DNA of 64,000 bases from an uncultured Gammaproteobacteria bacterium. GTDB lineage: Bacteria; Patescibacteriota; Patescibacteriia; Magasanikbacterales; GCA-002688135. The DNA lies in NCBI GenBank assembly GCA_964536205.1, contig CAZHVT010000006.1, forward strand, positions 8,623 to 72,622, read 5' to 3'. Positions 1 to 64,000 of the stretch are shown here, one piece after another. The notes under the pieces are model-generated. The model saw only the letters and a program-made list of their open reading frames with translations. It had not been told where the DNA came from and did no database searches. Every line of letters starts with the position of its first letter. Position 1 is the first letter of the stretch. The translations under genes and the position numbers were made by a program.

Positions 1-927
1 GAGTTGCCTGTTTTGGGTTGCAAGCTCTTCGTGACTTTGTTCGGGTAGATCGAGCGTTTGTTGTAGCTCTTCTCGTGCTTCCCGAAGTTGATCCAGTGAC
101 TTGCCGAGATCTTCGATCATGCCGGCCATGTCTACTTCATCATCTTCACTCACACTTTCGTCGATACTTGCAGGCACTGGAGTTTCTTGCGCTGGTTCCT
201 GCGGAGGTTCTGGAGTCTCTACCTTCTTTTCTTCCAGTGCTGACTTGTCCAAAACTACATCATCTGCAAGGAATCCTGAAATCGACTCAAGAGTTTGGTC
301 TTTGCCAAGCGACACTCTGCGATATCGACGAGCTGCGTTCTCACTTTGTTTGATGCGGATGAGGCCCATATCCCTCAAAAAGTACAGGTCGCCTCGAAGT
401 GTTGAGGAGGCGACTCGATCTCCGTCACGCTCAAGTCGTTTGTCGATTGCAAGGGCATTTGGAATTACGAGTAATTCCCCAGCTTCCTTGTGCTCATGCA
501 ATAGTTGAACTATCACGCCCAGCACACGGGATCTCCGTTGTGCTGCTTTCGACGCTGGATTGCTTTGTGACGTATCGACATTTGATGTGGTGGACTGTGA
601 TTCAGGTTGGCTGCTGGATCTGTTTGATCCCCGAGCCATAACAATTGCCTTTGACTCATCGACAAGACAAATCGACAGAACCTTTCCAAATTCTGAACCG
701 TTTTGTCGATGAAGTGAAATTGCGCCTTGTTCTTTGAGGTGGCGCACTCGCAACTTCATCATGTCCATGTGATTGAAAGGCTTGTTGGTGCCTTTTCTCG
801 CTTGGATCCGTTCCAGAACGTCTTTTACGGAACCATTGAATTTGTGATCCGGTTGCTTTTTGAGCTCCACAACTACTTCGTTGTAGATGCGCTGTTTGTC
901 TGCATTGCTCAATGTGCGACGTGTCAT
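1..927 (-). CDS. hypothetical protein, 3'-partial (runs off window start); basic N-terminal region, possible winged-helix segment, acidic Glu/Asp-rich C-terminal part
   Basis: Hand translation of the minus strand gives an unbroken frame from an ATG (rc of 925-927, preceded by an AGGAGGA SD) down to position 1. It is absent from the ORF track because it has no stop in the window. Plus-strand ORFs 18-948 are its antisense shadows. Confidence 0.5.
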   Translation of the reverse strand, partial: MTRRTLSNADKQRIYNEVVVELKKQPDHKFNGSVKDVLERIQARKGTNKPFNHMDMMKLRVRHLKEQGAISLHRQNGSEFGKVLSICLVDESKAIVMARGSNRSSSQPESQSTTSNVDTSQSNPASKAAQRRSRVLGVIVQLLHEHKEAGELLVIPNALAIDKRLERDGDRVASSTLRGDLYFLRDMGLIRIKQSENAARRYRRVSLGKDQTLESISGFLADDVVLDKSALEEKKVETPEPPQEPAQETPVPASIDESVSEDDEVDMAGMIEDLGKSLDQLREAREELQQTLDLPEQSHEELATQNRQL

Positions 928-992
928 GAATTTCCTCCGTTGTTGTGACTTGGAATGAACACTCTAGAGCCTAGCATTATGTGTGTTATGTG

Positions 993-1742
993 TCAAGTAT
1001 TGAGTTGGGCTGTTTTAACGCTGTTTTGAGCGAATTCTAACTGCTGTTTTGTGTTAATTCCAATTGCTTGTTTTGGTGGAATTTCTATGGTGTGTACAGT
1101 TTTATGTTGTTGTGAAGCTATCTTGATGAGATCAGTGATGTATAGTTCTGATTGAGCGTTCTGATCTGATAGTTTATGAATGTTTTGATTCAGCCATGCT
1201 GTTTCAAAGAGATATGGTGATGCATTTACTTGTGTTATATCTCGTGTTATTGCGTTGGCATCTTTAAACTCGATGATGCTTGTGACGGTGTTATTTTTTT
1301 TGATTACTCGTCCCCAGTGTTCAAATGTTGCGTACCATTGTTGATAGTGAGGGACGGTTACGGTTCCAATTGTTGTAGTATTTTTGTTGGTTGCTGAAGC
1401 ACAGAATTTTTGAAATGTGTGTGTTTGAAAGAAGGGGTGATCTCCATAACAGACAAGTGTGTATTGGGATGTGATGTGTGGTAGTGCACATTGTAGTGCA
1501 TGACCTGTTCCGCGCGGTTTTTTTTGCGTTGCGTATTTTAAATCACATGGTAGTGTTTTTCTTATTTCGGTCTCGTTATCGCCAACAACAATGAGAGGGG
1601 TGGTGATGGATTGGCATGGTTTTAGTGCATCAATAAGATGTTGAATAATAGGTTTTCCATTTATTGGTATCAGTACTTTTGGGATATCTGATACCATTCG
1701 TGTGCCTTTTCCTGCCGCTAAAATTACTGGTTGTATTAACAT
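993..1742 (-). CDS. sugar-phosphate nucleotidyltransferase, GlmU N-terminal (uridyltransferase)-like domain only
   Basis: Contains LAAGKGTRM (the G-x-G-T-R nucleotide-binding loop), KPRGTGHAL and VCYGDHPF motifs typical of the GlmU/RmlA NTP-transferase fold. At 249 aa it has no left-handed beta-helix acetyltransferase part. Confidence 0.65.
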   Translation of the reverse strand: MLIQPVILAAGKGTRMVSDIPKVLIPINGKPIIQHLIDALKPCQSITTPLIVVGDNETEIRKTLPCDLKYATQKKPRGTGHALQCALPHITSQYTLVCYGDHPFFQTHTFQKFCASATNKNTTTIGTVTVPHYQQWYATFEHWGRVIKKNNTVTSIIEFKDANAITRDITQVNASPYLFETAWLNQNIHKLSDQNAQSELYITDLIKIASQQHKTVHTIEIPPKQAIGINTKQQLEFAQNSVKTAQLNT

Positions 1743-1764
1743 ATGTTTTGTATTTACATATATA

Positions 1765-1793
1765 TTGACATATTTAAATATGTTTGTTAATAT
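1765..1793 (+). promoter_or_regulatory. sigma70-like promoter (TTGACA-17-TAATAT) upstream of the 627-aa gene
   Basis: Hexamers and spacing read directly from the sequence. The intergenic tract is AT-rich. Confidence 0.35.
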
Positions 1794-1857
1794 TAGATGT
1801 GATTGGTGGTGTAATTAACATTGTCAATGTAAGCGTTCATTACAAGGTGAGGGATAC

Positions 1858-3741
1858 ATGGCACAGCGAATATTCATTAGATACCCAGTCGTCAGTGGCG
1901 GTTGGGACTATGTGCAGATTGATCCTGCACGAGCATCGTTGAATATGTTGACTGAGCTTTGGACAAAGGCTCGTCAGCAAGGCGGAGATATCAAGTATGT
2001 ACATGCCTTCGGGTATGAGAATTTGATCAGTAAGCAACACAACACAGATGAGTTGGATGAACTGATTGAGCAGGTTTTACATCCAATGCAAGTTGCGATT
2101 GATGGGAATTCCCCTGAAACATCTGCAACGCTCTCAAGTTTGACAACGGATATTCGTAAGCTGAAAGATGTATTTGCATCGATTGGATCTGGTCAAATAA
2201 AAGATGCCGAGCATAAGCTTCGGGATTTACTGTGGTCTATTCAATCTACAGTCTGTACTATCGCGAGCCTTCTCGAGTTTATTCAGGAAGAGGTTTCTGG
2301 GTTGAACTCCGTAAACCAATCATGGCAGAATGCTTCACAACTTAGTGATGATGCGCGTGGTTGGTATGACGATTGGTCAGAGCAAGCGATGAAGATCATC
2401 GAGTATGTCGGTGCATTGAAAGGGTTTCGTTCGACTATCGAATCGGAAACTCAACGCGCAACAATAGGTAAGCGTCATTTTGACCAAAGTGTAGCAGAGG
2501 CTCAAGTTATTTACTCCGAGTCTTTGTTGTTCCTCGATGATCCTGAATCTTTGGGGCATGACAATTTTTGCGAGCGTGCTCAAGCGTTTAGTGTTGATTG
2601 CTCGAAAGAGGATCGTACTGCGATGGAGCAAGACATTGCGAGTGCTCGTGAGCATATCGCACGATGTCGAGATCTCGCTAAGGCGTTGCACGAAGATTGG
2701 GTCAACGGCCGTACGGTATTGGTTCAGAAATCGGTTCAACTTAATCGAGACATTACTCGATGCGTAAATGCTTTACTGCATTCGCGAAATTCGTTTACAG
2801 GTTTGCGAGATGGTATTTTTGCGGACAAGCCTGCTCCATTCTCACTGAATGACCCTGCAATTTCTGAAGAGGATTTTTGTCTGGCTATGCAGTATGTGGA
2901 TTCATCGGAATGGATTCCAAGCCGCGCAAAAAGTCGCCTTGTTGCGTTAGCTCAAGCACTTCCAGAACATTATGGAAGTGAGCCGGAATGTTCCGCGGAA
3001 TTGGAACGGGCAATGTCATTTGCAATGCAACATATTGAGCGAATTGAATCCGATTGGAGACATGAAGATCAGAAATCAGGTGCAGATGAAAATCAAAGTT
3101 TCGGCTTTGTGATGCCGACGTTTGGTAAGTCTTCGTCATCTGACGATGAAGAAGATGATGACTCGGTTTCAGCTGAATCTCGACCGTCAGCAACTGATCG
3201 TGCAATCATTAAGCCTTCAGCTGCTCAGACGTTAGCTCGTCGCAATGGGAATGGTTCAGGTCAAGATGCTGCTTCTCAAAAAGGTGGTATTGAGGCAACG
3301 ATAGATTTGGAAATATTGTATTCTCGCGCTACGTTTGATCAGGTTCATGATTTGCTTCTGTGTTGTGGGTATGTCATAACGTGCAACGCGAGTGGCATCT
3401 CGCTGAGTAATGCAAATGCGTTGCTCAAAACGGTGCGTAAACTCAACTTGGTTCATCCGCGAATCTTGAATGTTTACTGGGATCGTATGCAGGATTACAT
3501 TGAAGAACCTGATAGATGCACGATTGTACAAGAGCGATCGAATCTGACTCGCATGTGGCGTTCTGCTAGCACTCCTTGGGTTAAGACTCTTCAGCCCATC
3601 AATAAATGGTGTTGGATGAAAGTCAGTCCTTACGCTCGTGAAATGTGCCAGTTTTTGATGGCGAAGTACGGCATTACTGCTGAACAGATTCGTGCAGCCA
3701 AGAAAGACAAGGATTCTGACGAGGGATGGGATCGTCGTTAA
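1858..3741 (+). CDS. hypothetical protein (627 aa), no recognisable domain; acidic Ser/Asp/Glu stretch around residue 430
   Basis: Long ORF with an SD (aaggtgaggg) 4 nt before the ATG. GC is ~48%, higher than the core genes. Confidence 0.6.
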   Translation: MAQRIFIRYPVVSGGWDYVQIDPARASLNMLTELWTKARQQGGDIKYVHAFGYENLISKQHNTDELDELIEQVLHPMQVAIDGNSPETSATLSSLTTDIRKLKDVFASIGSGQIKDAEHKLRDLLWSIQSTVCTIASLLEFIQEEVSGLNSVNQSWQNASQLSDDARGWYDDWSEQAMKIIEYVGALKGFRSTIESETQRATIGKRHFDQSVAEAQVIYSESLLFLDDPESLGHDNFCERAQAFSVDCSKEDRTAMEQDIASAREHIARCRDLAKALHEDWVNGRTVLVQKSVQLNRDITRCVNALLHSRNSFTGLRDGIFADKPAPFSLNDPAISEEDFCLAMQYVDSSEWIPSRAKSRLVALAQALPEHYGSEPECSAELERAMSFAMQHIERIESDWRHEDQKSGADENQSFGFVMPTFGKSSSSDDEEDDDSVSAESRPSATDRAIIKPSAAQTLARRNGNGSGQDAASQKGGIEATIDLEILYSRATFDQVHDLLLCCGYVITCNASGISLSNANALLKTVRKLNLVHPRILNVYWDRMQDYIEEPDRCTIVQERSNLTRMWRSASTPWVKTLQPINKWCWMKVSPYAREMCQFLMAKYGITAEQIRAAKKDKDSDEGWDRR

Positions 3742-3753
3742 TTAGATTTACAG

Positions 3754-3812
3754 GCTCCGACTACGGTCGGAGTTTTTTTAATAAAAAAATATCCCCGACC
3801 GTAGTCGGGGAG
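3754..3812. terminator. bidirectional rho-independent terminator pair between convergent genes
   Basis: ctccgactacggtcggag followed by a T7 run; then an A-run followed by ccccgaccgtagtcgggg for the minus-strand gene. Confidence 0.7.
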
Positions 3813-3816
3813 TGGC

Positions 3817-5871
3817 TTATCGCAACTTGTGCATGTGTTCGTGGAAGATCCGGTTTCCCTTCATTTCCAGGTCTGACATGAGTTGACGAGCTTGATCAGG
3901 CGACATGTGTGCTGCCGCCTCGTCATTTCTTTTGACAGTAAATTCGAAGTGGACGAAGCGAGCGAATTCGCTACAGATGGCACGCCAAATGTAGTTGTGC
4001 AGCGTGTTTGCTTTCTTCGCTTCTTGATAGCCTGGGGCTTTCGTGTTCAAGAGGATTGAGTTAATCGTTCCTCCTTCCACCATCATGATGGGGCACTCTG
4101 CGAGCACACCACCCATGGGGATGTCGTCATAGCGGAAGAAATACGTTTCGTCATCCATGACCATTCCGAAGACTTCTCGTGTGCTCCTGACTTCCTTGAC
4201 CACGATGTCACAAAAGGATTTGTGATCGGGGTTTTCGGAGTCGTATGCGGTGATGCGTACGATGCCAGGTGTTGCAGGCGTGAAGATGACACTGCGATTT
4301 CTGATCGTCATTGTGCCTGATCCGTTCTTGGACCACTTCAATTTTCCTTTCAGCTTGTCGACGTTGCTGGCGGTAACCTGCACAACTTCTGCTGTTGTGA
4401 TGGTTGCGTCAGATGGACTTGTGTGGAAGTAGCGCTGATTCACTACGGAATAGTGAGCCATGTCTGAAAATGCGGTTGAAACGACTTCAGCCACCACGTA
4501 AGCCGGGCCCATTGTCTCTGCTGTCATTCGAATGCCGGTATCAGTCCGTTGCACGTCTGTGCATCCCGACTTTTTGGTATTCCAGTCAATGTCCTTGTGC
4601 TTGATCAATCCTTGATCTCGAATCTCTTTTTTGATGGATGCGGTGATCTCGAATGTTTCACCGACCTCAACTTCTCGAGGGTGCTTCAGTTTGATTGCCA
4701 TGCCGGAAGGCACGTCATCAGGATTGTCTCCAGGTGTTTTGTCATCTGGTTTGACGGGCTTTTTCTTTGACTTGCCGTTGCTCGGAAGATCATTTTCGTC
4801 GATGTCCCAGAAGTCTTTGATCTTTGACATCAACTTCATGAATTCTTCTTTGTCATCACTGTTTTCGTCTGTCGGGGCTTCGAAGCCCAGATCTCGACGA
4901 ACAGCAGGCGCCAGTCGATTGAGTAGGCGGATGAATGGCAGTGTCAGTGGTTCGTTGGCGATAGAGCCAGCGATTCGTTCTCGACTTTCGGTTGTGTGAT
5001 TTTCAAACATCGCACAGCTGATGTGTCCAGCAACTTCGGGCAGCAGATAGATGGGATCCAGTGCGTATCCATCCATGTTGCGGCATGCTGTAACGAGCGT
5101 TCCGATTTTGCCTTCTCCGATGTCCTTTCCTGTCACTCGAACGTACCTGCGTGGACTGCTCTTCTTGAGCTTTGGACGCATGATGTCGATGCTGACAGTT
5201 CCGAGTCGCGGGTGAACTTCGACGAATTCGAATCGTTTTCCGATCAGATCGACGTCAGGGAGTTCCTCGATTTCGTCAATCGAGATCTTGTATTTCAGAT
5301 TGCTCGGCAGGCGAAGTGCGAGTTCTTGGGCTAGTCGATTACCTCGACCATCTTTGAACAGCTTGATTTTTTCCGGATGCAGATCGAAAATGATGAGCGT
5401 ACCGGTTTCGGAATCGTACGGCCACGTTTTATCGTTTTTCGGGAGAGCTTCTGGCCTCAACGCAATTTTGTTGATTGCGTTTTTACCACACTCACTTGTT
5501 TTCAGTGTGAATCTCACGACTGTGTCAGGAAGTTCCTTAGAGACGGTGACAACTGTCACGCTTGTGGACAGCGACATGAGCACCTGTTTGATGCCTGTCG
5601 CGTATTTGCCACGTTTCCCTTTGAGGATTTTCGAACGCGGTTTTCCGATTGAGACGAATTGATTTCGATTTGCTTCACCCATGCCTTCCCCGTCGTCGAG
5701 GATCATGAATTGCTTTCGATTATCGGTTCGGATCCGAATGGATTGTGCGTCCCAGTCCAAAGCATTCTTGATGAGCTCAATGATGCAGTGGATGATATCC
5801 TTTCCATCGAAGATTTCGTGAATGATATCGGGCTCAATCGTGGCGATAATGTCAGGTACTACTTGACTCAT
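3817..5871 (-). CDS. GHKL (Bergerat-fold) ATPase domain protein, MORC/MutL/Hsp90/TopoVI-B-like N-terminal ATPase, long C-terminal extension (684 aa)
   Basis: N-box ELIKNALDWDA and G1-box ILDDGEGMG lie near the N-terminus, with GKYATGIKQ as a G2-like motif. The SD is taggaga, 5 nt before the ATG. It sits 12 nt downstream of the partner gene (operon). Confidence 0.7.
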   Translation of the reverse strand: MSQVVPDIIATIEPDIIHEIFDGKDIIHCIIELIKNALDWDAQSIRIRTDNRKQFMILDDGEGMGEANRNQFVSIGKPRSKILKGKRGKYATGIKQVLMSLSTSVTVVTVSKELPDTVVRFTLKTSECGKNAINKIALRPEALPKNDKTWPYDSETGTLIIFDLHPEKIKLFKDGRGNRLAQELALRLPSNLKYKISIDEIEELPDVDLIGKRFEFVEVHPRLGTVSIDIMRPKLKKSSPRRYVRVTGKDIGEGKIGTLVTACRNMDGYALDPIYLLPEVAGHISCAMFENHTTESRERIAGSIANEPLTLPFIRLLNRLAPAVRRDLGFEAPTDENSDDKEEFMKLMSKIKDFWDIDENDLPSNGKSKKKPVKPDDKTPGDNPDDVPSGMAIKLKHPREVEVGETFEITASIKKEIRDQGLIKHKDIDWNTKKSGCTDVQRTDTGIRMTAETMGPAYVVAEVVSTAFSDMAHYSVVNQRYFHTSPSDATITTAEVVQVTASNVDKLKGKLKWSKNGSGTMTIRNRSVIFTPATPGIVRITAYDSENPDHKSFCDIVVKEVRSTREVFGMVMDDETYFFRYDDIPMGGVLAECPIMMVEGGTINSILLNTKAPGYQEAKKANTLHNYIWRAICSEFARFVHFEFTVKRNDEAAAHMSPDQARQLMSDLEMKGNRIFHEHMHKLR

Positions 5872-5883
5872 TTTTTTCTCCTA

Positions 5884-7308
5884 TTATTGTTGCCGTTCTT
5901 CATTGGGTTGACTTGCGAGATGTTCGCGCGAACTATCAAATAGCTCGCTTAGTTTTCCTGGGTATTCGTACGAGAATTGACGAATTGCCAATTCAAGTTC
6001 AGCCAGCTCTAAATCCATTTCATCTCGGAGTTTGGCGCGAATGCGCGTATCCTTGATTTGTGAACATACGTTTATCAATCCTCTGGTGATTTGTACTTGT
6101 GTCTTGAGGTCCTCAATAAACGATGTGCTTGGAGTTATGTTAAGCGATGCAAATCCGTTTTTAGTGAGACATAGCTCTACACCTGTTGGTGATGGGCTTC
6201 CGCCAATACTTTCCAGAGAAACCTTTTTTGTGTTTTTCTTGATTCGAGTTGGACGACTTGACGGTTTCGGTCTCTTGTCACCGTTAGAGCCTATTCTTGG
6301 TGATCTTGTGTTGCTCCGTTTCTTTTTACCCATTACGGGCATTTCGAACTCGGTGTCAGCTTCGCTTTTCGCCTCAGTTTTGGGTTCTGGTTCTTCTGGC
6401 TCTTTTGGAGTTGGTTTTTGTGTTTCTTTCGACAGACTTACAACAGGTTCTGATGGCTCAGTTTTTTGTGGTTCTGAATCAGACTCGACTGTGCGAAGAT
6501 ATTCTTCTGCACTGGCAATCATGAGTTCAATATGCTCAACAGAAGTGCGACCCTTCAAACCGTTATTGTAGGTCGTAACATGTACACCACACGCATGAGC
6601 TCTTAGGGGAGCCATGGTGATATGTGCCTTCATCCGATTGACAAGAACCTGCAATCGCAATGATGCTTCTTGTCGTTGTGATTTGACCTCTGTAAGTCGT
6701 TGTTCAATTAAGGTGTTGATTTTTGGATCTGTGATTGTGCTGTCGATTCTTTCGGCGATTTTTGGATCGGCGAGTTTCGCGATAGCCTCTTTTTTGGTTG
6801 CAAGTGCGTTTCGAACAATGTCTCGTAGATCTTCATCGAAGATTTTGCTGAATTCTTCGTGATTTGCAAATCCGGCAAAGTGTACGATGTGGATGTCCAT
6901 CAGATTGAATACACGCGCAACTGTATCGAGGTCGAAGTACGCAAGCGTGAGATAGTTTTGCGAAAGATTGTTCGAGAGCAGTGTGATTTTTTGCTCGAGC
7001 TCATTTTGTCCGAATTTTCGGCAGAAGTTTTGGAATGATTCGCCTTTTGTGACTACGGTTAAGCCGTTGTACAGTCGTCGAATCATGTTTCCAGAACAGT
7101 TGCAATAGCGAGCGAATTGTCGAAGCGTATTATGATTTCCCTTTGAAACCTTTTTACCCTTCCCATGCCTATCTCGGAATTTCGCATATTCGTCTATGCA
7201 TAACTGTCGAAGCTCGCGTTGTAACGGAATCATCTCCCTAATTTTGAGATGCGTCACAACCACATCTCGTTGCATTGCAGCTACTTTATGCGCATCGTAT
7301 TTTTTCAT
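5884..7308 (-). CDS. hypothetical protein, operon partner of the GHKL ATPase; Lys/Pro/Glu-rich low-complexity linker in the C-terminal half
   Basis: ORF 5884..7347. The start is reassigned to the internal ATG at 7308 (MKKYDAHKV...) because it has a good SD (gagaggtaag) whereas the first ATG has none. Confidence 0.55.
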   Translation of the reverse strand: MKKYDAHKVAAMQRDVVVTHLKIREMIPLQRELRQLCIDEYAKFRDRHGKGKKVSKGNHNTLRQFARYCNCSGNMIRRLYNGLTVVTKGESFQNFCRKFGQNELEQKITLLSNNLSQNYLTLAYFDLDTVARVFNLMDIHIVHFAGFANHEEFSKIFDEDLRDIVRNALATKKEAIAKLADPKIAERIDSTITDPKINTLIEQRLTEVKSQRQEASLRLQVLVNRMKAHITMAPLRAHACGVHVTTYNNGLKGRTSVEHIELMIASAEEYLRTVESDSEPQKTEPSEPVVSLSKETQKPTPKEPEEPEPKTEAKSEADTEFEMPVMGKKKRSNTRSPRIGSNGDKRPKPSSRPTRIKKNTKKVSLESIGGSPSPTGVELCLTKNGFASLNITPSTSFIEDLKTQVQITRGLINVCSQIKDTRIRAKLRDEMDLELAELELAIRQFSYEYPGKLSELFDSSREHLASQPNEERQQ

Positions 7309-7410
7309 CTTACCTCTCAATATTTCGTTGTAATGATCTGGAGCCATGAAAGGCTATTCAGGAATCAATAGTGGTATGTATCCCTGAATAACCTTCATTG
7401 CGTTCGATTA

Positions 7411-7439
7411 ATACTAGCTAGATTTAGTTCAATTGTCAA
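7411..7439 (-). promoter_or_regulatory. sigma70-like promoter (TTGACA-17-TAGTAT on the minus strand) for the 2-gene GHKL operon
   Basis: Reverse complement of 7411-7439. It is followed by a ~65-nt leader containing a 7-bp hairpin. Confidence 0.4.
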
Positions 7440-7582
7440 GTGTGTTCGTGTCAGCTGTTGCATCTTGTTTAATTTTTGAATTTGCCTGTAAATTTAGTCT
7501 TTTTTACTTAGGATGGGTATCTTGACTTAGCATGGTCATTGTGATAATTTCATGGCAATGTTCATTACAACAAGAGGTACAC

Positions 7583-8749
7583 ATGCAAGAATCAAATGCA
7601 AAGCGTGTTGTCCGCAGAATGTTTTATCGTGAATGTGTTGGTCAGTGGCTTGATCCGCATGAAATTGAGAACGGTAATATTCTGATTTTGATGGGAGATG
7701 AGCCATTGGAAATTCCTTACATTCAGGAATTGGGCTTTGATCCATTTAGTGTGTGTTCGGTTGAGAGAGATGAGGATATTTTTCGTAAGCAGCGGCGTAT
7801 GGTTGATGGGGGCGAAATTCAGGTTTCGCTATACTTTGGTCAGATGAAACGCTATCTCATGAAAATGCTTCATTGTTACAAGAAATTTGTTGTGCTGAAT
7901 TTGGACGTAGAGGGGAGCTATCGTTTCCAGCTTGATCCAGCTATGACATCTGTTGTGCAGTTTTGTGCAGCAAATCCTCGTACGGTTGTGGCGACGTATT
8001 CGTCAATTGGCCGAAATTTCAACACAGTGTGGGAAGGCATTAAGGCCCTCACATTACTTGTGTGGCTTGCACCAAAAAAGACACGTCAGCTGATGGCGAG
8101 TTTGGTTCATGCCTACACTGAGGCAGGGTGTACACAGCCGATTCGATTTGCTCTACGTGATGTGTTTTGGCTGGTGAGTCAGATTGAGCATCTTGTGCAG
8201 GCGTCAATGATTAAAGGTTGGATTTCGCGAGAAGAGTACGATTGTTTCAACCAAGGCTATGCCCTCTTGTGGAACTATGTGTTCACAAAGAGAAAGAAGA
8301 CGCTTCGGCTCCGCGACATTTACACCTTTGTTTCTTCTTGGACGCAGATTGAAGATGAAAATTCTTGTCTTCGAGTTCTGCCGTGTATGCATATGGGCAT
8401 CACAGATTTGATGCATGTATTATATCGCGCTCAGCGTCCTTGGATACAACGTTGTTACTTTACTCGTTATGAGGTTGCATCTCCATCTCGTCGACGAACT
8501 GTTCGAACCCATCTGAATCGATTGTGTGACTTGTTGATTTCTCGTCCTTTCATTTATGTCGATGAGGATGGTACTCGTCAGGATATTGATATTTCGTCTG
8601 TTCCTGAATGTGGTGTGGATGGATTCATTATTTGGAAAAATCCGCAGCGAAAGCAAAATTTGTATACAATGTTTCGGCCGCGTAGGTTGCGACCGGAGAA
8701 GTTTGGGCATGGTTCACATGCAGTAGAGTCTAGTTTAGGTCAACAGTAA
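7583..8749 (+). CDS. hypothetical protein (388 aa), first gene of the divergent operon
   Basis: The ORF is trimmed to the ATG at 7583, which is preceded by a gaggt SD. No recognisable motifs. Confidence 0.55.
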   Translation: MQESNAKRVVRRMFYRECVGQWLDPHEIENGNILILMGDEPLEIPYIQELGFDPFSVCSVERDEDIFRKQRRMVDGGEIQVSLYFGQMKRYLMKMLHCYKKFVVLNLDVEGSYRFQLDPAMTSVVQFCAANPRTVVATYSSIGRNFNTVWEGIKALTLLVWLAPKKTRQLMASLVHAYTEAGCTQPIRFALRDVFWLVSQIEHLVQASMIKGWISREEYDCFNQGYALLWNYVFTKRKKTLRLRDIYTFVSSWTQIEDENSCLRVLPCMHMGITDLMHVLYRAQRPWIQRCYFTRYEVASPSRRRTVRTHLNRLCDLLISRPFIYVDEDGTRQDIDISSVPECGVDGFIIWKNPQRKQNLYTMFRPRRLRPEKFGHGSHAVESSLGQQ

Positions 8750-8761
8750 GGAGGTTGAGTA

Positions 8762-9391
8762 ATGAGTGCTTTGCAAGATCGATTTTGGAAGGGAGGGCAA
8801 TTGACTCCTGTTGGTGTGCGTTTCGTTCGTGAATGCACAGAGGCTGGGGAGGATGTAGATCAGATTTTGTCGCGCATGGGGAGTAATTGTCCTAGAAATG
8901 CGCGAGTCATGATTGGTTTGTATGTAAGGACTACTGGCAGTAATGGTGGGTCTGCGGATACAAGTTCGTTGCCGAATATGTATGTGGCGAATGGAAAGCT
9001 AACTAAGGTTGGTAAGGACCGAGTGCATGCGTTGGCCACAAAAAGCGCAACCATCACTGCGCAAGAGATTCTCGATGAAATGGGAATTACGGAGATTTCC
9101 GAACGATCGATGCGTGCGTTTTTGGCGCATGCTCCGTCGAGACGTCCTCCGAAGAAAAAGAAGAAGTCTCGTAAAAAGAGACCTTCGGCAGTTTCAGGAG
9201 CTTTTGTAGTTAACGGTAGGCTGACTGCGGCTGGAAAGGTGCATATGTATGAGTTGGCCGCAAAAAGCGCAACCATCACTGCGCAAGAGATTCTCGATGA
9301 AATGGGAATTACGGAGATTTCCGAACGATCGATGCGTGCGTTTTTGGCGCATGCTCCGTCGAGACGTCCTCCGAGAAAAAAGAAGAAATAA
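8762..9391 (+). CDS. hypothetical repeat protein (209 aa): three ~70-aa repeats each ending in a basic PPKKKK/PPRKKK tail
   Basis: Strong SD (aaggagg). The two C-terminal repeats are identical over 38 aa (AKSATITAQEILDEMGITEISERSMRAFLAHAPSRRPP). Confidence 0.6.
   Translation: MSALQDRFWKGGQLTPVGVRFVRECTEAGEDVDQILSRMGSNCPRNARVMIGLYVRTTGSNGGSADTSSLPNMYVANGKLTKVGKDRVHALATKSATITAQEILDEMGITEISERSMRAFLAHAPSRRPPKKKKKSRKKRPSAVSGAFVVNGRLTAAGKVHMYELAAKSATITAQEILDEMGITEISERSMRAFLAHAPSRRPPRKKKK
9040..9375 (+). repeat. perfect 114-bp direct repeat (9040-9153 and 9262-9375, period 222 bp) inside the 209-aa gene
   Basis: Identical nucleotide strings read at both positions. The flanking parts of each unit have diverged. 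Confidence 0.85.
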
Positions 9392-9396
9392 AACAT

Positions 9397-9452
9397 CGCA
9401 TCTACGGATGCGTTTTTTTAATTAAAAAATCCTGCGCCTCGTGGGGGCAGGA
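9397..9452. terminator. back-to-back terminators (cgcatc-tacg-gatgcg + T7 for the plus strand; atcctgc..gcaggat preceded by an A-run for the minus strand)
   Basis: Stem-loops with U-runs on the appropriate strands between convergent genes. Confidence 0.65.
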
Positions 9453-9458
9453 TTGTGT

Positions 9459-9953
9459 CTACAGATCTCTGTTGAATCTTTCCACTCGATCTTCAAGAAT
9501 GCGATAAAGATGTGTGGGTGTTAGGCCTTGGATATCTTCGAATTGTTCGAGAATGCTGCATGTTGCATCGAATCGTTCGAGTGCATCTTCGTCATTGATT
9601 TCTGCGCGTGCTGCGTCTATATCGTATTCAACTTCTTCTGTTCCAGCATGTTCGATCATGTCTGCGATTTGCAGGATGGCGAGGCACATTTCTTTGTCCA
9701 TCAAGCCGGCGCTGACAAACATCCATTCCATCTGATCCATTGCGTCTTCGTGTTGAGCTTTACAGGCCTGTGAGACTACAACGCCCATAAACATCCAGCC
9801 CATGAAATCGCATGTGTCCACTTCTTCTCGAGTTAATCCACGTGACCAGAATTCTGGATCATGTTGTGTAGGATCAGATTCTTCGTCTGAAGTCAGCAGG
9901 GCCAACAGTTTTTCAAAAAATTGTTCACTTAGGTCTTCGGTTTTCAGATCCAT
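9459..9953 (-). CDS. small highly acidic hypothetical protein (164 aa, rich in D/E)
   Basis: The ORF is trimmed to the ATG at 9953, with an SD (aggaga) 6 nt upstream. Its composition is strongly acidic. Confidence 0.55.
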   Translation of the reverse strand: MDLKTEDLSEQFFEKLLALLTSDEESDPTQHDPEFWSRGLTREEVDTCDFMGWMFMGVVVSQACKAQHEDAMDQMEWMFVSAGLMDKEMCLAILQIADMIEHAGTEEVEYDIDAARAEINDEDALERFDATCSILEQFEDIQGLTPTHLYRILEDRVERFNRDL

Positions 9954-10092
9954 CAATTTTCTCCTTTAACTGGTTTTTTTGACCAAGTGCACTATAGTAG
10001 CATATTTTTAGTGTGCGTCAAGGGTGTTGGTATTTTTGGTGGTCATATGTTGTCTGATAAATTATACTGTATTTTGTCTATAATGTAGTTGT

Positions 10093-11862
10093 ATGAAACA
10101 TCGACTTTATCATAAGTCTCGCCGCCGGAAAGATGGTTTTCGCGCGCCAACTTCCACAACACTTCGGATTTCGATTTTTGGTGGGTTTATTGGTTTGTTT
10201 GTCACGCTTATTATTATTCGACTTTTTATTCTTCAAGTAATTGATATGAGTGTGTATCGACAGATGGCGTTTGGTGCGCAGAATTTGTCGGCGCAGTTGG
10301 ATGCTGTTCGTGGTGAGGTGTTTATGCGCTCTGTCCGTGATGGTGAATTGTCTCCATTGATATTGAATGAGGATCGTTTTTTGGTTTTTGCTGATGGTCG
10401 TCGATTGGAAGATCCATTTGCTACTGCGAGCCGCTTGGCAGAGATTATGAATGTTTCAGATGAGGAGGAAGTTGATTTGAAAAATAAGATGTCAGAAATT
10501 GGTTCGGATCCATATGAACCTTTGTTTAAATCTGTGAGTGAATTTGAGGCTGATAAGATTCGTGATGAGGATTTTTCCGGAATTGGTTTTGTGCGAGAGC
10601 CTCATCGATACTATCCAGAATCTGTGAGTGCATCGCATCTCACCGGATTTACGCAAATTAATGATGATAATGTTCGAGTGGGTCAGTATGGTTTGGAAGG
10701 GTATTTTGATCGAATTCTTTCTGGGCAAAGCGGAACGCTGTCTGGTGAGCGAGATCCGTTTGGAGCGTGGATTCCATTGTCCGAGCGATCTATCGAGGCT
10801 GCGAAAGATGGTCCGCGAATTATTACGACAATTGACCCAGCGATTCAGAAATTCGGATGTGATGTGTTGATTGAGGATATGCGTGAGTTTGAGGCGCGTA
10901 GTGCAACGCTTATTGTTATGAATCCTGAGACTGGCGAAATTCTCGCGATGTGTAATGTCCCTCATTATGATCCAAATAATTATCGGAATGTTGATGATAT
11001 TTCTGTTTTTAATAACTCATCGATTTTTACTCCTTATGAACCAGGATCTGTTTTTAAACCGATCACTATGGCGGCGGCATTGGATACAGATAAAGTTGAG
11101 CCGCAAACGACTTTTTATGATGAAGGTTTTGAAATAGTTGATGATTTTACGATTCGCAATGCAGCTGAAAAAAAATACGGTTTGTCCACCATGCGAGAAG
11201 TTTTAGTCGAGTCGATTAATACAGGTGTTATTTTTGCAGCGCGAAAAGTTGGACGTCATGATTTTGCAAAGTATGTTGAGCAGTTTGGTTTTGGGCGTGT
11301 GACCGGTTTAGAGTTGGATAGTGAAGTTACTGGAACGATCGAGAATGTGTATCGGAAGGGAGAGGTTTTTTTGGCGACGGCTTCGTTTGGGCAGGGAATT
11401 ACATCTACTCCAATGCAGCTGATCATGTCATATTCTGTTTTGGCTAATCATGGGAAGTTGCTGAAGCCTACGATTATTCATTCATTTGAATATGCTGATG
11501 GATCTGTTGAGACATTTGAACCGCAGGAAATTCGACAGGTTGTTTCATCGCGGACAGCTTCTCAAGTATCGTCTATGCTAGCTTCTGTTATAGAGGATGG
11601 TCATTCCACTCGAGCTGGAGTTGATGGATATTTGATTGGGGGGAAAACTGGAACTGCGCAAATTGCGGATGAGAGTGGTGGATATGGTGAAGAGTTTAAT
11701 CATACATTTATTGGATATGGGCCTGCTGATGATGCGAAATTTGTGATGTTAGTGAAATTTGAGAACCCGAATGAGCGATTTGCAGCTTCTACAGCAGTTC
11801 CTACATTTGGCAAAATTGCTGCGTTTTTGGTAGAGTATTTGGAGTTAGTACCTGATTTATAG
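10093..11862 (+). CDS. penicillin-binding protein, class B transpeptidase (FtsI/PBP2-like)
   Basis: SVFK (SxxK), SIN (SxN) and KTGTA (KTG) active-site motifs. N-terminal membrane anchor. Confidence 0.85.
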   Translation: MKHRLYHKSRRRKDGFRAPTSTTLRISIFGGFIGLFVTLIIIRLFILQVIDMSVYRQMAFGAQNLSAQLDAVRGEVFMRSVRDGELSPLILNEDRFLVFADGRRLEDPFATASRLAEIMNVSDEEEVDLKNKMSEIGSDPYEPLFKSVSEFEADKIRDEDFSGIGFVREPHRYYPESVSASHLTGFTQINDDNVRVGQYGLEGYFDRILSGQSGTLSGERDPFGAWIPLSERSIEAAKDGPRIITTIDPAIQKFGCDVLIEDMREFEARSATLIVMNPETGEILAMCNVPHYDPNNYRNVDDISVFNNSSIFTPYEPGSVFKPITMAAALDTDKVEPQTTFYDEGFEIVDDFTIRNAAEKKYGLSTMREVLVESINTGVIFAARKVGRHDFAKYVEQFGFGRVTGLELDSEVTGTIENVYRKGEVFLATASFGQGITSTPMQLIMSYSVLANHGKLLKPTIIHSFEYADGSVETFEPQEIRQVVSSRTASQVSSMLASVIEDGHSTRAGVDGYLIGGKTGTAQIADESGGYGEEFNHTFIGYGPADDAKFVMLVKFENPNERFAASTAVPTFGKIAAFLVEYLELVPDL

Positions 11863-11867
11863 GTTGT

Positions 11868-13157
11868 ATGAAAAATATTATCCAGAAAATCTTGAGGATG
11901 TACGCGCGGTTGTTATTAAAGAAGTATCAACCTCGCGTGATTGGTATTACAGGTTCTGTTGGAAAGACGTCTGCTAAGCAAGCTATTTTGGCTGTTCTTG
12001 CTGATCAATATAGAATTCGTGGAACGATCAAGAATTATAACAATGAGATTGGAGTACCGCTTACCATTATTGGAATGAAGTCTGGTGGACGATCTTTGTT
12101 GAAATGGTTGATGATTTTTTTGCGTGCGAGCTGGATGTTGGTGAAACGAGATCCGAATTTTTCCGAAATGTTGGTTTTGGAAATGGGTGCTGATCGTCCG
12201 GGTGATATTGCGTATTTAATGGAGATGGCTCCTGTTGATATGGGTGTGATTACAGCGATCGGTGAGGCTCATTATGAATATTTTAAAGATGTAAAAAGTA
12301 TTAAGAAAGAGAAGGGGATGATGGTGACGAATTTGTCAGAGGGCGGGATTGCGATTTTGAATGTTGATAATGATCATGCAGCGAGTTTGGTTGGTGATGT
12401 TGCTGGTAGGGTTGTTACATATGGATTTTCTTCAGAGGCTCATGTTCGAGCTTCAGATGTGTCGATTGCGTATCAAGAATTGAATGGACGTTCATTTCCT
12501 ACGGGCGTTCATTTTAAAATTGCATATGAGGGTGCGACTGTTCCAATATTTTTGCCGGGTGTGTTAGGTTCTCCGCATATGTTGGCTGCGCTTGCTGGAG
12601 TTGCGGTTGGTGTTGCGCATGGAATGAATCTACTTCAGATTGCAGAAACACTGCGAAAATTTGAGCCGCCGTGTGGAAGAATGAGAATTTTGCGTGGTGT
12701 AAAAGAAACGATTATTTTGGATGATACCTATAATGCGTCGCCTCTTGCGATGATTATGGCTTTGGATGCGATGCGTGATATCGATTTGAATGATGGTGCT
12801 CGGCGTTATGCAGTTTTGGGAGATATGTTGGAGCTTGGGAAAATTACGCGTGGTGCGCATGAGGATATTGGACATCGATTGCAAGCATTTAATGTTGATT
12901 ATTTGATTACTGTGGGAGAAGCTGCTAAACATATTGCCGAGGCAGCGAGTGCGCATGGGTTTGATGAGGATCGAATTGCGAGATTTGATGATGCGGAAGC
13001 TGCGGGAAAATATTTGGAGGATAGAATTCATCCCGGAGATGTAATGTTATTTAAGGGTTCGCAAGGTGTTCGTTTGGAAAAAGCAGTTTTGGAAGTGATG
13101 GGTGAGCCGATGCGAGCGGATAAGTTGTTGTGTCGGCAAGATGAAACGTGGAGTTAG
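11868..13157 (+). CDS. murF: UDP-N-acetylmuramoyl-tripeptide--D-alanyl-D-alanine ligase
   Basis: Mur ligase P-loop GITGSVGKTS and DDTYNASP motif. It lies directly after the PBP gene, as in dcw clusters. Confidence 0.85.
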   Translation: MKNIIQKILRMYARLLLKKYQPRVIGITGSVGKTSAKQAILAVLADQYRIRGTIKNYNNEIGVPLTIIGMKSGGRSLLKWLMIFLRASWMLVKRDPNFSEMLVLEMGADRPGDIAYLMEMAPVDMGVITAIGEAHYEYFKDVKSIKKEKGMMVTNLSEGGIAILNVDNDHAASLVGDVAGRVVTYGFSSEAHVRASDVSIAYQELNGRSFPTGVHFKIAYEGATVPIFLPGVLGSPHMLAALAGVAVGVAHGMNLLQIAETLRKFEPPCGRMRILRGVKETIILDDTYNASPLAMIMALDAMRDIDLNDGARRYAVLGDMLELGKITRGAHEDIGHRLQAFNVDYLITVGEAAKHIAEAASAHGFDEDRIARFDDAEAAGKYLEDRIHPGDVMLFKGSQGVRLEKAVLEVMGEPMRADKLLCRQDETWS

Positions 13158-13258
13158 ATAATTACCAATGACCAATGTCGGAGTCTCCCTAGGATGAGAG
13201 ACGAATCTATGGATTATCGCTTTACGATACATTCATTTGAAAATTGAAAATTAGTTCT

Positions 13259-13330
13259 GGTCCCATCGTCTAGTGGTTAGGACGCATGGTTCTCATCCAT
13301 GTAACGGGGGTTCGATTCCCCCTGGGATCA
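13259..13330 (+). tRNA. tRNA-Glu (anticodon CUC)
   Basis: Cloverleaf folded by hand: 7-bp acceptor stem (GGTCCCA / TGGGATC), anticodon stem CATGG/CCATG with loop TTCTCAT, T-arm GGGGG-TTCGATT-CCCCC, discriminator A. No encoded CCA. Confidence 0.75.
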
Positions 13331-13560
13331 TGAAATCACATTTACCTTACTGGTTGATTTGATATGTATACGATGCATAACGGGGGTTCCACCCCACTTG
13401 CTCGTTCCTCGCTCGGGGGTATCGTAGAGATTCCCCCTGGGATCATGAAATCAAATTTACCTTACCGGTTGATTTGATATGTATACGATGCATAACGGGG
13501 GTTCCACCCCACTTGCTCGTTCCTCGCTCGGGGGTATCGTAGAGATTCTCCCTGGGATCA
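13331..13560 (+). repeat. two 115-bp tandem direct repeats, each ending with a copy of the tRNA-Glu 3' end (gattccccctgggatca) and carrying a 39-nt insertion in the T-loop-like part
   Basis: The units 13331-13445 and 13446-13560 differ at 4 positions. Removing caccccacttgctcgttcctcgctcgggggtatcgtaga restores the tRNA T-arm exactly. Confidence 0.8.
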
Positions 13561-13605
13561 TGAAGAAAAGGCATCCGAGTAGGATGTTTTTTTGAAGGAG
13601 ACATT

Positions 13606-14643
13606 TTGATCATTATAATTGCCCAACTTGTTTTGATGAGTGAATGCAATACATACAGCGATTGTCCTGACGGGTTAGTATGCGTTGAGAATGTGTGCGT
13701 GAAACCGAAACCATTATGTGGATCCTGTTGGAAATCTGTGCAGTGTATGCCGAATTATAAGTGTTTGGGGTACGATGGTTTGGGTGGGATGTGTTTGCCG
13801 ATGGGGTGTGTTGTCGATGATGATTGTCCTCTTGGCATGAAGTGCATTTCGATTGGTGACGGTAATACAGCTTGCTGGGTGAAGCCTGCGATGGATGTGT
13901 GTGTTGGTACGACAATTTGGAAGGCTAATACGTGCGGCATGTTATATACTCCGTTTATCTACTGCGGAATGACAGACAAAACTTGCGTGCATGGAGATTG
14001 TTGTAAACGAGATTGCACAACGAAGCAGTGCGGAGAAGATGGGTGTTATGGGTCTTGTGGTATGTGTGGGATGGGGCAGGCTTGTATCGATCATAACTGC
14101 ACGACATGCATTCCGGGTGTGATTGATTATGAGATGTGTGGCAGTGTGTGCTCTGCGAAAATGCGAGTTTGTGATGTGAATGGTTCGTGGGGATTGTGGT
14201 CTACATGTAAGGATGATGCACTGTGTACGCCGGCTGATGGATTTCCAATTGAGTGTCATGCAGCAGAATGTCGTCCAGGTCATTCGTTTTCTGATTCGTG
14301 TGGAAATTGTGGAACGATGTCTATAATTTGTAATGGCGAATGTCGATGGGAAAGTGGAAGTTGTGTAAATGAAGGCCTGTGCAAAATTGGAGAAACTGCA
14401 CCTTGTGAGCAAAATGGAAAGCGAACCTGCACTGATATGTGTCGATGGAGTAAGTGCATTGTTTCTGCAGATGCAGCACCTCGAATTGTTGCAGAAGATC
14501 ATGTTATCAAAATTCCAATTCAGCGTCCGAAACCAAAAGCATCTGTAAAAGTTGTTCAAGGTTGTCAGATGTCACATCATAGTCATCAGTTTTCGATCAT
14601 TATTTTATTGTGTTGTTTGTTGGTTTTACATACTCGGCATTAA
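13606..14643 (+). CDS. cysteine-rich repeat protein (about 17% Cys; CxxDxDCPxGxxC-type modules) with a hydrophobic C-terminal tail
   Basis: Long ORF with an AAGGAG SD 5 nt before a TTG start (the first ATG is 10 codons downstream). Cys spacing is repeated throughout. Confidence 0.55.
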   Translation: MIIIIAQLVLMSECNTYSDCPDGLVCVENVCVKPKPLCGSCWKSVQCMPNYKCLGYDGLGGMCLPMGCVVDDDCPLGMKCISIGDGNTACWVKPAMDVCVGTTIWKANTCGMLYTPFIYCGMTDKTCVHGDCCKRDCTTKQCGEDGCYGSCGMCGMGQACIDHNCTTCIPGVIDYEMCGSVCSAKMRVCDVNGSWGLWSTCKDDALCTPADGFPIECHAAECRPGHSFSDSCGNCGTMSIICNGECRWESGSCVNEGLCKIGETAPCEQNGKRTCTDMCRWSKCIVSADAAPRIVAEDHVIKIPIQRPKPKASVKVVQGCQMSHHSHQFSIIILLCCLLVLHTRH

Positions 14644-14669
14644 GTCGAGTTTTTTGTTATAATCAGAAT

Positions 14670-15146
14670 ATGTTTTTCTTCAAAACGAATTACCAGAAAT
14701 CGCAGTCTGCGACAAAGGTGAAATTTAAGGTTCCGAAAGAAGCTGGGAAATTGGCTTTGCAGCTTTTGAAGTCAAAGGGTTCAGAAGAGGAGCGTCAGGA
14801 ATTGTCTGATGATTTGTTGGATGTTTTAGCAGATTGTGCCCGATTGGATATTGTGAAATTGAAGATTTCTGCGACAAATCAATATCATAAAAAAAGAGGT
14901 GGGCGGGTAGTGTATAAAAGATATGGGTATTACAAGCCTGATACAAAATACATTTATATTCAGAATCGAACTGCTGTTCGTGGGCAGATTTTAGCGCCGA
15001 AAACGTTTATTGATACGTTACTTCATGAGTGGATGCATCACTATGATTCGCAGAAATTGGGACTTAATTCGATCCATACAAAAGGCTTTTATATGCGCAT
15101 TAAAGATTTAAAAAAGAAGTTGGGTCTTCTTGACAATGTGACCTAA
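14670..15146 (+). CDS. small HExxH zinc-metallopeptidase-like protein (SprT/WLM-like motif TLLHEWMHHYD)
   Basis: ORF trimmed to the ATG at 14670. Single HEWMH motif. Basic N-terminal half. Confidence 0.45.
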   Translation: MFFFKTNYQKSQSATKVKFKVPKEAGKLALQLLKSKGSEEERQELSDDLLDVLADCARLDIVKLKISATNQYHKKRGGRVVYKRYGYYKPDTKYIYIQNRTAVRGQILAPKTFIDTLLHEWMHHYDSQKLGLNSIHTKGFYMRIKDLKKKLGLLDNVT

Positions 15147-15189
15147 ATGTTATATTCGTGATATAATGAATTCTATGGAGGTAAGATAT

Positions 15190-15912
15190 ATGCAAGACGG
15201 AAAAACATCAGTTCGAATTTTTATGGCGTCAGTATTATTTGTAATACTCGGCCTGACTGCGATGGTTATCGTACCTGTTTTTGCGTCTGCAGCGGGGCGT
15301 GCTGGTGAGGCTATCGCTGTTCAGCCTAAAGAGCCGTCAGGTTTTCTTGGTCAGGTTTTTACACTGGTTGGTGATTCGGTTAAAAATGCAGTTACGTTTA
15401 ATAATGAGAAGCAAGCTGATTTGTATGTAGAGCAAGCGAAAGAACGTATGCAGGAAGCAGCTTGGTTGGAAGCTTATGGCACGAGTGATAAAGATGAAAA
15501 GAAGAAGGATAAATTATTAGAGAAGGCTGGGAAATTGCAGGATAGGGCGACTTCAAAAATTGAAAAAGCTGCGGCGAAAGGAAAGGATGTTTCATCTGTT
15601 CAGGGTAGATTGCAAGCTAACTCTGATCTTTTAACAGTGATTGAAGATCCTGGGGTTGTCGATGCGCCTCCAGTAGAGGAAGATGCTCCGATTATTTTTA
15701 CACTTCCTACATTTACTTTTCCCGTTTTGAATTTGTTGGATTTGCATGCTGCAATTGAAGCTATTGAGCAAGATGATCGTGCACATCCTGATATGAAGGT
15801 GTATTTGGGATCTGTGAAAACAAAAGTGAAAAGTAGAATTGATAAAGGTGAAACTACAGTTGATCGTAATGCATCAAAAAAGCCGGCAGAGACCGGCGGA
15901 GGTGGGCGATAG
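15190..15912 (+). CDS. hypothetical membrane-anchored protein with a Lys/Glu-rich coiled-coil region
   Basis: ORF trimmed to the ATG at 15190 (SD ggaggtaag; extended -10 tgatataat at 15139-15147). N-terminal TM helix. Confidence 0.55.
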   Translation: MQDGKTSVRIFMASVLFVILGLTAMVIVPVFASAAGRAGEAIAVQPKEPSGFLGQVFTLVGDSVKNAVTFNNEKQADLYVEQAKERMQEAAWLEAYGTSDKDEKKKDKLLEKAGKLQDRATSKIEKAAAKGKDVSSVQGRLQANSDLLTVIEDPGVVDAPPVEEDAPIIFTLPTFTFPVLNLLDLHAAIEAIEQDDRAHPDMKVYLGSVKTKVKSRIDKGETTVDRNASKKPAETGGGGR

Positions 15913-15913
15913 T

Positions 15914-16441
15914 TTATTGTACGGCGTTGTACAAAGCGAGATAAAATACAATCATGATGATAAGAAATAGCCAGTACGCAATGGGTATTTTTTTTCTGCT
16001 TGGAAAATTTAGGATGTTATCTGGGACGTCGATTTCATGGGTTTTATTTTTTTTGCTTAATTTGATATGTATTGTTTCTTTTTTGAGAAGGCTTTTAATT
16101 TTTTTTGGCCATTCTACGACGCAAATTGTTTTTTCATTGAATAGCGCGTCAGTCATTCCAGTTCCAATACATTCATCAGATGATTTTGCGCGATATGTAT
16201 CGATATGCGCGAATCTACCTGCTTGTGTTTTCTTTTTGAGTTCGTACATTTGCATGAGTGTGAATGTTGGGCTTTTGACAGTTTGTGTAATTCCGAGAGC
16301 TTGCGCAATGCCTTTGGTAAGAGTTGTTTTTCCTGAACCTAAATTTCCTTCGAGTGTTACAACATCGCCAGCTTTTAAAGTTGCGCCGATTTTTCTCCCG
16401 AGTGACATTGTTTCTTGAGTTGTTTTTGTTTTTACAATCAT
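15914..16441 (-). CDS. tsaE: tRNA threonylcarbamoyladenosine biosynthesis protein TsaE, with a C-terminal hydrophobic extension
   Basis: LEGNLGSGKTTLTKGIAQALGI P-loop, VKSPTF and HIDTYR motifs. Overlaps the folD stop by 4 nt. Confidence 0.75.
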   Translation of the reverse strand: MIVKTKTTQETMSLGRKIGATLKAGDVVTLEGNLGSGKTTLTKGIAQALGITQTVKSPTFTLMQMYELKKKTQAGRFAHIDTYRAKSSDECIGTGMTDALFNEKTICVVEWPKKIKSLLKKETIHIKLSKKNKTHEIDVPDNILNFPSRKKIPIAYWLFLIIMIVFYLALYNAVQ

Positions 16442-17280
16442 GCGTTCAGTGATTTTTTATGTGTGAGTTCGACTGTGTTTGCGAGAAGCATTTCAATTGT
16501 AACTGGCCCCACACCATATGGAACTGGTGTTACAAATCCCTCCATTCCTTTGAGCTGTGCATAATCTACATCTCCTACAACTTTCCCACCATCAAGTTTT
16601 GTGATTCCAATATCAATGACGATTGCGCCCTCTTTGATGTGTTCTTTTCCAATTGCATGTGGTCGCCCAAGTGCTGTTACAATAATGTCAGCTGTTTTAG
16701 TTTCTTCTGGAATTGCTTGAGGAGTTGGTGCAAAAACTTTTACATCAACTTTTTCTCGTTCTAAAGCGATGCGAACTGGATCAGTAAAAATAGGATTGTT
16801 TCCAAGAATAACTGCGGTTTTGTGTGAGATTATTTCTTCAGTTTCATAAATAAGTGCCATGATTGCTCGTACTAAAACAGGTTTGTGAACGTCTGCGCCG
16901 CGCTTGTACATCGACATGTTGTCTGGATGAAATCCATCGACATCTTTTGTTGGATCCATTGTTTGGATGACATTATTTTCGTCGATATGTTTTGGCATCG
17001 GTAATTGTGTGATGATCGCATGGACTGAATCGTCATAGTTTAAAACTCGCATTTGTGCGAGGACATCAGATTCCGGTGTATCGCTATCATACAAATATTT
17101 TTTGAAATCGATTCCTGCGTCTCGAGCAGCTTGTTCTTTCAAACCTACATACAATCGTGATGATGCATTATCTCCAACCAAAATTACTGAAAGACCGGGT
17201 GTGATGCCGGTCTTTTCGATCGTGTTTTTTGTGCGCTCATGAATGCGCTTTGCAATTATGCGTCCATCTATTTTTTTCAT
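16438..17280 (-). CDS. folD: bifunctional methylenetetrahydrofolate dehydrogenase/cyclohydrolase
   Basis: FolD-like throughout (ILVGDNASSRLYV..., GxGxxG Rossmann motif). Start set to the ATG at 17280 (MKKIDGRIIA aligns with known FolD N-termini). The stop codon is TGA. Confidence 0.85.
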   Translation of the reverse strand: MKKIDGRIIAKRIHERTKNTIEKTGITPGLSVILVGDNASSRLYVGLKEQAARDAGIDFKKYLYDSDTPESDVLAQMRVLNYDDSVHAIITQLPMPKHIDENNVIQTMDPTKDVDGFHPDNMSMYKRGADVHKPVLVRAIMALIYETEEIISHKTAVILGNNPIFTDPVRIALEREKVDVKVFAPTPQAIPEETKTADIIVTALGRPHAIGKEHIKEGAIVIDIGITKLDGGKVVGDVDYAQLKGMEGFVTPVPYGVGPVTIEMLLANTVELTHKKSLNA

Positions 17281-17341
17281 ATGCTTGCCGTGCATCCTTG
17301 TGGTGCATGGTCATCCCGAGCGAAGTCGAGGGATCTCTAGT

Positions 17342-18583
17342 TTACAATTCGCTATAGAGAGGGAATTGCTTTGTAAGCGCTGCAATCTCTTCTCTTATGC
17401 GATTCAATACCACGGAATTATCGTGACTGTCAATTGCTTCTGCAATCCAATTTCCGATCGTTTCCATTTCTGCTTCCTTCATTCCGCGAGTCGTCAGAGC
17501 TGGTGTCCCTAGTCGAATTCCTGAAGGATCGAGCGGTGAACGAGGATCATCTGGAATCATATTTTTATTCACGGTAATTCCTGCTGCATCCAAAGCCTGC
17601 TCTGCCTGATGTCCTGAAACATTTTTATTTGTGACATTTATGAGAAGTAAATGATTGTCGGTTCCGCCAGTTATCAAATCAAAATTGTACTTGAGTAATG
17701 TCTGTGCAAGGGCTTGTGCATTTACTTTGATTTGCTTTGCGTATGTTTTGAATTCTGGGAGAAGCGCTTCTTTGAACGCGACAGCCTTTGCTGCGATTGC
17801 ATTTTCATGAGGTCCTCCTTGCAATCCAGGGAAAATTGATTTGTCGATTTTTTTTGCATGTTTCTTTTTGCACATGATCATTCCTCCGCGAGGGCCTCGC
17901 AATGTTTTGTGAGTTGTTGTTGTTACAACATCGAAAATTGGAACAGGATTATTTAATTCTCCTGCTGCTATCATTCCTGCTAAATGTGCGACATCTGCCA
18001 TTGTCAGCGCACCAACTTCATCTGCTATTTTTTGAAATGATTCGTAGTCTAGGTCGCGAGGGTATGCAGAGTATCCTGCGAGGATTAATTTTGGTTTGTG
18101 TTCGAGAGCCATTTCTCGTAATTGATCAAAATCGATTTTACCTGTTTCTATATTTGCTTTGTATCGCACGAAATTGAAAATTTTTGCCATGTGTGTGACA
18201 GGATGTCCGTGCGTTAAATGACCTCCGTGCGAAAGATCCATCCCTAAAATTGTGTCGCCTGGTTCAAGTAGTGCGAAATAAACTGCGATGTTTGCAGGAG
18301 CGCCAGAAAGCGGTTGCACATTTACATGTTCTGCACCGAATAATTCTTTGGCGCGATCAATTGCTAATTGCTCGATTGTATCAATGTGTTCACATCCTCC
18401 ATAATATCTTTTTCCTGGGTATCCTTCTGCATATTTATTTGTCGCAACCGATCCGAGCGCTTCCAAAACAGCCATGGACACAAAATTCTCCGAGGGGATC
18501 ATCTCGAGTGTGGTTTGTTGGCGATGGAGCTCTTTATCGAGTGCATCTCCAGTTTCGTTGTCGAATTCTTTAAGGTATTTCAT
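17342..18583 (-). CDS. glyA: serine hydroxymethyltransferase
   Basis: SHMT signature ([16 protein letters not shown]; PLP-Lys region [10 protein letters not shown]). The ORF is trimmed from 18805 to the ATG at 18583, since SHMT N-termini begin at MKYLKEFD. A -10 box lies 9 nt upstream with no SD, so the transcript is likely leaderless. Confidence 0.85.
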
Positions 18584-18651
18584 AGTGGCAATAGTATAGC
18601 TGAAAGCTGTAAATTTGTGAAATAAAAAAGCCCCAGTGTTTGGGGCCTGAT

Positions 18652-18954
18652 CTAGAAAATCCACATGATGAGTAGTGATACAACTACTCCGACGAGAAAG
18701 CCGATTGAGAGCAGTGTGGTTCTTTCGCGTTCGATGCTTAAGGCTTGCTGTCTTTCTGCAGTGGTTTTTTGCAGAGTCAACAATTCGAGATCGATGATAC
18801 TGCATGCTCTGATTAGCTCGAGCGTTTTGTGTGTGAAATATCTACATCGAAATTCGTTGGCTTGCTCGCTGCTGCTTCCGAATGAAGTTACGATGTGTTC
18901 GTATTCGAGCAAGAGAGACTGTAGTTTCTTGGCTTCCATTGCTGCGTGCAACAT
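18652..18954 (-). CDS. small tail-anchored membrane protein, paralog 1 of 3
   Basis: Cytosolic N-terminal part with an FGxxSxEAxxFK motif plus a single C-terminal TM helix. Has its own terminator (ggccccaaacactggggc + T-run). Confidence 0.5.
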
Positions 18955-19053
18955 GTGGTATCTCCTTGTGAAAGATCACATGTAAGTATATTTGGATTTA
19001 TGTGGTTTGTCAATAAAAAACAGCCACGTTTGTGGCTGCATTGAGAACCCTGA

Positions 19054-19311
19054 TTAGAGATTCATCGATAGGAGTGCGACGACGATGGTCATCACTAGCG
19101 CAGGGGCGATCCATCTCGTGATGCCTTTTTGTTCAATGCGGCTTTCTGTTCTGCGGTGCCTGTCGTCCATTGCGTAGAGTCTCTGGTGAAGTTCTGGTTC
19201 GTGCAGGTATTGATCTTTGAAGCGTTCGGCTTCTTTTGATCCGGGCCCGAACATCGTCAGGAAAGCTTTGTATTGAATGACGATTTCGTCGATTCCGTAT
19301 TGAGTAAGCAT
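19054..19311 (-). CDS. small tail-anchored membrane protein, paralog 2 of 3
   Basis: Same architecture and motif (TMFGPGSKEAERFKDQY). Terminator cagccacaaacgtggctg + T-run. Confidence 0.5.
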   Translation of the reverse strand: MLTQYGIDEIVIQYKAFLTMFGPGSKEAERFKDQYLHEPELHQRLYAMDDRHRRTESRIEQKGITRWIAPALVMTIVVALLSMNL

Positions 19312-19318
19312 GTTTCTC

Positions 19319-19588
19319 CTAAATCAGGATGATTAGTGCAAGCGCGATGAGGATAGCTGCGAGCATGGCGTAGGTGCCACGTCGATTCTCATGGAATTGA
19401 GTGATTGCTCCTTCCGGATTGGTGTCGTAGAGTCGATCGGTTTGAGCGAAGATTTTTTGCGCGTCGCTGTTTGACCAGTGGCGCTGCTTGAATTTCGCGG
19501 CTTCGATTGAATGTACACCGAATGTCTGGACGACATCGACGTACGTCATCACACGATCATGAGAAACAATTCGATTTTTCCGGTTCAT
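19319..19588 (-). CDS. small tail-anchored membrane protein, paralog 3 of 3
   Basis: Same architecture and motif (TFGVHSIEAAKFKQRHW). Lies 7 nt upstream of paralog 2. Confidence 0.5.
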   Translation of the reverse strand: MNRKNRIVSHDRVMTYVDVVQTFGVHSIEAAKFKQRHWSNSDAQKIFAQTDRLYDTNPEGAITQFHENRRGTYAMLAAILIALALIILI

Positions 19589-19660
19589 TGTGTACCTCTT
19601 TTGTGAAAAATATCTGCCTTCAACATAGTCTATTTTTCATGATTTGTCAAGTATCTAAGG

Positions 19661-20986
19661 ATGCTGTTTAATGGATATATGAATTTTGAGTCTGTAAAAA
19701 AGGTGCATTGTATAGGAATTGGTGGAATTGGCGTGTCAGCTATTGCACGCTATTTTTTGTCGTTGGGAGCAGTTGTTACGGGAACTGATGTTGCGGACTC
19801 TGATTTGATTGAGCAGTTGAAAAAAGAGGGGATTAATATTGTGATTGGACATTCATCTGATTATGTTCGGGATTCTGTGGATTTGGTTGTGTATTCTCCA
19901 GCTGTCCCAAAGGAAAATCCAGAACGTATTCAAGCTGCAAAACGAGACATTGTACAAATGAGCTATCCAGAAGTTTTGGGTGAGATTTCTAAAACGCGTC
20001 CGACAATTGCTGTTACAGGCATGCATGGAAAAAGTACGACGACCGCCATGTTGGGCGTTCTTTTTGAAACTGCTGGTTTGGATCCATTGGTAATTGTAGG
20101 TACGCAGGTTCCGCAATTTGAGAAGGAAAATATTCGTTTGTCACAGTCTGCTGATGCGCCATTTATTGTTGAGGCGTGTGAGTATCGTGGACATATGAAT
20201 TATTTGTCACCACAGATGGTGGTTATCACGAATATTGAGGAGGAGCATTTGGATTTTTATCGTGATATTCATCATATCATTGAGACGTTTCAGGAGTTTG
20301 TTGATCGTGTTCCTGCAGAGGGTACGATTGTGCGCTTGGAGCGAGATGCAATACTGCATCCATTAATGAGTGCAGCGGATGAATTGCAATGTGATCCTTC
20401 TGTTTTGGATATTGCGGGTGTCAGTGTTCCAGTTCCTGGTGAACACAATCGTGAGAATGCGGCTTTAGCTTATTGCGCTGCTCGGATGTGGGGAGTTAAG
20501 GATGATATGCTGAAGGCTGGGCTTGAGGCGTATTCTGGAATTTGGAGACGATTTGAAGTTGTCGGGTCTTATGATGATACAACAGTGATCTCAGATTATG
20601 GACATCATCCAACAGAAATTCGATCGACTTTGCAGGCAGCGCGCGATGCATATCCTGATAAGAAATTGTTGTTAGTTTTTCAGCCGCATCAATATGATCG
20701 TACGAAAAAATTGTTTGATGATTTCATTGATGAATTGCAAAAATGGGATGGGGTGGTAGTGGTTGATGTGTATGATGTTGCGGGACGAGAGGAATTGAAA
20801 AGTGTTGGTTCGCCGAACATTGTTGCAGCCTTGCAAGACTTGACTCGGGTGTGGTTTGGAGGATCTGTAGAAGATTCTCAATCTGTTGTTGAAAGATTGG
20901 CGTCGGATTTTGATGTTGTTGTGGTTATGGGGGCGGGGACTGTTGATGGAGTGGCGCGACGTATGACAAATAAAAAAAGCCCGTAG
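19661..20986 (+). CDS. murC: UDP-N-acetylmuramate--L-alanine ligase
   Basis: Mur ligase: N-terminal Rossmann GIGGIGVS, P-loop GMHGKSTTTAM. The exact start is uncertain (M1 or M7). Confidence 0.8.
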   Translation: MLFNGYMNFESVKKVHCIGIGGIGVSAIARYFLSLGAVVTGTDVADSDLIEQLKKEGINIVIGHSSDYVRDSVDLVVYSPAVPKENPERIQAAKRDIVQMSYPEVLGEISKTRPTIAVTGMHGKSTTTAMLGVLFETAGLDPLVIVGTQVPQFEKENIRLSQSADAPFIVEACEYRGHMNYLSPQMVVITNIEEEHLDFYRDIHHIIETFQEFVDRVPAEGTIVRLERDAILHPLMSAADELQCDPSVLDIAGVSVPVPGEHNRENAALAYCAARMWGVKDDMLKAGLEAYSGIWRRFEVVGSYDDTTVISDYGHHPTEIRSTLQAARDAYPDKKLLLVFQPHQYDRTKKLFDDFIDELQKWDGVVVVDVYDVAGREELKSVGSPNIVAALQDLTRVWFGGSVEDSQSVVERLASDFDVVVVMGAGTVDGVARRMTNKKSP

Positions 20987-20989
20987 GCT

Positions 20990-21130
20990 TTATTCGTCGT
21001 AGTAATCTTCATCAGGTTCATATGCATCCGAAACAGGTTTGTTGCCTATGAGTAGCATTATGAGAGCTGCGAGAAGAGGCAGAAATGTGAGGAAGAGAAT
21101 TACCTCTATAGGTTCAATCATCAACAGCAT
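20990..21130 (-). CDS. very small membrane protein (46 aa), not in ORF track
   Basis: SD ggaga 5 nt before the ATG. Single hydrophobic helix plus an acidic tail. Lies directly downstream of the 83-aa gene. Confidence 0.3.
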   Translation of the reverse strand: MLLMIEPIEVILFLTFLPLLAALIMLLIGNKPVSDAYEPDEDYYDE

Positions 21131-21132
21131 AC

Positions 21133-21384
21133 TTATCTCCGTTGCCTTCGGTACTCTGGCCCTTCTATGATTTTTGCTGGTTCACAGTATTTGCTGAACG
21201 TGCCTCCAGCCATTGGGTCGTCGTTTCCATATTCACGTTCGATGCAGTCGTGGGAAGGAGCGTAGATCCAGATACAAGTGAATATCGCGATAATAATTAC
21301 ACATATTGATGTGATGATCGCCCATTCTTTTCTGGTCATCTTTGGTTCGCTTGATGTCATGATTTGCCTCCTGTTGGTTATCAC
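21133..21384 (-). CDS. small membrane protein (83 aa)
   Basis: ORF with one TM helix. Confidence 0.4.
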   Translation of the reverse strand: MITNRRQIMTSSEPKMTRKEWAIITSICVIIIAIFTCIWIYAPSHDCIEREYGNDDPMAGGTFSKYCEPAKIIEGPEYRRQRR

Positions 21385-21415
21385 GTTAGACTAATTTTCA
21401 TGTATTGTCAATGAT

Positions 21416-22384
21416 ATGACAGAATTTGTAACACAATTAAAAACGCAACAAATAGCGGTTAAGCGTGATGTACCACTTTCTTCGTTTACCTCGTTTCACA
21501 TTGGTGGGCCGGCGAAATATTTTGCTGTTGTTGAGGATGAAAAGAATTTGGTTTTGTTGTTGAAATTGGCACGTGAACATGAGATTCCTGTTTTTATTAT
21601 GGGAGGTGGTTCTAACGTGTTGGTAGCAGATGAGGGGTTTGATGGTTTGGTAGTTCATTGTCAGTTACATCAGATTAAATTTGATGATTGTGTCGTGCAT
21701 GTTGATTCTGGAGTCATGACTGCTCAACTTGCTGGCAAAACTGTAGTACAGGGTTTAGCTGGATTGGAGTGGTCTGTAGGGATTCCTGGAAGAATTGGCG
21801 GGGCGATTCGTGGGAATGCAGGGGCTATGGGGGGAGAGTTTCGTGATGTCATTACGTCTGTTAGATACATTGATGATCATGGAGATATTCATGAGCGATC
21901 AAATGAAGCATGTGAGTTTGGATATCGTGAGAGTATTTTTAAGAAAACAAAAGATATTATTTTGGGATGTACTATACAACTTTCTCGCGGCGATAAAAAT
22001 GAATCGCAAAAAAAGATGAGAGATTATTTGTCTCATCGTAATACAACACAGCCGAAAGGATTTGGCAGTTCGGGTTGTATGTTTAAAAATTATGAGTGTG
22101 GAGATGATGAAGAAATTGAGAGATTGCGCGGTTTGGGTGTTCCTGATGGCATGCTTGAATCAAAACGGATTTCAGCAGGATGGTTAGTTGAGCATGCCGG
22201 CGCGAAGGGTGTGAAAGTTGGAGGTGCAGAAGTTTCTGATGTGCATGGAAACTTTGTGGTGAATGCTGGTGATGCAACAGCAGAGAATGTTCGAGATGTT
22301 GTCAATCAAGTTAAACAAAAAGTTAAGGATGTATTTGGACTTGATCTACATGAAGAGGTTCAGTATATTGGATTTGAGGCTTGA
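21416..22384 (+). CDS. murB: UDP-N-acetylenolpyruvoylglucosamine reductase
   Basis: FAD-binding MurB N-terminus (FTSFHIGGPAKYF, FIMGGGSNVL) and MurB C-terminal domain. Confidence 0.85.
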   Translation: MTEFVTQLKTQQIAVKRDVPLSSFTSFHIGGPAKYFAVVEDEKNLVLLLKLAREHEIPVFIMGGGSNVLVADEGFDGLVVHCQLHQIKFDDCVVHVDSGVMTAQLAGKTVVQGLAGLEWSVGIPGRIGGAIRGNAGAMGGEFRDVITSVRYIDDHGDIHERSNEACEFGYRESIFKKTKDIILGCTIQLSRGDKNESQKKMRDYLSHRNTTQPKGFGSSGCMFKNYECGDDEEIERLRGLGVPDGMLESKRISAGWLVEHAGAKGVKVGGAEVSDVHGNFVVNAGDATAENVRDVVNQVKQKVKDVFGLDLHEEVQYIGFEA

Positions 22385-22562
22385 TACACAATAGAGCTTT
22401 TGACAAAATTTCCACATTGAGACTCAATTTTCCAAAAAGTTTTTTGACTTAGCTATTGCTAGGCCTGCAAAATTTTTTGAATAATTGATCATTCAATCTG
22501 AAAATTTGTGTCTAAAAGTCTATTGTGTACCAAACCTCCGGATTAGTAATTAACGTAAACGT

Positions 22563-22895
22563 ATGCGAACCGAGATTAAGGCAACTAACATTGAGTTAAC
22601 CGATGCGATAAAAGAGCGAGTTCAGCTAAAGGCAAACATGTTGGATCGATTTATGAATGTTCCGCATGCGCCAACAAATCCGATTGCGTTTGTAGAAGTT
22701 GAAAAATTGACTGGTTCGCATCATAAAAAGGGTGATGTGTTTCGATGTGAATGGATGTTTGATTTAGGATCGAAGTTATTACGCGTAGAAAAAACCAGTG
22801 CTGATTTGTACAAATCAATTGAAAAGGTGAAGGATGAGATGGAGCGGCAACTTATTAGATTAAAGGAAAAGAATCTTTCAAAAAGACGTGCATAG
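22563..22895 (+). CDS. hpf: ribosome hibernation promoting factor / RaiA family (short form)
   Basis: N-terminus MRTEIKATNIELTDAIKERV is typical of the YfiA/HPF family. Confidence 0.7.
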   Translation: MRTEIKATNIELTDAIKERVQLKANMLDRFMNVPHAPTNPIAFVEVEKLTGSHHKKGDVFRCEWMFDLGSKLLRVEKTSADLYKSIEKVKDEMERQLIRLKEKNLSKRRA

Positions 22896-22924
22896 ATATA
22901 GTAATAGCAATTTCAGTTGAGGTA

Positions 22925-23078
22925 TTGACAAGCTCCTGCGTGTGTGCTATACAGACAGTAGCACCCCGCACTTACTTTGTGAGTAGTTAGGCTTCTGTGC
23001 ATCTCGAGGTGGAGAACAGAGGTGTGATGTGGTGTCGACGCACCTCGATTAGCCCGTAGCTTTGAGCTGCGGGTTTTT
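22925..23078 (+). ncRNA. candidate small RNA or attenuator: TTGACA-17-TATACA promoter, ~120-nt GC-rich structured transcript, intrinsic terminator
   Basis: Promoter at 22925-22953. An 8-9-bp hairpin (ctcgaggtg...cacctcgag). Terminator cccgtagctttgagctgcggg + T5 at 23053-23078. No ORF. Confidence 0.25.
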
Positions 23079-23159
23079 CATTCTCGACATTTTTAGTAGT
23101 TCATGCTATATTAATGTTTCTATTATGAAGTGGATATCGGGTCGAGCCCGGCATGACAT

Positions 23160-25880
23160 ATGAAAAAATTATTGAAATTTGTATTTGGTGATCCGATTGC
23201 CAAAGAGATGGGGAAGTTGCAATCGGAGATTCTTGAGGTTAATAAACTTGAGGAGGATTTTAAGAAATTATCAGATGAAGAACTTCGTGCGAAAACGGAG
23301 GAGTTTAAGAAGCGAATCGTGGCTGGTGAGAAAATAGATGATATGCTTTACGAGACGTTTGCAACAGTTCGGGAATCTGCGGTTCGTGTGTTGGGACAGC
23401 GTCATTATGATGTGCAGTTGATTGGGGGGCTTGTGTTGCATCGTCGTGGGATTGCAGAAATGAGAACTGGTGAGGGTAAAACGCTGACATCTACTTTGGC
23501 GACATATACTTCTGCTCTTGAAGGCAAAGGTGTGCATTTGGTGACGCCGAATGATTATTTGGCGAAACGTGATGCGGTTTGGATGGGGGAATTGTTGGCT
23601 GCGCTTGGTTTGTCTGTTGGGGTTGTGCAGGCTCAGCAGGAATCTTTTATTTATGATGCATCTTACATTCCAGAAACTCCGGAAGAGGCTGAAGACCATG
23701 ATGAAACCGCATCGTTTAAAGTTGAGATGGAATATTTGCGTCCATGTAACCGAAAGGAAGCGTATGGTGCGGATGTGACGTATGGAACGAATAATGAATT
23801 TGGTTTCGATTTTTTAAGAGATAACATGGTGATGGATCGTGATTCTATGGTGCAGCGTCCGCTCTATCATGCAATTATTGATGAGATTGATTCTATTTTG
23901 GTTGATGAGGCTCGAACGCCGTTGATTATTTCTGCTCCTGCGCAGGAGGGGACGGATCAGTATTATCGCTATGCGCAATTGGTTCGTGGTCTGCATATTG
24001 AGGAACATTATACGGTTGATGAAAAGGCGCGAAGTGCATTGCTTACGAGTGAGGGGATTGAGGCGATTGAAAAAGCGATGGGAGTTGGAAATCTCTATAC
24101 CGAAGCTGGGATGAAAGTTGTACATCATTTGGAAAACGCTTTGAAAGCAGAAGCAATTTTTAAGAAAGATAAAGATTATGTCGTGCAAGGTGAGGAGATT
24201 GTGATTGTTGATGAATTTACTGGTCGTATGATGTATGGACGTCGATATTCTGAAGGATTGCATCAAGCGATTGAAGCGAAAGAAAATGTGGCTATTCAAC
24301 GTGAGTCTGAGACACTCGCAACTATTACATTTCAAAATTATTTCCGTATGTATGAAAAGTTGTCAGGGATGACGGGTACGGCGGAAACTGAAGCAGAGGA
24401 GTTTGGGAAGATTTATGGATTGGAAGTGTTTTCAATTCCCACAAATAAACCTATTGCACGAAAGGATTTGCAGGATCGTATTTATGCGAGTGAGCGTGGG
24501 AAGTTTCAGGCGGTTATTCGTGAGATTAAGGAGCGTGCTGGGGCTGGTCAGCCGATTTTGGTTGGTACGGCTTCTATTGAGAAGAATGAATTATTTTCGG
24601 AATTATTGGATAAGGCTGGAGTTGAGCATCAAATGTTGAATGCGAAGAATCATGAGCGTGAGGCGCAAGTTGTTGCACAGGCCGGAAAACCTGGCGCGGT
24701 TACAGTTGCAACGAATATGGCTGGGCGTGGTGTTGATATTGTTCTTGGTGGGAATCCTCCGACAGAAGAAGATGCGAAAATTGTGAAGGATGCTGGAGGT
24801 TTGGCGGTGATTGCAACAGAGCGACATGATTCTCGACGTATCGATAATCAGTTGCGTGGACGTTCTGGGCGACAGGGTGACCCGGGGATGAGTCAGTTTT
24901 ATATTTCTGTTGAAGATGATTTGATGCGAATTTTTGGAAGTGATCGGATGAAGAACATCATGCAGAAATTGAATTTTCCTGAAGACATGCCAGTTGAAAA
25001 TGGTATTGTTTCAAAATCTTTGGAAACAGCGCAGCATAAAGTTGAGTCTCATAATTATGATATTCGAAAACATTTGTTGGAGTATGACGATGTTTTGAAT
25101 CGTCATCGAACTTCCGTGTATGCTCGACGTCGACAAGTTTTGACTTTGGCTGATTCTGAAGACCCGAAAGATTGGGAAGAATTGCATCAGCTGGCTATTC
25201 TCACCATTCATACAGAATTCAAAAATATTGTTTCGAACTATTTAGATCGCGAGGATGGCACGTGGGATGTAGATGGATTGGTAGATTCGCTTCGTTTGGT
25301 GATGCCATTGCCAGATAATTTGAAGGATCAGATTGTTGCGCATGCGACAGACAAAGAAGAACCAGAAGCTCGTATTGCTGCGCAGCAGGCTGTTTTGGAT
25401 ATGTTGAGTGGAATGGCTGATGAGCAATATGAGTTTTTGCGTAATAAGATTGGTGAGCCAGAGGAAATTGCAAAAATTGAAAAGAATGCGATGTTGCGAG
25501 CGATTGATTCTTTGTGGGTTGAACATTTAGTGGCAGTTCGGTATTTACGAAATTCGATTGGTTTGCAGGGATATGGTCAGCGCGATCCTTTGATTGAATA
25601 TAAGAAAATCGCGTTTAACATGTATCATGATTTGATGGCGGCGATTGATAATGAGATTACGACTACTTTATTTAGAATTGGACATGCTTCTGTTGAAGCG
25701 AAATCTTTGATGGATCGTGTTGGGGTTACGATGGCTGGAGCTGCGAAAATAATGGGAGCAAAGCATGCAACACAATCTCAACAAGGAACTCCGGGGAAGA
25801 CGGTCGAAAAAGTTGGCCGTAATGAACCATGTAGCTGTGGTTCTGGTAAGAAGTACAAGAAGTGCCACGGAAGCAATTAA
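23160..25880 (+). CDS. secA: preprotein translocase ATPase SecA (906 aa, C-terminal CxCGSGKKYKKCHG zinc motif)
   Basis: DEAD-motor motifs and the SecA zinc-binding tail. Confidence 0.95.
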   Translation: MKKLLKFVFGDPIAKEMGKLQSEILEVNKLEEDFKKLSDEELRAKTEEFKKRIVAGEKIDDMLYETFATVRESAVRVLGQRHYDVQLIGGLVLHRRGIAEMRTGEGKTLTSTLATYTSALEGKGVHLVTPNDYLAKRDAVWMGELLAALGLSVGVVQAQQESFIYDASYIPETPEEAEDHDETASFKVEMEYLRPCNRKEAYGADVTYGTNNEFGFDFLRDNMVMDRDSMVQRPLYHAIIDEIDSILVDEARTPLIISAPAQEGTDQYYRYAQLVRGLHIEEHYTVDEKARSALLTSEGIEAIEKAMGVGNLYTEAGMKVVHHLENALKAEAIFKKDKDYVVQGEEIVIVDEFTGRMMYGRRYSEGLHQAIEAKENVAIQRESETLATITFQNYFRMYEKLSGMTGTAETEAEEFGKIYGLEVFSIPTNKPIARKDLQDRIYASERGKFQAVIREIKERAGAGQPILVGTASIEKNELFSELLDKAGVEHQMLNAKNHEREAQVVAQAGKPGAVTVATNMAGRGVDIVLGGNPPTEEDAKIVKDAGGLAVIATERHDSRRIDNQLRGRSGRQGDPGMSQFYISVEDDLMRIFGSDRMKNIMQKLNFPEDMPVENGIVSKSLETAQHKVESHNYDIRKHLLEYDDVLNRHRTSVYARRRQVLTLADSEDPKDWEELHQLAILTIHTEFKNIVSNYLDREDGTWDVDGLVDSLRLVMPLPDNLKDQIVAHATDKEEPEARIAAQQAVLDMLSGMADEQYEFLRNKIGEPEEIAKIEKNAMLRAIDSLWVEHLVAVRYLRNSIGLQGYGQRDPLIEYKKIAFNMYHDLMAAIDNEITTTLFRIGHASVEAKSLMDRVGVTMAGAAKIMGAKHATQSQQGTPGKTVEKVGRNEPCSCGSGKKYKKCHGSN

Positions 25881-25910
25881 AAAAGCACTACGTTGTAGTG
25901 CTTTGTGATT

Positions 25911-26648
25911 CTAATCTTGCTGTTCTGTTGCGATCGGCGTATAGCCACGCTCGATTGCGGTTTCGGTAATGAGTTCTCTTGCGAAATCGAGTAAATCGTA
26001 TGAAAATAGGCGAACAGCGGGAGTGGAGTTTTTGACTCCGAGATATCCCATGGTTGCAACGCCGCGCATGCCCAATCCCATTGAACATGCTTCGATAACT
26101 TGTTGTCCGAGCTTAAGACCTAGTCTCATGATAATGTCTTGGCAATCGGCAAGTTTTTCTGGGTAGTCTTCTTTTTCCAACACCACCGTGCCAAGATCGT
26201 GAGCCATCTTAATGACAGCTATGCGATCATTTGTGAATGCGATACATTCATTGAGTTGTGCTGTGAGTCGCAATAGGAATGTTTTTGCCTGCTCATACCG
26301 TGCGTCCCAGATTGGATTATCAAGACTCTCTAGTTGTGAGTGTAGTTGTTTCATCAACGCTTTGTACGATTCGAGCTCATCAGGAGCTGGAAATTCGTTG
26401 ATCTTTACCTGCCACTTCGGAATTTTGATCCACGGATCTGGCGTCACATCATCGGGATGTGTATTGAGGAAATGGAGAATCATCCAGCGAGCAATTTGCA
26501 GTTGATCGTTGAGAAAGCTTTCTTCAGATACTTCAGTGAGGCCCGATGTTCTTTGTGGTCCTGATTGTAAAAAGACGAGTCCGAGTTGTGTGTTGCGAGC
26601 GATGTTCGCCACGTGCGTGCTCACAAACGGCTGTGGTTGTAGTTCCAT
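25911..26648 (-). CDS. hypothetical protein (245 aa)
   Basis: ORF convergent with secA. No confident motif. Confidence 0.5.
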   Translation of the reverse strand: MELQPQPFVSTHVANIARNTQLGLVFLQSGPQRTSGLTEVSEESFLNDQLQIARWMILHFLNTHPDDVTPDPWIKIPKWQVKINEFPAPDELESYKALMKQLHSQLESLDNPIWDARYEQAKTFLLRLTAQLNECIAFTNDRIAVIKMAHDLGTVVLEKEDYPEKLADCQDIIMRLGLKLGQQVIEACSMGLGMRGVATMGYLGVKNSTPAVRLFSYDLLDFARELITETAIERGYTPIATEQQD

Positions 26649-26762
26649 GCTTTCCTCTTTTTAATGAACGTTGTGCGAAGATATCTGTATGATACATTGC
26701 GGGGCTTTTTTAACAAAATTTTGTAGATATGTCAAGTATTTTGGATCCTCCTATTATCCACT

Positions 26763-26791
26763 TTGACCTGAAATGATTGGCGTAGTATAAT
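26763..26791 (+). promoter_or_regulatory. sigma70-like promoter (TTGACC-17-TATAAT) for secD; a leader of only ~6 nt implies a near-leaderless mRNA
   Basis: Hexamers read directly. The ATG at 26804 is 12 nt after the -10 box. Confidence 0.4.
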
Positions 26792-26803
26792 CCAGCCGAA
26801 TTT

Positions 26804-28891
26804 ATGGATAACCCGAAATGGCAGAAAAATCCCGTAAAAACAGTGAGCCGCTCAACCGTGCGTTGGGTGGTGTTTGGTATAGTGCTCTTGTTGGGCGCTT
26901 CTTTTATTTTTGATTTTCCAGGAGTTTATAATAAGGGAGTCAGTCATATTGAAGAGCGATATGGATTTTCATTTCCGAAAGTAGAGAAGGAAAGTCCGTA
27001 TGTGTTGGGATTGGATTTGAGAGGCGGTGCGCATTTGGTGTATGAGGCTGATGTGACAGGAATTGCAGAAATTGAACAACGAAGTGCTGTTGATGGAGTT
27101 CGTGATGTGATTGAACGTCGCGTCAATTCGTTGGGAGTTGCGGAGCCTGTGCTGCAAACGAATAAATCTGGAGAGCGATGGCGTGTGATTGTTGAGTTGG
27201 CAGGCGTGAAGGATGTACGAGAGGCGATTGATGCGATTGGAGAAACGCCGGTTTTGGAATTTAAGGAGTTGTCAGACGAACCACCACGTGATCTTACGCA
27301 GGAGGAATTGGATAAGTTGGTTGAGGTGAATGCGCAGGAATTAGAGCGTGCAAAAGATTTGTTGAAAAAAATTACAGTTGAGGGAGAGGAATTTGAAAAT
27401 ATTGCTAATGCAAATTCACAGGATATTCGATCTCGCGATAATGGTGGGTTAGTTGGATTTGTTCGTGAAGAGGGGATTTATGCTCCGTTGGTCGCGGCAA
27501 CAAAATCTCATCCGGTAAAATCAGTGTATCCGAAACTTGTTGAAAATGAAGAGGGTCACAATATTGTTCGTATCAATAGTGTTGATCGTGAGGGTGAGGA
27601 ATATGGAGTTGGACATATTTTGATTTGTCATGAAAAATCTCCGCAAGGATGTCCGGAAGCGCGTGGTCAATTGGATGCTCGTGCAAAAGCTGACGGAATT
27701 TATGCGAATATTTTGGATCGAAAGTTGCGGATGAATCAGGAGCAGATTAAGAAATTAGCAGTGGAGTTTTCTGAAGAGCCGGGAGTTGATGCGCGTGAGG
27801 GAGATTTTGGTTTTGTATCGATCGGCCAGTTGCCGCAAGCGTTAGAAGATTATGTTGTTGGTGCGCCGATTAATGAATTATCTGCACCGATTGAAACGGA
27901 GTTTGGTTTTCATTTGGTAGTTAAGTATGATCAGCGTCAATTAGAATTGTATAATCTATCTCGCATTTTAATTTCTAAGACGAGTGAAACAGATGTCTTG
28001 CCACAAAATGATCGATGGGCTTCAACAGGATTATCAGGGAAGCAATTAGAGCGTGCGAATTTGCAGTTTGAGCAGAATGGAGCGGCGATTGTTGGTATCC
28101 AATTTAATGACGAAGGACGTAAGTTGTTTGGTGAATTAACTACAAAGCATGTAGGAAGTTTGATTGCGATTTTCTTGGATGGTCAACCTATTAGCACACC
28201 TGTTGTGAATCAGCCGATTTTGGGTGGTAGTGCGGTGATTCAAGGAAATTTTACCATTGAATCTGCAAAAACTTTGGCGCAACGATTAAACGCTGGTGCG
28301 CTTCCTGTTCCTATTGAATTAGTCAGTCAGTCTACTGTTGGAGCTTCGCTTGGAGCGGATACTCTTGAAAAGAGTGTTCAGGCTGGATTGATTGGTTTGT
28401 TGCTTGTTATTATTTTCATGATCGCATTTTACAGATTGCCTGGCTTGGTTTCGTCGATTTCTTTGATCTTGTATTTGTTATTGGTTCTCGCGGTTTTCAA
28501 AATTGTACCTGTTACGCTTACGGCCGCTTCGATTGCTGGTTTGGTGCTCTCTTTGGGAATGGCGATTGATGCGAATATTCTGATTTTTGAGAGAATGAAA
28601 GAGGAGTTGCAAGATGGAAAATCATTGTCTCAATCTCTTGAGATAGGCTTTAATCGTGCGTGGTTTGCGATTCGTGCATCAAATATGTCTAGTGCAATTA
28701 CTGCTGTCATTTTGATTTATCTTTCAACGAGTATTGTGAAGGGATTTGCTGTGACATTGTTGATTGGTATTGCGATGAGTGTGTTCACGGCTGTGACAAT
28801 TACGCGGTACCTCATGCGATTTGTAATTGGATTCACAAAAGCACGACCAATTTGGTATTTGGGCGCAAGCTCTAAACGAGATGACACATAA
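26804..28891 (+). CDS. secD: protein-export membrane protein SecD with a ~230-aa periplasmic insertion containing two parvulin (PpiC)-type PPIase-like segments
   Basis: LGLDLRGGAHLVYE and GVAEPVLQ SecD motifs plus C-terminal TM helices. The inserted segments match parvulin motifs (GGLVGFV...GHNIVRI; GDFGFVS...TEFGFHLVVK). Confidence 0.85.
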   Translation: MDNPKWQKNPVKTVSRSTVRWVVFGIVLLLGASFIFDFPGVYNKGVSHIEERYGFSFPKVEKESPYVLGLDLRGGAHLVYEADVTGIAEIEQRSAVDGVRDVIERRVNSLGVAEPVLQTNKSGERWRVIVELAGVKDVREAIDAIGETPVLEFKELSDEPPRDLTQEELDKLVEVNAQELERAKDLLKKITVEGEEFENIANANSQDIRSRDNGGLVGFVREEGIYAPLVAATKSHPVKSVYPKLVENEEGHNIVRINSVDREGEEYGVGHILICHEKSPQGCPEARGQLDARAKADGIYANILDRKLRMNQEQIKKLAVEFSEEPGVDAREGDFGFVSIGQLPQALEDYVVGAPINELSAPIETEFGFHLVVKYDQRQLELYNLSRILISKTSETDVLPQNDRWASTGLSGKQLERANLQFEQNGAAIVGIQFNDEGRKLFGELTTKHVGSLIAIFLDGQPISTPVVNQPILGGSAVIQGNFTIESAKTLAQRLNAGALPVPIELVSQSTVGASLGADTLEKSVQAGLIGLLLVIIFMIAFYRLPGLVSSISLILYLLLVLAVFKIVPVTLTAASIAGLVLSLGMAIDANILIFERMKEELQDGKSLSQSLEIGFNRAWFAIRASNMSSAITAVILIYLSTSIVKGFAVTLLIGIAMSVFTAVTITRYLMRFVIGFTKARPIWYLGASSKRDDT

Positions 28892-28892
28892 T

Positions 28893-29795
28893 ATGAAATT
28901 CGACATCATAGGAAAACGAAAATATTGGTACAGCTTTTCCGCTCTTGTAATTGGAGCGTGTGTTGCAGCGATGTTGATGTATGGTTTTAATTTAGGAATT
29001 GATTTTAAGGAAGGTGCGCTTATTGAATTGAATTTTGAGGGAGAGCGTCCAGCGATAGAGTCATTACAAGGTGTTTTGGAGGCACAAGAATTAGAGGGTG
29101 GGCAGGTTGTGTATTTGGGAGATGAGAATGTTCTGATGAGAACTGAACCGCTTGGCCCTGAAAAGCATAATGCATTACTCGCAGCGCTTGATGAAAGTTT
29201 TGGCGCTGAAGTTTATTCTGAAGAGCGATTTGAAACTATTGGTCCGACTATTTCTGAAGAGCTTCGGCGTAAATCGATTAACATGGCAGTCGGTGTGATT
29301 TTCGCGATTATTGTGTATTTGACGTGGGTATTTCGCAGTGTTTCAAAACCTGTTGCAAGTTGGAAGTATGGGGTGATTGCGGTTTTTGCTTTGATTCATG
29401 ATGTGATTGTGCCAGCAGGAGTATTTGCATATTTGGGACAATTTTTGGGAATTCAGATCGATACATTGTTTGTAACAGCCATGCTGACCGTTATGGGGTT
29501 TTCTGTGCATGATACAATTGTTGTGTTTGATATGGTTCGTGAGACGATTTCTGATGGTGCGACTTCTTTTGAGAAGGCTGTGAATGATAGCGTGAATAAA
29601 ACGCTTTCACGATCTATCAATACATCACTAACAACACTTGTTGTTTTGGCAGCGATTTATTTCCTTGGTGGTGAGAGTGTGCGATACTTTTCACTTGCTA
29701 TGATGATTGGAATTGTTACTGGAACGTACTCATCGATTTTCTTTGCTTCACCACTCCTCGTTTCATGGTATAATAGGCAATATAAGAAATCATGA
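28893..29795 (+). CDS. secF: protein-export membrane protein SecF
   Basis: The ORF is trimmed to the ATG at 28893 (MKFDIIGKRKYWYS, a typical SecF start), 1 nt after the secD stop. Confidence 0.85.
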   Translation: MKFDIIGKRKYWYSFSALVIGACVAAMLMYGFNLGIDFKEGALIELNFEGERPAIESLQGVLEAQELEGGQVVYLGDENVLMRTEPLGPEKHNALLAALDESFGAEVYSEERFETIGPTISEELRRKSINMAVGVIFAIIVYLTWVFRSVSKPVASWKYGVIAVFALIHDVIVPAGVFAYLGQFLGIQIDTLFVTAMLTVMGFSVHDTIVVFDMVRETISDGATSFEKAVNDSVNKTLSRSINTSLTTLVVLAAIYFLGGESVRYFSLAMMIGIVTGTYSSIFFASPLLVSWYNRQYKKS

Positions 29796-30175
29796 ATATG
29801 AATATTGATAAACCACCGTCAGGAGAGCGCATGCCCAGCGTTTTTGACCAGCTTGATGAAGTCGATGATATAGTGAATGAGACATTGAGAGATATCAGAC
29901 AAGACAATGCTCGTAGAGAGCTTGTGCTGCGTGCATTTGAGGGGATCAAGGAGGCTGCTGAAATTAAACAGAAATTTGATCATGCTATGAAGTTGTTGAA
30001 GGATCACGCTGGCGATCGGAGCCGTGCATACTATGTCTCTGGGCGTATTACCTCTCTTAGAGAATTTTTAGAAAATGTTCCTGATGCAGGTGAAGTGAAT
30101 GATCCTTATGAGGATATAGATTATATTCAAAACGTAGAGAGATTACTAGATGATGTTATCGAAGAGCTTGGCTGA
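29792..30175 (+). CDS. hypothetical acidic cytoplasmic protein (127 aa), overlaps secF stop (ATGA)
   Basis: ORF with 4-nt overlap coupling to secF. Confidence 0.5.
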   Translation: MNMNIDKPPSGERMPSVFDQLDEVDDIVNETLRDIRQDNARRELVLRAFEGIKEAAEIKQKFDHAMKLLKDHAGDRSRAYYVSGRITSLREFLENVPDAGEVNDPYEDIDYIQNVERLLDDVIEELG

Positions 30176-30193
30176 GTAAATTGGTGTCTTAAT

Positions 30194-30223
30194 TAAAAAC
30201 CACCCTCGTAGGGTGGTGTTTTA
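30194..30223. terminator. bidirectional terminator (accaccc-tcgta-gggtggt flanked by A-run and T-run)
   Basis: Perfect 7-bp stem between convergent genes. Confidence 0.65.
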
Positions 30224-30667
30224 TTGGAAGAATTTTTCTTGTGGATGCTGCTCCTGGAATTTTTCGGCGGCTTGTTTGAATTTCGGATGTTCGATTGGTT
30301 TTCCTTCCTCGTCAAATGCGAGAAGGGGAATCATTTTTATGTGTAGTTCGCGTAGTCCCGTGTCATCCTTGGAACATTCCACCGCTGGAACTGTGGTCGG
30401 ACCGTTTGGATTTACGATTACGTATACTGCTACAATTTTTCCGTCTGTTTGATCCCATGGTATTGCGCTTTTGCAAATCGTAGTTAATTCAGCAGGTAGA
30501 GTATTGCGACTATTTTTTACTGATGGTCGGCAGACGAGATCTTCAAAACCTGGGCAATTTCTTCCATAATTTAGAGTTGCGAATTCTGTGAATTCTTTTC
30601 CTCCGCTTATCCATTTCATTTCAATCAAGTATGCTCTTTCGTGGTTGACGAGATTTCTGATATCCAT
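30221..30667 (-). CDS. hypothetical protein (148 aa); weak PD-(D/E)xK-like signature (D..EMK)
   Basis: The ORF is trimmed to the ATG at 30667 with SD aaagga. The nuclease-fold suggestion is speculative. Confidence 0.45.
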   Translation of the reverse strand: MDIRNLVNHERAYLIEMKWISGGKEFTEFATLNYGRNCPGFEDLVCRPSVKNSRNTLPAELTTICKSAIPWDQTDGKIVAVYVIVNPNGPTTVPAVECSKDDTGLRELHIKMIPLLAFDEEGKPIEHPKFKQAAEKFQEQHPQEKFFQ

Positions 30668-30789
30668 GTTATTTCCTTTTGTGATGAGCGAATCTGAACC
30701 GTACAAAGAATTTGCCTAATTGTCAAGTTTCAATCTGTACAAAAGCAAAAAAATGTGCTATACTAGTACAACTAAATTAAGGAGACTCT

Positions 30790-30951
30790 ATGTACGATTT
30801 GTTTTACCGACACCTATTGGCGATTGTGTTTACCACGGTGTTGGCATGTATGTTTTGGGGTGGATATATTGCCGGATCAAATGGATGGCCATGGGCGTGG
30901 GCTGTATTGATTCCGCTTTATTTTTATATTTTTAGCCGATTTAAAGGTTAA
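30790..30951 (+). CDS. small integral membrane protein (53 aa, two hydrophobic helices), not in ORF track
   Basis: AAGGAGA SD 4 nt before the ATG. An extended -10 (tgtgctatact) lies upstream. Its stop is 8 nt before the 464-aa gene. Confidence 0.4.
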   Translation: MYDLFYRHLLAIVFTTVLACMFWGGYIAGSNGWPWAWAVLIPLYFYIFSRFKG

Positions 30952-30959
30952 TAATTCTC

Positions 30960-32354
30960 ATGTCGATTGAAACTGTTTTAATGGATATTGGAGAATTTTT
31001 TCTTCGTCTTGCAAACGATCGTCTTTTTTTGGCACATTTTTTGCAGAATTGGGGTTGGGCTTTTTTTGTGTGGCCGTTTATTTGGATGGGTCATATGATT
31101 TTTGTGTATTATCGAATTGCCGAGAATCGTTCAAAGTGGGAATGGATGTTGTTAGCGATTGATGTTCCAAAAGATAATGAACAGGGTCCGCGTGCAGTTG
31201 AGAATATTTTTGCACAATTGGCCGGTGCGCATGCATCTCAAGATATAGAAGAAATTCATTTTGGGGGTGAAACACAGAAATGGTTTTCGTTTGAGATAGT
31301 CTCGATTGAGGGGTATGTGCAATTTTTGATTTGGACAGAAAAGGCATATCGAAATTTAATTGAGGCTACGATTTACGCGCAATATCCTGATGCTGAAATT
31401 ACAGAGGTTGAGGACTATACAACTAGCGTTCCAGATACTTTTCCAAATGATGAGTGGGATGTATGGGGAGCCGATTTTAAATTAGTTAAGCAACAGCATT
31501 ATCCAATTCGCTCTCATATTGAGTATGAGGATTCGATGTCAAAGGTGTATCATGATCCTATGACAGCGTTAATTGAAACAATGAGTCGTATGGGCCCAGG
31601 AGAGCAATTGTGGATGCAAATCTTGATTAAACCGATTGGAATTAAGTGGAAAGAGGCTGGGTATGAGTTGGTTGGTAAATTAGCGGGGAAGCCGAAAAAG
31701 GAAGTTATGAGTATGATGGGCAAAGCTGGAAAGATTCCGGGGCAGATTTGGGATGGAATTATGACACATGGTTTTGGCGGCGCAGGATTTGAGGCTGCAG
31801 AAAAGGAGCGCGAAATGCCATCCATGCTTTTGCATCTTACGCCGGGGGAAAAAGTTGTTATTGAGGGTATTGAGCGAAAGTTATCGAAGATTGGATTTAG
31901 TTGCAAGATCCGTATTTTGTATGTTGGAAAGAAGGGGTATTTTAAGAAATCAAATGCTGTACAGGCTATTGTGGGATCAATCAAGCAATTCAATACTGAA
32001 AATATGAATGCGATTATTCCTGATATGTCTAAGACCGCTGTGACTGCCCATTATGTGTTTAAGGATCAGCGAAAGAATTGGCGAAAGAATCGTATTATGG
32101 CGTGGTACAAGAAAAGAAGTCATTGGGCTGGAACTGCTGAATTTGTATTGAATACAGAAGAGCTTGCGACGATTTGGCATTTTCCTGTTACATCTGAAGG
32201 TAGGGCTGGCGCGCCGATGTTATCACAGACAAAAGCGAAGAAGAGTGAGGCTCCGTCATATTTGCCGACTGAAAATGAAAATCCATTTAAGGCGTCCGGG
32301 GTGGCTCCACCGGCTGCGGGTAAGGGTGAAGCGCCGGTTGATTTACCTACTTGA
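30960..32354 (+). CDS. hypothetical membrane protein (464 aa) with N-terminal TM helices, upstream partner of the TraD/VirD4-like ATPase
   Basis: ORF. N-terminal segment WGWAFFVWPFIWMGHMIFVYY. Pro/Ala/Gly-rich tail. Confidence 0.55.
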   Translation: MSIETVLMDIGEFFLRLANDRLFLAHFLQNWGWAFFVWPFIWMGHMIFVYYRIAENRSKWEWMLLAIDVPKDNEQGPRAVENIFAQLAGAHASQDIEEIHFGGETQKWFSFEIVSIEGYVQFLIWTEKAYRNLIEATIYAQYPDAEITEVEDYTTSVPDTFPNDEWDVWGADFKLVKQQHYPIRSHIEYEDSMSKVYHDPMTALIETMSRMGPGEQLWMQILIKPIGIKWKEAGYELVGKLAGKPKKEVMSMMGKAGKIPGQIWDGIMTHGFGGAGFEAAEKEREMPSMLLHLTPGEKVVIEGIERKLSKIGFSCKIRILYVGKKGYFKKSNAVQAIVGSIKQFNTENMNAIIPDMSKTAVTAHYVFKDQRKNWRKNRIMAWYKKRSHWAGTAEFVLNTEELATIWHFPVTSEGRAGAPMLSQTKAKKSEAPSYLPTENENPFKASGVAPPAAGKGEAPVDLPT

Positions 32355-32432
32355 GCGTTTAGCTTTTAGCGTTTAGCGGTTAGGGGTGCTTTCTACTGAA
32401 CACTAAACGCTTAACGCTAATCGCTTAACGCT
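32355..32432 (+). promoter_or_regulatory. 78-bp imperfect palindrome filling the whole intergenic gap and abutting the ATPase start codon
   Basis: Arms gcgtttagcttttagcgtttagcgg... and ...ctaaacgcttaacgctaatcgcttaacgct. No SD before the ATG at 32433. Confidence 0.5.
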
Positions 32433-34373
32433 ATGATTGAATACGATCACGATCACGAAAATGAAATCATCTACTTTGGTGAAACTAACTTCCGTAACAA
32501 GAAGCGGCGTTTTGGTATTAAGACAGATGATCGTCGCAGGCACATGTACATTGTGGGAAAGACTGGTATGGGTAAGACAACGTTACTTGAGAATTTGGTG
32601 ATTCAAGATATTCAAAAGGGTCATGGTGTTGCGTATTTGGATCCTCACGGAGATACAGCTGAGAAGATTTTGGATCATATTCCATCTCATCGTATTAATG
32701 ATGTCATTTATTTTAATCCTGGGGATTTGGGTAATCCCGTAGGGTTTAATGTTTTGGAGTCTGTTGATCCTGATAAAAAGCATTTAGTGACCGCTGGATT
32801 GATGGGGGTTTTCAAAAAGATTTGGCCGGATGTTTGGTCTGCTCGCATGGAATATATTTTGATGAATGCGATTATGGCGTTGCTTGAGGTTCCTGATGCG
32901 ACACTTTTGGGAATTTCGAGGTTGTTGGCCGATAAGACATATCGTGCGCAGGTTGTTGAGCGTATCACTGATCCGATTGTAAAAGCTTTTTGGCGTGATG
33001 AGTTTGGGAATTACACAGATGATTTTGCAAGTGTAGCTGTTGCACCAATTCAAAATAAGGTAGGACAATTTTTGTCTGCATCAATTATTCGAAATATTGT
33101 AAGTCAGGTAAAATCCACGTTTGATATTCGAAATGTTATGGATGAGGGAAAGATTCTGATTGTGAATTTGTCGAAAGGTAAGGTTGGTGAGGATAATTCA
33201 TATTTGTTGGGTGGTATGATTGTTACGAAAATTCAGCTTTCTGCGATGGAGCGTGTTGATATTAAAAATGAGGATGATCGTCGTGATTTTTATTTGTATG
33301 TTGATGAGTTTCAGAATTTTGCGACAGAAGCTTTTGCGGTGATTTTGTCAGAGGCTCGAAAGTACCATTTGAATTTAATCATGGCACATCAATATATTGC
33401 ACAGCTTGAGAATCAAGGTTCGACAGTTATTCGTGATGCTGTGTTTGGAAATGTAGGTACGTTGGTTGCGATGCGAGTTGGTGCTGCTGATGCAGAATTT
33501 TTGGAAAAAGAATTTGAGCCGCGATTTACGATGAATGATTTAGTGAATCTTTCCAAGTTTACGGTGTATTTACGACTGATGATTGATGGTGCTGCAAGTG
33601 AGCCGTTTTCTGCAAATTCGTTAGCGCCGATTTCAAAGCCAACAGGTAGTTATGACAAAGTTATTCGAGCGTCGCGTGAGCGTTTTGCGGTGAAGCGTGA
33701 TGTTATGGAGAAGAAGATTCAAAAATTTTCTGAAGCTATGCAAGGTTCTATGGTTGAGGCTAAGGCTGCAGCAAAGGCTGCGAAGGCTGCAAAAAAGAAG
33801 CCGAAGATTGTTGCAAAGTGTACTGATTGTGGAAACGAATTTAATCCTCCATTTCGTCCGACAGGAGATAGACCGGTGTATTGTCCGGATTGTTATGAGT
33901 TGCGAAAGCAGGGTATTACGCCAACTGCGAAAAATCATGTTCACAAAGCTGGAGCTCCGCCAGATAAATTAGATGCTCCAGTAACTCGAACAGATGCTCC
34001 GCCTGCTCGTACGGTACCAACTCAATCAACTCCGCCTGCGTCTCAAGCAAGTAGCCCTAGTTCATCTCAGCGGTATGAACAACGGCAGCAACGTCGCAGT
34101 CAGCGAACTCAATCTGATCGAGCGGCTAAGCCAATCGCAAGACCTCGTCCTCAAGCATCAGATACTGCAGATGAAATTAGTTTAGCGGATGCTCTAAAGA
34201 GTGCTCCTCAACCTAAGAAAAAACAGAGGGATCAGCGTAATTCTCGAACATCATCACCTCAACAACCATCTCAATCGCGTCATCATTATAAGAAAAACAA
34301 TCAGTCTTTTGATAAAAAAGATGATTCATCCTCCCCAAACAAGATGCAGCCTGGAGATGTTGTGAAATTTTAG
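32433..34373 (+). CDS. P-loop ATPase of the TraD/TraG/VirD4 (type IV coupling protein, AAA_10/DUF87-like) family with C-terminal CxxC..CxxC zinc ribbon and low-complexity tail
   Basis: Walker A GKTGMGKTT, Walker B LYVDEFQNF. Zinc ribbon CTDCGNEF...CPDCY. Confidence 0.65.
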   Translation: MIEYDHDHENEIIYFGETNFRNKKRRFGIKTDDRRRHMYIVGKTGMGKTTLLENLVIQDIQKGHGVAYLDPHGDTAEKILDHIPSHRINDVIYFNPGDLGNPVGFNVLESVDPDKKHLVTAGLMGVFKKIWPDVWSARMEYILMNAIMALLEVPDATLLGISRLLADKTYRAQVVERITDPIVKAFWRDEFGNYTDDFASVAVAPIQNKVGQFLSASIIRNIVSQVKSTFDIRNVMDEGKILIVNLSKGKVGEDNSYLLGGMIVTKIQLSAMERVDIKNEDDRRDFYLYVDEFQNFATEAFAVILSEARKYHLNLIMAHQYIAQLENQGSTVIRDAVFGNVGTLVAMRVGAADAEFLEKEFEPRFTMNDLVNLSKFTVYLRLMIDGAASEPFSANSLAPISKPTGSYDKVIRASRERFAVKRDVMEKKIQKFSEAMQGSMVEAKAAAKAAKAAKKKPKIVAKCTDCGNEFNPPFRPTGDRPVYCPDCYELRKQGITPTAKNHVHKAGAPPDKLDAPVTRTDAPPARTVPTQSTPPASQASSPSSSQRYEQRQQRRSQRTQSDRAAKPIARPRPQASDTADEISLADALKSAPQPKKKQRDQRNSRTSSPQQPSQSRHHYKKNNQSFDKKDDSSSPNKMQPGDVVKF

Positions 34374-34434
34374 TCTTTTCTGTGTATAAGTAGGCATATC
34401 TGTTTGATGTGTTGTGTTATACTAATTTTTCATG

Positions 34435-34459
34435 GGTCCCGGCCTTCGCCGGGATGACA
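34435..34459. repeat. copy of the dispersed hairpin repeat (tcccggccttcgccgggatgac)
   Basis: 1 mismatch to the arm at 63922-63943. Confidence 0.6.
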
Positions 34460-34470
34460 ATTTATAGCTT

Positions 34471-36729
34471 ATGCAATCTACAACCTTTATTCGTCGAGCT
34501 GTCACCACGCTTCTTGTTGCCGTCACCGTTTTGATGCCGGTTTTTTTTCTGCCTTATACTCTTGAGGTATTGGAGTTGAATAAGCATTTTTTGTTGTATG
34601 GATTAGTTCTGCTGGCTTTGATGTTATGGCTGCTTGAAGGCGCTATCACGAGAAAATTTGTTATTCACCGATCTGCGTTTGATGTGCCTGTTGTGGTGTA
34701 TTTAGGGGTTATTGTTTTGGCTGGGCTTTTTTCACTTGATCGTTTTTTAAGTTTTGTTGGTGATTACAATAATATTCAGATGAGTGTATTGGCGGTTGTA
34801 TTTTTGATTGCGTATGCGTTTTTGGTAACGCAAGTATTTATTACTGATCGATCCCGTTTGTATTTGCTGGCCAGCGCAGCTGGTGGAGGTGTGTTAGCTG
34901 GGATTTGGTTTTTGTTGGATAAATTTAAGATTGTTGAATTTTCGGATTTTAGTGTGATTATTTCTAATTCGACTTCGTTGTCGAATTCTGAATTTGGAGT
35001 GTATTTAGTGATGTTGTTGTTGGGTTCTGTTGCGCTGTTGTCTGTGAAAAAGAAATCTTTTTTGATTGATGGGATGGCAGGGTTTGTTGGTTTGTTGTCT
35101 CTGTTTATATTGCTCTCTTTGGGATTTAAGGTTGTCTATATTATTTTGGGTATTGGGCTTGCGATTTTGTTGGCCTTTATGTTGACCTATGCTGATTATC
35201 TGCGATTACCCTGGATTACAGCAACATTTGCATTGATAGTACTTGCTGTTTTATTTGTATTTTTGAAGACGCCTCGATTAGTTGATTTTGATCTTCCTGT
35301 TGAGATCGCTTTGGGGGTTGGATCTTCCTATGATGTTGCATGGGGGGCGGTGACTGAAAATACAAAACAATTTTTAATAGGATCTGGACCTGCGACATTT
35401 GTTCATGACTTTTCTCAATTTAAACCTGAAGCATTGAATGCTAACAATTTTGCGTGGAGAATTAGATTTGGAAAGCCCTACTCGACGTTTGTTTCGATGA
35501 TTGCGGAAACGGGCATTGTGGGAGCGCTGGCCTTTGTGTTTTTAGTTTTGATTGTGTTGGGATATATAACTGGATTGTGGATGCGATCTTTGAGTGAGAA
35601 AGCTCGATCTGCTGGTGCATTTAATGCAAAATCCTCGTTTGTGTATTTGATTGCACCTGTTTGGATTACGCTGTTTGTTGCCATGTTTTTTGTTCACATA
35701 TCCATCAATTTATGGTTATTGTTTTTCATGTTGTTGGCTATGTTGTCGTCAACACTCATGCCATCTGCAAAGCATGATGTTGTTGAAATTTCGTTGAAAA
35801 GTTCACCGCAATATCTGCTGGCAACGTCGTTTAGTGTTGTATTATTATTCGCAGGTGGGATTGTTTTTGCAATTTTTTCCGGAAGATACTATGCAGCAGA
35901 GGTTCAATATACTGATGCGCAAACAACTGCGTCGTCTCCTGCACAGCAAATTAGCATGCTTACCAATGCTACGAATTTAAATAAAAAAAGTTCGCGATAT
36001 CGTGTTGCACTTGCTCAGTCATATCTTAATGAGGCGCGTGTCATTGCTGGACAGGCTGATGGATCGCCAGATTTGATTGCAAGACTTGTTGCAAAGGCAG
36101 TTGATGAAGCTCGTATTGCGACAGAAACTTCGCCGCGAAGTGTTGATACATGGGAAACATTGGCAAATATGTATTTAAATGCTCGATCGTTTACGCTTCA
36201 AGTTATTCCGTTTGTGTCAGATTCGTTTGAAAAGGCTGTTGCGCTTGAGCCGGCGAATCCTGTGTTGCATCTACAACTCGGACAAGCAAAATATGCAGAA
36301 GGTAAAACTACGGAGGCTAAGGAGTCATTTGAGGAAGCAATTCGGTTGAAGGGAGATTATTTGGATGCTTATATTCAGTTGTCTGCATATTATGAAAAGG
36401 AGAATGATTTGGATCGAGCGATTACAGAATTAGAAAGAGCATTACAGGTTGGAAAACAGAATGATGTCTTCTTGTTTCAGTTAGGTCGTTTGTATTTCAA
36501 TCGAGCGAATGATGGTGATTGGGATCTTGCGTTGACTGTTTTCAACGCAGCGCTTGCGGTTAATCCAAATAATGCAAATGCGTTGTTTAGTGCTGGTGTA
36601 ATTTTTGACCGCCGAGGTGACAGAGAAGTTGCATTGAGATATTTTGAAGAAGTTTTGAAACGTGATCCAGGGAATGAATCTGTTGCAACTCGGGTAAAGC
36701 AATTAAGAGGTATTCTTGGTATTCAATAG
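34471..36729 (+). CDS. O-antigen ligase/polymerase-like polytopic membrane protein with C-terminal TPR repeats
   Basis: More than 10 predicted TM helices. C-terminal tetratricopeptide repeats (e.g. ALEPANPVLHLQLGQAKYAEGKTTEAKESFEEAIRL). Confidence 0.6.
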   Translation: MQSTTFIRRAVTTLLVAVTVLMPVFFLPYTLEVLELNKHFLLYGLVLLALMLWLLEGAITRKFVIHRSAFDVPVVVYLGVIVLAGLFSLDRFLSFVGDYNNIQMSVLAVVFLIAYAFLVTQVFITDRSRLYLLASAAGGGVLAGIWFLLDKFKIVEFSDFSVIISNSTSLSNSEFGVYLVMLLLGSVALLSVKKKSFLIDGMAGFVGLLSLFILLSLGFKVVYIILGIGLAILLAFMLTYADYLRLPWITATFALIVLAVLFVFLKTPRLVDFDLPVEIALGVGSSYDVAWGAVTENTKQFLIGSGPATFVHDFSQFKPEALNANNFAWRIRFGKPYSTFVSMIAETGIVGALAFVFLVLIVLGYITGLWMRSLSEKARSAGAFNAKSSFVYLIAPVWITLFVAMFFVHISINLWLLFFMLLAMLSSTLMPSAKHDVVEISLKSSPQYLLATSFSVVLLFAGGIVFAIFSGRYYAAEVQYTDAQTTASSPAQQISMLTNATNLNKKSSRYRVALAQSYLNEARVIAGQADGSPDLIARLVAKAVDEARIATETSPRSVDTWETLANMYLNARSFTLQVIPFVSDSFEKAVALEPANPVLHLQLGQAKYAEGKTTEAKESFEEAIRLKGDYLDAYIQLSAYYEKENDLDRAITELERALQVGKQNDVFLFQLGRLYFNRANDGDWDLALTVFNAALAVNPNNANALFSAGVIFDRRGDREVALRYFEEVLKRDPGNESVATRVKQLRGILGIQ

Positions 36730-37372
36730 TATGTTGACCGTTATTTGTGGGCCGATGTTTTCAGGAAAAACTGCAGAGTTGATCCGTTTGGTTCGGCGTG
36801 ATCGGATTGGCGGTCGCCGTGTTCAGCTTTTTAAATTTGAGCATGATGCGCGTTATGCTGATAAGAATCAGATGGCATCTATGGATGGTGTTCATTTGGA
36901 AGCAGTTCCTGTATCGGATAGTAAACAGGTTTTAGCACGCTTAGATCGGAGTTGTAATGATGTGGTGATCGATGAGGTTCAGTTTTTTGATGATGGGATT
37001 ATTGATGTGATTCGTGCATTAGTTGAAAGTCGTGTGTATGTGAAGGTTGCGGGATTAACTTTGGATTTTCGTGGCGAGGCGTTTCCGTTTGCTTCTGGAG
37101 AGCGGACTATGGCTGATTTGCTTGTTTCTGCAGACAATGTCGTACAACTGAGCGCTGTGTGTACTGGAATGCGTCCTGATGGGCGCGTTTGTGGTAATAC
37201 AGCATCTCGCACGCAACGATTAATTGACGGTACAGCTGCGTCATATAATAGTCCTGTGCATATTATTGGTGCGGCTGAACTGTATGAAGCGAGATGTTTT
37301 AAGCATCATGAAATTCCTGGCAAACCTGAATGTCCGGTCACACTTGAGCAGTGCATGTTGGAATTGGCTTAG
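36716..37372 (+). CDS. tdk: thymidine kinase
   Basis: P-loop CGPMFSGKT, DEVQFF motif and C-terminal Cys cluster. The start is either TTG 36716 (SD aagagg at 5 nt) or ATG 36731. Confidence 0.8.
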   Translation: MVFNSMLTVICGPMFSGKTAELIRLVRRDRIGGRRVQLFKFEHDARYADKNQMASMDGVHLEAVPVSDSKQVLARLDRSCNDVVIDEVQFFDDGIIDVIRALVESRVYVKVAGLTLDFRGEAFPFASGERTMADLLVSADNVVQLSAVCTGMRPDGRVCGNTASRTQRLIDGTAASYNSPVHIIGAAELYEARCFKHHEIPGKPECPVTLEQCMLELA

Positions 37373-37380
37373 TCGAGAAA

Positions 37381-37485
37381 TCTAAAAATCTAAAAATCCA
37401 GAAAGCGATAAAGCGATAAAGCGATAAAGCGATTAAACAGAATGGCTGCACTGTTTTTAGTTTTCTGGATTTTTTGCTTTATCGT
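37381..37485. repeat. octamer microsatellites (aaatctaa x2, agcgataa x3.5) embedded in a ~17-bp-stem imperfect hairpin
   Basis: Read directly. ccagaaagcgataaagc pairs with gctttatcgttttctgg. Confidence 0.6.
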
Positions 37486-37533
37486 TTTCTGATGAACGTT
37501 GACTTTTGATAATCTTTCAAATAGGGTACACAC

Positions 37534-38595
37534 ATGACTAATCAACGCGTATTGTTAGCTTTATCAGGCGGGGTGGATAGTGCTGTTGCGGCGCATTTTT
37601 TGTTACAAGAAGGTTATGAAGTGATTGGCGCATTTATGAAATGTTGGTCTGGAGATCACGGATTTGACCCCTGTTGGATTGAAGATCGGCGCGATGCATT
37701 ACAAGTTGCAGCTCAATTAGGAATTCCAGTTGAAACGTTTGATTATGAAGATGCGTATCGTGAACATGTCACAGAATACATGTATGCGGAATATGCAGCT
37801 GGACGTACGCCGAATCCTGATGTGCTTTGTAATTCTTTAGTGAAGTTTGAATTATTATTGGAAGATGCAAAAAAATTAAATTGTGATTTTATTGCGACAG
37901 GACATTATGCACGAGTTGAAAAGCGTGGTGACAGATTTTCATTATTACAGGGAGTTGATTCAAAAAAAGATCAGTCATATTTTTTGCATAGATTAACACA
38001 AAAGCAACTTTCAAAAACATTATTTCCTTTGGGTCGTAAAACTAAAGATGAGATTCGTAGAATTGCCAAGGATTTGAATTTATGTGTTGCAGATAAGCGT
38101 TCTACGCGTGGAATTTGTTTTGTTGGTAATGTCGCATTAAAAACTTTTTTGAAAGAGCGTTTGCCAGAAAAAAAAGGTGTTATCAAAGATACTGATGGAA
38201 ATGTGATTGGTGAACATGATGGTGTGCAATTTTTTACCATTGGTCAGCGTAAGGGATTTGGTGTTGGGGGTGGAGTGCCGTATTATGTAGTTGAGAAGGA
38301 TGCTTTGGAAAATGTAGTTACTGTTGCTGCTGGTGATGATCATCCTGCTTTGTTGGCTTCTTGTGTATCTTTAAAAAATACTCATTGGATTCGAGCACCT
38401 CGTGGTGATGAGGATTTAATTGGACGTGTTCGATATTTGCATTCTGGTGAACCACTTACATTGCAAAATAATTCTGCAACCTTTTCATCGCCCATATCAT
38501 CAGTTCCACCCGGACAATTTCTTGTAATATATAGTGGCGATGAATGTTTGGGGGGTGCTGTTATTGACACAGTACAAACGGCGTGCTATTCATGA
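37534..38595 (+). CDS. mnmA: tRNA-specific 2-thiouridylase
   Basis: PP-loop SGGVDSAVAA and C-terminal MnmA domains. Confidence 0.85.
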   Translation: MTNQRVLLALSGGVDSAVAAHFLLQEGYEVIGAFMKCWSGDHGFDPCWIEDRRDALQVAAQLGIPVETFDYEDAYREHVTEYMYAEYAAGRTPNPDVLCNSLVKFELLLEDAKKLNCDFIATGHYARVEKRGDRFSLLQGVDSKKDQSYFLHRLTQKQLSKTLFPLGRKTKDEIRRIAKDLNLCVADKRSTRGICFVGNVALKTFLKERLPEKKGVIKDTDGNVIGEHDGVQFFTIGQRKGFGVGGGVPYYVVEKDALENVVTVAAGDDHPALLASCVSLKNTHWIRAPRGDEDLIGRVRYLHSGEPLTLQNNSATFSSPISSVPPGQFLVIYSGDECLGGAVIDTVQTACYS

Positions 38596-38615
38596 ACATA
38601 TTCAAAGGAGGATAC

Positions 38616-38921
38616 ATGTACGATTCGGGTAGAGAATTTCGTTTCGGATTATTGATTGGATTCTTTGTTGCATCGATTATTAGTCTTCATGCGTACGGCT
38701 GGTCCCATCATATTTCGATGCTTGTTACAGGCATTACGATCATTTTGTGCATTCCGTATGTACTTGAGTATGGAACGGTGCATTATGCGCGTGCTCGGGC
38801 TACGCTCTTGCGTGAGCGGCATTTGCATAGATTTCAGTCTCAAGACCCCTCTGATCGCAAACAGCGCATTGCGCGTCAAACACATTTACATGCAGTAGAA
38901 GACAATAGCGAGCCAGAGTAG
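38616..38921 (+). CDS. small membrane protein (101 aa)
   Basis: The ORF is trimmed to the ATG at 38616 with SD aaaggagga. Two TM helices. Confidence 0.45.
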   Translation: MYDSGREFRFGLLIGFFVASIISLHAYGWSHHISMLVTGITIILCIPYVLEYGTVHYARARATLLRERHLHRFQSQDPSDRKQRIARQTHLHAVEDNSEPE

Positions 38922-38922
38922 T

Positions 38923-38951
38923 ACCTGTACCCACGCGGTGCAGGTTTTTTC
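38923..38951 (+). terminator. rho-independent terminator
   Basis: acctgtac...gtgcaggt stem followed by T6. Confidence 0.55.
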
Positions 38952-39021
38952 TTGCCCAAACATTCGTATTTTACTAAACTATCTATTCGATTCCATAATT
39001 CATGATTCCCGATTCATACTT

Positions 39022-40785
39022 ATGACTGCACATCAATTACGAGAAACATACATCAAATTTTTTGTAGAGAAAGGGCATACACATATTCCATCTGCGTCTT
39101 TGGTTCCTGATAATGATCCTTCTGTATTATTTACTACAGCTGGGATGCATCCGCTTGTACCGTATTTAATGGGCGAGGCTCATCCTTCTGGTACTCGTTT
39201 GGTTGACTATCAGAAATGTGTGCGTACAGGAGATATTGATGAGGTCGGTGATAATACTCATCTTACTTTTTTTGAGATGCTGGGGAATTGGTCGCTGGGA
39301 GATTATTTTAAGGATGATTCGATTGCATGGAGTTTTGAATTTCTTACTTCAGATAAATGGCTTGGTTTATCTTTAGATATGTTGGCTGTAAGTGTTTTCG
39401 CTGGTGATGATGATGCCGCGCGTGATGAGGAGTCTGCAAAATTGTGGCTAGAGTTGGGAATTTCAGAAAAACGTATTGCGTATTTGGATAAGAATGAAAA
39501 TTGGTGGCCAGCCGGCGGAAAGCATCCTGGCCCTCAAGGACCTGACACAGAAATTTTTTATTGGACTGGGGGAGTTGATGTGCCTGAAGAATTTGATCCT
39601 GAAGATGATCGATGGGTTGAGATTTGGAATAATGTTTTTATGCAGTTTGAGAAAGTTGGGGATGATTTAAAACCGCTTGCGCAGAAGAATGTTGATACCG
39701 GAATGGGATTAGAACGAACTGCGGCTGTATTGCAAGGCCAAGTTAGCGTATACGATACAGAGTTGTTTAGACCTATTATTGAAACGATTGAGAAGTTTGC
39801 AGATGAAGGATCTTCTGAAATTTCGATTAGAATTATTTCTGATCACCTTCGGTCTGCTACGTTTATGTTGGCTGATCGAGCTGGATTAACTCCCTCAAAT
39901 GTTGATCAAGGGTATATCATTCGTCGTTTGATCCGTCGCGCAATTCGTCATGGTCGTATGATTGGTATTGAGGATGCATTTATTGTTGATATCGCTCGAG
40001 TTGTTATTTCTGAATATTCTGACGCATACCCAGAACTTTCTGAAAATCAGGATCATGTTATTGAGAGTTTGCAGCGTGAGGAAGAAAAATTTTCTAAGAC
40101 AATTAAGCGAGGTCTGAAGGAATTCGAAAAGATGATCGCGAAGCACGAGTTGTCAGGAGAACATGCATTTCAATTATTTTCTACATACGGTTTTCCACTG
40201 GAGTTAACAATTGAGCTGGCTCGTGAGAAGGGACAAGCTGTCGACCATGTGGCGTTTGATGCGGAATTTAAGAAACATCAGGATTTGTCTCGTGCAGGAG
40301 CTGGCCAGAAGTTTGCTGGTGGTTTAGCTGATAATGATCCTAAAACTGTGATGGGTCATACCGCAACTCATTTATTACATGCTGCGCTGCGTGAAGTTTT
40401 GGGAGATCATGTTGAGCAGAAGGGTTCTAACATTACTGCAAAACGTTTGAGATTTGATTTCTCTCATCCAGATAAATTGACTGATGATGAAAAAGCTCGA
40501 GTTGAAGCAATTGTGAATAGTAATATTGAGAGTGATTTACCTGTCCAATTTGAAATGCTTACAGTTGAAGAGGCTAAGGAGCGTGGGGCGATTGGATTGT
40601 TTGATGATGCATATGCAAAAATCGGAGATAAAATTAAGGTGTATTTTGTTGGTGATGCGTCATCTGAAATTTGTGGCGGTCCACATGTGCAGTCAACTGG
40701 TGAGATTGGAAGTTTTACCATCATTAAGGAAGAATCTAGTTCGCAAGGAATCCGACGTATTAAGGCGGTTGTTGGATCAGAATGA
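39022..40785 (+). CDS. alaS: alanine--tRNA ligase, short form (catalytic + tRNA-binding + editing domains; no C-terminal C-Ala/DHHA1-like domain)
   Basis: N-terminus FFVEKGHTHIPSASLVP...FTTAGMHPL. Editing-site HTATHLLHAAL and ICGGPHV motifs. The start is set to the ATG at 39022 (MTAHQLRETY). Confidence 0.8.
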   Translation: MTAHQLRETYIKFFVEKGHTHIPSASLVPDNDPSVLFTTAGMHPLVPYLMGEAHPSGTRLVDYQKCVRTGDIDEVGDNTHLTFFEMLGNWSLGDYFKDDSIAWSFEFLTSDKWLGLSLDMLAVSVFAGDDDAARDEESAKLWLELGISEKRIAYLDKNENWWPAGGKHPGPQGPDTEIFYWTGGVDVPEEFDPEDDRWVEIWNNVFMQFEKVGDDLKPLAQKNVDTGMGLERTAAVLQGQVSVYDTELFRPIIETIEKFADEGSSEISIRIISDHLRSATFMLADRAGLTPSNVDQGYIIRRLIRRAIRHGRMIGIEDAFIVDIARVVISEYSDAYPELSENQDHVIESLQREEEKFSKTIKRGLKEFEKMIAKHELSGEHAFQLFSTYGFPLELTIELAREKGQAVDHVAFDAEFKKHQDLSRAGAGQKFAGGLADNDPKTVMGHTATHLLHAALREVLGDHVEQKGSNITAKRLRFDFSHPDKLTDDEKARVEAIVNSNIESDLPVQFEMLTVEEAKERGAIGLFDDAYAKIGDKIKVYFVGDASSEICGGPHVQSTGEIGSFTIIKEESSSQGIRRIKAVVGSE

Positions 40786-40950
40786 CCAATTTTCAAATAA
40801 CAATGTTCATGTAAATTCTAAGCTCTAAACTCGAAATTCAAAAAAGTTGCGGTGTTTAGGGTTTAGTGTTTGCAATTTGAGATTTGTTTGAACATTGTTA
40901 TTTGATCATTGTATTTTTTAAGCTTGTGATTTTATCCTAGACATGTTAGA

Positions 40951-41181
40951 ATGTTGCCAATTATGCCAAAGAAAGACGACGCCATTACACTTCGAGGAAC
41001 CGTGGAGGAAGTTCTACCAGGTGCTAAATTTAAGATAAAGTTAGAATCAGGCCAAACCGTCATGGGTCATTTGGCTGGAAAGTTACGCAGATTTCGTATT
41101 CGTATTGTGATAGGTGATGATGTTCAGGTTGAATTTTCACCCTACGATCTAACGAAAGGAAGAGTCGTATACCGGTTTTAG
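40951..41181 (+). CDS. infA: translation initiation factor IF-1
   Basis: S1-like fold sequence TLRGTVEEVLPGAKFKIKLESGQTVMGHLAGKLRRFRIRIVIGDDVQVEFSPYDLTKGRVVYRF. The start is M1 or M5 (40963). A TTGTGA-17-TAGAAT promoter ends ~10 nt upstream. Confidence 0.85.
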   Translation: MLPIMPKKDDAITLRGTVEEVLPGAKFKIKLESGQTVMGHLAGKLRRFRIRIVIGDDVQVEFSPYDLTKGRVVYRF

Positions 41182-41350
41182 TCTAAAATTAGTGTAGTAT
41201 TAATCCACATGTATATATTGACAAAAATGCAAGTCTTTACTATACTTTGGCCACAACATAATAGTTAACTAGTCAGCCAGGCTGCCCAATTATCGGGCTT
41301 AAATATGCTCCGCTGGCGATCATTTTTTTCAAGAGGAGGAAAACACGAAT

Positions 41351-41464
41351 ATGAAAGTTTCTGCGTCTGTAAAAAAACGCTGCAAAGATTGCAAAATTGT
41401 AAGACGTGGGAAACGCGTTCATGTTTTGTGTAAGACAAAAAAGCATAAGCAACGACAAGGATAA
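41351..41464 (+). CDS. rpmJ: 50S ribosomal protein L36 (37 aa), absent from ORF track because <60 aa
   Basis: [37 protein letters not shown], a C-x2-C...C-x4-H zinc ribbon. SD gaggagga. Preceded by a TTGACA-17-TATACT promoter and a ~110-nt leader. Confidence 0.85.
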
Positions 41465-41465
41465 T

Positions 41466-41855
41466 ATGGCAACACGTATTTCAGGAGTCATTTTAGATGA
41501 CAACAAGCGCGTACAGATTGGACTGACCAAGATTTTTGGTGTTGGGGCTACTCGTGCATTGAATATTTTGAAACAGTCTGGTGTAGATCGAAATACTAAG
41601 ATTAAAGATCTATCAGAAGCAGAGATTGCTGGAATTCGTCAGATTATTGAAAAAGATATTACAGTTGAGGGTGATTTGAGACGTGAGATTGTGTCAAATA
41701 TTCAACGATTGAAACAGATTAAATCGTATCGCGGATCACGTCATTCCCGAAACCTGCCAGTTCATGGACAACGAACAAAAACCAACAGTCGAACTGTTCG
41801 TGGAAATAAGCGAAACACGATGGGAAGCGGACGTGTCGCAGTAAGTAAAACCTAG
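41466..41855 (+). CDS. rpsM: 30S ribosomal protein S13
   Basis: MATRISGVILDDNKRVQIGLTKIFGVG... The ORF is trimmed to the ATG at 41466, 1 nt after the rpmJ stop. Confidence 0.9.
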   Translation: MATRISGVILDDNKRVQIGLTKIFGVGATRALNILKQSGVDRNTKIKDLSEAEIAGIRQIIEKDITVEGDLRREIVSNIQRLKQIKSYRGSRHSRNLPVHGQRTKTNSRTVRGNKRNTMGSGRVAVSKT

Positions 41856-41858
41856 AAT

Positions 41859-42329
41859 ATGTCAGACGAACAACCATCACTAGACCCCGTCGCAGAGGCA
41901 GCAGCCGCAATTTTGGCAGCGCCGAAGCAGACAGGTGCAAAGAATAAGAATAGCAAGCGCAAGAAAAAGCGTGCTGACCGTAATGTGCCAGTAGCTATTA
42001 TTTACGTGCAGGTTAGTTATAATAATACATTGATGACAGCAACTGATTTGCAGGGTGATACGCTTGCATGGTCGTCTGCTGGTGCGTGTGGATTCCGTGG
42101 GCCTAAAAAAGCCACACCATATGCAGCGAATGTTACTACTCGTGTGTTGGTTGAAAAATGCAAGAAGTTTAATGTTAAAGAAGCTCATGTGTTTGTGAAG
42201 GGTGTTGGATCTGGTCGTGAATCTGCGATTCGATCAATTCATTCTGGAGGAATCAATGTTTTATCAATTAAGGATGTTACGCCTATTCCACATAATGGAT
42301 GCAGACGTCGTAAACCACGTAGAATTTAA
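41859..42329 (+). CDS. rpsK: 30S ribosomal protein S11 with Lys-rich N-terminal extension
   Basis: VAIIYVQVSYNNTLMTATD...GFRGPKKATPYAA. Confidence 0.9.
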   Translation: MSDEQPSLDPVAEAAAAILAAPKQTGAKNKNSKRKKKRADRNVPVAIIYVQVSYNNTLMTATDLQGDTLAWSSAGACGFRGPKKATPYAANVTTRVLVEKCKKFNVKEAHVFVKGVGSGRESAIRSIHSGGINVLSIKDVTPIPHNGCRRRKPRRI

Positions 42330-42330
42330 T

Positions 42331-42951
42331 ATGCCTTCAAAAGTAGCAATGAAATGTAAAGTGTGTCGTCAGTTCGGAGAATCAGTCTGCGGACGTCCTC
42401 GCTGTGCTGTTAAACGACGTCAAACTCCTCCTGGACAACACGGGCCACTTAAAGCTGCGAAACGTCGTCGTCAAACTGATTATGGAAAGCAATTGACTGA
42501 AAAACAGAAAGCTCGTGCAATTTACAATATTTTGGAAAAGCAATTCCGCAAGTACGTTGCTTCAGCAACAACACATAAGGGAAATACTGCTGTGAATTTG
42601 CAACGCATGCTTGAGAATCGTTTAGATAATGCTGTGTATCGATTAGGACTTGCTCCTACACGTCGTGCTGCACGTCAAATGGTTGGGCATGGACTGATTT
42701 TTGTTGATGGTAAGGCGTTGAGTATTCCTTCATATCAAGTTTCAGTTGGACAAACTATTTCAGTCAAACCGAAAATTCAGAAGGGTAAATTGGGAGATTC
42801 AATTGCGCCTCGTTTGGAAAACATGACACTGCCTTCATGGCTCACACTAGATACTGCTGCTATGAGTGGGAAGGTTGTGAGCGAAGCTACTGAAGCTGAT
42901 TTTGATAAATCATTTGACGCTGGGCAAATCATCGAGTTTTACTCAAGATAA
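42331..42951 (+). CDS. rpsD: 30S ribosomal protein S4 (zinc-ribbon form)
   Basis: Start at ATG 42331 (the ORF track's 42202 start overlaps rpsK in another frame). CKVCR...C...C N-terminus. S4 RNA-binding domain. Confidence 0.9.
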   Translation: MPSKVAMKCKVCRQFGESVCGRPRCAVKRRQTPPGQHGPLKAAKRRRQTDYGKQLTEKQKARAIYNILEKQFRKYVASATTHKGNTAVNLQRMLENRLDNAVYRLGLAPTRRAARQMVGHGLIFVDGKALSIPSYQVSVGQTISVKPKIQKGKLGDSIAPRLENMTLPSWLTLDTAAMSGKVVSEATEADFDKSFDAGQIIEFYSR

Positions 42952-42978
42952 AAACAAATACATATTTATTCCACATCT

Positions 42979-43707
42979 ATGGAACAATTACTGCATCCAT
43001 CAATAGTCAAAATCGAAGCGGGTGAGTCTAAAGCTCATGCGCGCGCTATTGTTGAGCCATGTTATTTTGGCTACGGACAGACATTAGGAAATGCGTTGCG
43101 ACGCGTATTATTGTCATCACTGCCCGGAGCTGCTGTAACTGCAGTGAAAATTAAGGGAGTTTCTCATGAGTTTTCCTCAATGGAAGGCGTGAAAGAAGAT
43201 GTTGTAGAAATCTTATTGAATTTGAAACAGTTAAATTTGAAGTTGCATACACCAGAAGCGCGATTGAAAGTTGATGTGAAAGGTAAGAAGCAAGTCACTG
43301 CTGGAGATATTGCGCCAAATGCTGATGCTGAAGTCGCAAATCCAGAGTTAGTTATCGCTACATTAACTGATGACAAATTGGAATTTTCAATGGATATCTT
43401 GGTTGAGCAGGGTAGAGGATATATTCCAGTTGAAGAGCGAGAGACAAAAGATTTGGAATTAGGAACAATTGCGGTTGATTCAATTTACAATCCAGTCGTA
43501 AATATTGGTTACAAAACAGAAGATGTTCGTGTGGGTGATGTGACTGATTATGAACGATTGGTATTAGATATTGAAACTGATGGAACTATTGAACCAGAAG
43601 AAGCATTAAAACAGGCGTCACAAATCCTTGTAGACCATTTCACCATTGTGCGAGATGGACTTGGAGGAACACCTGCACCTGAAACTGCTGAAGAACCCGT
43701 AGAATAA
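42979..43707 (+). CDS. rpoA: DNA-directed RNA polymerase alpha subunit, N-terminal domain only (242 aa, no alpha-CTD)
   Basis: The alpha-NTD is conserved (GQTLGNALRRVLLSSLPGAAV). The protein ends in an acidic tail, and rplQ starts 18 nt later. Confidence 0.85.
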   Translation: MEQLLHPSIVKIEAGESKAHARAIVEPCYFGYGQTLGNALRRVLLSSLPGAAVTAVKIKGVSHEFSSMEGVKEDVVEILLNLKQLNLKLHTPEARLKVDVKGKKQVTAGDIAPNADAEVANPELVIATLTDDKLEFSMDILVEQGRGYIPVEERETKDLELGTIAVDSIYNPVVNIGYKTEDVRVGDVTDYERLVLDIETDGTIEPEEALKQASQILVDHFTIVRDGLGGTPAPETAEEPVE

Positions 43708-43724
43708 ATTCATAATTCATAAAC

Positions 43725-44075
43725 ATGCGTCATCGAATTAAGAAAACAACTTTTGGAAGGAAGAAGGCCCCTCGCGAGGCTATGCTTCGGAACCTTGCAC
43801 AGAGTGTTGTTTTGTATGAAAAAGTCACTACGACACAAGCGAAAGCCAAGGCTATCCGGCCTATTGTTGAGAAGTTAGTTACGCGCGGTTCTGAATCTAC
43901 ATTGGCAAATCGTCGACATTTGATGAAGTATTTGTATGATGAGAAAGCTGTAAATAAAATTTTGGAGGTTTTAGGTCCGAAATATAAAGAACGAGCTGGC
44001 GGATACACACGCATTACTAAAATTGCAAATCGTTTGGGAGATAACTCTCCTATGGCGGTGATTGAATTTGTATAA
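43725..44075 (+). CDS. rplQ: 50S ribosomal protein L17
   Basis: MRHRIKKTTFGRKKAPREAMLRNL... Confidence 0.9.
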   Translation: MRHRIKKTTFGRKKAPREAMLRNLAQSVVLYEKVTTTQAKAKAIRPIVEKLVTRGSESTLANRRHLMKYLYDEKAVNKILEVLGPKYKERAGGYTRITKIANRLGDNSPMAVIEFV

Positions 44076-44076
44076 T

Positions 44077-44448
44077 ATGCCTTTTGTACAACCACAAGTA
44101 AAAAGAGAAACTCATGTGCTTGATGCAACTGGACAAACTCCGGGGCGTTTGGCTACGCAAATTTCTCGATTGCTCCAGGGAAAGCATAAGGTAAATTATG
44201 AACCACAGTGGGATCTTGGAGATTCAATTGTAGTTCAAAATGTTTCTGCTATGTCGATTTCAGAAAAGAAGGGACTACAGAAAATTTATTATCATTATTC
44301 TGGATATCCTGGTGGAATGAAGGAACGAAAATTGAAAAATGTTTTTGCAGAGCGTCCAGAACGTGTACTGTATTTAGCGGTATATCGTATGCTTCCAAAA
44401 AACAAGTTGCGTGATCGTATGATTAAACGTCTTGTTATTAATCGATAA
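44077..44448 (+). CDS. rplM: 50S ribosomal protein L13
   Basis: Starts at MPFVQPQVKRETHVLDATGQ. Confidence 0.85.
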   Translation: MPFVQPQVKRETHVLDATGQTPGRLATQISRLLQGKHKVNYEPQWDLGDSIVVQNVSAMSISEKKGLQKIYYHYSGYPGGMKERKLKNVFAERPERVLYLAVYRMLPKNKLRDRMIKRLVINR

Positions 44449-44450
44449 GT

Positions 44451-44873
44451 ATGGCTGAAGAAAAAGTACAACAAGAAGAAACAAGAAAATATACTCCAGC
44501 TGTTGGACGTCGTAAGGCTGCAAGTGCTCGAATTCGATTATTTGAGAGTGGGAAAGGTGAGGTTGTAGTTAATGGTAAACCACTTGCTACGCATCTTCCC
44601 GTTGAAACCATGCAAACAACTGTACTCAAGCCTTTGAATGTTGTTGGGCAGGCTAAATCGTTTGATGTAAGTGCAAAAGTTTTGGGCGGGGGATTGGCTG
44701 GGCATGCGGATGCGATTTCTTTGGGAATTGCTCGCGCATTAGTTGCTCATAATCCTGAATATCGTCCCGCTTTGAAAGCCGCAGGATTGTTGATGCGAGA
44801 TGCACGAGAAAAAGAACGAAAGAAACCAGGATTGAAGAAGGCGCGTAAAGCAGCACAGTGGTCAAAACGATAA
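44451..44873 (+). CDS. rpsI: 30S ribosomal protein S9
   Basis: GRRKAASARIRL...C-terminal KKPGLKKARKAAQWSKR. Confidence 0.9.
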   Translation: MAEEKVQQEETRKYTPAVGRRKAASARIRLFESGKGEVVVNGKPLATHLPVETMQTTVLKPLNVVGQAKSFDVSAKVLGGGLAGHADAISLGIARALVAHNPEYRPALKAAGLLMRDAREKERKKPGLKKARKAAQWSKR

Positions 44874-44888
44874 ACTTCAAAAAAATCA

Positions 44889-44911
44889 AAACCTCCTCAC
44901 GGAGGTTTTTT
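44889..44911 (+). terminator. rho-independent terminator after rpsI (aacctcc-tcac-ggaggtt + T6), followed by a TTGACA-17-TATATT promoter (44913-44941)
   Basis: Read directly. Confidence 0.65.
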
Positions 44912-44972
44912 GGTTGACAGATGGCAGTATTGCTGTTATATTTGCAGCGGATCATTTTAATGGGGTACAGCT

Positions 44973-45893
44973 GTGAATCAAGAAAGTGTCAGATGGTATT
45001 TGAATACTGATGAGCCTGGAGTCTTTTTCACGCTTAATCTCGTAAAGATTTTAGCAGTGAATGTTGGGATTGCCCTTTTCATTTCTTTGAGCTTTAGCAT
45101 TTTTTGGTGGATTGATGATTACCAAGAATATGCAACATGGCAGGCAGTTGCTGGAAATGTGTGTCCGAGTGATCATCTTGATTTTAAATCTGCATGCCGT
45201 GATGGTTCAGAGATTCGGGATGTGATCCTTGACGAGCAATATCCTTTTGAACTGGTTCGCGGACAGCGAGAATGGCTTGATGAGCTCATTAGGGATTCAG
45301 AGCTGGATACCGGTGCAGATCACACGTCACTTGAAGATAGGGAATGGGTGGTTTCTGTAGCAAAATCTGGAGTGGTTCCTGACGATATGATTGAACCACC
45401 ATTTGAAGCAAATAATGGTTGGGGTTTATTCATATTTTCCATGAAAACCGGTGTGATTTCTACCCTTTTCTATCTTGCTTTTGTTTGTATGTTCTTGTTT
45501 TTCCAACATTCAATTACACGAACACGATACGCTGTGGTGCGTCAACGCATTGCATCATCTCTTGATTCTGACTTGTTGGGGATCTTCAACATTGCTCACC
45601 TGAAATTGCGCCGATTGCGAGATCTTGCCTCTAGTTCCACTAAGGTAGATGAACTGACAGAAGTACAGAAGACTGCTCAGCAACTCACAACTGAATTGAT
45701 TGAATTGGTTGTTATTCAGATGAGTCGTGATGAGGAGTCGCGCGTGCATCAAGTTTCTGTGCTGTCCAGTGATCTCAGTGAGGTTTCTGATGATGTTCAT
45801 CGTTTGCTTCATGTCGCGCGTGCATCTGCTGAAGCAGAAAAAGTGCATGCAGAAGCTGATGATGCACCAGATGGCGCCGTGCCATCTTCCTAA
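44973..45893 (+). CDS. hypothetical membrane protein (306 aa, GTG start)
   Basis: ORF with a GTG start ~30 nt after the promoter -10. Two hydrophobic segments. Acidic coiled-coil C-terminus. Confidence 0.5.
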   Translation: MNQESVRWYLNTDEPGVFFTLNLVKILAVNVGIALFISLSFSIFWWIDDYQEYATWQAVAGNVCPSDHLDFKSACRDGSEIRDVILDEQYPFELVRGQREWLDELIRDSELDTGADHTSLEDREWVVSVAKSGVVPDDMIEPPFEANNGWGLFIFSMKTGVISTLFYLAFVCMFLFFQHSITRTRYAVVRQRIASSLDSDLLGIFNIAHLKLRRLRDLASSSTKVDELTEVQKTAQQLTTELIELVVIQMSRDEESRVHQVSVLSSDLSEVSDDVHRLLHVARASAEAEKVHAEADDAPDGAVPSS

Positions 45894-45900
45894 TCAAATT

Positions 45901-45924
45901 CCCAGCCATATGCTGGGTTTTTTA
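45901..45924 (+). terminator. rho-independent terminator (cccagc-cata-tgctggg + T6)
   Basis: Read directly. Confidence 0.65.
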
Positions 45925-45960
45925 TTTGAATTTGACATGTAAACATCATATACTAGCTGT

Positions 45961-47475
45961 ATGAGAAAGAGTGTCGCTCACAATACGATCTGGCTGACCG
46001 GGAGTTTGGTAGCACAAAAAGTGCTGTCTTTTGTTTACTTTGCGATTATTGCTCGGCAGCTTGGGGTGGAGGAGACTGGATTGTATGTATTTGCTTTGGC
46101 GTTTACTGCGCTGTTTGGGATTTTCGCGGATTTTGGTCTGACGCCTGTTGTGATTCGTGAAGTCGCGAAAGAAAGAGACCATTCTCAATTTTCTCCACAT
46201 GTTAAGACTAAGTTGATCGTAAGCTTGAGATTGAAGGCACTATTCATTATTTTGTCTGCTGCAGCAGCTGTTGGTTTTGCGAAATTATTGGGATATGAAG
46301 ATCGTACGATTTGGATAGTTCTTGCGACCTCTGGTGTGATGATGCTCGATGCAATCCATGTGTTTGCATATGGAATTTTGCGCGGTGTTCAGAATTTGCG
46401 TTATGAGGCGATTGGGATGTTTGGTGGGCAGCTATTAGTTGTGCTGTTGGGAGGATATGTTTTGTATACCAGCGGTTCGATCTTTTTACTTGTCGGTGCA
46501 CTCGCAGTTGGAAGTTTATTTAATGTGATTAATGGTGTGTATCATGTTTTGCGTGCTGGCATCAAAATTCCTCTTGTTTATAAAGTCACGCTTGGAGATG
46601 TGAAGGGTTTATTACGGATGGCGTGGCCGTTTGCAGCAGCTGGAATTCTAGCAAGAGGGTATGCGCAGATTGATGTAGTTCTTCTTTCTAAGATGTCTGG
46701 ACTTTCCGCAGTTGGATTATATGCAGTTCCATCTAAGATTGTATTTGCGTTTCAGTTTATTCCGATTGCATTGGCTGCGGCATTGTATCCTGCAATGAGT
46801 CGTGCGTTTGTTGCAAGTCGTGAAAAACTTGCACGTATCGTTCATATTTCCATGACGTACTTAATGTTTCTCGCGATTCCTCTCATTGTAATTTTACTCA
46901 CAATGAGCCCAGTCATTATCACATATGTTTTCGGCGAAGCGTATATTTCGAGTATTATTTTGCTTCAGATATTGTCAATTTCGATGTTATTCGGATTCAT
47001 TGACTTTCCGATCGGATCACTGTTAAATGCGGTTCATAAGCAGCATTTGCAAACAGCTTCGATGTTTATCACGTTGTTGACTAATTTGGGACTTAACCTT
47101 GTCTTAATCCCTCGATATGGGGCTCTAGGAGCCACTATAGCGGCTGTTATTGGTCAAACCGTACTATTTATCTCTGGACTGTATTTCGCGCGTAAAGTCA
47201 TTCGTTGGGATGCATCTCTATTACTTTCACGAGCTGTGCGCATGTTAGCTAGTGGAGGAGTTGTTGCAACACTTGCCTTGCTTTTGCTTCCTCGACTTAC
47301 CATTGTTCTCGAAAATTTCTCTCAAGCCGGACAATCGTTGTATTTGTTTGCTACATTACTCGGAGCACTTGCAGGACTTGGAATCGTATATCTTATTTTG
47401 ATTTTTGTACTTCGTGCGATTACCATCGCGGAGGTAAAAACTTTTATTGGAACGTATCTAAAAAAACATGGCTAG
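45961..47475 (+). CDS. polysaccharide/oligosaccharide flippase (Wzx/MOP superfamily) membrane protein
   Basis: About 14 predicted TM helices. N-terminal pattern typical of Wzx-like flippases. Confidence 0.65.
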   Translation: MRKSVAHNTIWLTGSLVAQKVLSFVYFAIIARQLGVEETGLYVFALAFTALFGIFADFGLTPVVIREVAKERDHSQFSPHVKTKLIVSLRLKALFIILSAAAAVGFAKLLGYEDRTIWIVLATSGVMMLDAIHVFAYGILRGVQNLRYEAIGMFGGQLLVVLLGGYVLYTSGSIFLLVGALAVGSLFNVINGVYHVLRAGIKIPLVYKVTLGDVKGLLRMAWPFAAAGILARGYAQIDVVLLSKMSGLSAVGLYAVPSKIVFAFQFIPIALAAALYPAMSRAFVASREKLARIVHISMTYLMFLAIPLIVILLTMSPVIITYVFGEAYISSIILLQILSISMLFGFIDFPIGSLLNAVHKQHLQTASMFITLLTNLGLNLVLIPRYGALGATIAAVIGQTVLFISGLYFARKVIRWDASLLLSRAVRMLASGGVVATLALLLLPRLTIVLENFSQAGQSLYLFATLLGALAGLGIVYLILIFVLRAITIAEVKTFIGTYLKKHG

Positions 47476-49213
47476 AATAGTATTACTTACGCTTGAATAC
47501 CCTCCATTCAAAGGAGGTGTGGCGGAATATTTAGGGGGCCTACGAAATGCATGTGACGAAGCTGGTCACGAATTTTTTGTCCTTGCACCACGTGGGGTGC
47601 ATGGTGAGGCATCTGAAGCTCACATCGAAACTCCATTCTTTTCAAAATTTATATGGCCGCGATGGCTGCTTCCTGCATTTCGATTGGCACAGAGAGTGCG
47701 AGATATCAAACCTGATTATGTGATGATTAGTCATGTGCTTCCGGTCGGTTTGATGGCGATGATTATTAAACGCCTGACTGGGATTCCATATATTAGTGTT
47801 GTGCATGGTTTGGATATAGCGAAACCGAAAGGAATTAAGCGATGGCTTATCAAACATGTTTTGAAGCGTTCTGCATTAATTATTTGTAATAGTAACAATA
47901 CAAAGAGGATTGCCGATTCTTATAACGTCGGTACAGATTCTCAAGTTGTGTATCCCGGGATTGTTCCGTTTGATCCGATTGTGTCTGCTCGTGAGGGGTA
48001 TCGGATTTTGAGTGTTGGGAGACTAGTTGAACGAAAGGGTTTTGATACATTGATTTGTGCCATGCCGAATGTCTTGAAGAAATGCCCTGATGCTCATCTC
48101 ACTATTGCGGGAGATGGTCCGCAGCGTGAAGATTTAGAAGGACTTGTCGATTCATTAGATTTGAGAGAGTCTATAACATTTGAAGGTTCTGCAGAACGTG
48201 ATCGATTGCATGCGTTGTATTCACGAAGTGATTTGTTTTGTTTGTTGCCGAGAGAAATTGACGGAGATGTTGAAGGCTTTGGAATTGTGTTTTTAGAAGC
48301 TGCGATGCACAGCTTGCCGGCTGTTGCCGGAGGTTCTGGTGGAGTGAGTGAAGCTGTGCAACATGATGTTTCTGGATTTGTGTGTGATCCAACTCATTCT
48401 GATTCGATTTCTGATCGTATTATTACGTTGCTTTCAAATGAATCAATGAGTGTTCAAATGGGAATAGATGCGCGTGAGCGAGTTTTGGAGAATTTTACTT
48501 GGGATGTAACTGCTCAACCTCTTTTGAATTGGCTGCAGCAGGAGAAAGTTTCTGTGATTATTCCTGTTTTTAATCACGCGGATGAGTTGGAGAAATGTTT
48601 AGAAAGTGTTTTTATTCAGAGTTATAAAAATATTGAAGTGATTGTTGTTGATGATGGGAGTGAGATCCCAATAGTGAACGATGATCCTCGAGTAAAACTT
48701 ATTCGACAGGAAAACAAAGGAGCGCCTGCTGCACGAAATACAGGATTTCGAAATTCAAATGGAGAGTATGTGATTTTTTGTGATGCTGACGTTGCCATGA
48801 AATCTGATATGTTGCAGCGCATGATGAGTGCGTTACATTCATCTGATGCAGCGTATGCGTATTCATCATTTTATTTCGGATTTAAAAAGTTTGCGGTTTC
48901 AGAATTTGATGCATCTCTACTCAAGAATGAAAATTATATTCATACGACGTCTTTGATTCGTCGGAGTGATTTTCCTGGATTTGATGAGTCTTTGAATCGA
49001 TTTCAGGATTGGGATTTGTGGTTGAGTATGCTTGAGCAGAACAAAAAAGGAGTTGGGATTTCTGAAGTGTTATTTTCTGTGAAACCACGCAAACTCGGCA
49101 TGAGTCATTGGCTTCCACGCTTTGCATATAGATTTTCAAAACTTCCGCAAGTAAAATCGTATAACGATGCGAAGCAAGTCATTAATACAAAACATTCGTT
49201 ACATGAAGCGTAA
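47468..49213 (+). CDS. bifunctional glycosyltransferase: N-terminal GT4 (GT-B) domain fused to C-terminal GT2 (GT-A) domain
   Basis: GT4 motif EGFGIVFLEAAMHSLPAVAG. GT2 motif VSVIIPVFNHADELEKCLESV...VVDDGS with DAD. Confidence 0.7.
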   Translation: MARIVLLTLEYPPFKGGVAEYLGGLRNACDEAGHEFFVLAPRGVHGEASEAHIETPFFSKFIWPRWLLPAFRLAQRVRDIKPDYVMISHVLPVGLMAMIIKRLTGIPYISVVHGLDIAKPKGIKRWLIKHVLKRSALIICNSNNTKRIADSYNVGTDSQVVYPGIVPFDPIVSAREGYRILSVGRLVERKGFDTLICAMPNVLKKCPDAHLTIAGDGPQREDLEGLVDSLDLRESITFEGSAERDRLHALYSRSDLFCLLPREIDGDVEGFGIVFLEAAMHSLPAVAGGSGGVSEAVQHDVSGFVCDPTHSDSISDRIITLLSNESMSVQMGIDARERVLENFTWDVTAQPLLNWLQQEKVSVIIPVFNHADELEKCLESVFIQSYKNIEVIVVDDGSEIPIVNDDPRVKLIRQENKGAPAARNTGFRNSNGEYVIFCDADVAMKSDMLQRMMSALHSSDAAYAYSSFYFGFKKFAVSEFDASLLKNENYIHTTSLIRRSDFPGFDESLNRFQDWDLWLSMLEQNKKGVGISEVLFSVKPRKLGMSHWLPRFAYRFSKLPQVKSYNDAKQVINTKHSLHEA

Positions 49214-50660
49214 AATTTTCACAGCTATTTTACTTATTGCATTACTGGAGGCAACCTCACTCCTTGCTTTTTTCCATCCGCAAACCGAAATCTATAGTTT
49301 AGGTTTGTTCGGTTTGATTGCTGCTTTGCTTACGTACAGAAAGCTTGAGCATGGTCTTTTTCTGATTTTTGGTGAGTCGATTGTGAGCTCGTTTGGGCGA
49401 ATGCTCTCGTATGAAACTCTTTCATTGCGCATGTTGTTATTTTTTGTGGTTTTGTTTGTATGGTCTGTAAAACATGTTCCGACCTCGACACAGGGACGCA
49501 AAAAATTGGCCAAGGATTTTAATTCATCTGGCATAAGTTCGCCTCTTTTTGTTTTGTTGATACTTTTAGCGATCGCGTTTCAGCATGGTGTTTTTGCTGG
49601 AAGGGATATCATGACAGTTTTCAATGATTTTAATGGATATTTGTTTTTACTGCTTTTCATTCCTATCGCGACGATGAAATTCTCTGAATCGTCTTTTTCT
49701 TATTTCACTCGATTCATGACTATTGCGCTTTCATGGTTGATCGTTAAAAGTCTGATTATTTTCACTTATTTCTCTCATGTCTCACAACCATTTTTTGATT
49801 CTTGGTTTTACATTTGGCTCCGGGATATGCGTGTCGCTGAAATTACTCCATATGGAGATGGATTGGTTCGTGTGTTTTTGCAATCCCATATTTTTGTTGC
49901 TTTGGTATTTATTGTACTTGTTACGTTGCCCTCAAAATATAGGCCAAAGCATTTTACAAAACTACTGCTTGGTGTGACTTCTGTTGTTATGTTAAGTCTC
50001 TCTAGAAGTATGTGGCTGGGAGTTGGTTTTGTTTGTGTATGCCTTGTTGTGTGGCTCATCTATCGCAAGAAACTTGGATTAGTAAAGCGCATGAGTGTCA
50101 TAGGATTTTCTTCTATTCTTCTTGGATATGTCGTGATTCATGCGTTGTATATTTTGCCGTTTGGAGTGCATGAGAATCGTGCTCCACTTCATACATTGTT
50201 TACGCAACGAGTTCAGGCGATTGATTCTGAAGTTGCGGCGGCGAGTCGTTGGGAGCAGCTTCCTATTTTGTGGCGTGCTGTTACAGAAAAACCGATTCTT
50301 GGTCACGGATTTGGGAAATCTCTTATTATTAAAAATCCTCATGATTCATCGGTCAAAGAAGAGCGAACTGCGTTTGAGTGGGGATGGTTGGATATTTGGA
50401 TTAAGGCTGGGATATTGGGGGTGCTTACGTATGTGTGGCTTTTGTACAAAGTCATGAGAAGTGTATATCGATTACAATTGCCAAAAGGAAACTGCCAAGT
50501 TAAGCGCGGATTGGTTTGTACGGTTTTAGCCCTAATTATCACTAATATTTTCACTCCATATTTAAATCATCCTTTAGGAATTGGTGTTTTATCAATGATT
50601 TTTCTAACTGCGTTATTGTTGCGAAGTGGTTTACAGAATCACAATACTAAAATTACATAA
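49203..50660 (+). CDS. O-antigen polymerase/ligase-like (Wzy_C-type) polytopic membrane protein
   Basis: The ORF is trimmed to the ATG at 49203 (11-nt overlap with the upstream GT). Multiple TM helices with a large loop. Confidence 0.55.
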   Translation: MKRKIFTAILLIALLEATSLLAFFHPQTEIYSLGLFGLIAALLTYRKLEHGLFLIFGESIVSSFGRMLSYETLSLRMLLFFVVLFVWSVKHVPTSTQGRKKLAKDFNSSGISSPLFVLLILLAIAFQHGVFAGRDIMTVFNDFNGYLFLLLFIPIATMKFSESSFSYFTRFMTIALSWLIVKSLIIFTYFSHVSQPFFDSWFYIWLRDMRVAEITPYGDGLVRVFLQSHIFVALVFIVLVTLPSKYRPKHFTKLLLGVTSVVMLSLSRSMWLGVGFVCVCLVVWLIYRKKLGLVKRMSVIGFSSILLGYVVIHALYILPFGVHENRAPLHTLFTQRVQAIDSEVAAASRWEQLPILWRAVTEKPILGHGFGKSLIIKNPHDSSVKEERTAFEWGWLDIWIKAGILGVLTYVWLLYKVMRSVYRLQLPKGNCQVKRGLVCTVLALIITNIFTPYLNHPLGIGVLSMIFLTALLLRSGLQNHNTKIT

Positions 50661-50696
50661 ATACCGGTTTTTAGATATGTTGGATCTCCATGAGCA

Positions 50697-50725
50697 TTGA
50701 CAAAACCGGTTTTTTGTGTTATTAT
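50697..50725 (+). promoter_or_regulatory. promoter A: TTGACA-17-TATTAT, with AACCGGTT palindromes at 50663-50670 and within the spacer
   Basis: Consensus hexamers. Near-identical to the promoter at 51470-51498 and related to the one at 60962-60995. Confidence 0.55.
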
Positions 50726-50826
50726 GTTCGTAATTCTTGGGTGTATATCCAAGTCGTTGCCGAAAGGTAATTAGGGTGTTTGCTTGCGCATCTTCATTGC
50801 AAGTGTTCTTTTAAAGGAGTAGATGT

Positions 50827-51387
50827 ATGTCTACGGGAATGATGGGCTTCATGCCGAGTAATTGTCAGAACTGCAGTGATACCCGATGTGGTGGGAATTG
50901 TCATTCCTCCTATGATTTGGGTCCGTGCCCCATCTGTTGTCGTACGCGCTGTAATGACGCGAGTCACCTGACTGTTTTGCAGTTCGGAGGCGAAGGCGGT
51001 GGCGGAGGGAAAAGCATTGTGAGTCCCGGTGGTCCAACAGGAAAGCGTCCGGAGAAGTGGTGGAAACTCGAGAGTTGGTGGTATCGCTTTGTGAATTTCT
51101 GCATCGTCAAGGGGCCCAATGAGATGTCTCTCATGATGAGCAATCACGGCGATCGAGATCCGCTCAAGGCCACACGGGTTCAGTTCTTCATCGCGCCAGC
51201 GGGAAAGGAGCAGGAAGCTTGTGGGATGCTGTGCCAGATCAAAGGACTGACTCACAGCGAGTTCCTTCATGGATGGGAGATTACTGGTAGTGCGCTGATC
51301 AATGGCACCGGCGATATCGATGCTGCGGTTGACTTCCACGCCACCTACAACCACCAGACGCGAATTGGCACACTAATATTCATGTAA
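50827..51387 (+). CDS. small protein family member 1 (186 aa): Cys-rich N-terminus + Gly-rich linker + conserved ~110-aa C-terminal domain (WW..WW...IVKGPNEM...)
   Basis: SD ggagtag. GC ~52% versus ~38% for its neighbours. Paralog of 51567..51998. Confidence 0.6.
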   Translation: MSTGMMGFMPSNCQNCSDTRCGGNCHSSYDLGPCPICCRTRCNDASHLTVLQFGGEGGGGGKSIVSPGGPTGKRPEKWWKLESWWYRFVNFCIVKGPNEMSLMMSNHGDRDPLKATRVQFFIAPAGKEQEACGMLCQIKGLTHSEFLHGWEITGSALINGTGDIDAAVDFHATYNHQTRIGTLIFM

Positions 51388-51407
51388 TCGACGGTACGCC
51401 GTCACAA

Positions 51408-51445
51408 AGACCCTCGCATGGGATATGCGGGGGTCTAGTTTTTTA
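51408..51445 (+). terminator. rho-independent terminator (agaccctcgcatgggatatgcgggggtct + T-run), duplicated at 52012-52049
   Basis: Read directly. Confidence 0.7.
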
Positions 51446-51469
51446 TATAATTTAGCTACTGCTCTGGGG

Positions 51470-51498
51470 TTGACAGATGCGGCTTTTTCTGCTATTAT
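51470..51498 (+). promoter_or_regulatory. promoter B: TTGACA-17-TATTAT (paralogous copy of promoter A)
   Basis: Identical hexamers and the same gtt after the -10. The downstream UTR element gtgttcttttaa..ggagtagaYgtATGtct is conserved. Confidence 0.55.
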
Positions 51499-51566
51499 GT
51501 TGTTATCTTTGAGTGTTCTTTTAACCGCACTGGTGTATTCCAGTGCTTGCACATAGGAGTAGACGT

Positions 51567-51998
51567 ATGTCTAACGAAACCCCTTTTTGGATGACGGAAG
51601 AAGGTAAGTCTGGGATCGCGGCCATGAAAGAGAGTCCTACTGCGAAGCCTGCCCAAGATGGTCAGCGCTGGTGGGTTAAGCAAAACTGGTGGGAGACCTG
51701 TAAGAGTTTTCATATCGTTGGAGAAGGTCCCAATGAGATGAAGCTGTCGATGTCACTGTTTGGTCCGCGCGACGTGCAGGCTTGCACCACGGTGTATTTC
51801 AAGATTCGTCCCACATCTGGTCCGGATCTTTCTCACCGGCGGTTTGTTTGTCTCATCGACGGCATCCGTCATTCTGCCTTTCCTGATACGTGGGAATTGA
51901 CCGGCCTCGCGCATGTTGGTGCACGGTGGATTCCGTTCACCGCTGATTACTCGATCCCCAACAAGAGAACCGGGATGATCATTCTCAACCCGAGCTAA
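51567..51998 (+). CDS. small protein family member 2 (143 aa): low-complexity N-terminus + the same conserved C-terminal domain (WWVKQNWW...IVGEGPNEM...)
   Basis: The ORF is trimmed to the ATG at 51567 to match the conserved SD/start context of member 1. Confidence 0.55.
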   Translation: MSNETPFWMTEEGKSGIAAMKESPTAKPAQDGQRWWVKQNWWETCKSFHIVGEGPNEMKLSMSLFGPRDVQACTTVYFKIRPTSGPDLSHRRFVCLIDGIRHSAFPDTWELTGLAHVGARWIPFTADYSIPNKRTGMIILNPS

Positions 51999-52011
51999 GG
52001 CTCACGAACAA

Positions 52012-52049
52012 AGACCCTCGCAGGGATATGCGGGGGTCTAGTTTTTTTT
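52012..52049 (+). terminator. rho-independent terminator (second copy)
   Basis: agaccctcgcagggatatgcgggggtct + T8. Confidence 0.7.
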
Positions 52050-52053
52050 ACAA

Positions 52054-52089
52054 ATATCAGTACCGGGTACTAGTACCCGGTACTGATAT
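52054..52089. repeat. perfect 36-bp palindrome ATATCAGTACCGGGTACTAGTACCCGGTACTGATAT abutting the fmt stop
   Basis: Read directly. It sits between convergent gene ends. Confidence 0.8.
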
Positions 52090-53025
52090 TTAGGAGGGGA
52101 GACCGTAGCCGTTAAGGTATTGTTCTCCGGTTATCCATTTTTTTCCTTCTGGCTGCACTTCATCTAGTACTAATGCATCGCCACCACATTGTACGGCAAT
52201 CGACCCCTCGTGTTCAAAATACTCTCCAGGTTTTCCATCTCGTCCGATATTTCGGGCGCTTTTTATTTTTAATCGTTTTCCATTTATCATGCAATATGTT
52301 CCAGGCTCTGGATTGAGTGCGCGGATGCGCCGTTCTAAACTTACTGCATCCTTATCCCAAAACAATGATCCGTCATTTGTAGTTATCATTTTGGTGAAAG
52401 AAGCCTTGTTGTGATTTTGCTCAACCGGTTTTAATGTTCCGTTTATGTATAGTGCCAAAGCTTCTGGAATGATGTTTGCAGATAGTCGAGAGAGTGTATC
52501 TGATAATTCCTGATATGTTTCGTTTCCATTTAATTTGTATTCCATTTGCGTCAGAATTGGTCCGTGATCCATTTGCTCATCAATCAACATGATACTCGTT
52601 CCGGTTTTATGATTACCTTTTAAAATTGCGTATTGGATTGGTGCTGGGCCGCGGTATTCTGGGAGTAGGGAAGGGTGAACATTTACAGTTTTAAACTTCG
52701 GCATGTTGAGTAGATTGTCTGGGATGAGTTTTCCGTATGCGACCACACATGCAATATCCGCATTCATTTTTTTTATCTGTTCATCAATTGAACCATCTTT
52801 GAGTGATTCTGGTTGTAGCGGCAAAATTGATTTTGTTTTTGACCATTCTTTGACAGGAGATTCCTTCAGCTCTTTTTTTCGTCCGGCTGGTTTGTCTGGT
52901 TGTGTAATCACTCCGATAATATAGAACCGTTGATCATTTGCGATGGATTCAAAAATCGGGACTGCAAAATCTGATGTCCCGATGAGTAGAATATTTATTA
53001 TGTCAGAGGAGTGATTGTTTTTCAT
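52090..53025 (-). CDS. fmt: methionyl-tRNA formyltransferase
   Basis: Formyltransferase N-terminal domain (ILLIGTSDFAVPIF; HPSLLPEYRG) and C-terminal domain. Overlaps def by 23 nt. Confidence 0.85.
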   Translation of the reverse strand: MKNNHSSDIINILLIGTSDFAVPIFESIANDQRFYIIGVITQPDKPAGRKKELKESPVKEWSKTKSILPLQPESLKDGSIDEQIKKMNADIACVVAYGKLIPDNLLNMPKFKTVNVHPSLLPEYRGPAPIQYAILKGNHKTGTSIMLIDEQMDHGPILTQMEYKLNGNETYQELSDTLSRLSANIIPEALALYINGTLKPVEQNHNKASFTKMITTNDGSLFWDKDAVSLERRIRALNPEPGTYCMINGKRLKIKSARNIGRDGKPGEYFEHEGSIAVQCGGDALVLDEVQPEGKKWITGEQYLNGYGLPS

Positions 53026-53512
53026 CAGTATCTTTATCTAAATAGTCTGCTTTGTCGATGAATAGAATTCCATCGAGATGATCAATTTCGTGTTGTGTAA
53101 CTCTTGAGAGCCATCCTTTGGCTTTTATCTTTACTTTTTTTCCATTCTCATCCAGAGCTTTAATGTGCACTGCTTTTGGTCGCGTTACTGGCCCAAATAC
53201 ATTTGGAACAGACAAGCATCCTTCCTGCATACTAATCGTAGTTTTGGAATTCCACGTAATTTCCGGATTGATCAAAACACGAGGATTTTTTCCTACATCA
53301 GAAACGAAACAAATTCTTTTTTGCACACCAACCTGCGGAGCTGCTATTCCAATTCCATCATCTTCGAGCATTGTTTTGTATAGTTCTGATAGGAATTTTT
53401 TCATTTTATCAGTTTGCAATTCTTCTATCGAAACAGCCTCCGAAACTTCTCGGAGTTGTGGGTTAGGATCTGTGAGAACTTTGAGTCCTTTTTTTGCTGG
53501 TTGTATCGTCAT
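53003..53512 (-). CDS. def: peptide deformylase
   Basis: Motifs GIGIAAPQVG, EGCLS and QHEIDHLDG. Confidence 0.9.
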   Translation of the reverse strand: MTIQPAKKGLKVLTDPNPQLREVSEAVSIEELQTDKMKKFLSELYKTMLEDDGIGIAAPQVGVQKRICFVSDVGKNPRVLINPEITWNSKTTISMQEGCLSVPNVFGPVTRPKAVHIKALDENGKKVKIKAKGWLSRVTQHEIDHLDGILFIDKADYLDKDTDEKQSLL

Positions 53513-53520
53513 AATCGCGA

Positions 53521-55317
53521 CTAGGATAACAGAGAATTTGGGTCAATGTCAACCTTCATGCCTTGCTTCAAAAGTGGTGTGATTTCCTGTGCCTGCTTCC
53601 ACCATGCGTTAGGATCTAGCTTACACAAAACTGCATATCGTTTATTTTTTCCTCGCGTTTCAGGCAGTAGAGGGTAAGACATTACCTCAATTCCTTTTAG
53701 ATTCTGCGAGATTGTTTGCACTAATTTATTCATTGTCGCTATTGCTTGCGGAGCCTCGAGTGATATCTTCATCAATTTTGAGTGCGGAGGATATTTCAGT
53801 TGTTTTCTAACTGCGTTTTCCGATTTGAGAAATGGTTGAAGTTTTCCGGAAATAAGTGCTTCAAATACAGCGTGATCTGGGGCATGTGTTTGAATAATAA
53901 AACTTCCATCGTTTGATTGCGCGATTCCATTCATTGTTGCAAATAATGCCAAACCTCGCTCTGCAGCATTATATTCGGGGATATTTAATATATGATCTGC
54001 ATCAACAACTCCGAATAATGTAACGCCGAAATCGTGGATGTATGGAATTGCTGCTGTTGTTCCGATGATTATCAACGGCTTATCTAGTGTAATGTTTTTT
54101 TGTTTTTCATCTGCCGTCCATTCGATAACATGCACCTTGTCTCCGAATTGTTTGCCAGCCCAATGCGCGATCTGTTGGATCCCTGCTCCTTGATAGCGAA
54201 GTGTTATGCCGCTACATTTATGGCAATTTGTAGGAACTTCTACCGCGCTTTTGCAATGTCTGCATAAAGCTTTGTTATCACCGAGCGTGTAGGGTAGAAA
54301 ACATGAGACGCATGAAAATATGTATCCACAATCTCTACAGCGAAGCATTTGCGCAAATCCTTTTTTATTTATGAATAGAAATACTGATTCTTCCTTCTCA
54401 ATACTTTCGTGCATGTGGCGATCCAATGTAGAACTTATGATCTCGTAATTTCCTGCGCCGCGTTCTTTTGTCATGTTTGCAATGGTGATGTTGGTTGGCT
54501 TGCGTTTTCCGATTTGAGACAGATTTTTTTTTGAGACGCTGTTTATGGTTGTGAACTTTGGCGTTCGACTGAAATACGTAACATCTGCCCCTAATCGTTC
54601 TGCGATATCATGTACACGATAGCGCGGGGCTTGATCCCAGCTTTTGTGATCTTGCCATTCTTCATCTATCACAATAACTTTTTCAAGATTATATAGAGGG
54701 AGAAATGCAGCAGATCTTGTCCCAATCACAACTTGTTCACCATTTCGCACTTTCAACCATGCCTCTCGTTTTTCTTTTACCGACATCGTACTCTCCCACG
54801 AAACTGCACTAAAATGTAGATGCCTCATTTCAAGTAGTTGTGTGATTTGTGGGACAAGAATCAAAATTTGTCCGGTAGCTTTTTTAATTTCTTCTTTGAT
54901 CATCTTATGATACGACTTTACATCCGTGTATCGTACGACTTTCTTGCTTCCTGATTTTGTATTGTGTTTTATGGGTAAAAGCTCGACTTTTGTCAGAGAT
55001 CTTTTTTGTAATGAGGGAAGCATCATGGTGATAATGACACTTGGCGCAACTCCATATACACGAGCAACTTCGTTAGCGAATTTCACAGCGCGTCCTGACA
55101 AGAAAGGGGTTTGATTGAGAAGTCTTGTGATTGGTTTCAGTTTCCCTTTGTGTATTGATGTGTCTGTTGTGCCAGATACACATCCCAAAATCGAACTTGA
55201 TCGAAATGGAATTTCTACCAGTTGTCCAACCTCAACTTTCATTCCCTCTGGAATTGCATAATCAAAATATCCCATTTTCATGGGCATGCGTTTGAGTGGG
55301 ATGATGTGTGCGATCAT
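53521..55317 (-). CDS. priA: primosomal protein N' (replication restart helicase PriA), short form
   Basis: Superfamily-2 helicase core with the PriA-type Cys-rich zinc insertion CRDCGYIFSCVSC...CRHC...CHKC. Confidence 0.8.
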   Translation of the reverse strand: MIAHIIPLKRMPMKMGYFDYAIPEGMKVEVGQLVEIPFRSSSILGCVSGTTDTSIHKGKLKPITRLLNQTPFLSGRAVKFANEVARVYGVAPSVIITMMLPSLQKRSLTKVELLPIKHNTKSGSKKVVRYTDVKSYHKMIKEEIKKATGQILILVPQITQLLEMRHLHFSAVSWESTMSVKEKREAWLKVRNGEQVVIGTRSAAFLPLYNLEKVIVIDEEWQDHKSWDQAPRYRVHDIAERLGADVTYFSRTPKFTTINSVSKKNLSQIGKRKPTNITIANMTKERGAGNYEIISSTLDRHMHESIEKEESVFLFINKKGFAQMLRCRDCGYIFSCVSCFLPYTLGDNKALCRHCKSAVEVPTNCHKCSGITLRYQGAGIQQIAHWAGKQFGDKVHVIEWTADEKQKNITLDKPLIIIGTTAAIPYIHDFGVTLFGVVDADHILNIPEYNAAERGLALFATMNGIAQSNDGSFIIQTHAPDHAVFEALISGKLQPFLKSENAVRKQLKYPPHSKLMKISLEAPQAIATMNKLVQTISQNLKGIEVMSYPLLPETRGKNKRYAVLCKLDPNAWWKQAQEITPLLKQGMKVDIDPNSLLS

Positions 55318-56111
55318 TAGTGTAGTTTAAAAAGAGTAGTAATGTGTCCGACGCCGTGCGGTGCTTCGTATGATAGAACTTTCGGTTTTGTTTTTACTCG
55401 GTTGAGCATTCCAAATAACATCAATAATGGACCATACGCGCATGTTGCTGCATCTTCAACTAACTGTGACTTCATGTTTATCAAGTCACTCGTATGTGTT
55501 TCTTTTAAAATCTCTTGAATTTTTTTATCGAACTTCTCTGCGTTTTTGTTAAATCCTGCGGGAGATGAAGTTGTAAGTGCGTGTGATAAGTCTGCGGAAG
55601 CCAACACGCCCATTCGTTTATTTGATTGCATTGCGATACCTTTCAGAATGTAACCGCAATCTATATGAGCTTGAGCGTTGAGTTGAGATGATCGAACGAT
55701 AATAATTTTTGTATGTTTCAATGCATCGATGAAATGGAGCAGAGGAATCGCAGCCGCATAATCACATTCACCAGAACCGTCGATCATAAATGGAACGCTT
55801 TCTTTTTTTCCAGCCTCTCGAATATTTGAGACGACATGTGTATCAACTTTGAATGTTCCTTCCGTAATCAAATCTCCAAAACTTTTTAAATCGATGTGTA
55901 ATTCTGGATGACCTGAAATTGCAAATGAGTGTGCGCGCTGTGGGCCATGTGGCGATAAAACAAACAGTGTATCCAGTTGTGCGATATACAATTCTTTTTT
56001 TATTTTCTTCAGCGATGCCAGTGTATCATCAAAATCACCGACAGCCTTTTTGCCGATGACTTTATGTAATAGTGGAGAGTGTGGTACGACAGCTGCGAAG
56101 TGTAAACTCAT
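55317..56111 (-). CDS. class III extradiol dioxygenase (LigB)/MEMO1-family-like protein
   Basis: N-terminal AVVPHSPLL resembles the LigB-family HIPAL motif, and conserved His residues are present (LSPHGP, ADLSHAL). The assignment rests on these motifs only. Confidence 0.45.
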   Translation of the reverse strand: MSLHFAAVVPHSPLLHKVIGKKAVGDFDDTLASLKKIKKELYIAQLDTLFVLSPHGPQRAHSFAISGHPELHIDLKSFGDLITEGTFKVDTHVVSNIREAGKKESVPFMIDGSGECDYAAAIPLLHFIDALKHTKIIIVRSSQLNAQAHIDCGYILKGIAMQSNKRMGVLASADLSHALTTSSPAGFNKNAEKFDKKIQEILKETHTSDLINMKSQLVEDAATCAYGPLLMLFGMLNRVKTKPKVLSYEAPHGVGHITTLFKLH

Positions 56112-56249
56112 ATAGATTAATTACCAATGACCAAATAACCATGACCAAACAAATCTCAAATATCAATTTTAATTCTCAAACGTCGCGTTTTTGGAGTTTG
56201 TATTTTTGGAATTTGCTTGAGATTTGTGATGTGATACTTGTTATTTATT

Positions 56250-57605
56250 TCATGAAGCTCCTTGCAATGCTTCTGCTTCAGGATGTAACTCGAATAACGT
56301 GTCTCCAATCCATGCCACATCATCAAATGAAAATCCGAGTTGGGCGAATGTTTGTTCGTCAGGAATATATCTTCGTTCACCATTTGAAATTAAATATACT
56401 TTTGAATCGCCAATATTTGCGATGAGCGAGCCATCTTTAAATGTGATGGGATCGCCATCAAAATAATCTGCGAGTGCATCATCGTCTATTACCACTGGTG
56501 GTTCACCATTGAAATTTGAGGCAAGTAATCCATCACTCAACAATTCATGCTTCACGCCATTTTTTACATAGTAGGTGAGTGTGGAATTGCGAGCCTGCAA
56601 AAGTGCTCCGGTTGGATACGCAGATGCAGAAGTAATCATAGTGCCAATTTTGTAATGCGCGATTTCTGAAGGCACAACATCGATAATTTCCAGCGGATTA
56701 AATCCCAAAGATCTCATAGCTTCTTGAGATGCGAATTGCAACAACTCTTCGTCTACCAATAAATATGTTCTGATTCCTTGTCGAAGTAGAGAATAATTTT
56801 CATAGCTCATTGGAATTCCTTCGTCGATCATGTTGATGTCAGCGCGGTCGATAGTGACAATATCATTCTCATCGAAATACGAAACTAAAACTGACATTGA
56901 TGTGACGCGCCGACGTTTTCCTCGTTCTAAATACCACACATCTGGATCTTGATCTGCTTTCACGAGTAATCCGTCTGGATAGTCACGCTCAAACCATCGT
57001 CGCCAAATTGTTCGGAAATTTTTGTTTCCCTCAAGATGTGGTGTGTACGTATAGAGAAATGCAGTTGCATCATTTACTGGAATGACAACTTTTTCATCTA
57101 TCTTATATTCTTGCAACGCTCGTTTTATCCAAGGGTGTGAGCGTTTGTTTTCGATGTAAAATCTGAAGAGTGCGGCTGTTGAATCTACCTGCGTTGCAAA
57201 TCCCATGTGTTTTTTTATTCCCGGATCGCTTACATCACATGAATCACATACTGCAAATCCTGTTGCCCAATTGAGTTGTGAGAGGGAAGGGGATGGGTCT
57301 GTGATGAGTGACATTTCTTTTTGTAACATTACCAAAAGCACACGAGGGTTGATGTTGCTTCGTTGTGCAGCTCCGTAGATGATTTCGGCTGCAGATTTTT
57401 GTATATTATCGATGTCAAAAAAACGAAGGGATTTTAGAGCGCCGTTGTGGGCATCCAAAAGATTCTGGATATCATCGACATCCATCGTTCCCACATTCAC
57501 TAAATCTTTGTCCGTAATTACAAAACTTGGATTGAATTCTTCTTGTGCAGCTGCTGCGTTTGGCGCAATCAACACCAAAATAAGTCCGAAAACTAGCTTT
57601 TTCAT
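56250..57605 (-). CDS. secreted hypothetical protein (451 aa, signal peptide, internal YxxxNGxRRxI-type repeats)
   Basis: N-terminal MKKLVFGLILVLIAPNAAAA signal peptide. A TTGTCA-17-TATAAT promoter ends 8 nt before the ATG, which implies a leaderless mRNA. Confidence 0.6.
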   Translation of the reverse strand: MKKLVFGLILVLIAPNAAAAQEEFNPSFVITDKDLVNVGTMDVDDIQNLLDAHNGALKSLRFFDIDNIQKSAAEIIYGAAQRSNINPRVLLVMLQKEMSLITDPSPSLSQLNWATGFAVCDSCDVSDPGIKKHMGFATQVDSTAALFRFYIENKRSHPWIKRALQEYKIDEKVVIPVNDATAFLYTYTPHLEGNKNFRTIWRRWFERDYPDGLLVKADQDPDVWYLERGKRRRVTSMSVLVSYFDENDIVTIDRADINMIDEGIPMSYENYSLLRQGIRTYLLVDEELLQFASQEAMRSLGFNPLEIIDVVPSEIAHYKIGTMITSASAYPTGALLQARNSTLTYYVKNGVKHELLSDGLLASNFNGEPPVVIDDDALADYFDGDPITFKDGSLIANIGDSKVYLISNGERRYIPDEQTFAQLGFSFDDVAWIGDTLFELHPEAEALQGAS

Positions 57606-57671
57606 ACATCGTAATTATACGTCTTTTGTCGGGTGTTGACAATGATCCACAATTCTGTTATTGTATCCTCA

Positions 57672-58040
57672 TCCACGTTGAAGACCGCGTTATTCTAGTG
57701 TAGGTAGCGTATGGCGTCAGCAACATGTTCTTGAAAACGTATTCAACTTTCACACCATAAAAACTTGAGGGTACGGCCGAATTCGAGCCGATGGATGATC
57801 CTCATCAAAATTTTATTGATCCGTGGCCACGGATGGTGGAGTCGACTTGTACTGACTCAGAGAGTTTGACCGGCCAATCAATCACGTTGGAACGAATACG
57901 GAAACCTGAATGTGAACGGCAACTTCAGTTGTGCGTACAAAATACATAGGGAGGCTGCGCGAGTAGCCTCCCGACCCAATCAATTGAGAGTCGCAAGCGA
58001 CTTTCTAGTGGAGACGCCCAGCGTCTCCCTTTTTTATCCA
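57672..58040 (+). other. GC-rich (~50%) ORF-poor intergenic block with a TTGACA-17-TATTGT promoter (57636-57665) and two terminator-like hairpins; candidate ncRNA or small-protein locus
   Basis: No ORF >52 aa on either strand. Hairpins gggaggctgcgcgagtagcctccc and ggagacgcccagcgtctcc + T6. Composition is atypical for an AT-rich genome. Confidence 0.25.
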
Positions 58041-58079
58041 AAAAAATCAAAGTCGGAGTTCGAACTCCGACTTTGATTT
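58040..58079. terminator. bidirectional terminator: perfect palindrome aatcaaagtcggagttcgaactccgactttgatt flanked by A/T runs (clpB 3' end)
   Basis: Read directly. Confidence 0.65.
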
Positions 58080-58092
58080 TCAGACTTTTTAT

Positions 58093-60762
58093 TTAGGCTG
58101 TTGCTTTTGAAGTCTTTTTCATGACGGCCGCGACTCCGAGTTTGATTTTTTCGTTTTCGGCATCAATTTTTACTGTGTCTCCGGATGTTACATTTCCTTT
58201 GACAATCTCCATTGCAAGGGGATCGAGGATTTCTGTTTGGATTAATCGCTTGAGTGGGCGAGCGCCGAATGTAACATCATATCCTCGTTCTGCTAATACA
58301 TCTTTTACTGCATCGGAACATGTGACGGTGATTTTCTTTTTTGCTAATCGCTCCACTACGCGCGCTAATTGTAACTCAACAATTTCCTTGATGTTTTCTT
58401 TTGAGAGGGGATGGAAGATAATTACTTCATCCAATCGATTCAAGAATTCTGGCTTGAACTCTTCTTTCAATCCTTCACGAACGCGATCTTCCATGCGCTT
58501 TTCCAAATCATCTTCTTCTTCCGCGCCGAATCCAAGTGTGCCGCGCTCTGATAATCGCAAGATATCTTCTGATCCAACATTGGATGTCATGATGATAATA
58601 GTGTTTTTGAAGTTTACAACTCGGCCTTTTGAATCGGTTAAACGTCCATCTTCAAGAATTTGTAGTAACATATTAAATACGTCCGGATGCGCTTTTTCAA
58701 TTTCATCAAATAATACAACAGAATAAGGTTTGCGTCGGATGATTTCTGTAATTTGTCCACCTTCTTCATGGCCGACATAGCCAGGAGGGGAGCCAGTCAT
58801 TTTTGCAACAGAATGTTTTTCCATGTATTCAGACATGTCGATACGAACGAGAGATTCCTCATCATTGAACATGAATTCTGCGAGGGCTCGTGCTAATTCA
58901 GTTTTTCCGACTCCAGTAGGACCCAAGAAAATGAATGAACCAATTGGACGATTCTCCTCGGCGATTCCCGATCGTGAACGTCGCACTGCATTTGCCACAG
59001 CAGTCACTGCTTCGGATTGTCCGATCACACGACTATCAATTTCTTTTTCCATGCGTGCTAGTTTTTTCAATTCTTCCTCAAGCATCTTTGAAACAGGAAT
59101 TCCTGTCCATCGCGCAACAACAGATGCAATATCCTCATCATTCACTTCTTCTTTCAAAATGCGTCGCGAGATTTGTGTTTTTTGTAGATCTTTTTGTGTG
59201 GCTAAAATTTTGCGTTCCAATTCTGGAATTGTGCTATATCGAATTTCCGCTACTTTTTGCAAATCAGAATGACGTTCGGCAATTTCCGCTTTTTGTCGTG
59301 CTTGTTCTAACTTCTTTTTGAAATCACGAATTTTCGAAATGATTTTCTTTTCAGAATTCCATTGGATTTCTAAAGCTGAACTTTTCTCTTTTAATTCTGC
59401 AAGTTCACGCTCAATCTTTTTAAGACGATCGCCAGCTTCTTTATCTTTTTCTTTTTCAAGCGCTTTTTTCTCAATTTCCAATCGCATTTGATCTCGTTTC
59501 ATTCTGTCCAAATCATCTGGCATAGAATCGATTTCCATACGCAATGCCGATGCTGCTTCATCAATACAATCAATGGCTTTGTCTGGAAGTTGTCGATCTG
59601 AAATATATCGATCTGATAATTCCGCAGCTTTAATAACTGCGGCGTCTGTAATACGCACACCATGATGGACTTCGTATTTTTCTTTAATTCCACGCAAAAT
59701 CGCAATGGTGTCATCAACAGAAGATTCCTGCACCATCACTGGCTGGAATCGACGCTCAAGTGCCGCATCCTTTTCGATATATTTTTGATATTCTTTGATG
59801 GTTGTTGCGCCGATCGCATGTAGTTCTCCGCGAGCGAGAGCTGGCTTTAAGAGATTCGCTGCATCAATCGCGCCTTCTGCAGATCCCGCGCCAACTAAGG
59901 TATGCAACTCATCAATAAAGAGAATGATATTCCCCTCAGATTTATTGATTTCCTTCAAAACAGCCTTGAGGCGATCTTCAAATTCACCGCGGAATTTTGT
60001 TCCAGCCACAAGAGATCCCAAATCCAATTGGATGAGTTCTTTGTCTAACAATGATTCTGGCACGTCTCCATCTGCAATTCGCTGCGCTAAACCTTCTGCG
60101 ACGGCGGTTTTTCCCACACCCGGTTCACCGATGAGCACAGGGTTGTTTTTTGTTCGGCGTGTTACTACTTGCATCACGCGGCGAATTTCCATATCTCGTC
60201 CAATCACAGGATCGAGCTTTTCTTGTTTTGCTAATTGTGTGAGATTGATACCGTATTTTTCGAGTGCTTGGAATTTTGATTCTGGTTCTGGTGAATCTAC
60301 TTTTTGATTGCCGCGGATTTCTACCAGTGTTTTTTGTACATCGCTATATCGCAATCCGAAATGTCGAAGCAATCCATGAATTGAATTCCGAGATGACAAA
60401 AATCCGAGCAAAATATGTTCAGTTGAAATATATTCATCTTTCATTTTGTGTGCCTCCTGTCCAGAGGCTCCGAGAATACTCATGGTTTCGGGCGAGAGAT
60501 AAATTTGCCCGACATTGAATGAGTTATTTGAATAACCTTGTTGTTTTGGTAAACGTCCTAAAAATCTATTGATGGATGATCGCATGGCGTTAATATCGAT
60601 GCCGAGTTTTGCGACGGTCGCGACCACCGTAGAATTTGATTGTTCGATCAGAGCCTTAAAAAGATGAATCGGCTCAATTTGAGGCTGACCATTTTCTATT
60701 GAAATTTGATGCGCGTGTTGGAGCGCTTCTTGGGATTTGGTAGTAAAATTATTTGGAATCAT
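58093..60762 (-). CDS. clpB: ATP-dependent chaperone ClpB (Hsp100 disaggregase)
   Basis: N-domain, two AAA+ modules (GEPGVGKTA; GPTGVGKTE) and the middle coiled-coil. 889 aa. Confidence 0.95.
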
Positions 60763-60774
60763 AATCCTTTGATT

Positions 60775-60796
60775 CCCCTCCCTATAAAGGGAGGGG
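60775..60796 (-). promoter_or_regulatory. perfect 8-bp hairpin in the clpB 5' UTR pairing the SD-like GGGAGGGG with CCCCTCCC (candidate SD-sequestering RNA thermometer)
   Basis: cccctccc-tataaa-gggagggg 12 nt upstream of the ATG. A second G/C hairpin lies at 60800-60826. Confidence 0.35.
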
Positions 60797-60869
60797 TTAG
60801 GGGAGGGTGTAATTTAACCCCCTCCTGACTTCCCCCTGACAGAGGAGGAACATTTCTATAATGTCTGTT

Positions 60870-60896
60870 TTAGCACTCTCTACCTGTGAGTGCTAA
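60870..60896. promoter_or_regulatory. CIRCE operator (HrcA binding site) TTAGCACTC-N9-GAGTGCTAA upstream of clpB, overlapping a minus-strand TTGACT-17-TACATT promoter (60895-60923)
   Basis: Exact match to the CIRCE consensus inverted repeat. Positioned immediately downstream of the -10, as in classical HrcA-controlled promoters. Confidence 0.8.
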
Positions 60897-60961
60897 TGTA
60901 ACGGATATCCACAAAAAAGTCAAGTATATATAGAATATAGCACAATATCGCGGAAAAGGCA

Positions 60962-60995
60962 TTGACAAACCCCGTTTTTTGTGTCATTTTATTAT
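60962..60995 (+). promoter_or_regulatory. promoter C: TTGACAAACCCCGTTTTTTGTGT(catt)TTATTAT, a diverged copy of promoters A/B with a 4-nt insertion
   Basis: 25 of 27 nt identical to promoter A through the spacer. It drives the tandem small-protein pair. Confidence 0.4.
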
Positions 60996-61042
60996 GTTGT
61001 TCTATCACACATGAATGTTACTATTGAGAGAGGAGGACAAAA

Positions 61043-61321
61043 TTGAGTGCTGTTTCAGATAGCTTACTGGTGAGTTTTCATGAACTTGTATATGTGAAGG
61101 TCAGCTGGAGAGAGGAGGATTTTGACCCTCTTAGTTCAGCGCCATCAGATTGTGCAAAAGAGTTCCGATCGTGGCTTGAGATCCACGAAATCACAGCCGT
61201 ACTTTCAACCAGCGAAACTGACTGCTGGGGAGGTTTATCTGGTTTTTATAAGCCAGCTGATGCTACAACAATCAAGAATTGGCTCAGTAGACACGAAGCA
61301 ACCATTAAGGAGGAGGGTTAA
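61043..61321 (+). CDS. small hypothetical protein (92 aa, TTG start), tandem paralog 1
   Basis: AGGAGGA SD 5 nt before the TTG. Shares a C-terminal W(L)xxx(E/G)ATIK motif and a CW motif with the next gene. Confidence 0.5.
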   Translation: MSAVSDSLLVSFHELVYVKVSWREEDFDPLSSAPSDCAKEFRSWLEIHEITAVLSTSETDCWGGLSGFYKPADATTIKNWLSRHEATIKEEG

Positions 61322-61322
61322 A

Positions 61323-61643
61323 TTGAGCACTTCATTTAACATAGTTCCGCTTGATAGAGACATCATTGAGATTACCCTGACTACTCAAGGAATAGGGAGG
61401 AGCTATACTCAGGCGAGTCTACTTGAGTACTTCAAGAAGTGGGTCGCAGATTCTGATATCAGACCGGAAATGAGCCCCGCGATCAGTACTGCAAGTACGG
61501 GAAATGATGTCTTTTGCTGGTCGAAGTTCAAGAAGGAGGACGCCAACCGAGTCATTTCTTGGCTGATGAACAACGGCGCGACGATCAAGAATGATTTCAG
61601 AGCCAATCGTGGCCCCACTCACAAGCGACTATTTTCCGATTAG
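61323..61643 (+). CDS. small hypothetical protein (106 aa, TTG start), tandem paralog 2
   Basis: aaggaggagggt SD. The TTG lies 1 nt after the upstream stop. The ORF track's 61122 start lies in the upstream gene. Confidence 0.5.
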   Translation: MSTSFNIVPLDRDIIEITLTTQGIGRSYTQASLLEYFKKWVADSDIRPEMSPAISTASTGNDVFCWSKFKKEDANRVISWLMNNGATIKNDFRANRGPTHKRLFSD

Positions 61644-61651
61644 AGAAAGAA

Positions 61652-61686
61652 CCCTGCACCTACGTGGTGCAGGGCTTTTCTTTTTC
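61652..61686 (+). terminator. rho-independent terminator (ccctgcacc-tacg-tggtgcaggg + T-run)
   Basis: Read directly. Confidence 0.7.
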
Positions 61687-61712
61687 TACCTTTTAGAGTA
61701 AGATCGGCGACT

Positions 61713-62480
61713 ATGATCAACTTCATGGGAGCACGATTAGATCCCTTTCCAACCGTCGTTATTGAGAATCGATTGGTTGATTTTTTATGTGGGGATGATA
61801 CGAAATTAATTACAACTCCAAATCCGGAGATGTTAATTTTGGGACAAAAGAGTGAGGATTTACAGACCGTTTTGCATCAGTCAGATTTGGGATGTGTTGA
61901 TGGAACTGGAGTTGTTGGGGTTTTGAAAATGAAGGGAATTCATGGTGTTGAGCGCGTGACTGGGGTTGATACGATGTGGACGTTAGCAAAGCTGTGTAGC
62001 GAGCAGAATAAAAAAATAATGTTGGTTGGAGCGCGTCCTGGGGTTGCTGCAGAGGCGAAACAGATGTTATTAGCGAAGTATCCCAATCTACATATTCATT
62101 CGTATGTGGGGCCGAATATGTCATACAAAATTGAGGGGACGAGTCCGTTTGCAAAAGACGATGAAGAGGTTTTGCAAGAAATCGAGAATTTCCAGCCGGA
62201 TGTTTTAGCGATTGCACTTGGAGCAGGGAAGCAGGAAATCTGGCTCAACAAGTATAAGGATCGATTTTCAAGTGTGAAAATTTTGATTGGGATTGGCGGG
62301 GCTTTTGATATGATTAGTGGTGCATTACCTCGTGCACCTTTGTTTTTCCGGAAGATTGGATTAGAATGGATGTGGCGATTGCTTTTACAGCCGACTCGCA
62401 TTGCACGCATTATGCGCGCGGTTGTGGTATTTCCACTGACAGCTATTAAACATGATATTTCCTATGAGCGTAAGAGTTAG
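61713..62480 (+). CDS. WecB/TagA/CpsF-family glycosyltransferase (GT26)
   Basis: Family-typical TPNPEMLI...GIGGAFDMISG...WMWRLLLQP motifs. Confidence 0.7.
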   Translation: MINFMGARLDPFPTVVIENRLVDFLCGDDTKLITTPNPEMLILGQKSEDLQTVLHQSDLGCVDGTGVVGVLKMKGIHGVERVTGVDTMWTLAKLCSEQNKKIMLVGARPGVAAEAKQMLLAKYPNLHIHSYVGPNMSYKIEGTSPFAKDDEEVLQEIENFQPDVLAIALGAGKQEIWLNKYKDRFSSVKILIGIGGAFDMISGALPRAPLFFRKIGLEWMWRLLLQPTRIARIMRAVVVFPLTAIKHDISYERKS

Positions 62481-63852
62481 ATTAGCACCGTCTCCAACAG
62501 GCTTTATTCATTTAGGTACATTGCGTGTTGCTTTGTACGATTATTTTTTTGCAAAACAAAACGGTGGAAAATTTATTTTGCGGATTGAGGATACAGATCA
62601 ATCTCGTGAAGTTGAAGGTGCTGTTGCAAATATTTTGAAAACGTTGCGTTGGGCAGGATTGACTCCAGATGAAGGTCCAGAGAAATTAGGAGGGGAGTAT
62701 GGGCCGTATACGCAATCTGAGCGCTTGGATATATATAGAACTCATGTCGATGGATTGTTAGCTTCAGGACATGCGTATTGGTGTGATTGTTCGCAAGAAA
62801 CCCTCAAAGAATCTCGCGAGCAACATCTTGGTTATCCTGGATTTTGTCGTGATAAAAAACTTGAGAGTGGGGACGTGGTTCGATTGAAAGTTCCGAAAAA
62901 TGGAGAGACGAAATTCACTGATTTGATTCGTGGTGAGATTTCCATTCCAAATAAAGATACTGATGATCAGATTATTTTAAAGTCTGATGGATTTCCGACG
63001 TATCATTTGGCGGTTGTTGTTGATGATCATTTGATGGAGATTTCGCATGTGTTTCGTGGAGAGGAATGGATTGCGTCGACTCCGAAACATGTGTTGTTGT
63101 ATGAAGCTTTTGGGTGGGATGCTCCGCAATATGCGCATCTACCTCTGCTTTTGAATCCAGATAAATCTAAATTATCGAAGCGACAGGGCGATGTTGCGGT
63201 TGAGGATTATATTGCGAAAGGTTATCTTCCTGAAGCTTTGTTGAATTTTATTGCATTGCAAGGTTGGAATCCAAAGGGTGATCAAGAATTGTACGACATG
63301 GATGAGCTCACAAAATTGTTTGATATTTCGAAAGTGAATTCTTCTGGAAGTGTGGTAAATTTTGAAAAGTTGGATTGGATGCAATCGCATTATATTAAGG
63401 AGATGTCTGATGGAGAATTATTGAAAGTTGCAAAACCGTTTTTGAAGAGGGAAGTTGATGATGAGAAGTTGGGGAAGATTTTGGATATGTTGAAAGATCG
63501 ATTGGTTAGGTTATCTGAAATTGATGAGCTTTCGGATTTTGTATTTGAATTACCTGATTATGATCCAGACATTTTGATTTGGAAGAAATCTGATGTTGTT
63601 ACTGCAACATCCATGCTACAAGAACTCAGGGAATATTTTGAAAATGCTAATTGTTCTGATGCAAAAAAACTTCAGGAAGATCTCACGAGTTGGATTGCCC
63701 AGCATGAATATAAGAATGGTGATGTATTGTGGCCGCTTCGCACCGCTCTCTCTGGTCAAAAAAACTCTCCGCCTCCGTTTGCAATTGCGTATGTTCTTGG
63801 AAAAGAGGAAGTACTTTCTCGACTCCAAACCGCGATTAAAAAACTTTCTTAA
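62464..63852 (+). CDS. gltX: glutamate--tRNA ligase
   Basis: HIGH-region PSPTGFIHLGTLRVAL and the KLSKRQG (KMSKS) motif. The ORF is trimmed to the ATG at 62464. Confidence 0.85.
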   Translation: MSVRVRLAPSPTGFIHLGTLRVALYDYFFAKQNGGKFILRIEDTDQSREVEGAVANILKTLRWAGLTPDEGPEKLGGEYGPYTQSERLDIYRTHVDGLLASGHAYWCDCSQETLKESREQHLGYPGFCRDKKLESGDVVRLKVPKNGETKFTDLIRGEISIPNKDTDDQIILKSDGFPTYHLAVVVDDHLMEISHVFRGEEWIASTPKHVLLYEAFGWDAPQYAHLPLLLNPDKSKLSKRQGDVAVEDYIAKGYLPEALLNFIALQGWNPKGDQELYDMDELTKLFDISKVNSSGSVVNFEKLDWMQSHYIKEMSDGELLKVAKPFLKREVDDEKLGKILDMLKDRLVRLSEIDELSDFVFELPDYDPDILIWKKSDVVTATSMLQELREYFENANCSDAKKLQEDLTSWIAQHEYKNGDVLWPLRTALSGQKNSPPPFAIAYVLGKEEVLSRLQTAIKKLS

Positions 63853-63875
63853 ATCGCCAGCGTACTTCACCAACC

Positions 63876-63948
63876 GTCATCCCGGCGTAGGCCGGGCTCC
63901 ATCGTATTTAACAGCATGGATCCCGGCCTACGCCGGGATGACGTTTTT
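63876..63948. repeat. 22-bp perfect inverted repeat (cgtcatcccggcgtaggccggg / cccggcctacgccgggatgacg) with 24-nt spacer, followed by T5; it terminates gltX, and each arm is a copy of the dispersed hairpin repeat
   Basis: Read directly. Each arm also contains the small ccggc-NNNN-gccgg hairpin. Confidence 0.75.
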
Positions 63949-64000
63949 AGGTACTTTGTGTTATACTTTTAAGGTATGCAAACCGCGCGTGTATTAGTGG

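What the first reader, a model, noticed from the sequence alone, without database searches (positions are those of the whole stretch)
60962..61686. Third copy of the portable promoter driving a tandem pair of paralogous TTG-initiated miniproteins
The sequence at 60962-60995 (TTGACAAACCCCGTTTTTTGTGTcattTTATTAT) is a diverged copy of promoter A (TTGACAAAACCGGTTTTTTGTGTTATTAT). The same promoter module therefore sits in front of three different small-protein loci. It drives two tandem paralogs (92 and 106 aa) that both start with TTG behind strong SDs and share CW and W(L)xxx(E/G)ATIK motifs. The pair is also GC-elevated (~46%). This looks like a family of mobile expression cassettes.
Basis: seen in the sequence. 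Interest (0 to 1): 0.55.

Follow-up and report, generated by a model that had tools for sequence, protein, structure and literature searches.

The report
Fast-evolving orphan miniprotein operon, ordinary promoter
A small two-gene operon for two related orphan miniproteins sits between clpB and wecG in a Parcubacteria genome; a related genome has it at the same place, so it is inherited and very fast-evolving, not a mobile cassette, and its promoter resembles "promoter A" only in the -35 box and spacer.

Summary
The sequence facts hold. 60962-60984 matches promoter A (50697) at 21 of 23 bases. Two TTG ORFs (92 and 106 aa) follow strong Shine-Dalgarno sites, and their C-terminal halves are homologous (BLASTP E 5e-5; shuffle z 8.5).

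- **Inherited, not mobile.** A related Parcubacteria MAG (neighbouring proteins 70-96% identical) has the same unit at the same place: -35 box, Shine-Dalgarno site, an 88-aa homologue of P1, and a terminator, between CIRCE-clpB and wecG.
- **The -10 box.** TATTAT lies 22 nt from the -35 box. The working -10 is probably CATTTT at 17 nt, because the relative has TATTTT there.
- **The promoter resemblance.** It covers 28 nt, or 42 nt with a gap, which is below the published "mobile promoter" criterion. The same 19 specified bases occur in 88 unrelated genomes, and 49 of those are followed directly by a -10 box.
- **No mobility features.** There are no flanking repeats, no mobility genes and no viral matches.
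- **GC content.** At 45.9% it is unremarkable for this window.

The proteins have no credible relatives among billions of sequences. P1 diverges from its orthologue at about the neutral rate, yet the reading frame, ribosome site and terminator are all kept. P2 is a lineage-specific extra copy with a predicted small alpha/beta fold. Function is unknown and interest is low.

The parts
60962..60967 (+). -35 hexamer TTGACA of the miniprotein promoter. It is the last DNA block that still aligns with the related genome.
   Evidence: The alignment with L092/L100 is conserved through GGCATTGACAA and diverges after it.
60968..60984 (+). 17-nt spacer AACCCCGTTTTTTGTGT. It is 15/17 identical to the spacer of promoter A (50703-50719) but only 7/17 identical to the spacer of the orthologous promoter in the relative. 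It ends in the TG of an extended -10.
60985..60990 (+). Probable -10 hexamer CATTTT at the canonical 17-nt spacing. The relative has TATTTT at the same position.
   Evidence: Alignment A4. The L100 promoter is TTGACA-17-TATTTT. Activity was not tested.
60990..60995 (+). It lies 22 nt from the -35 box, so it is out of register. It matches the -10 of promoter A only if a 5-nt insertion (CATTT) is assumed.
   Evidence: (not called by the scan).
61026..61037 (+). Shine-Dalgarno region GAGAGAGGAGGA of P1, with the GGAGG core 6 nt before the TTG.
61043..61321 (+). P1: 92 aa, TTG start, pI 4.65. It is the orthologue of the 88-aa protein P0016 of the related MAG.
   Evidence: best of six frames, LLR +0.13 per codon; z 8.9 over the full length.
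61307..61317 (+). Shine-Dalgarno region AAGGAGGAGGG of P2, lying inside the 3' end of P1.
   Evidence: 18-nt repeat of the P1 start region.
61323..61643 (+). P2: 106 aa, TTG start, pI 8.85. It is a divergent tandem paralogue of P1 and is absent from the relative. Predicted topology is strand-strand-helix-strand-strand-helix-strand. Public gene calls either omit it or call it as a 173-aa ORF.
61647..61684 (+). Intrinsic terminator: stem CCCTGCACC/GGTGCAGGG plus a T tail. The tail and downstream DNA are conserved in the relative, whose stem sequence differs but still pairs.
60870..60923 (-). Context: the divergent clpB promoter (TTGACT 60923-60918, TACATT 60900-60895) followed by a perfect CIRCE operator TTAGCACTC-N9-GAGTGCTAA (60870-60896). 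The whole block is conserved in the relative.

Best explanation
This is an ordinary chromosomal transcription unit, vertically inherited, that encodes a lineage-restricted and very fast-evolving small cytoplasmic protein. In this genome the gene has been tandemly duplicated.

Shown:
- The unit comprises a sigma-70-type promoter (TTGACA, a 17-nt spacer ending in TG, then CATTTT), two cistrons and an intrinsic terminator.
- The promoter lies back to back with the CIRCE-controlled clpB promoter.
- Each cistron has a strong Shine-Dalgarno site and a TTG start. The two are 1 nt apart.
- A related Parcubacteria genome has the same unit at the same place, with one gene.

Inferred:
- P2 arose by a duplication that carried the ribosome-binding site and the TTG start with it.
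- The two cistrons are co-transcribed and probably translationally coupled.
- The products are small soluble alpha/beta proteins (P1 acidic, P2 basic). They may pair with each other. This is speculative.
- Only the C-terminal helix motif F-x-x-x-DA-x-x-I/V-x-x-WL is clearly constrained.

The resemblance to promoter A is confined to the -35 box and the spacer. It combines a generic strong-promoter design with a residual similarity. That residue may reflect a short copying or gene-conversion event in this lineage, or it may be chance. The biochemical function is unknown. The near-neutral rate of protein change suggests a weakly constrained accessory role, or one in some evolutionary conflict, rather than a housekeeping role.
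For: - **Synteny and orthology.** L092 and L100 (Parcubacteria MAG NZCD01000015.1) carry fmt-def-priA-ligB-451aa-clpB-[88-aa ORF]-wecG-gltX in the same order as the window. Neighbouring proteins are 70-96% identical.
- **Sharp boundaries.** DNA alignment stops at 60968, just after the -35 box, and resumes at 61672 in the terminator tail.
- **P1 homologue.** The 88-aa ORF aligns with P1 over its full length (z 8.9, p 0.0003). Its match to P2 is weaker (z 5.2).
- **Promoter register.** The relative's promoter is TTGACA-17-TATTTT, where the window has CATTTT.
- **Evolutionary rate.** Four-fold-degenerate sites of 8 flanking genes are 50.8% identical, a distance of 0.80. A neutral simulation at that distance gives 21.7 +/- 4.1% amino-acid identity and keeps a 92-codon frame open in 0.5% of runs. 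The observed identity is 26-29%, and the frame, Shine-Dalgarno site and terminator are intact in both genomes.
- **Coding signal.** The annotated frames score best of the six. AlphaFold2 on the P2 sequence alone gives pLDDT 71 and pTM 0.63, and all five models agree.
- **Duplication.** The two start regions are an 18-nt direct repeat.
- **Orphan status.** Only self hits and the one orthologue were found among 5.8 billion proteins. The scan of 1.84 billion representatives added only long repeat proteins, judged to be summed weak matches. Pfam, PHROGs, PADLOC, NCBIfam and PDB gave nothing.
- **Generic promoter design.** TTGACAAA-N4-GTTTTTTGTGT occurs in 88 unrelated genomes. In 49 of them it is followed directly by TAnnnT, against a background frequency of 1.6%. 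One Clostridia MAG carries the exact 23-mer of promoter A.
Against: - There are no expression, transcription-start or peptide data, so promoter use, co-transcription and translation are all inferred.
- P2's score with host codon usage is below the 5th percentile of host gene pieces (-0.08 against -0.003), and its third-codon GC is atypical.
- The P1 structure prediction is poor (pLDDT 52).
- Only two species carry the family, and every contig of each species is identical in sequence across this locus. No population-level dN/dS test was therefore possible.
- The 15/17 spacer identity with promoter A is not shared by other promoter-like sites in the window or by the orthologous promoter. Simple vertical descent leaves it unexplained.
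- CATTTT matches only 3 of 6 consensus positions.
Confidence: 0.65

Rival explanations
1. Promoter reuse, a narrower form of the first reader's idea. In the window's lineage, a tract of about 30-40 bp of promoter A (-35 box, spacer and perhaps the -10 box) was copied or gene-converted into the pre-existing promoter of the P1 locus. The cassette itself did not move. This is compatible with the best explanation.
For: - The match is 26/28, plus 9/9 after a 5-nt gap, and no shuffle reaches it.
- Other TTGACA-N17-TAnnnT sites in the window have unrelated spacers.
- The orthologous promoter in the relative has a spacer only 7/17 identical, which is the neutral level. The identity with promoter A is therefore younger than the species split, or maintained by selection.
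- My rough estimate, allowing for the promoter consensus, gives p of about 0.002-0.03 within the window (inference).
Against: - The same 19 specified bases recur independently in 88 unrelated genomes, and 24 of them are as close to promoter A in the N4 positions as copy 3 is.
- The tract is shorter than any accepted criterion.
- The T-run and TGTG elements are low in complexity and typical of promoters.
- The direction of copying cannot be shown, because the relative's promoter for the P3 orthologue lies just outside the DNA that could be fetched.
Confidence: 0.35
2. Mobile expression cassettes. Promoter, miniprotein genes and terminator form a portable unit that inserts at different genomic sites.
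For: - Three promoter-like copies lie in front of small orphan genes, each with its own terminator.
- The P3/P4 cassettes are clearly richer in GC (53%) than the rest of the window.
Against: - The P1 cassette, and also the P3 cassette, sit at the same chromosomal positions in a relative that has diverged by 0.8 substitutions per neutral site.
- There are no terminal inverted repeats, no target-site duplications, and no transposase or integrase (and the ORF lists).
- Nothing matched in viral contigs.
- P1/P2 are unrelated to P3/P4, and the terminators differ.
- No further copy was found in 81 kb of this genome.
Confidence: 0.05
3. One or both ORFs are not functional protein genes. They could be chance or decaying reading frames on a transcript that acts as RNA, or on one that has no function.
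For: - Protein divergence from the orthologue is close to the neutral expectation.
- P2 has atypical codon usage.
- P2 is absent from the relative, and two of the three public gene calls for this species omit it.
- No relatives are known.
Against: - Only 0.5% of neutrally evolved copies keep the frame open, yet both species keep a frame of the same length with a strong Shine-Dalgarno site.
- Homology between P1 and P2 and between P1 and Q1 is detectable at the protein level even though the DNA does not align.
- P2 folds confidently for a single-sequence prediction.
- There is no Rfam match.
Confidence: 0.12
4. The C-terminal module of P2 derives from a roughly 53-aa beta-strand repeat found in long secreted proteins, many of which carry a type IX secretion tail. 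The repeat consensus is PAIavdssGNFVItWqdnrngdsDIYAQRYssnGaalGsNFkVN.
For: - Nine of the 13 non-self hits in the exhaustive search belong to this repeat family.
- An HMM built from 82 of its repeats scores P2 at 22 bits (P 6e-9 for a single comparison). None of 20,000 shuffles exceeded 11 bits, and the alignment is a gap-free 47-residue stretch.
- hhalign gives 96% probability.
- The C-terminal half of P2 has a third-codon GC of 0.62.
Against: - Every single stretch scores 19 bits or less, with a library E-value of 100 or more. The significance comes from summing repeats, and Ig, ankyrin and Flg_new repeat proteins reach it in the same way.
- P1 and the orthologue Q1 are homologous to the same module of P2 but do not match the repeat at all.
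- The model puts a helix where the repeat has its DIYAQRY strand.
- After correcting for the roughly 1e6-1e7 families screened (my estimate), the match is borderline.
Confidence: 0.1
5. P1 and P2 form a toxin-antitoxin-like pair, with an acidic first gene, a basic second gene and coupled translation.
For: The gene sizes, order, pI values (4.65 and 8.85) and the 1-nt spacing resemble type II modules.
Against: - The two proteins are paralogues of each other.
- The relative has only the P1-type gene.
- Pfam, NCBIfam and PADLOC give no match.
- The predicted fold matches no toxin fold.
Confidence: 0.04

Closest known systems
Putative mobile promoters / promoter reuse in prokaryotes (Matus-Garcia, Nijveen and van Passel 2012; PMC3575422)
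   Same: Similar upstream sequences stand in front of non-homologous genes within one genome, and no insertion sequence is involved.
   Different: The shared tract is 28 nt (42 nt with a gap) rather than 50 nt or more. It covers only the -35 box, the spacer and part of the -10 region. The promoter position is ancestral, because the orthologous promoter in a relative sits at the same place. Much of the shared sequence is generic promoter consensus.
Strong sigma-70 promoters with an extended -10 (TGn) or a -16 TRTG element and a T-rich spacer, as known from Firmicutes-type promoters (my own knowledge)
   Same: It has a perfect TTGACA, a 17-nt spacer, and TGTG immediately before the -10 position. 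The same 19 specified bases are followed by a -10 box in 49 unrelated genomes.
   Different: Here the hexamer in register is the weak CATTTT. The consensus-like TATTAT is displaced by 5 nt.
Lineage-specific orphan (ORFan) small-protein genes and tandem paralogue pairs in bacteria, including the Candidate Phyla Radiation (CPR)
   Same: It has no detectable relatives outside one narrow clade. It is short and evolves quickly. It carries its own promoter and terminator and sits between housekeeping genes.
   Different: Nothing categorical. The notable points are the near-neutral protein divergence with a preserved frame, and the duplication that carried the ribosome site and the TTG start along with it.
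Small alpha/beta folds with strand-strand-helix-strand-strand-helix-strand topology (SUI1/eIF1/YciH, ribosomal protein S6 and other ferredoxin-like plaits)
   Same: The predicted secondary-structure order of P2 matches. The best Foldseek hits are eIF1/SUI1 and S6, with TM of about 0.5.
   Different: No hit reaches E 0.001. There is no sequence match to the SUI1 Pfam family. The model has only moderate confidence, and the P1 model is poor.

Membership tests
Putative mobile promoter (PMP, PMC3575422) | [quoted passage not shown] | tested here: not met
   The ungapped match is 26/28. With a 5-nt gap it is 35 of 37 aligned positions over 42 columns. There is no similarity further upstream or downstream.
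Putative mobile promoter (PMP, PMC3575422) | The downstream genes are not paralogous | tested here: met
   P1 and P2 against P3 and P4 give z from -0.4 to 1.8, not significant.
Sigma-70-type promoter | A -35 and a -10 hexamer separated by 16-18 nt | tested here: inconclusive
   TTGACA is 6/6. At 17 nt the hexamer is CATTTT (3/6) with TG before it. TATTAT is at 22 nt, and the consensus scan does not call the site. The relative has TATTTT at 17 nt.
Sigma-70-type promoter | Transcription starts downstream of the -10 box | not testable with these tools
   No transcriptome or start-site data are available.
Mobile element (insertion sequence or MITE-like cassette) | Terminal inverted repeats, target-site duplication, or a transposase or integrase | tested here: not met
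   No flanking repeats were found. The neighbours are clpB and wecG. The position is conserved in the relative.
Tandem paralogue pair | Significant protein similarity between adjacent genes on the same strand | tested here: met
   BLASTP E 5e-5. Smith-Waterman z 8.5 for the whole proteins and 10.1 for the C-terminal halves. The start regions form an 18-nt repeat.
Type II toxin-antitoxin module | Homology to a known toxin or antitoxin family, and conservation of the pair | tested here: not met
   Pfam, NCBIfam and PADLOC give no hits. The relative has a single gene. The two proteins are paralogues.
Roughly 53-aa beta repeat of secreted proteins, many with type IX secretion tails (no curated Pfam family matched the repeat) | All family members match the repeat profile over the whole unit, including the DIYAQRY strand | tested here: not met
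   P2 scores 22 bits but lacks the central strand motif. P1 gives no hit and Q1 scores -1.2 bits. Single stretches have library E-values of 100 or more.
SUI1/eIF1-like or ferredoxin-like alpha/beta fold | Significant structural match of a confident model | tested here: inconclusive
Intrinsic (Rho-independent) terminator | A GC-rich hairpin followed by a T run | tested here: met
   The hairpin at 61652-61674 has 9 pairs (7 GC), followed by CTTTTCTTTT. In the relative the stem sequence differs but still pairs, and the tail is conserved.

The most novel reading that the evidence does not exclude
Unrelated, fast-evolving orphan small-protein genes (P3/P4 and P1/P2) in this Parcubacteria lineage have been brought under one promoter design by short-tract copying. 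This would form a small co-regulated set of highly expressed accessory proteins, perhaps involved in the episymbiotic lifestyle or in phage conflict. The promoter spacer, which is palindromic in copy 1 (AAAACCGGTTTT), would serve as a shared operator.
Probability: 0.15. Interest if true: 0.5.

Novelty: new member of a known kind. Interest (0 to 1): 0.25.

Why it matters
The main value is corrective.

- **Annotation.** The locus is mis-annotated in public assemblies. P1 is called from an internal GTG as 83 aa. P2 is either missed or called as a 173-aa ORF that overlaps P1.
- **Method.** A "repeated promoter" read by eye can be mostly convergent promoter consensus.
- **Biology.** The modest biological interest is a clean example of a small gene whose protein sequence drifts at about the neutral rate while its frame, ribosome site, promoter position and terminator are all kept, together with a lineage-specific duplication. 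If promoter copying were proven, it would be a small documented case of promoter reuse in a reduced genome of the Candidate Phyla Radiation (CPR).

Tried and rejected
- **Internal duplication within each miniprotein** (for example AKEFRSWLEIHEITAV against ATTIKNWLSRHEATIK). Not significant: p 0.09 for P1 and 0.86 for P2.
- **Relationship of P1/P2 to P3/P4.** None found.
- **Known families.** Pfam, PHROGs, PADLOC, NCBIfam and PDB sequence searches gave nothing above noise.
- **Exhaustive phmmer search.** All 13 non-self hits are long repeat proteins whose scores are sums of weak stretches. I treat them as artefacts, apart from the unresolved P2-only resemblance to one beta repeat.
- **Phage or viral origin.** No viral contig carries the promoter, P1/P2 or P3.
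- **RNA element.** There is no Rfam match in 60700-61760.
- **Diversity-generating retroelement.** The two C-terminal halves are not similar at the DNA level, and I saw no reverse-transcriptase gene among the neighbours. This was by inspection, not a dedicated search.
- **Population variation for dN/dS.** All contigs of each species are identical across this locus.
- **More distant WecG loci (L093-L097).** They do not keep the clpB synteny and hold no family member.
- **Whole-genome count of the motif.** Not possible. The source genome was not found in the species-representative collection, and only 17 kb beyond the window could be fetched. That DNA holds no further copy.
- **The relative's promoter for the P3 orthologue.** It lies just beyond the DNA that could be fetched.
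- **Start-codon survey.** It was too noisy to say more than that TTG starts behind strong Shine-Dalgarno sites also occur at other genes, for example 9459-9956 and 13606-14643.
Full report
**What is in the sequence**

The degenerate motif TTGACAAAMCCSGTTTTTTGTGT occurs exactly twice in the 64-kb window, at 50697 and 60962, with 0.00 matches expected from shuffles. The repeat finder adds a looser third member at 51467-51501; identities to the 50694 copy are 100, 77 and 86%.

Downstream lie two ORFs on the same strand, 61043-61321 (92 aa, P1) and 61323-61643 (106 aa, P2). Both start with TTG, each 6 nt after a GGAGG core, and they are 1 nt apart. An intrinsic terminator follows at 61652-61684. 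The two translation-start regions are themselves an 18-nt direct repeat, GAGGAGGACAAAATTGAG and GAGGAGGGTTAAATTGAG. This indicates that the duplication carried the ribosome site and the unusual start codon with it.

**Are the two proteins paralogues?**

Yes, but only in part.
- BLASTP gives 32% identity over 47 residues, E 5e-5.
- Smith-Waterman against shuffles gives z 8.5. All of the signal comes from the C-terminal halves (z 10.1); the N-terminal halves are not significantly similar.
- An internal repeat that I suspected within each protein is not significant.
- P1 and P2 are unrelated to the proteins behind the other two promoter copies. Those two, P3 (50827-51387) and P4 (51567-51998), are clear paralogues of each other (z 26). 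They also share a 5' leader motif and terminators that are 94% identical.

So there are two gene families behind three promoter copies, not three different loci.

**Are they genes?**

Using host codon usage, the annotated frame is the best of six for both ORFs. P1 scores +0.13 per codon and P2 scores -0.08, against a host mean of 0.33 (sd 0.19). P2 has an atypical third-codon GC of 0.56, rising to 0.62 in its C-terminal half, against 0.36 for host genes.

The pair's overall GC of 45.9% is not remarkable. The window mean is 42.1% (sd 3.1), and 13% of 600-nt windows are as high.

AlphaFold2 run without an alignment gives a poor model for P1 (pLDDT 52). For P2 it gives a consistent, moderately confident one (pLDDT 71, pTM 0.63). 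The P2 topology is strand-strand-helix-strand-strand-helix-strand.

Public gene calls disagree. JGI starts P1 at an internal GTG (83 aa) and omits P2. One ENA assembly calls P1 as 92 aa and omits P2. Logan calls a 173-aa ORF (61122-61643) that overlaps P1 out of frame. That ORF's N-terminal extension is contradicted by the P1 orthologue described below.

**The decisive evidence: a related genome**

A scan for relatives of the downstream WecG protein found contig CEPV01212498.1, stored as L092 (85% identity). Looking up its small ORF (P0016, annotated 'hypothetical protein CMI52_00745, Parcubacteria group bacterium') gave longer contigs of the same organism, L100-L107.

That genome has the same gene order as the window: fmt, def, priA, ligB, a 451-aa gene, clpB, a small ORF, wecG, gltX. 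Neighbouring proteins are 70-96% identical.

Between clpB and wecG the relative has one 88-aa ORF with an ATG start and a GGAGGTG Shine-Dalgarno site. It aligns with P1 over its whole length (z 8.9, 26-29% identity). Its match to P2 is weaker and confined to the C-terminus (z 5.2). P1 is therefore the orthologue, and P2 is an extra copy that this relative lacks.

At the DNA level the two genomes align at about 87% through the clpB promoter, the CIRCE operator and GGCATTGACAA. They stop aligning right after the -35 box (60968) and resume in the terminator tail (61672). The terminator stems differ in sequence but both still pair.

A transcription unit with the same parts at the same place in both genomes argues against a recently mobile cassette.

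**Which -10 box?**

In the relative the promoter is TTGACA, 17 nt, TATTTT. In the window the hexamer at 17 nt is CATTTT (60985-60990), preceded by TG.

It aligns with the -10 box of promoter A only if a 5-nt insertion is assumed.

I therefore take TTGACA-17-CATTTT with an extended-10 TG as the likely promoter. This is inferred and untested.

**How fast does the gene evolve?**

Four-fold-degenerate sites in eight flanking genes are 50.8% identical, a distance of about 0.80.

A neutral simulation of P1 at that distance gives 21.7 +/- 4.1% amino-acid identity. It keeps the 92-codon frame open in only 0.5% of runs, with substitutions only.

The observed 26-29% identity is barely above neutral. Even so, both species keep an open frame of the same length, a strong Shine-Dalgarno site, a promoter in the same position and a terminator. 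The residues conserved across P1, P2 and the orthologue cluster in the C-terminal helix: D73, A74, W80, L81, A86 and K89, plus W44.

I read this as a translated gene with very weak sequence constraint, or one under diversifying selection. A rough dN/dS is about 0.7, against 0.02-0.2 for the neighbours (my estimate from the identities).

**Is the promoter portable?**

For:
- The spacers of copy 1 and copy 3 are 15/17 identical.
- Other TTGACA-N17-TAnnnT sites in the window have unrelated spacers.
- The orthologous promoter's spacer is only 7/17 identical to the window's, which is the neutral level. The identity with promoter A is therefore not old shared ancestry.

Against:
- The 19 specified bases TTGACAAA-N4-GTTTTTTGTGT occur in 88 unrelated genomes (Clostridia, several Candidate Phyla Radiation (CPR) lineages, Desulfobulbus, Poribacteria and others).
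- In 49 of the 88 the motif is followed directly by TAnnnT, against a background frequency of 1.6%.
- In 24 of the 88 the N4 positions are as close to promoter A's as copy 3's are.
- One rabbit-gut Clostridia MAG has the exact 23-mer of promoter A.

The motif is thus a recurrent strong-promoter design: a -35 box, a T-rich spacer and a TGTG element. The shared tract here is 28 nt, or 42 nt with the gap. That is below the 50 nt at 80% identity used to define putative mobile promoters (PMC3575422).

There are no flanking repeats or mobility genes and no viral matches. No further copy occurs in the 17 kb of this genome that could be fetched beyond the window.

I give a short copying or conversion event about 35%, and whole-cassette mobility about 5%.

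**What are the proteins?**

They are orphans.
- Searches of 5.8 billion proteins return only the sequences themselves and the one orthologue.
- The exhaustive scan of 1.84 billion representatives returns 13 other proteins. All are long repeat proteins whose scores are sums of weak stretches: each stretch is 19 bits or less, with a library E-value of 100 or more. They belong to unrelated folds, namely Ig, ankyrin, Flg_new and a roughly 53-aa beta repeat.
- That last repeat does resemble the C-terminal half of P2: 22 bits against an HMM of 82 repeats, with none of 20,000 shuffles above 11 bits.
- However, P1 and the orthologue do not match the repeat. The model places a helix where the repeat has its central strand. 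The match is borderline once the size of the screen is considered. I leave it as an unexplained P2-only resemblance.
- Fold searches against the PDB and viral models give nothing at E 0.001 or better. The best hits are generic small alpha/beta folds (eIF1/SUI1, S6) at TM of about 0.5.
- P1 is acidic (pI 4.65) and P2 is basic (pI 8.85). The idea that they pair with each other is speculation.
- A toxin-antitoxin reading is unlikely, because the two are paralogues and the relative has only one of them.

**Verdict**

The locus is an ordinary, inherited, fast-evolving orphan small-protein operon with a lineage-specific tandem duplicate. Its promoter shares a generic design, and possibly a short copied tract, with promoter A. 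It is a new member of a known kind, and interest is low.

Noticed in passing
window 57636-58036 (+); orthologous stretch L100 6557-7046: A strong promoter (TTGACA-17-TATTGT) is followed by about 370 nt with no ORF over 54 aa, ending in a clean terminator (58010-58035). It lies between the 451-aa gene and the 3' end of clpB. Its 5' part (about 57668-57755) is about 95% identical to the relative, where neutral sites are only 51% identical. RNAalifold predicts 89 pairs, 15 of them with compensatory double changes. The fold z-score is -3.6. There is no Rfam match at E<=1 in either genome and no tmRNA by ARAGORN. It looks like an unclassified structured RNA gene.
   Followed up: partly
window 60870-60923 (- strand): A perfect CIRCE operator (TTAGCACTC-N9-GAGTGCTAA, 60870-60896) abuts the -10 box of the clpB promoter (TTGACT-17-TACATT). 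The block is conserved in the relative. clpB therefore appears to be under HrcA control in this Parcubacteria lineage, and the miniprotein promoter is divergent from it with the two -35 boxes about 39 bp apart.
   Followed up: partly
window 60763-60868: The clpB 5' leader is full of G and C tracts that form hairpins (CCCCTCCC...GGGAGGGG; AGGGAGGGGTTA/TAACCCCCTCCT). It does not align at all with the relative's leader, although the flanks are 85-90% identical. It could be a structure that masks the ribosome site (a thermosensor?).
   Followed up: no
window 50697-52050; L100 1-490: The P3/P4 cassettes are 53% GC. P3 has a Cys-rich N-terminus and a Gly linker, and both have a WW...GPNEM...WE(I/L)TG domain. 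They are tandem paralogues with terminators 94% identical. The relative has a P3 orthologue (58% identical) with a nearly identical terminator at the same position next to fmt. It has no P4; a 130-aa gene on the opposite strand lies there instead. P3 and P4 have no family matches in Pfam, PHROGs, PADLOC or NCBIfam.
   Followed up: partly
window 61108-61124: A second exact copy of GAGAGAGGAGGA lies inside P1, 2 nt before an out-of-frame TTG (61122). This is the start of the 173-aa ORF that one public gene call reports. With GGAGG only 3 nt from the TTG, and given the P1 orthologue, this start is probably spurious.
   Followed up: partly
window 13314-13564, next to tRNA-Glu (13258-13331): A 115-nt unit is repeated in tandem just over two times (98% identical). 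It begins inside the 3' end of the only tRNA gene found in the window.
   Followed up: no
window 34431-34463 and 63915-63947; L100 5075-5148: A short hairpin-forming repeat (CATGG.TCCCGGCCT.CGCCGGGATGAC, 88% identical between the two window copies). One window copy also matches the relative on both strands. It may be a small palindromic intergenic repeat family.
   Followed up: no
L108 (ENA SUTE22-1 scaffold_9), positions corresponding to window 59227: In this otherwise 99.8% identical assembly, clpB is split into two called genes by a run of 10 N. This is an assembly gap, not a real frameshift.
   Followed up: yes
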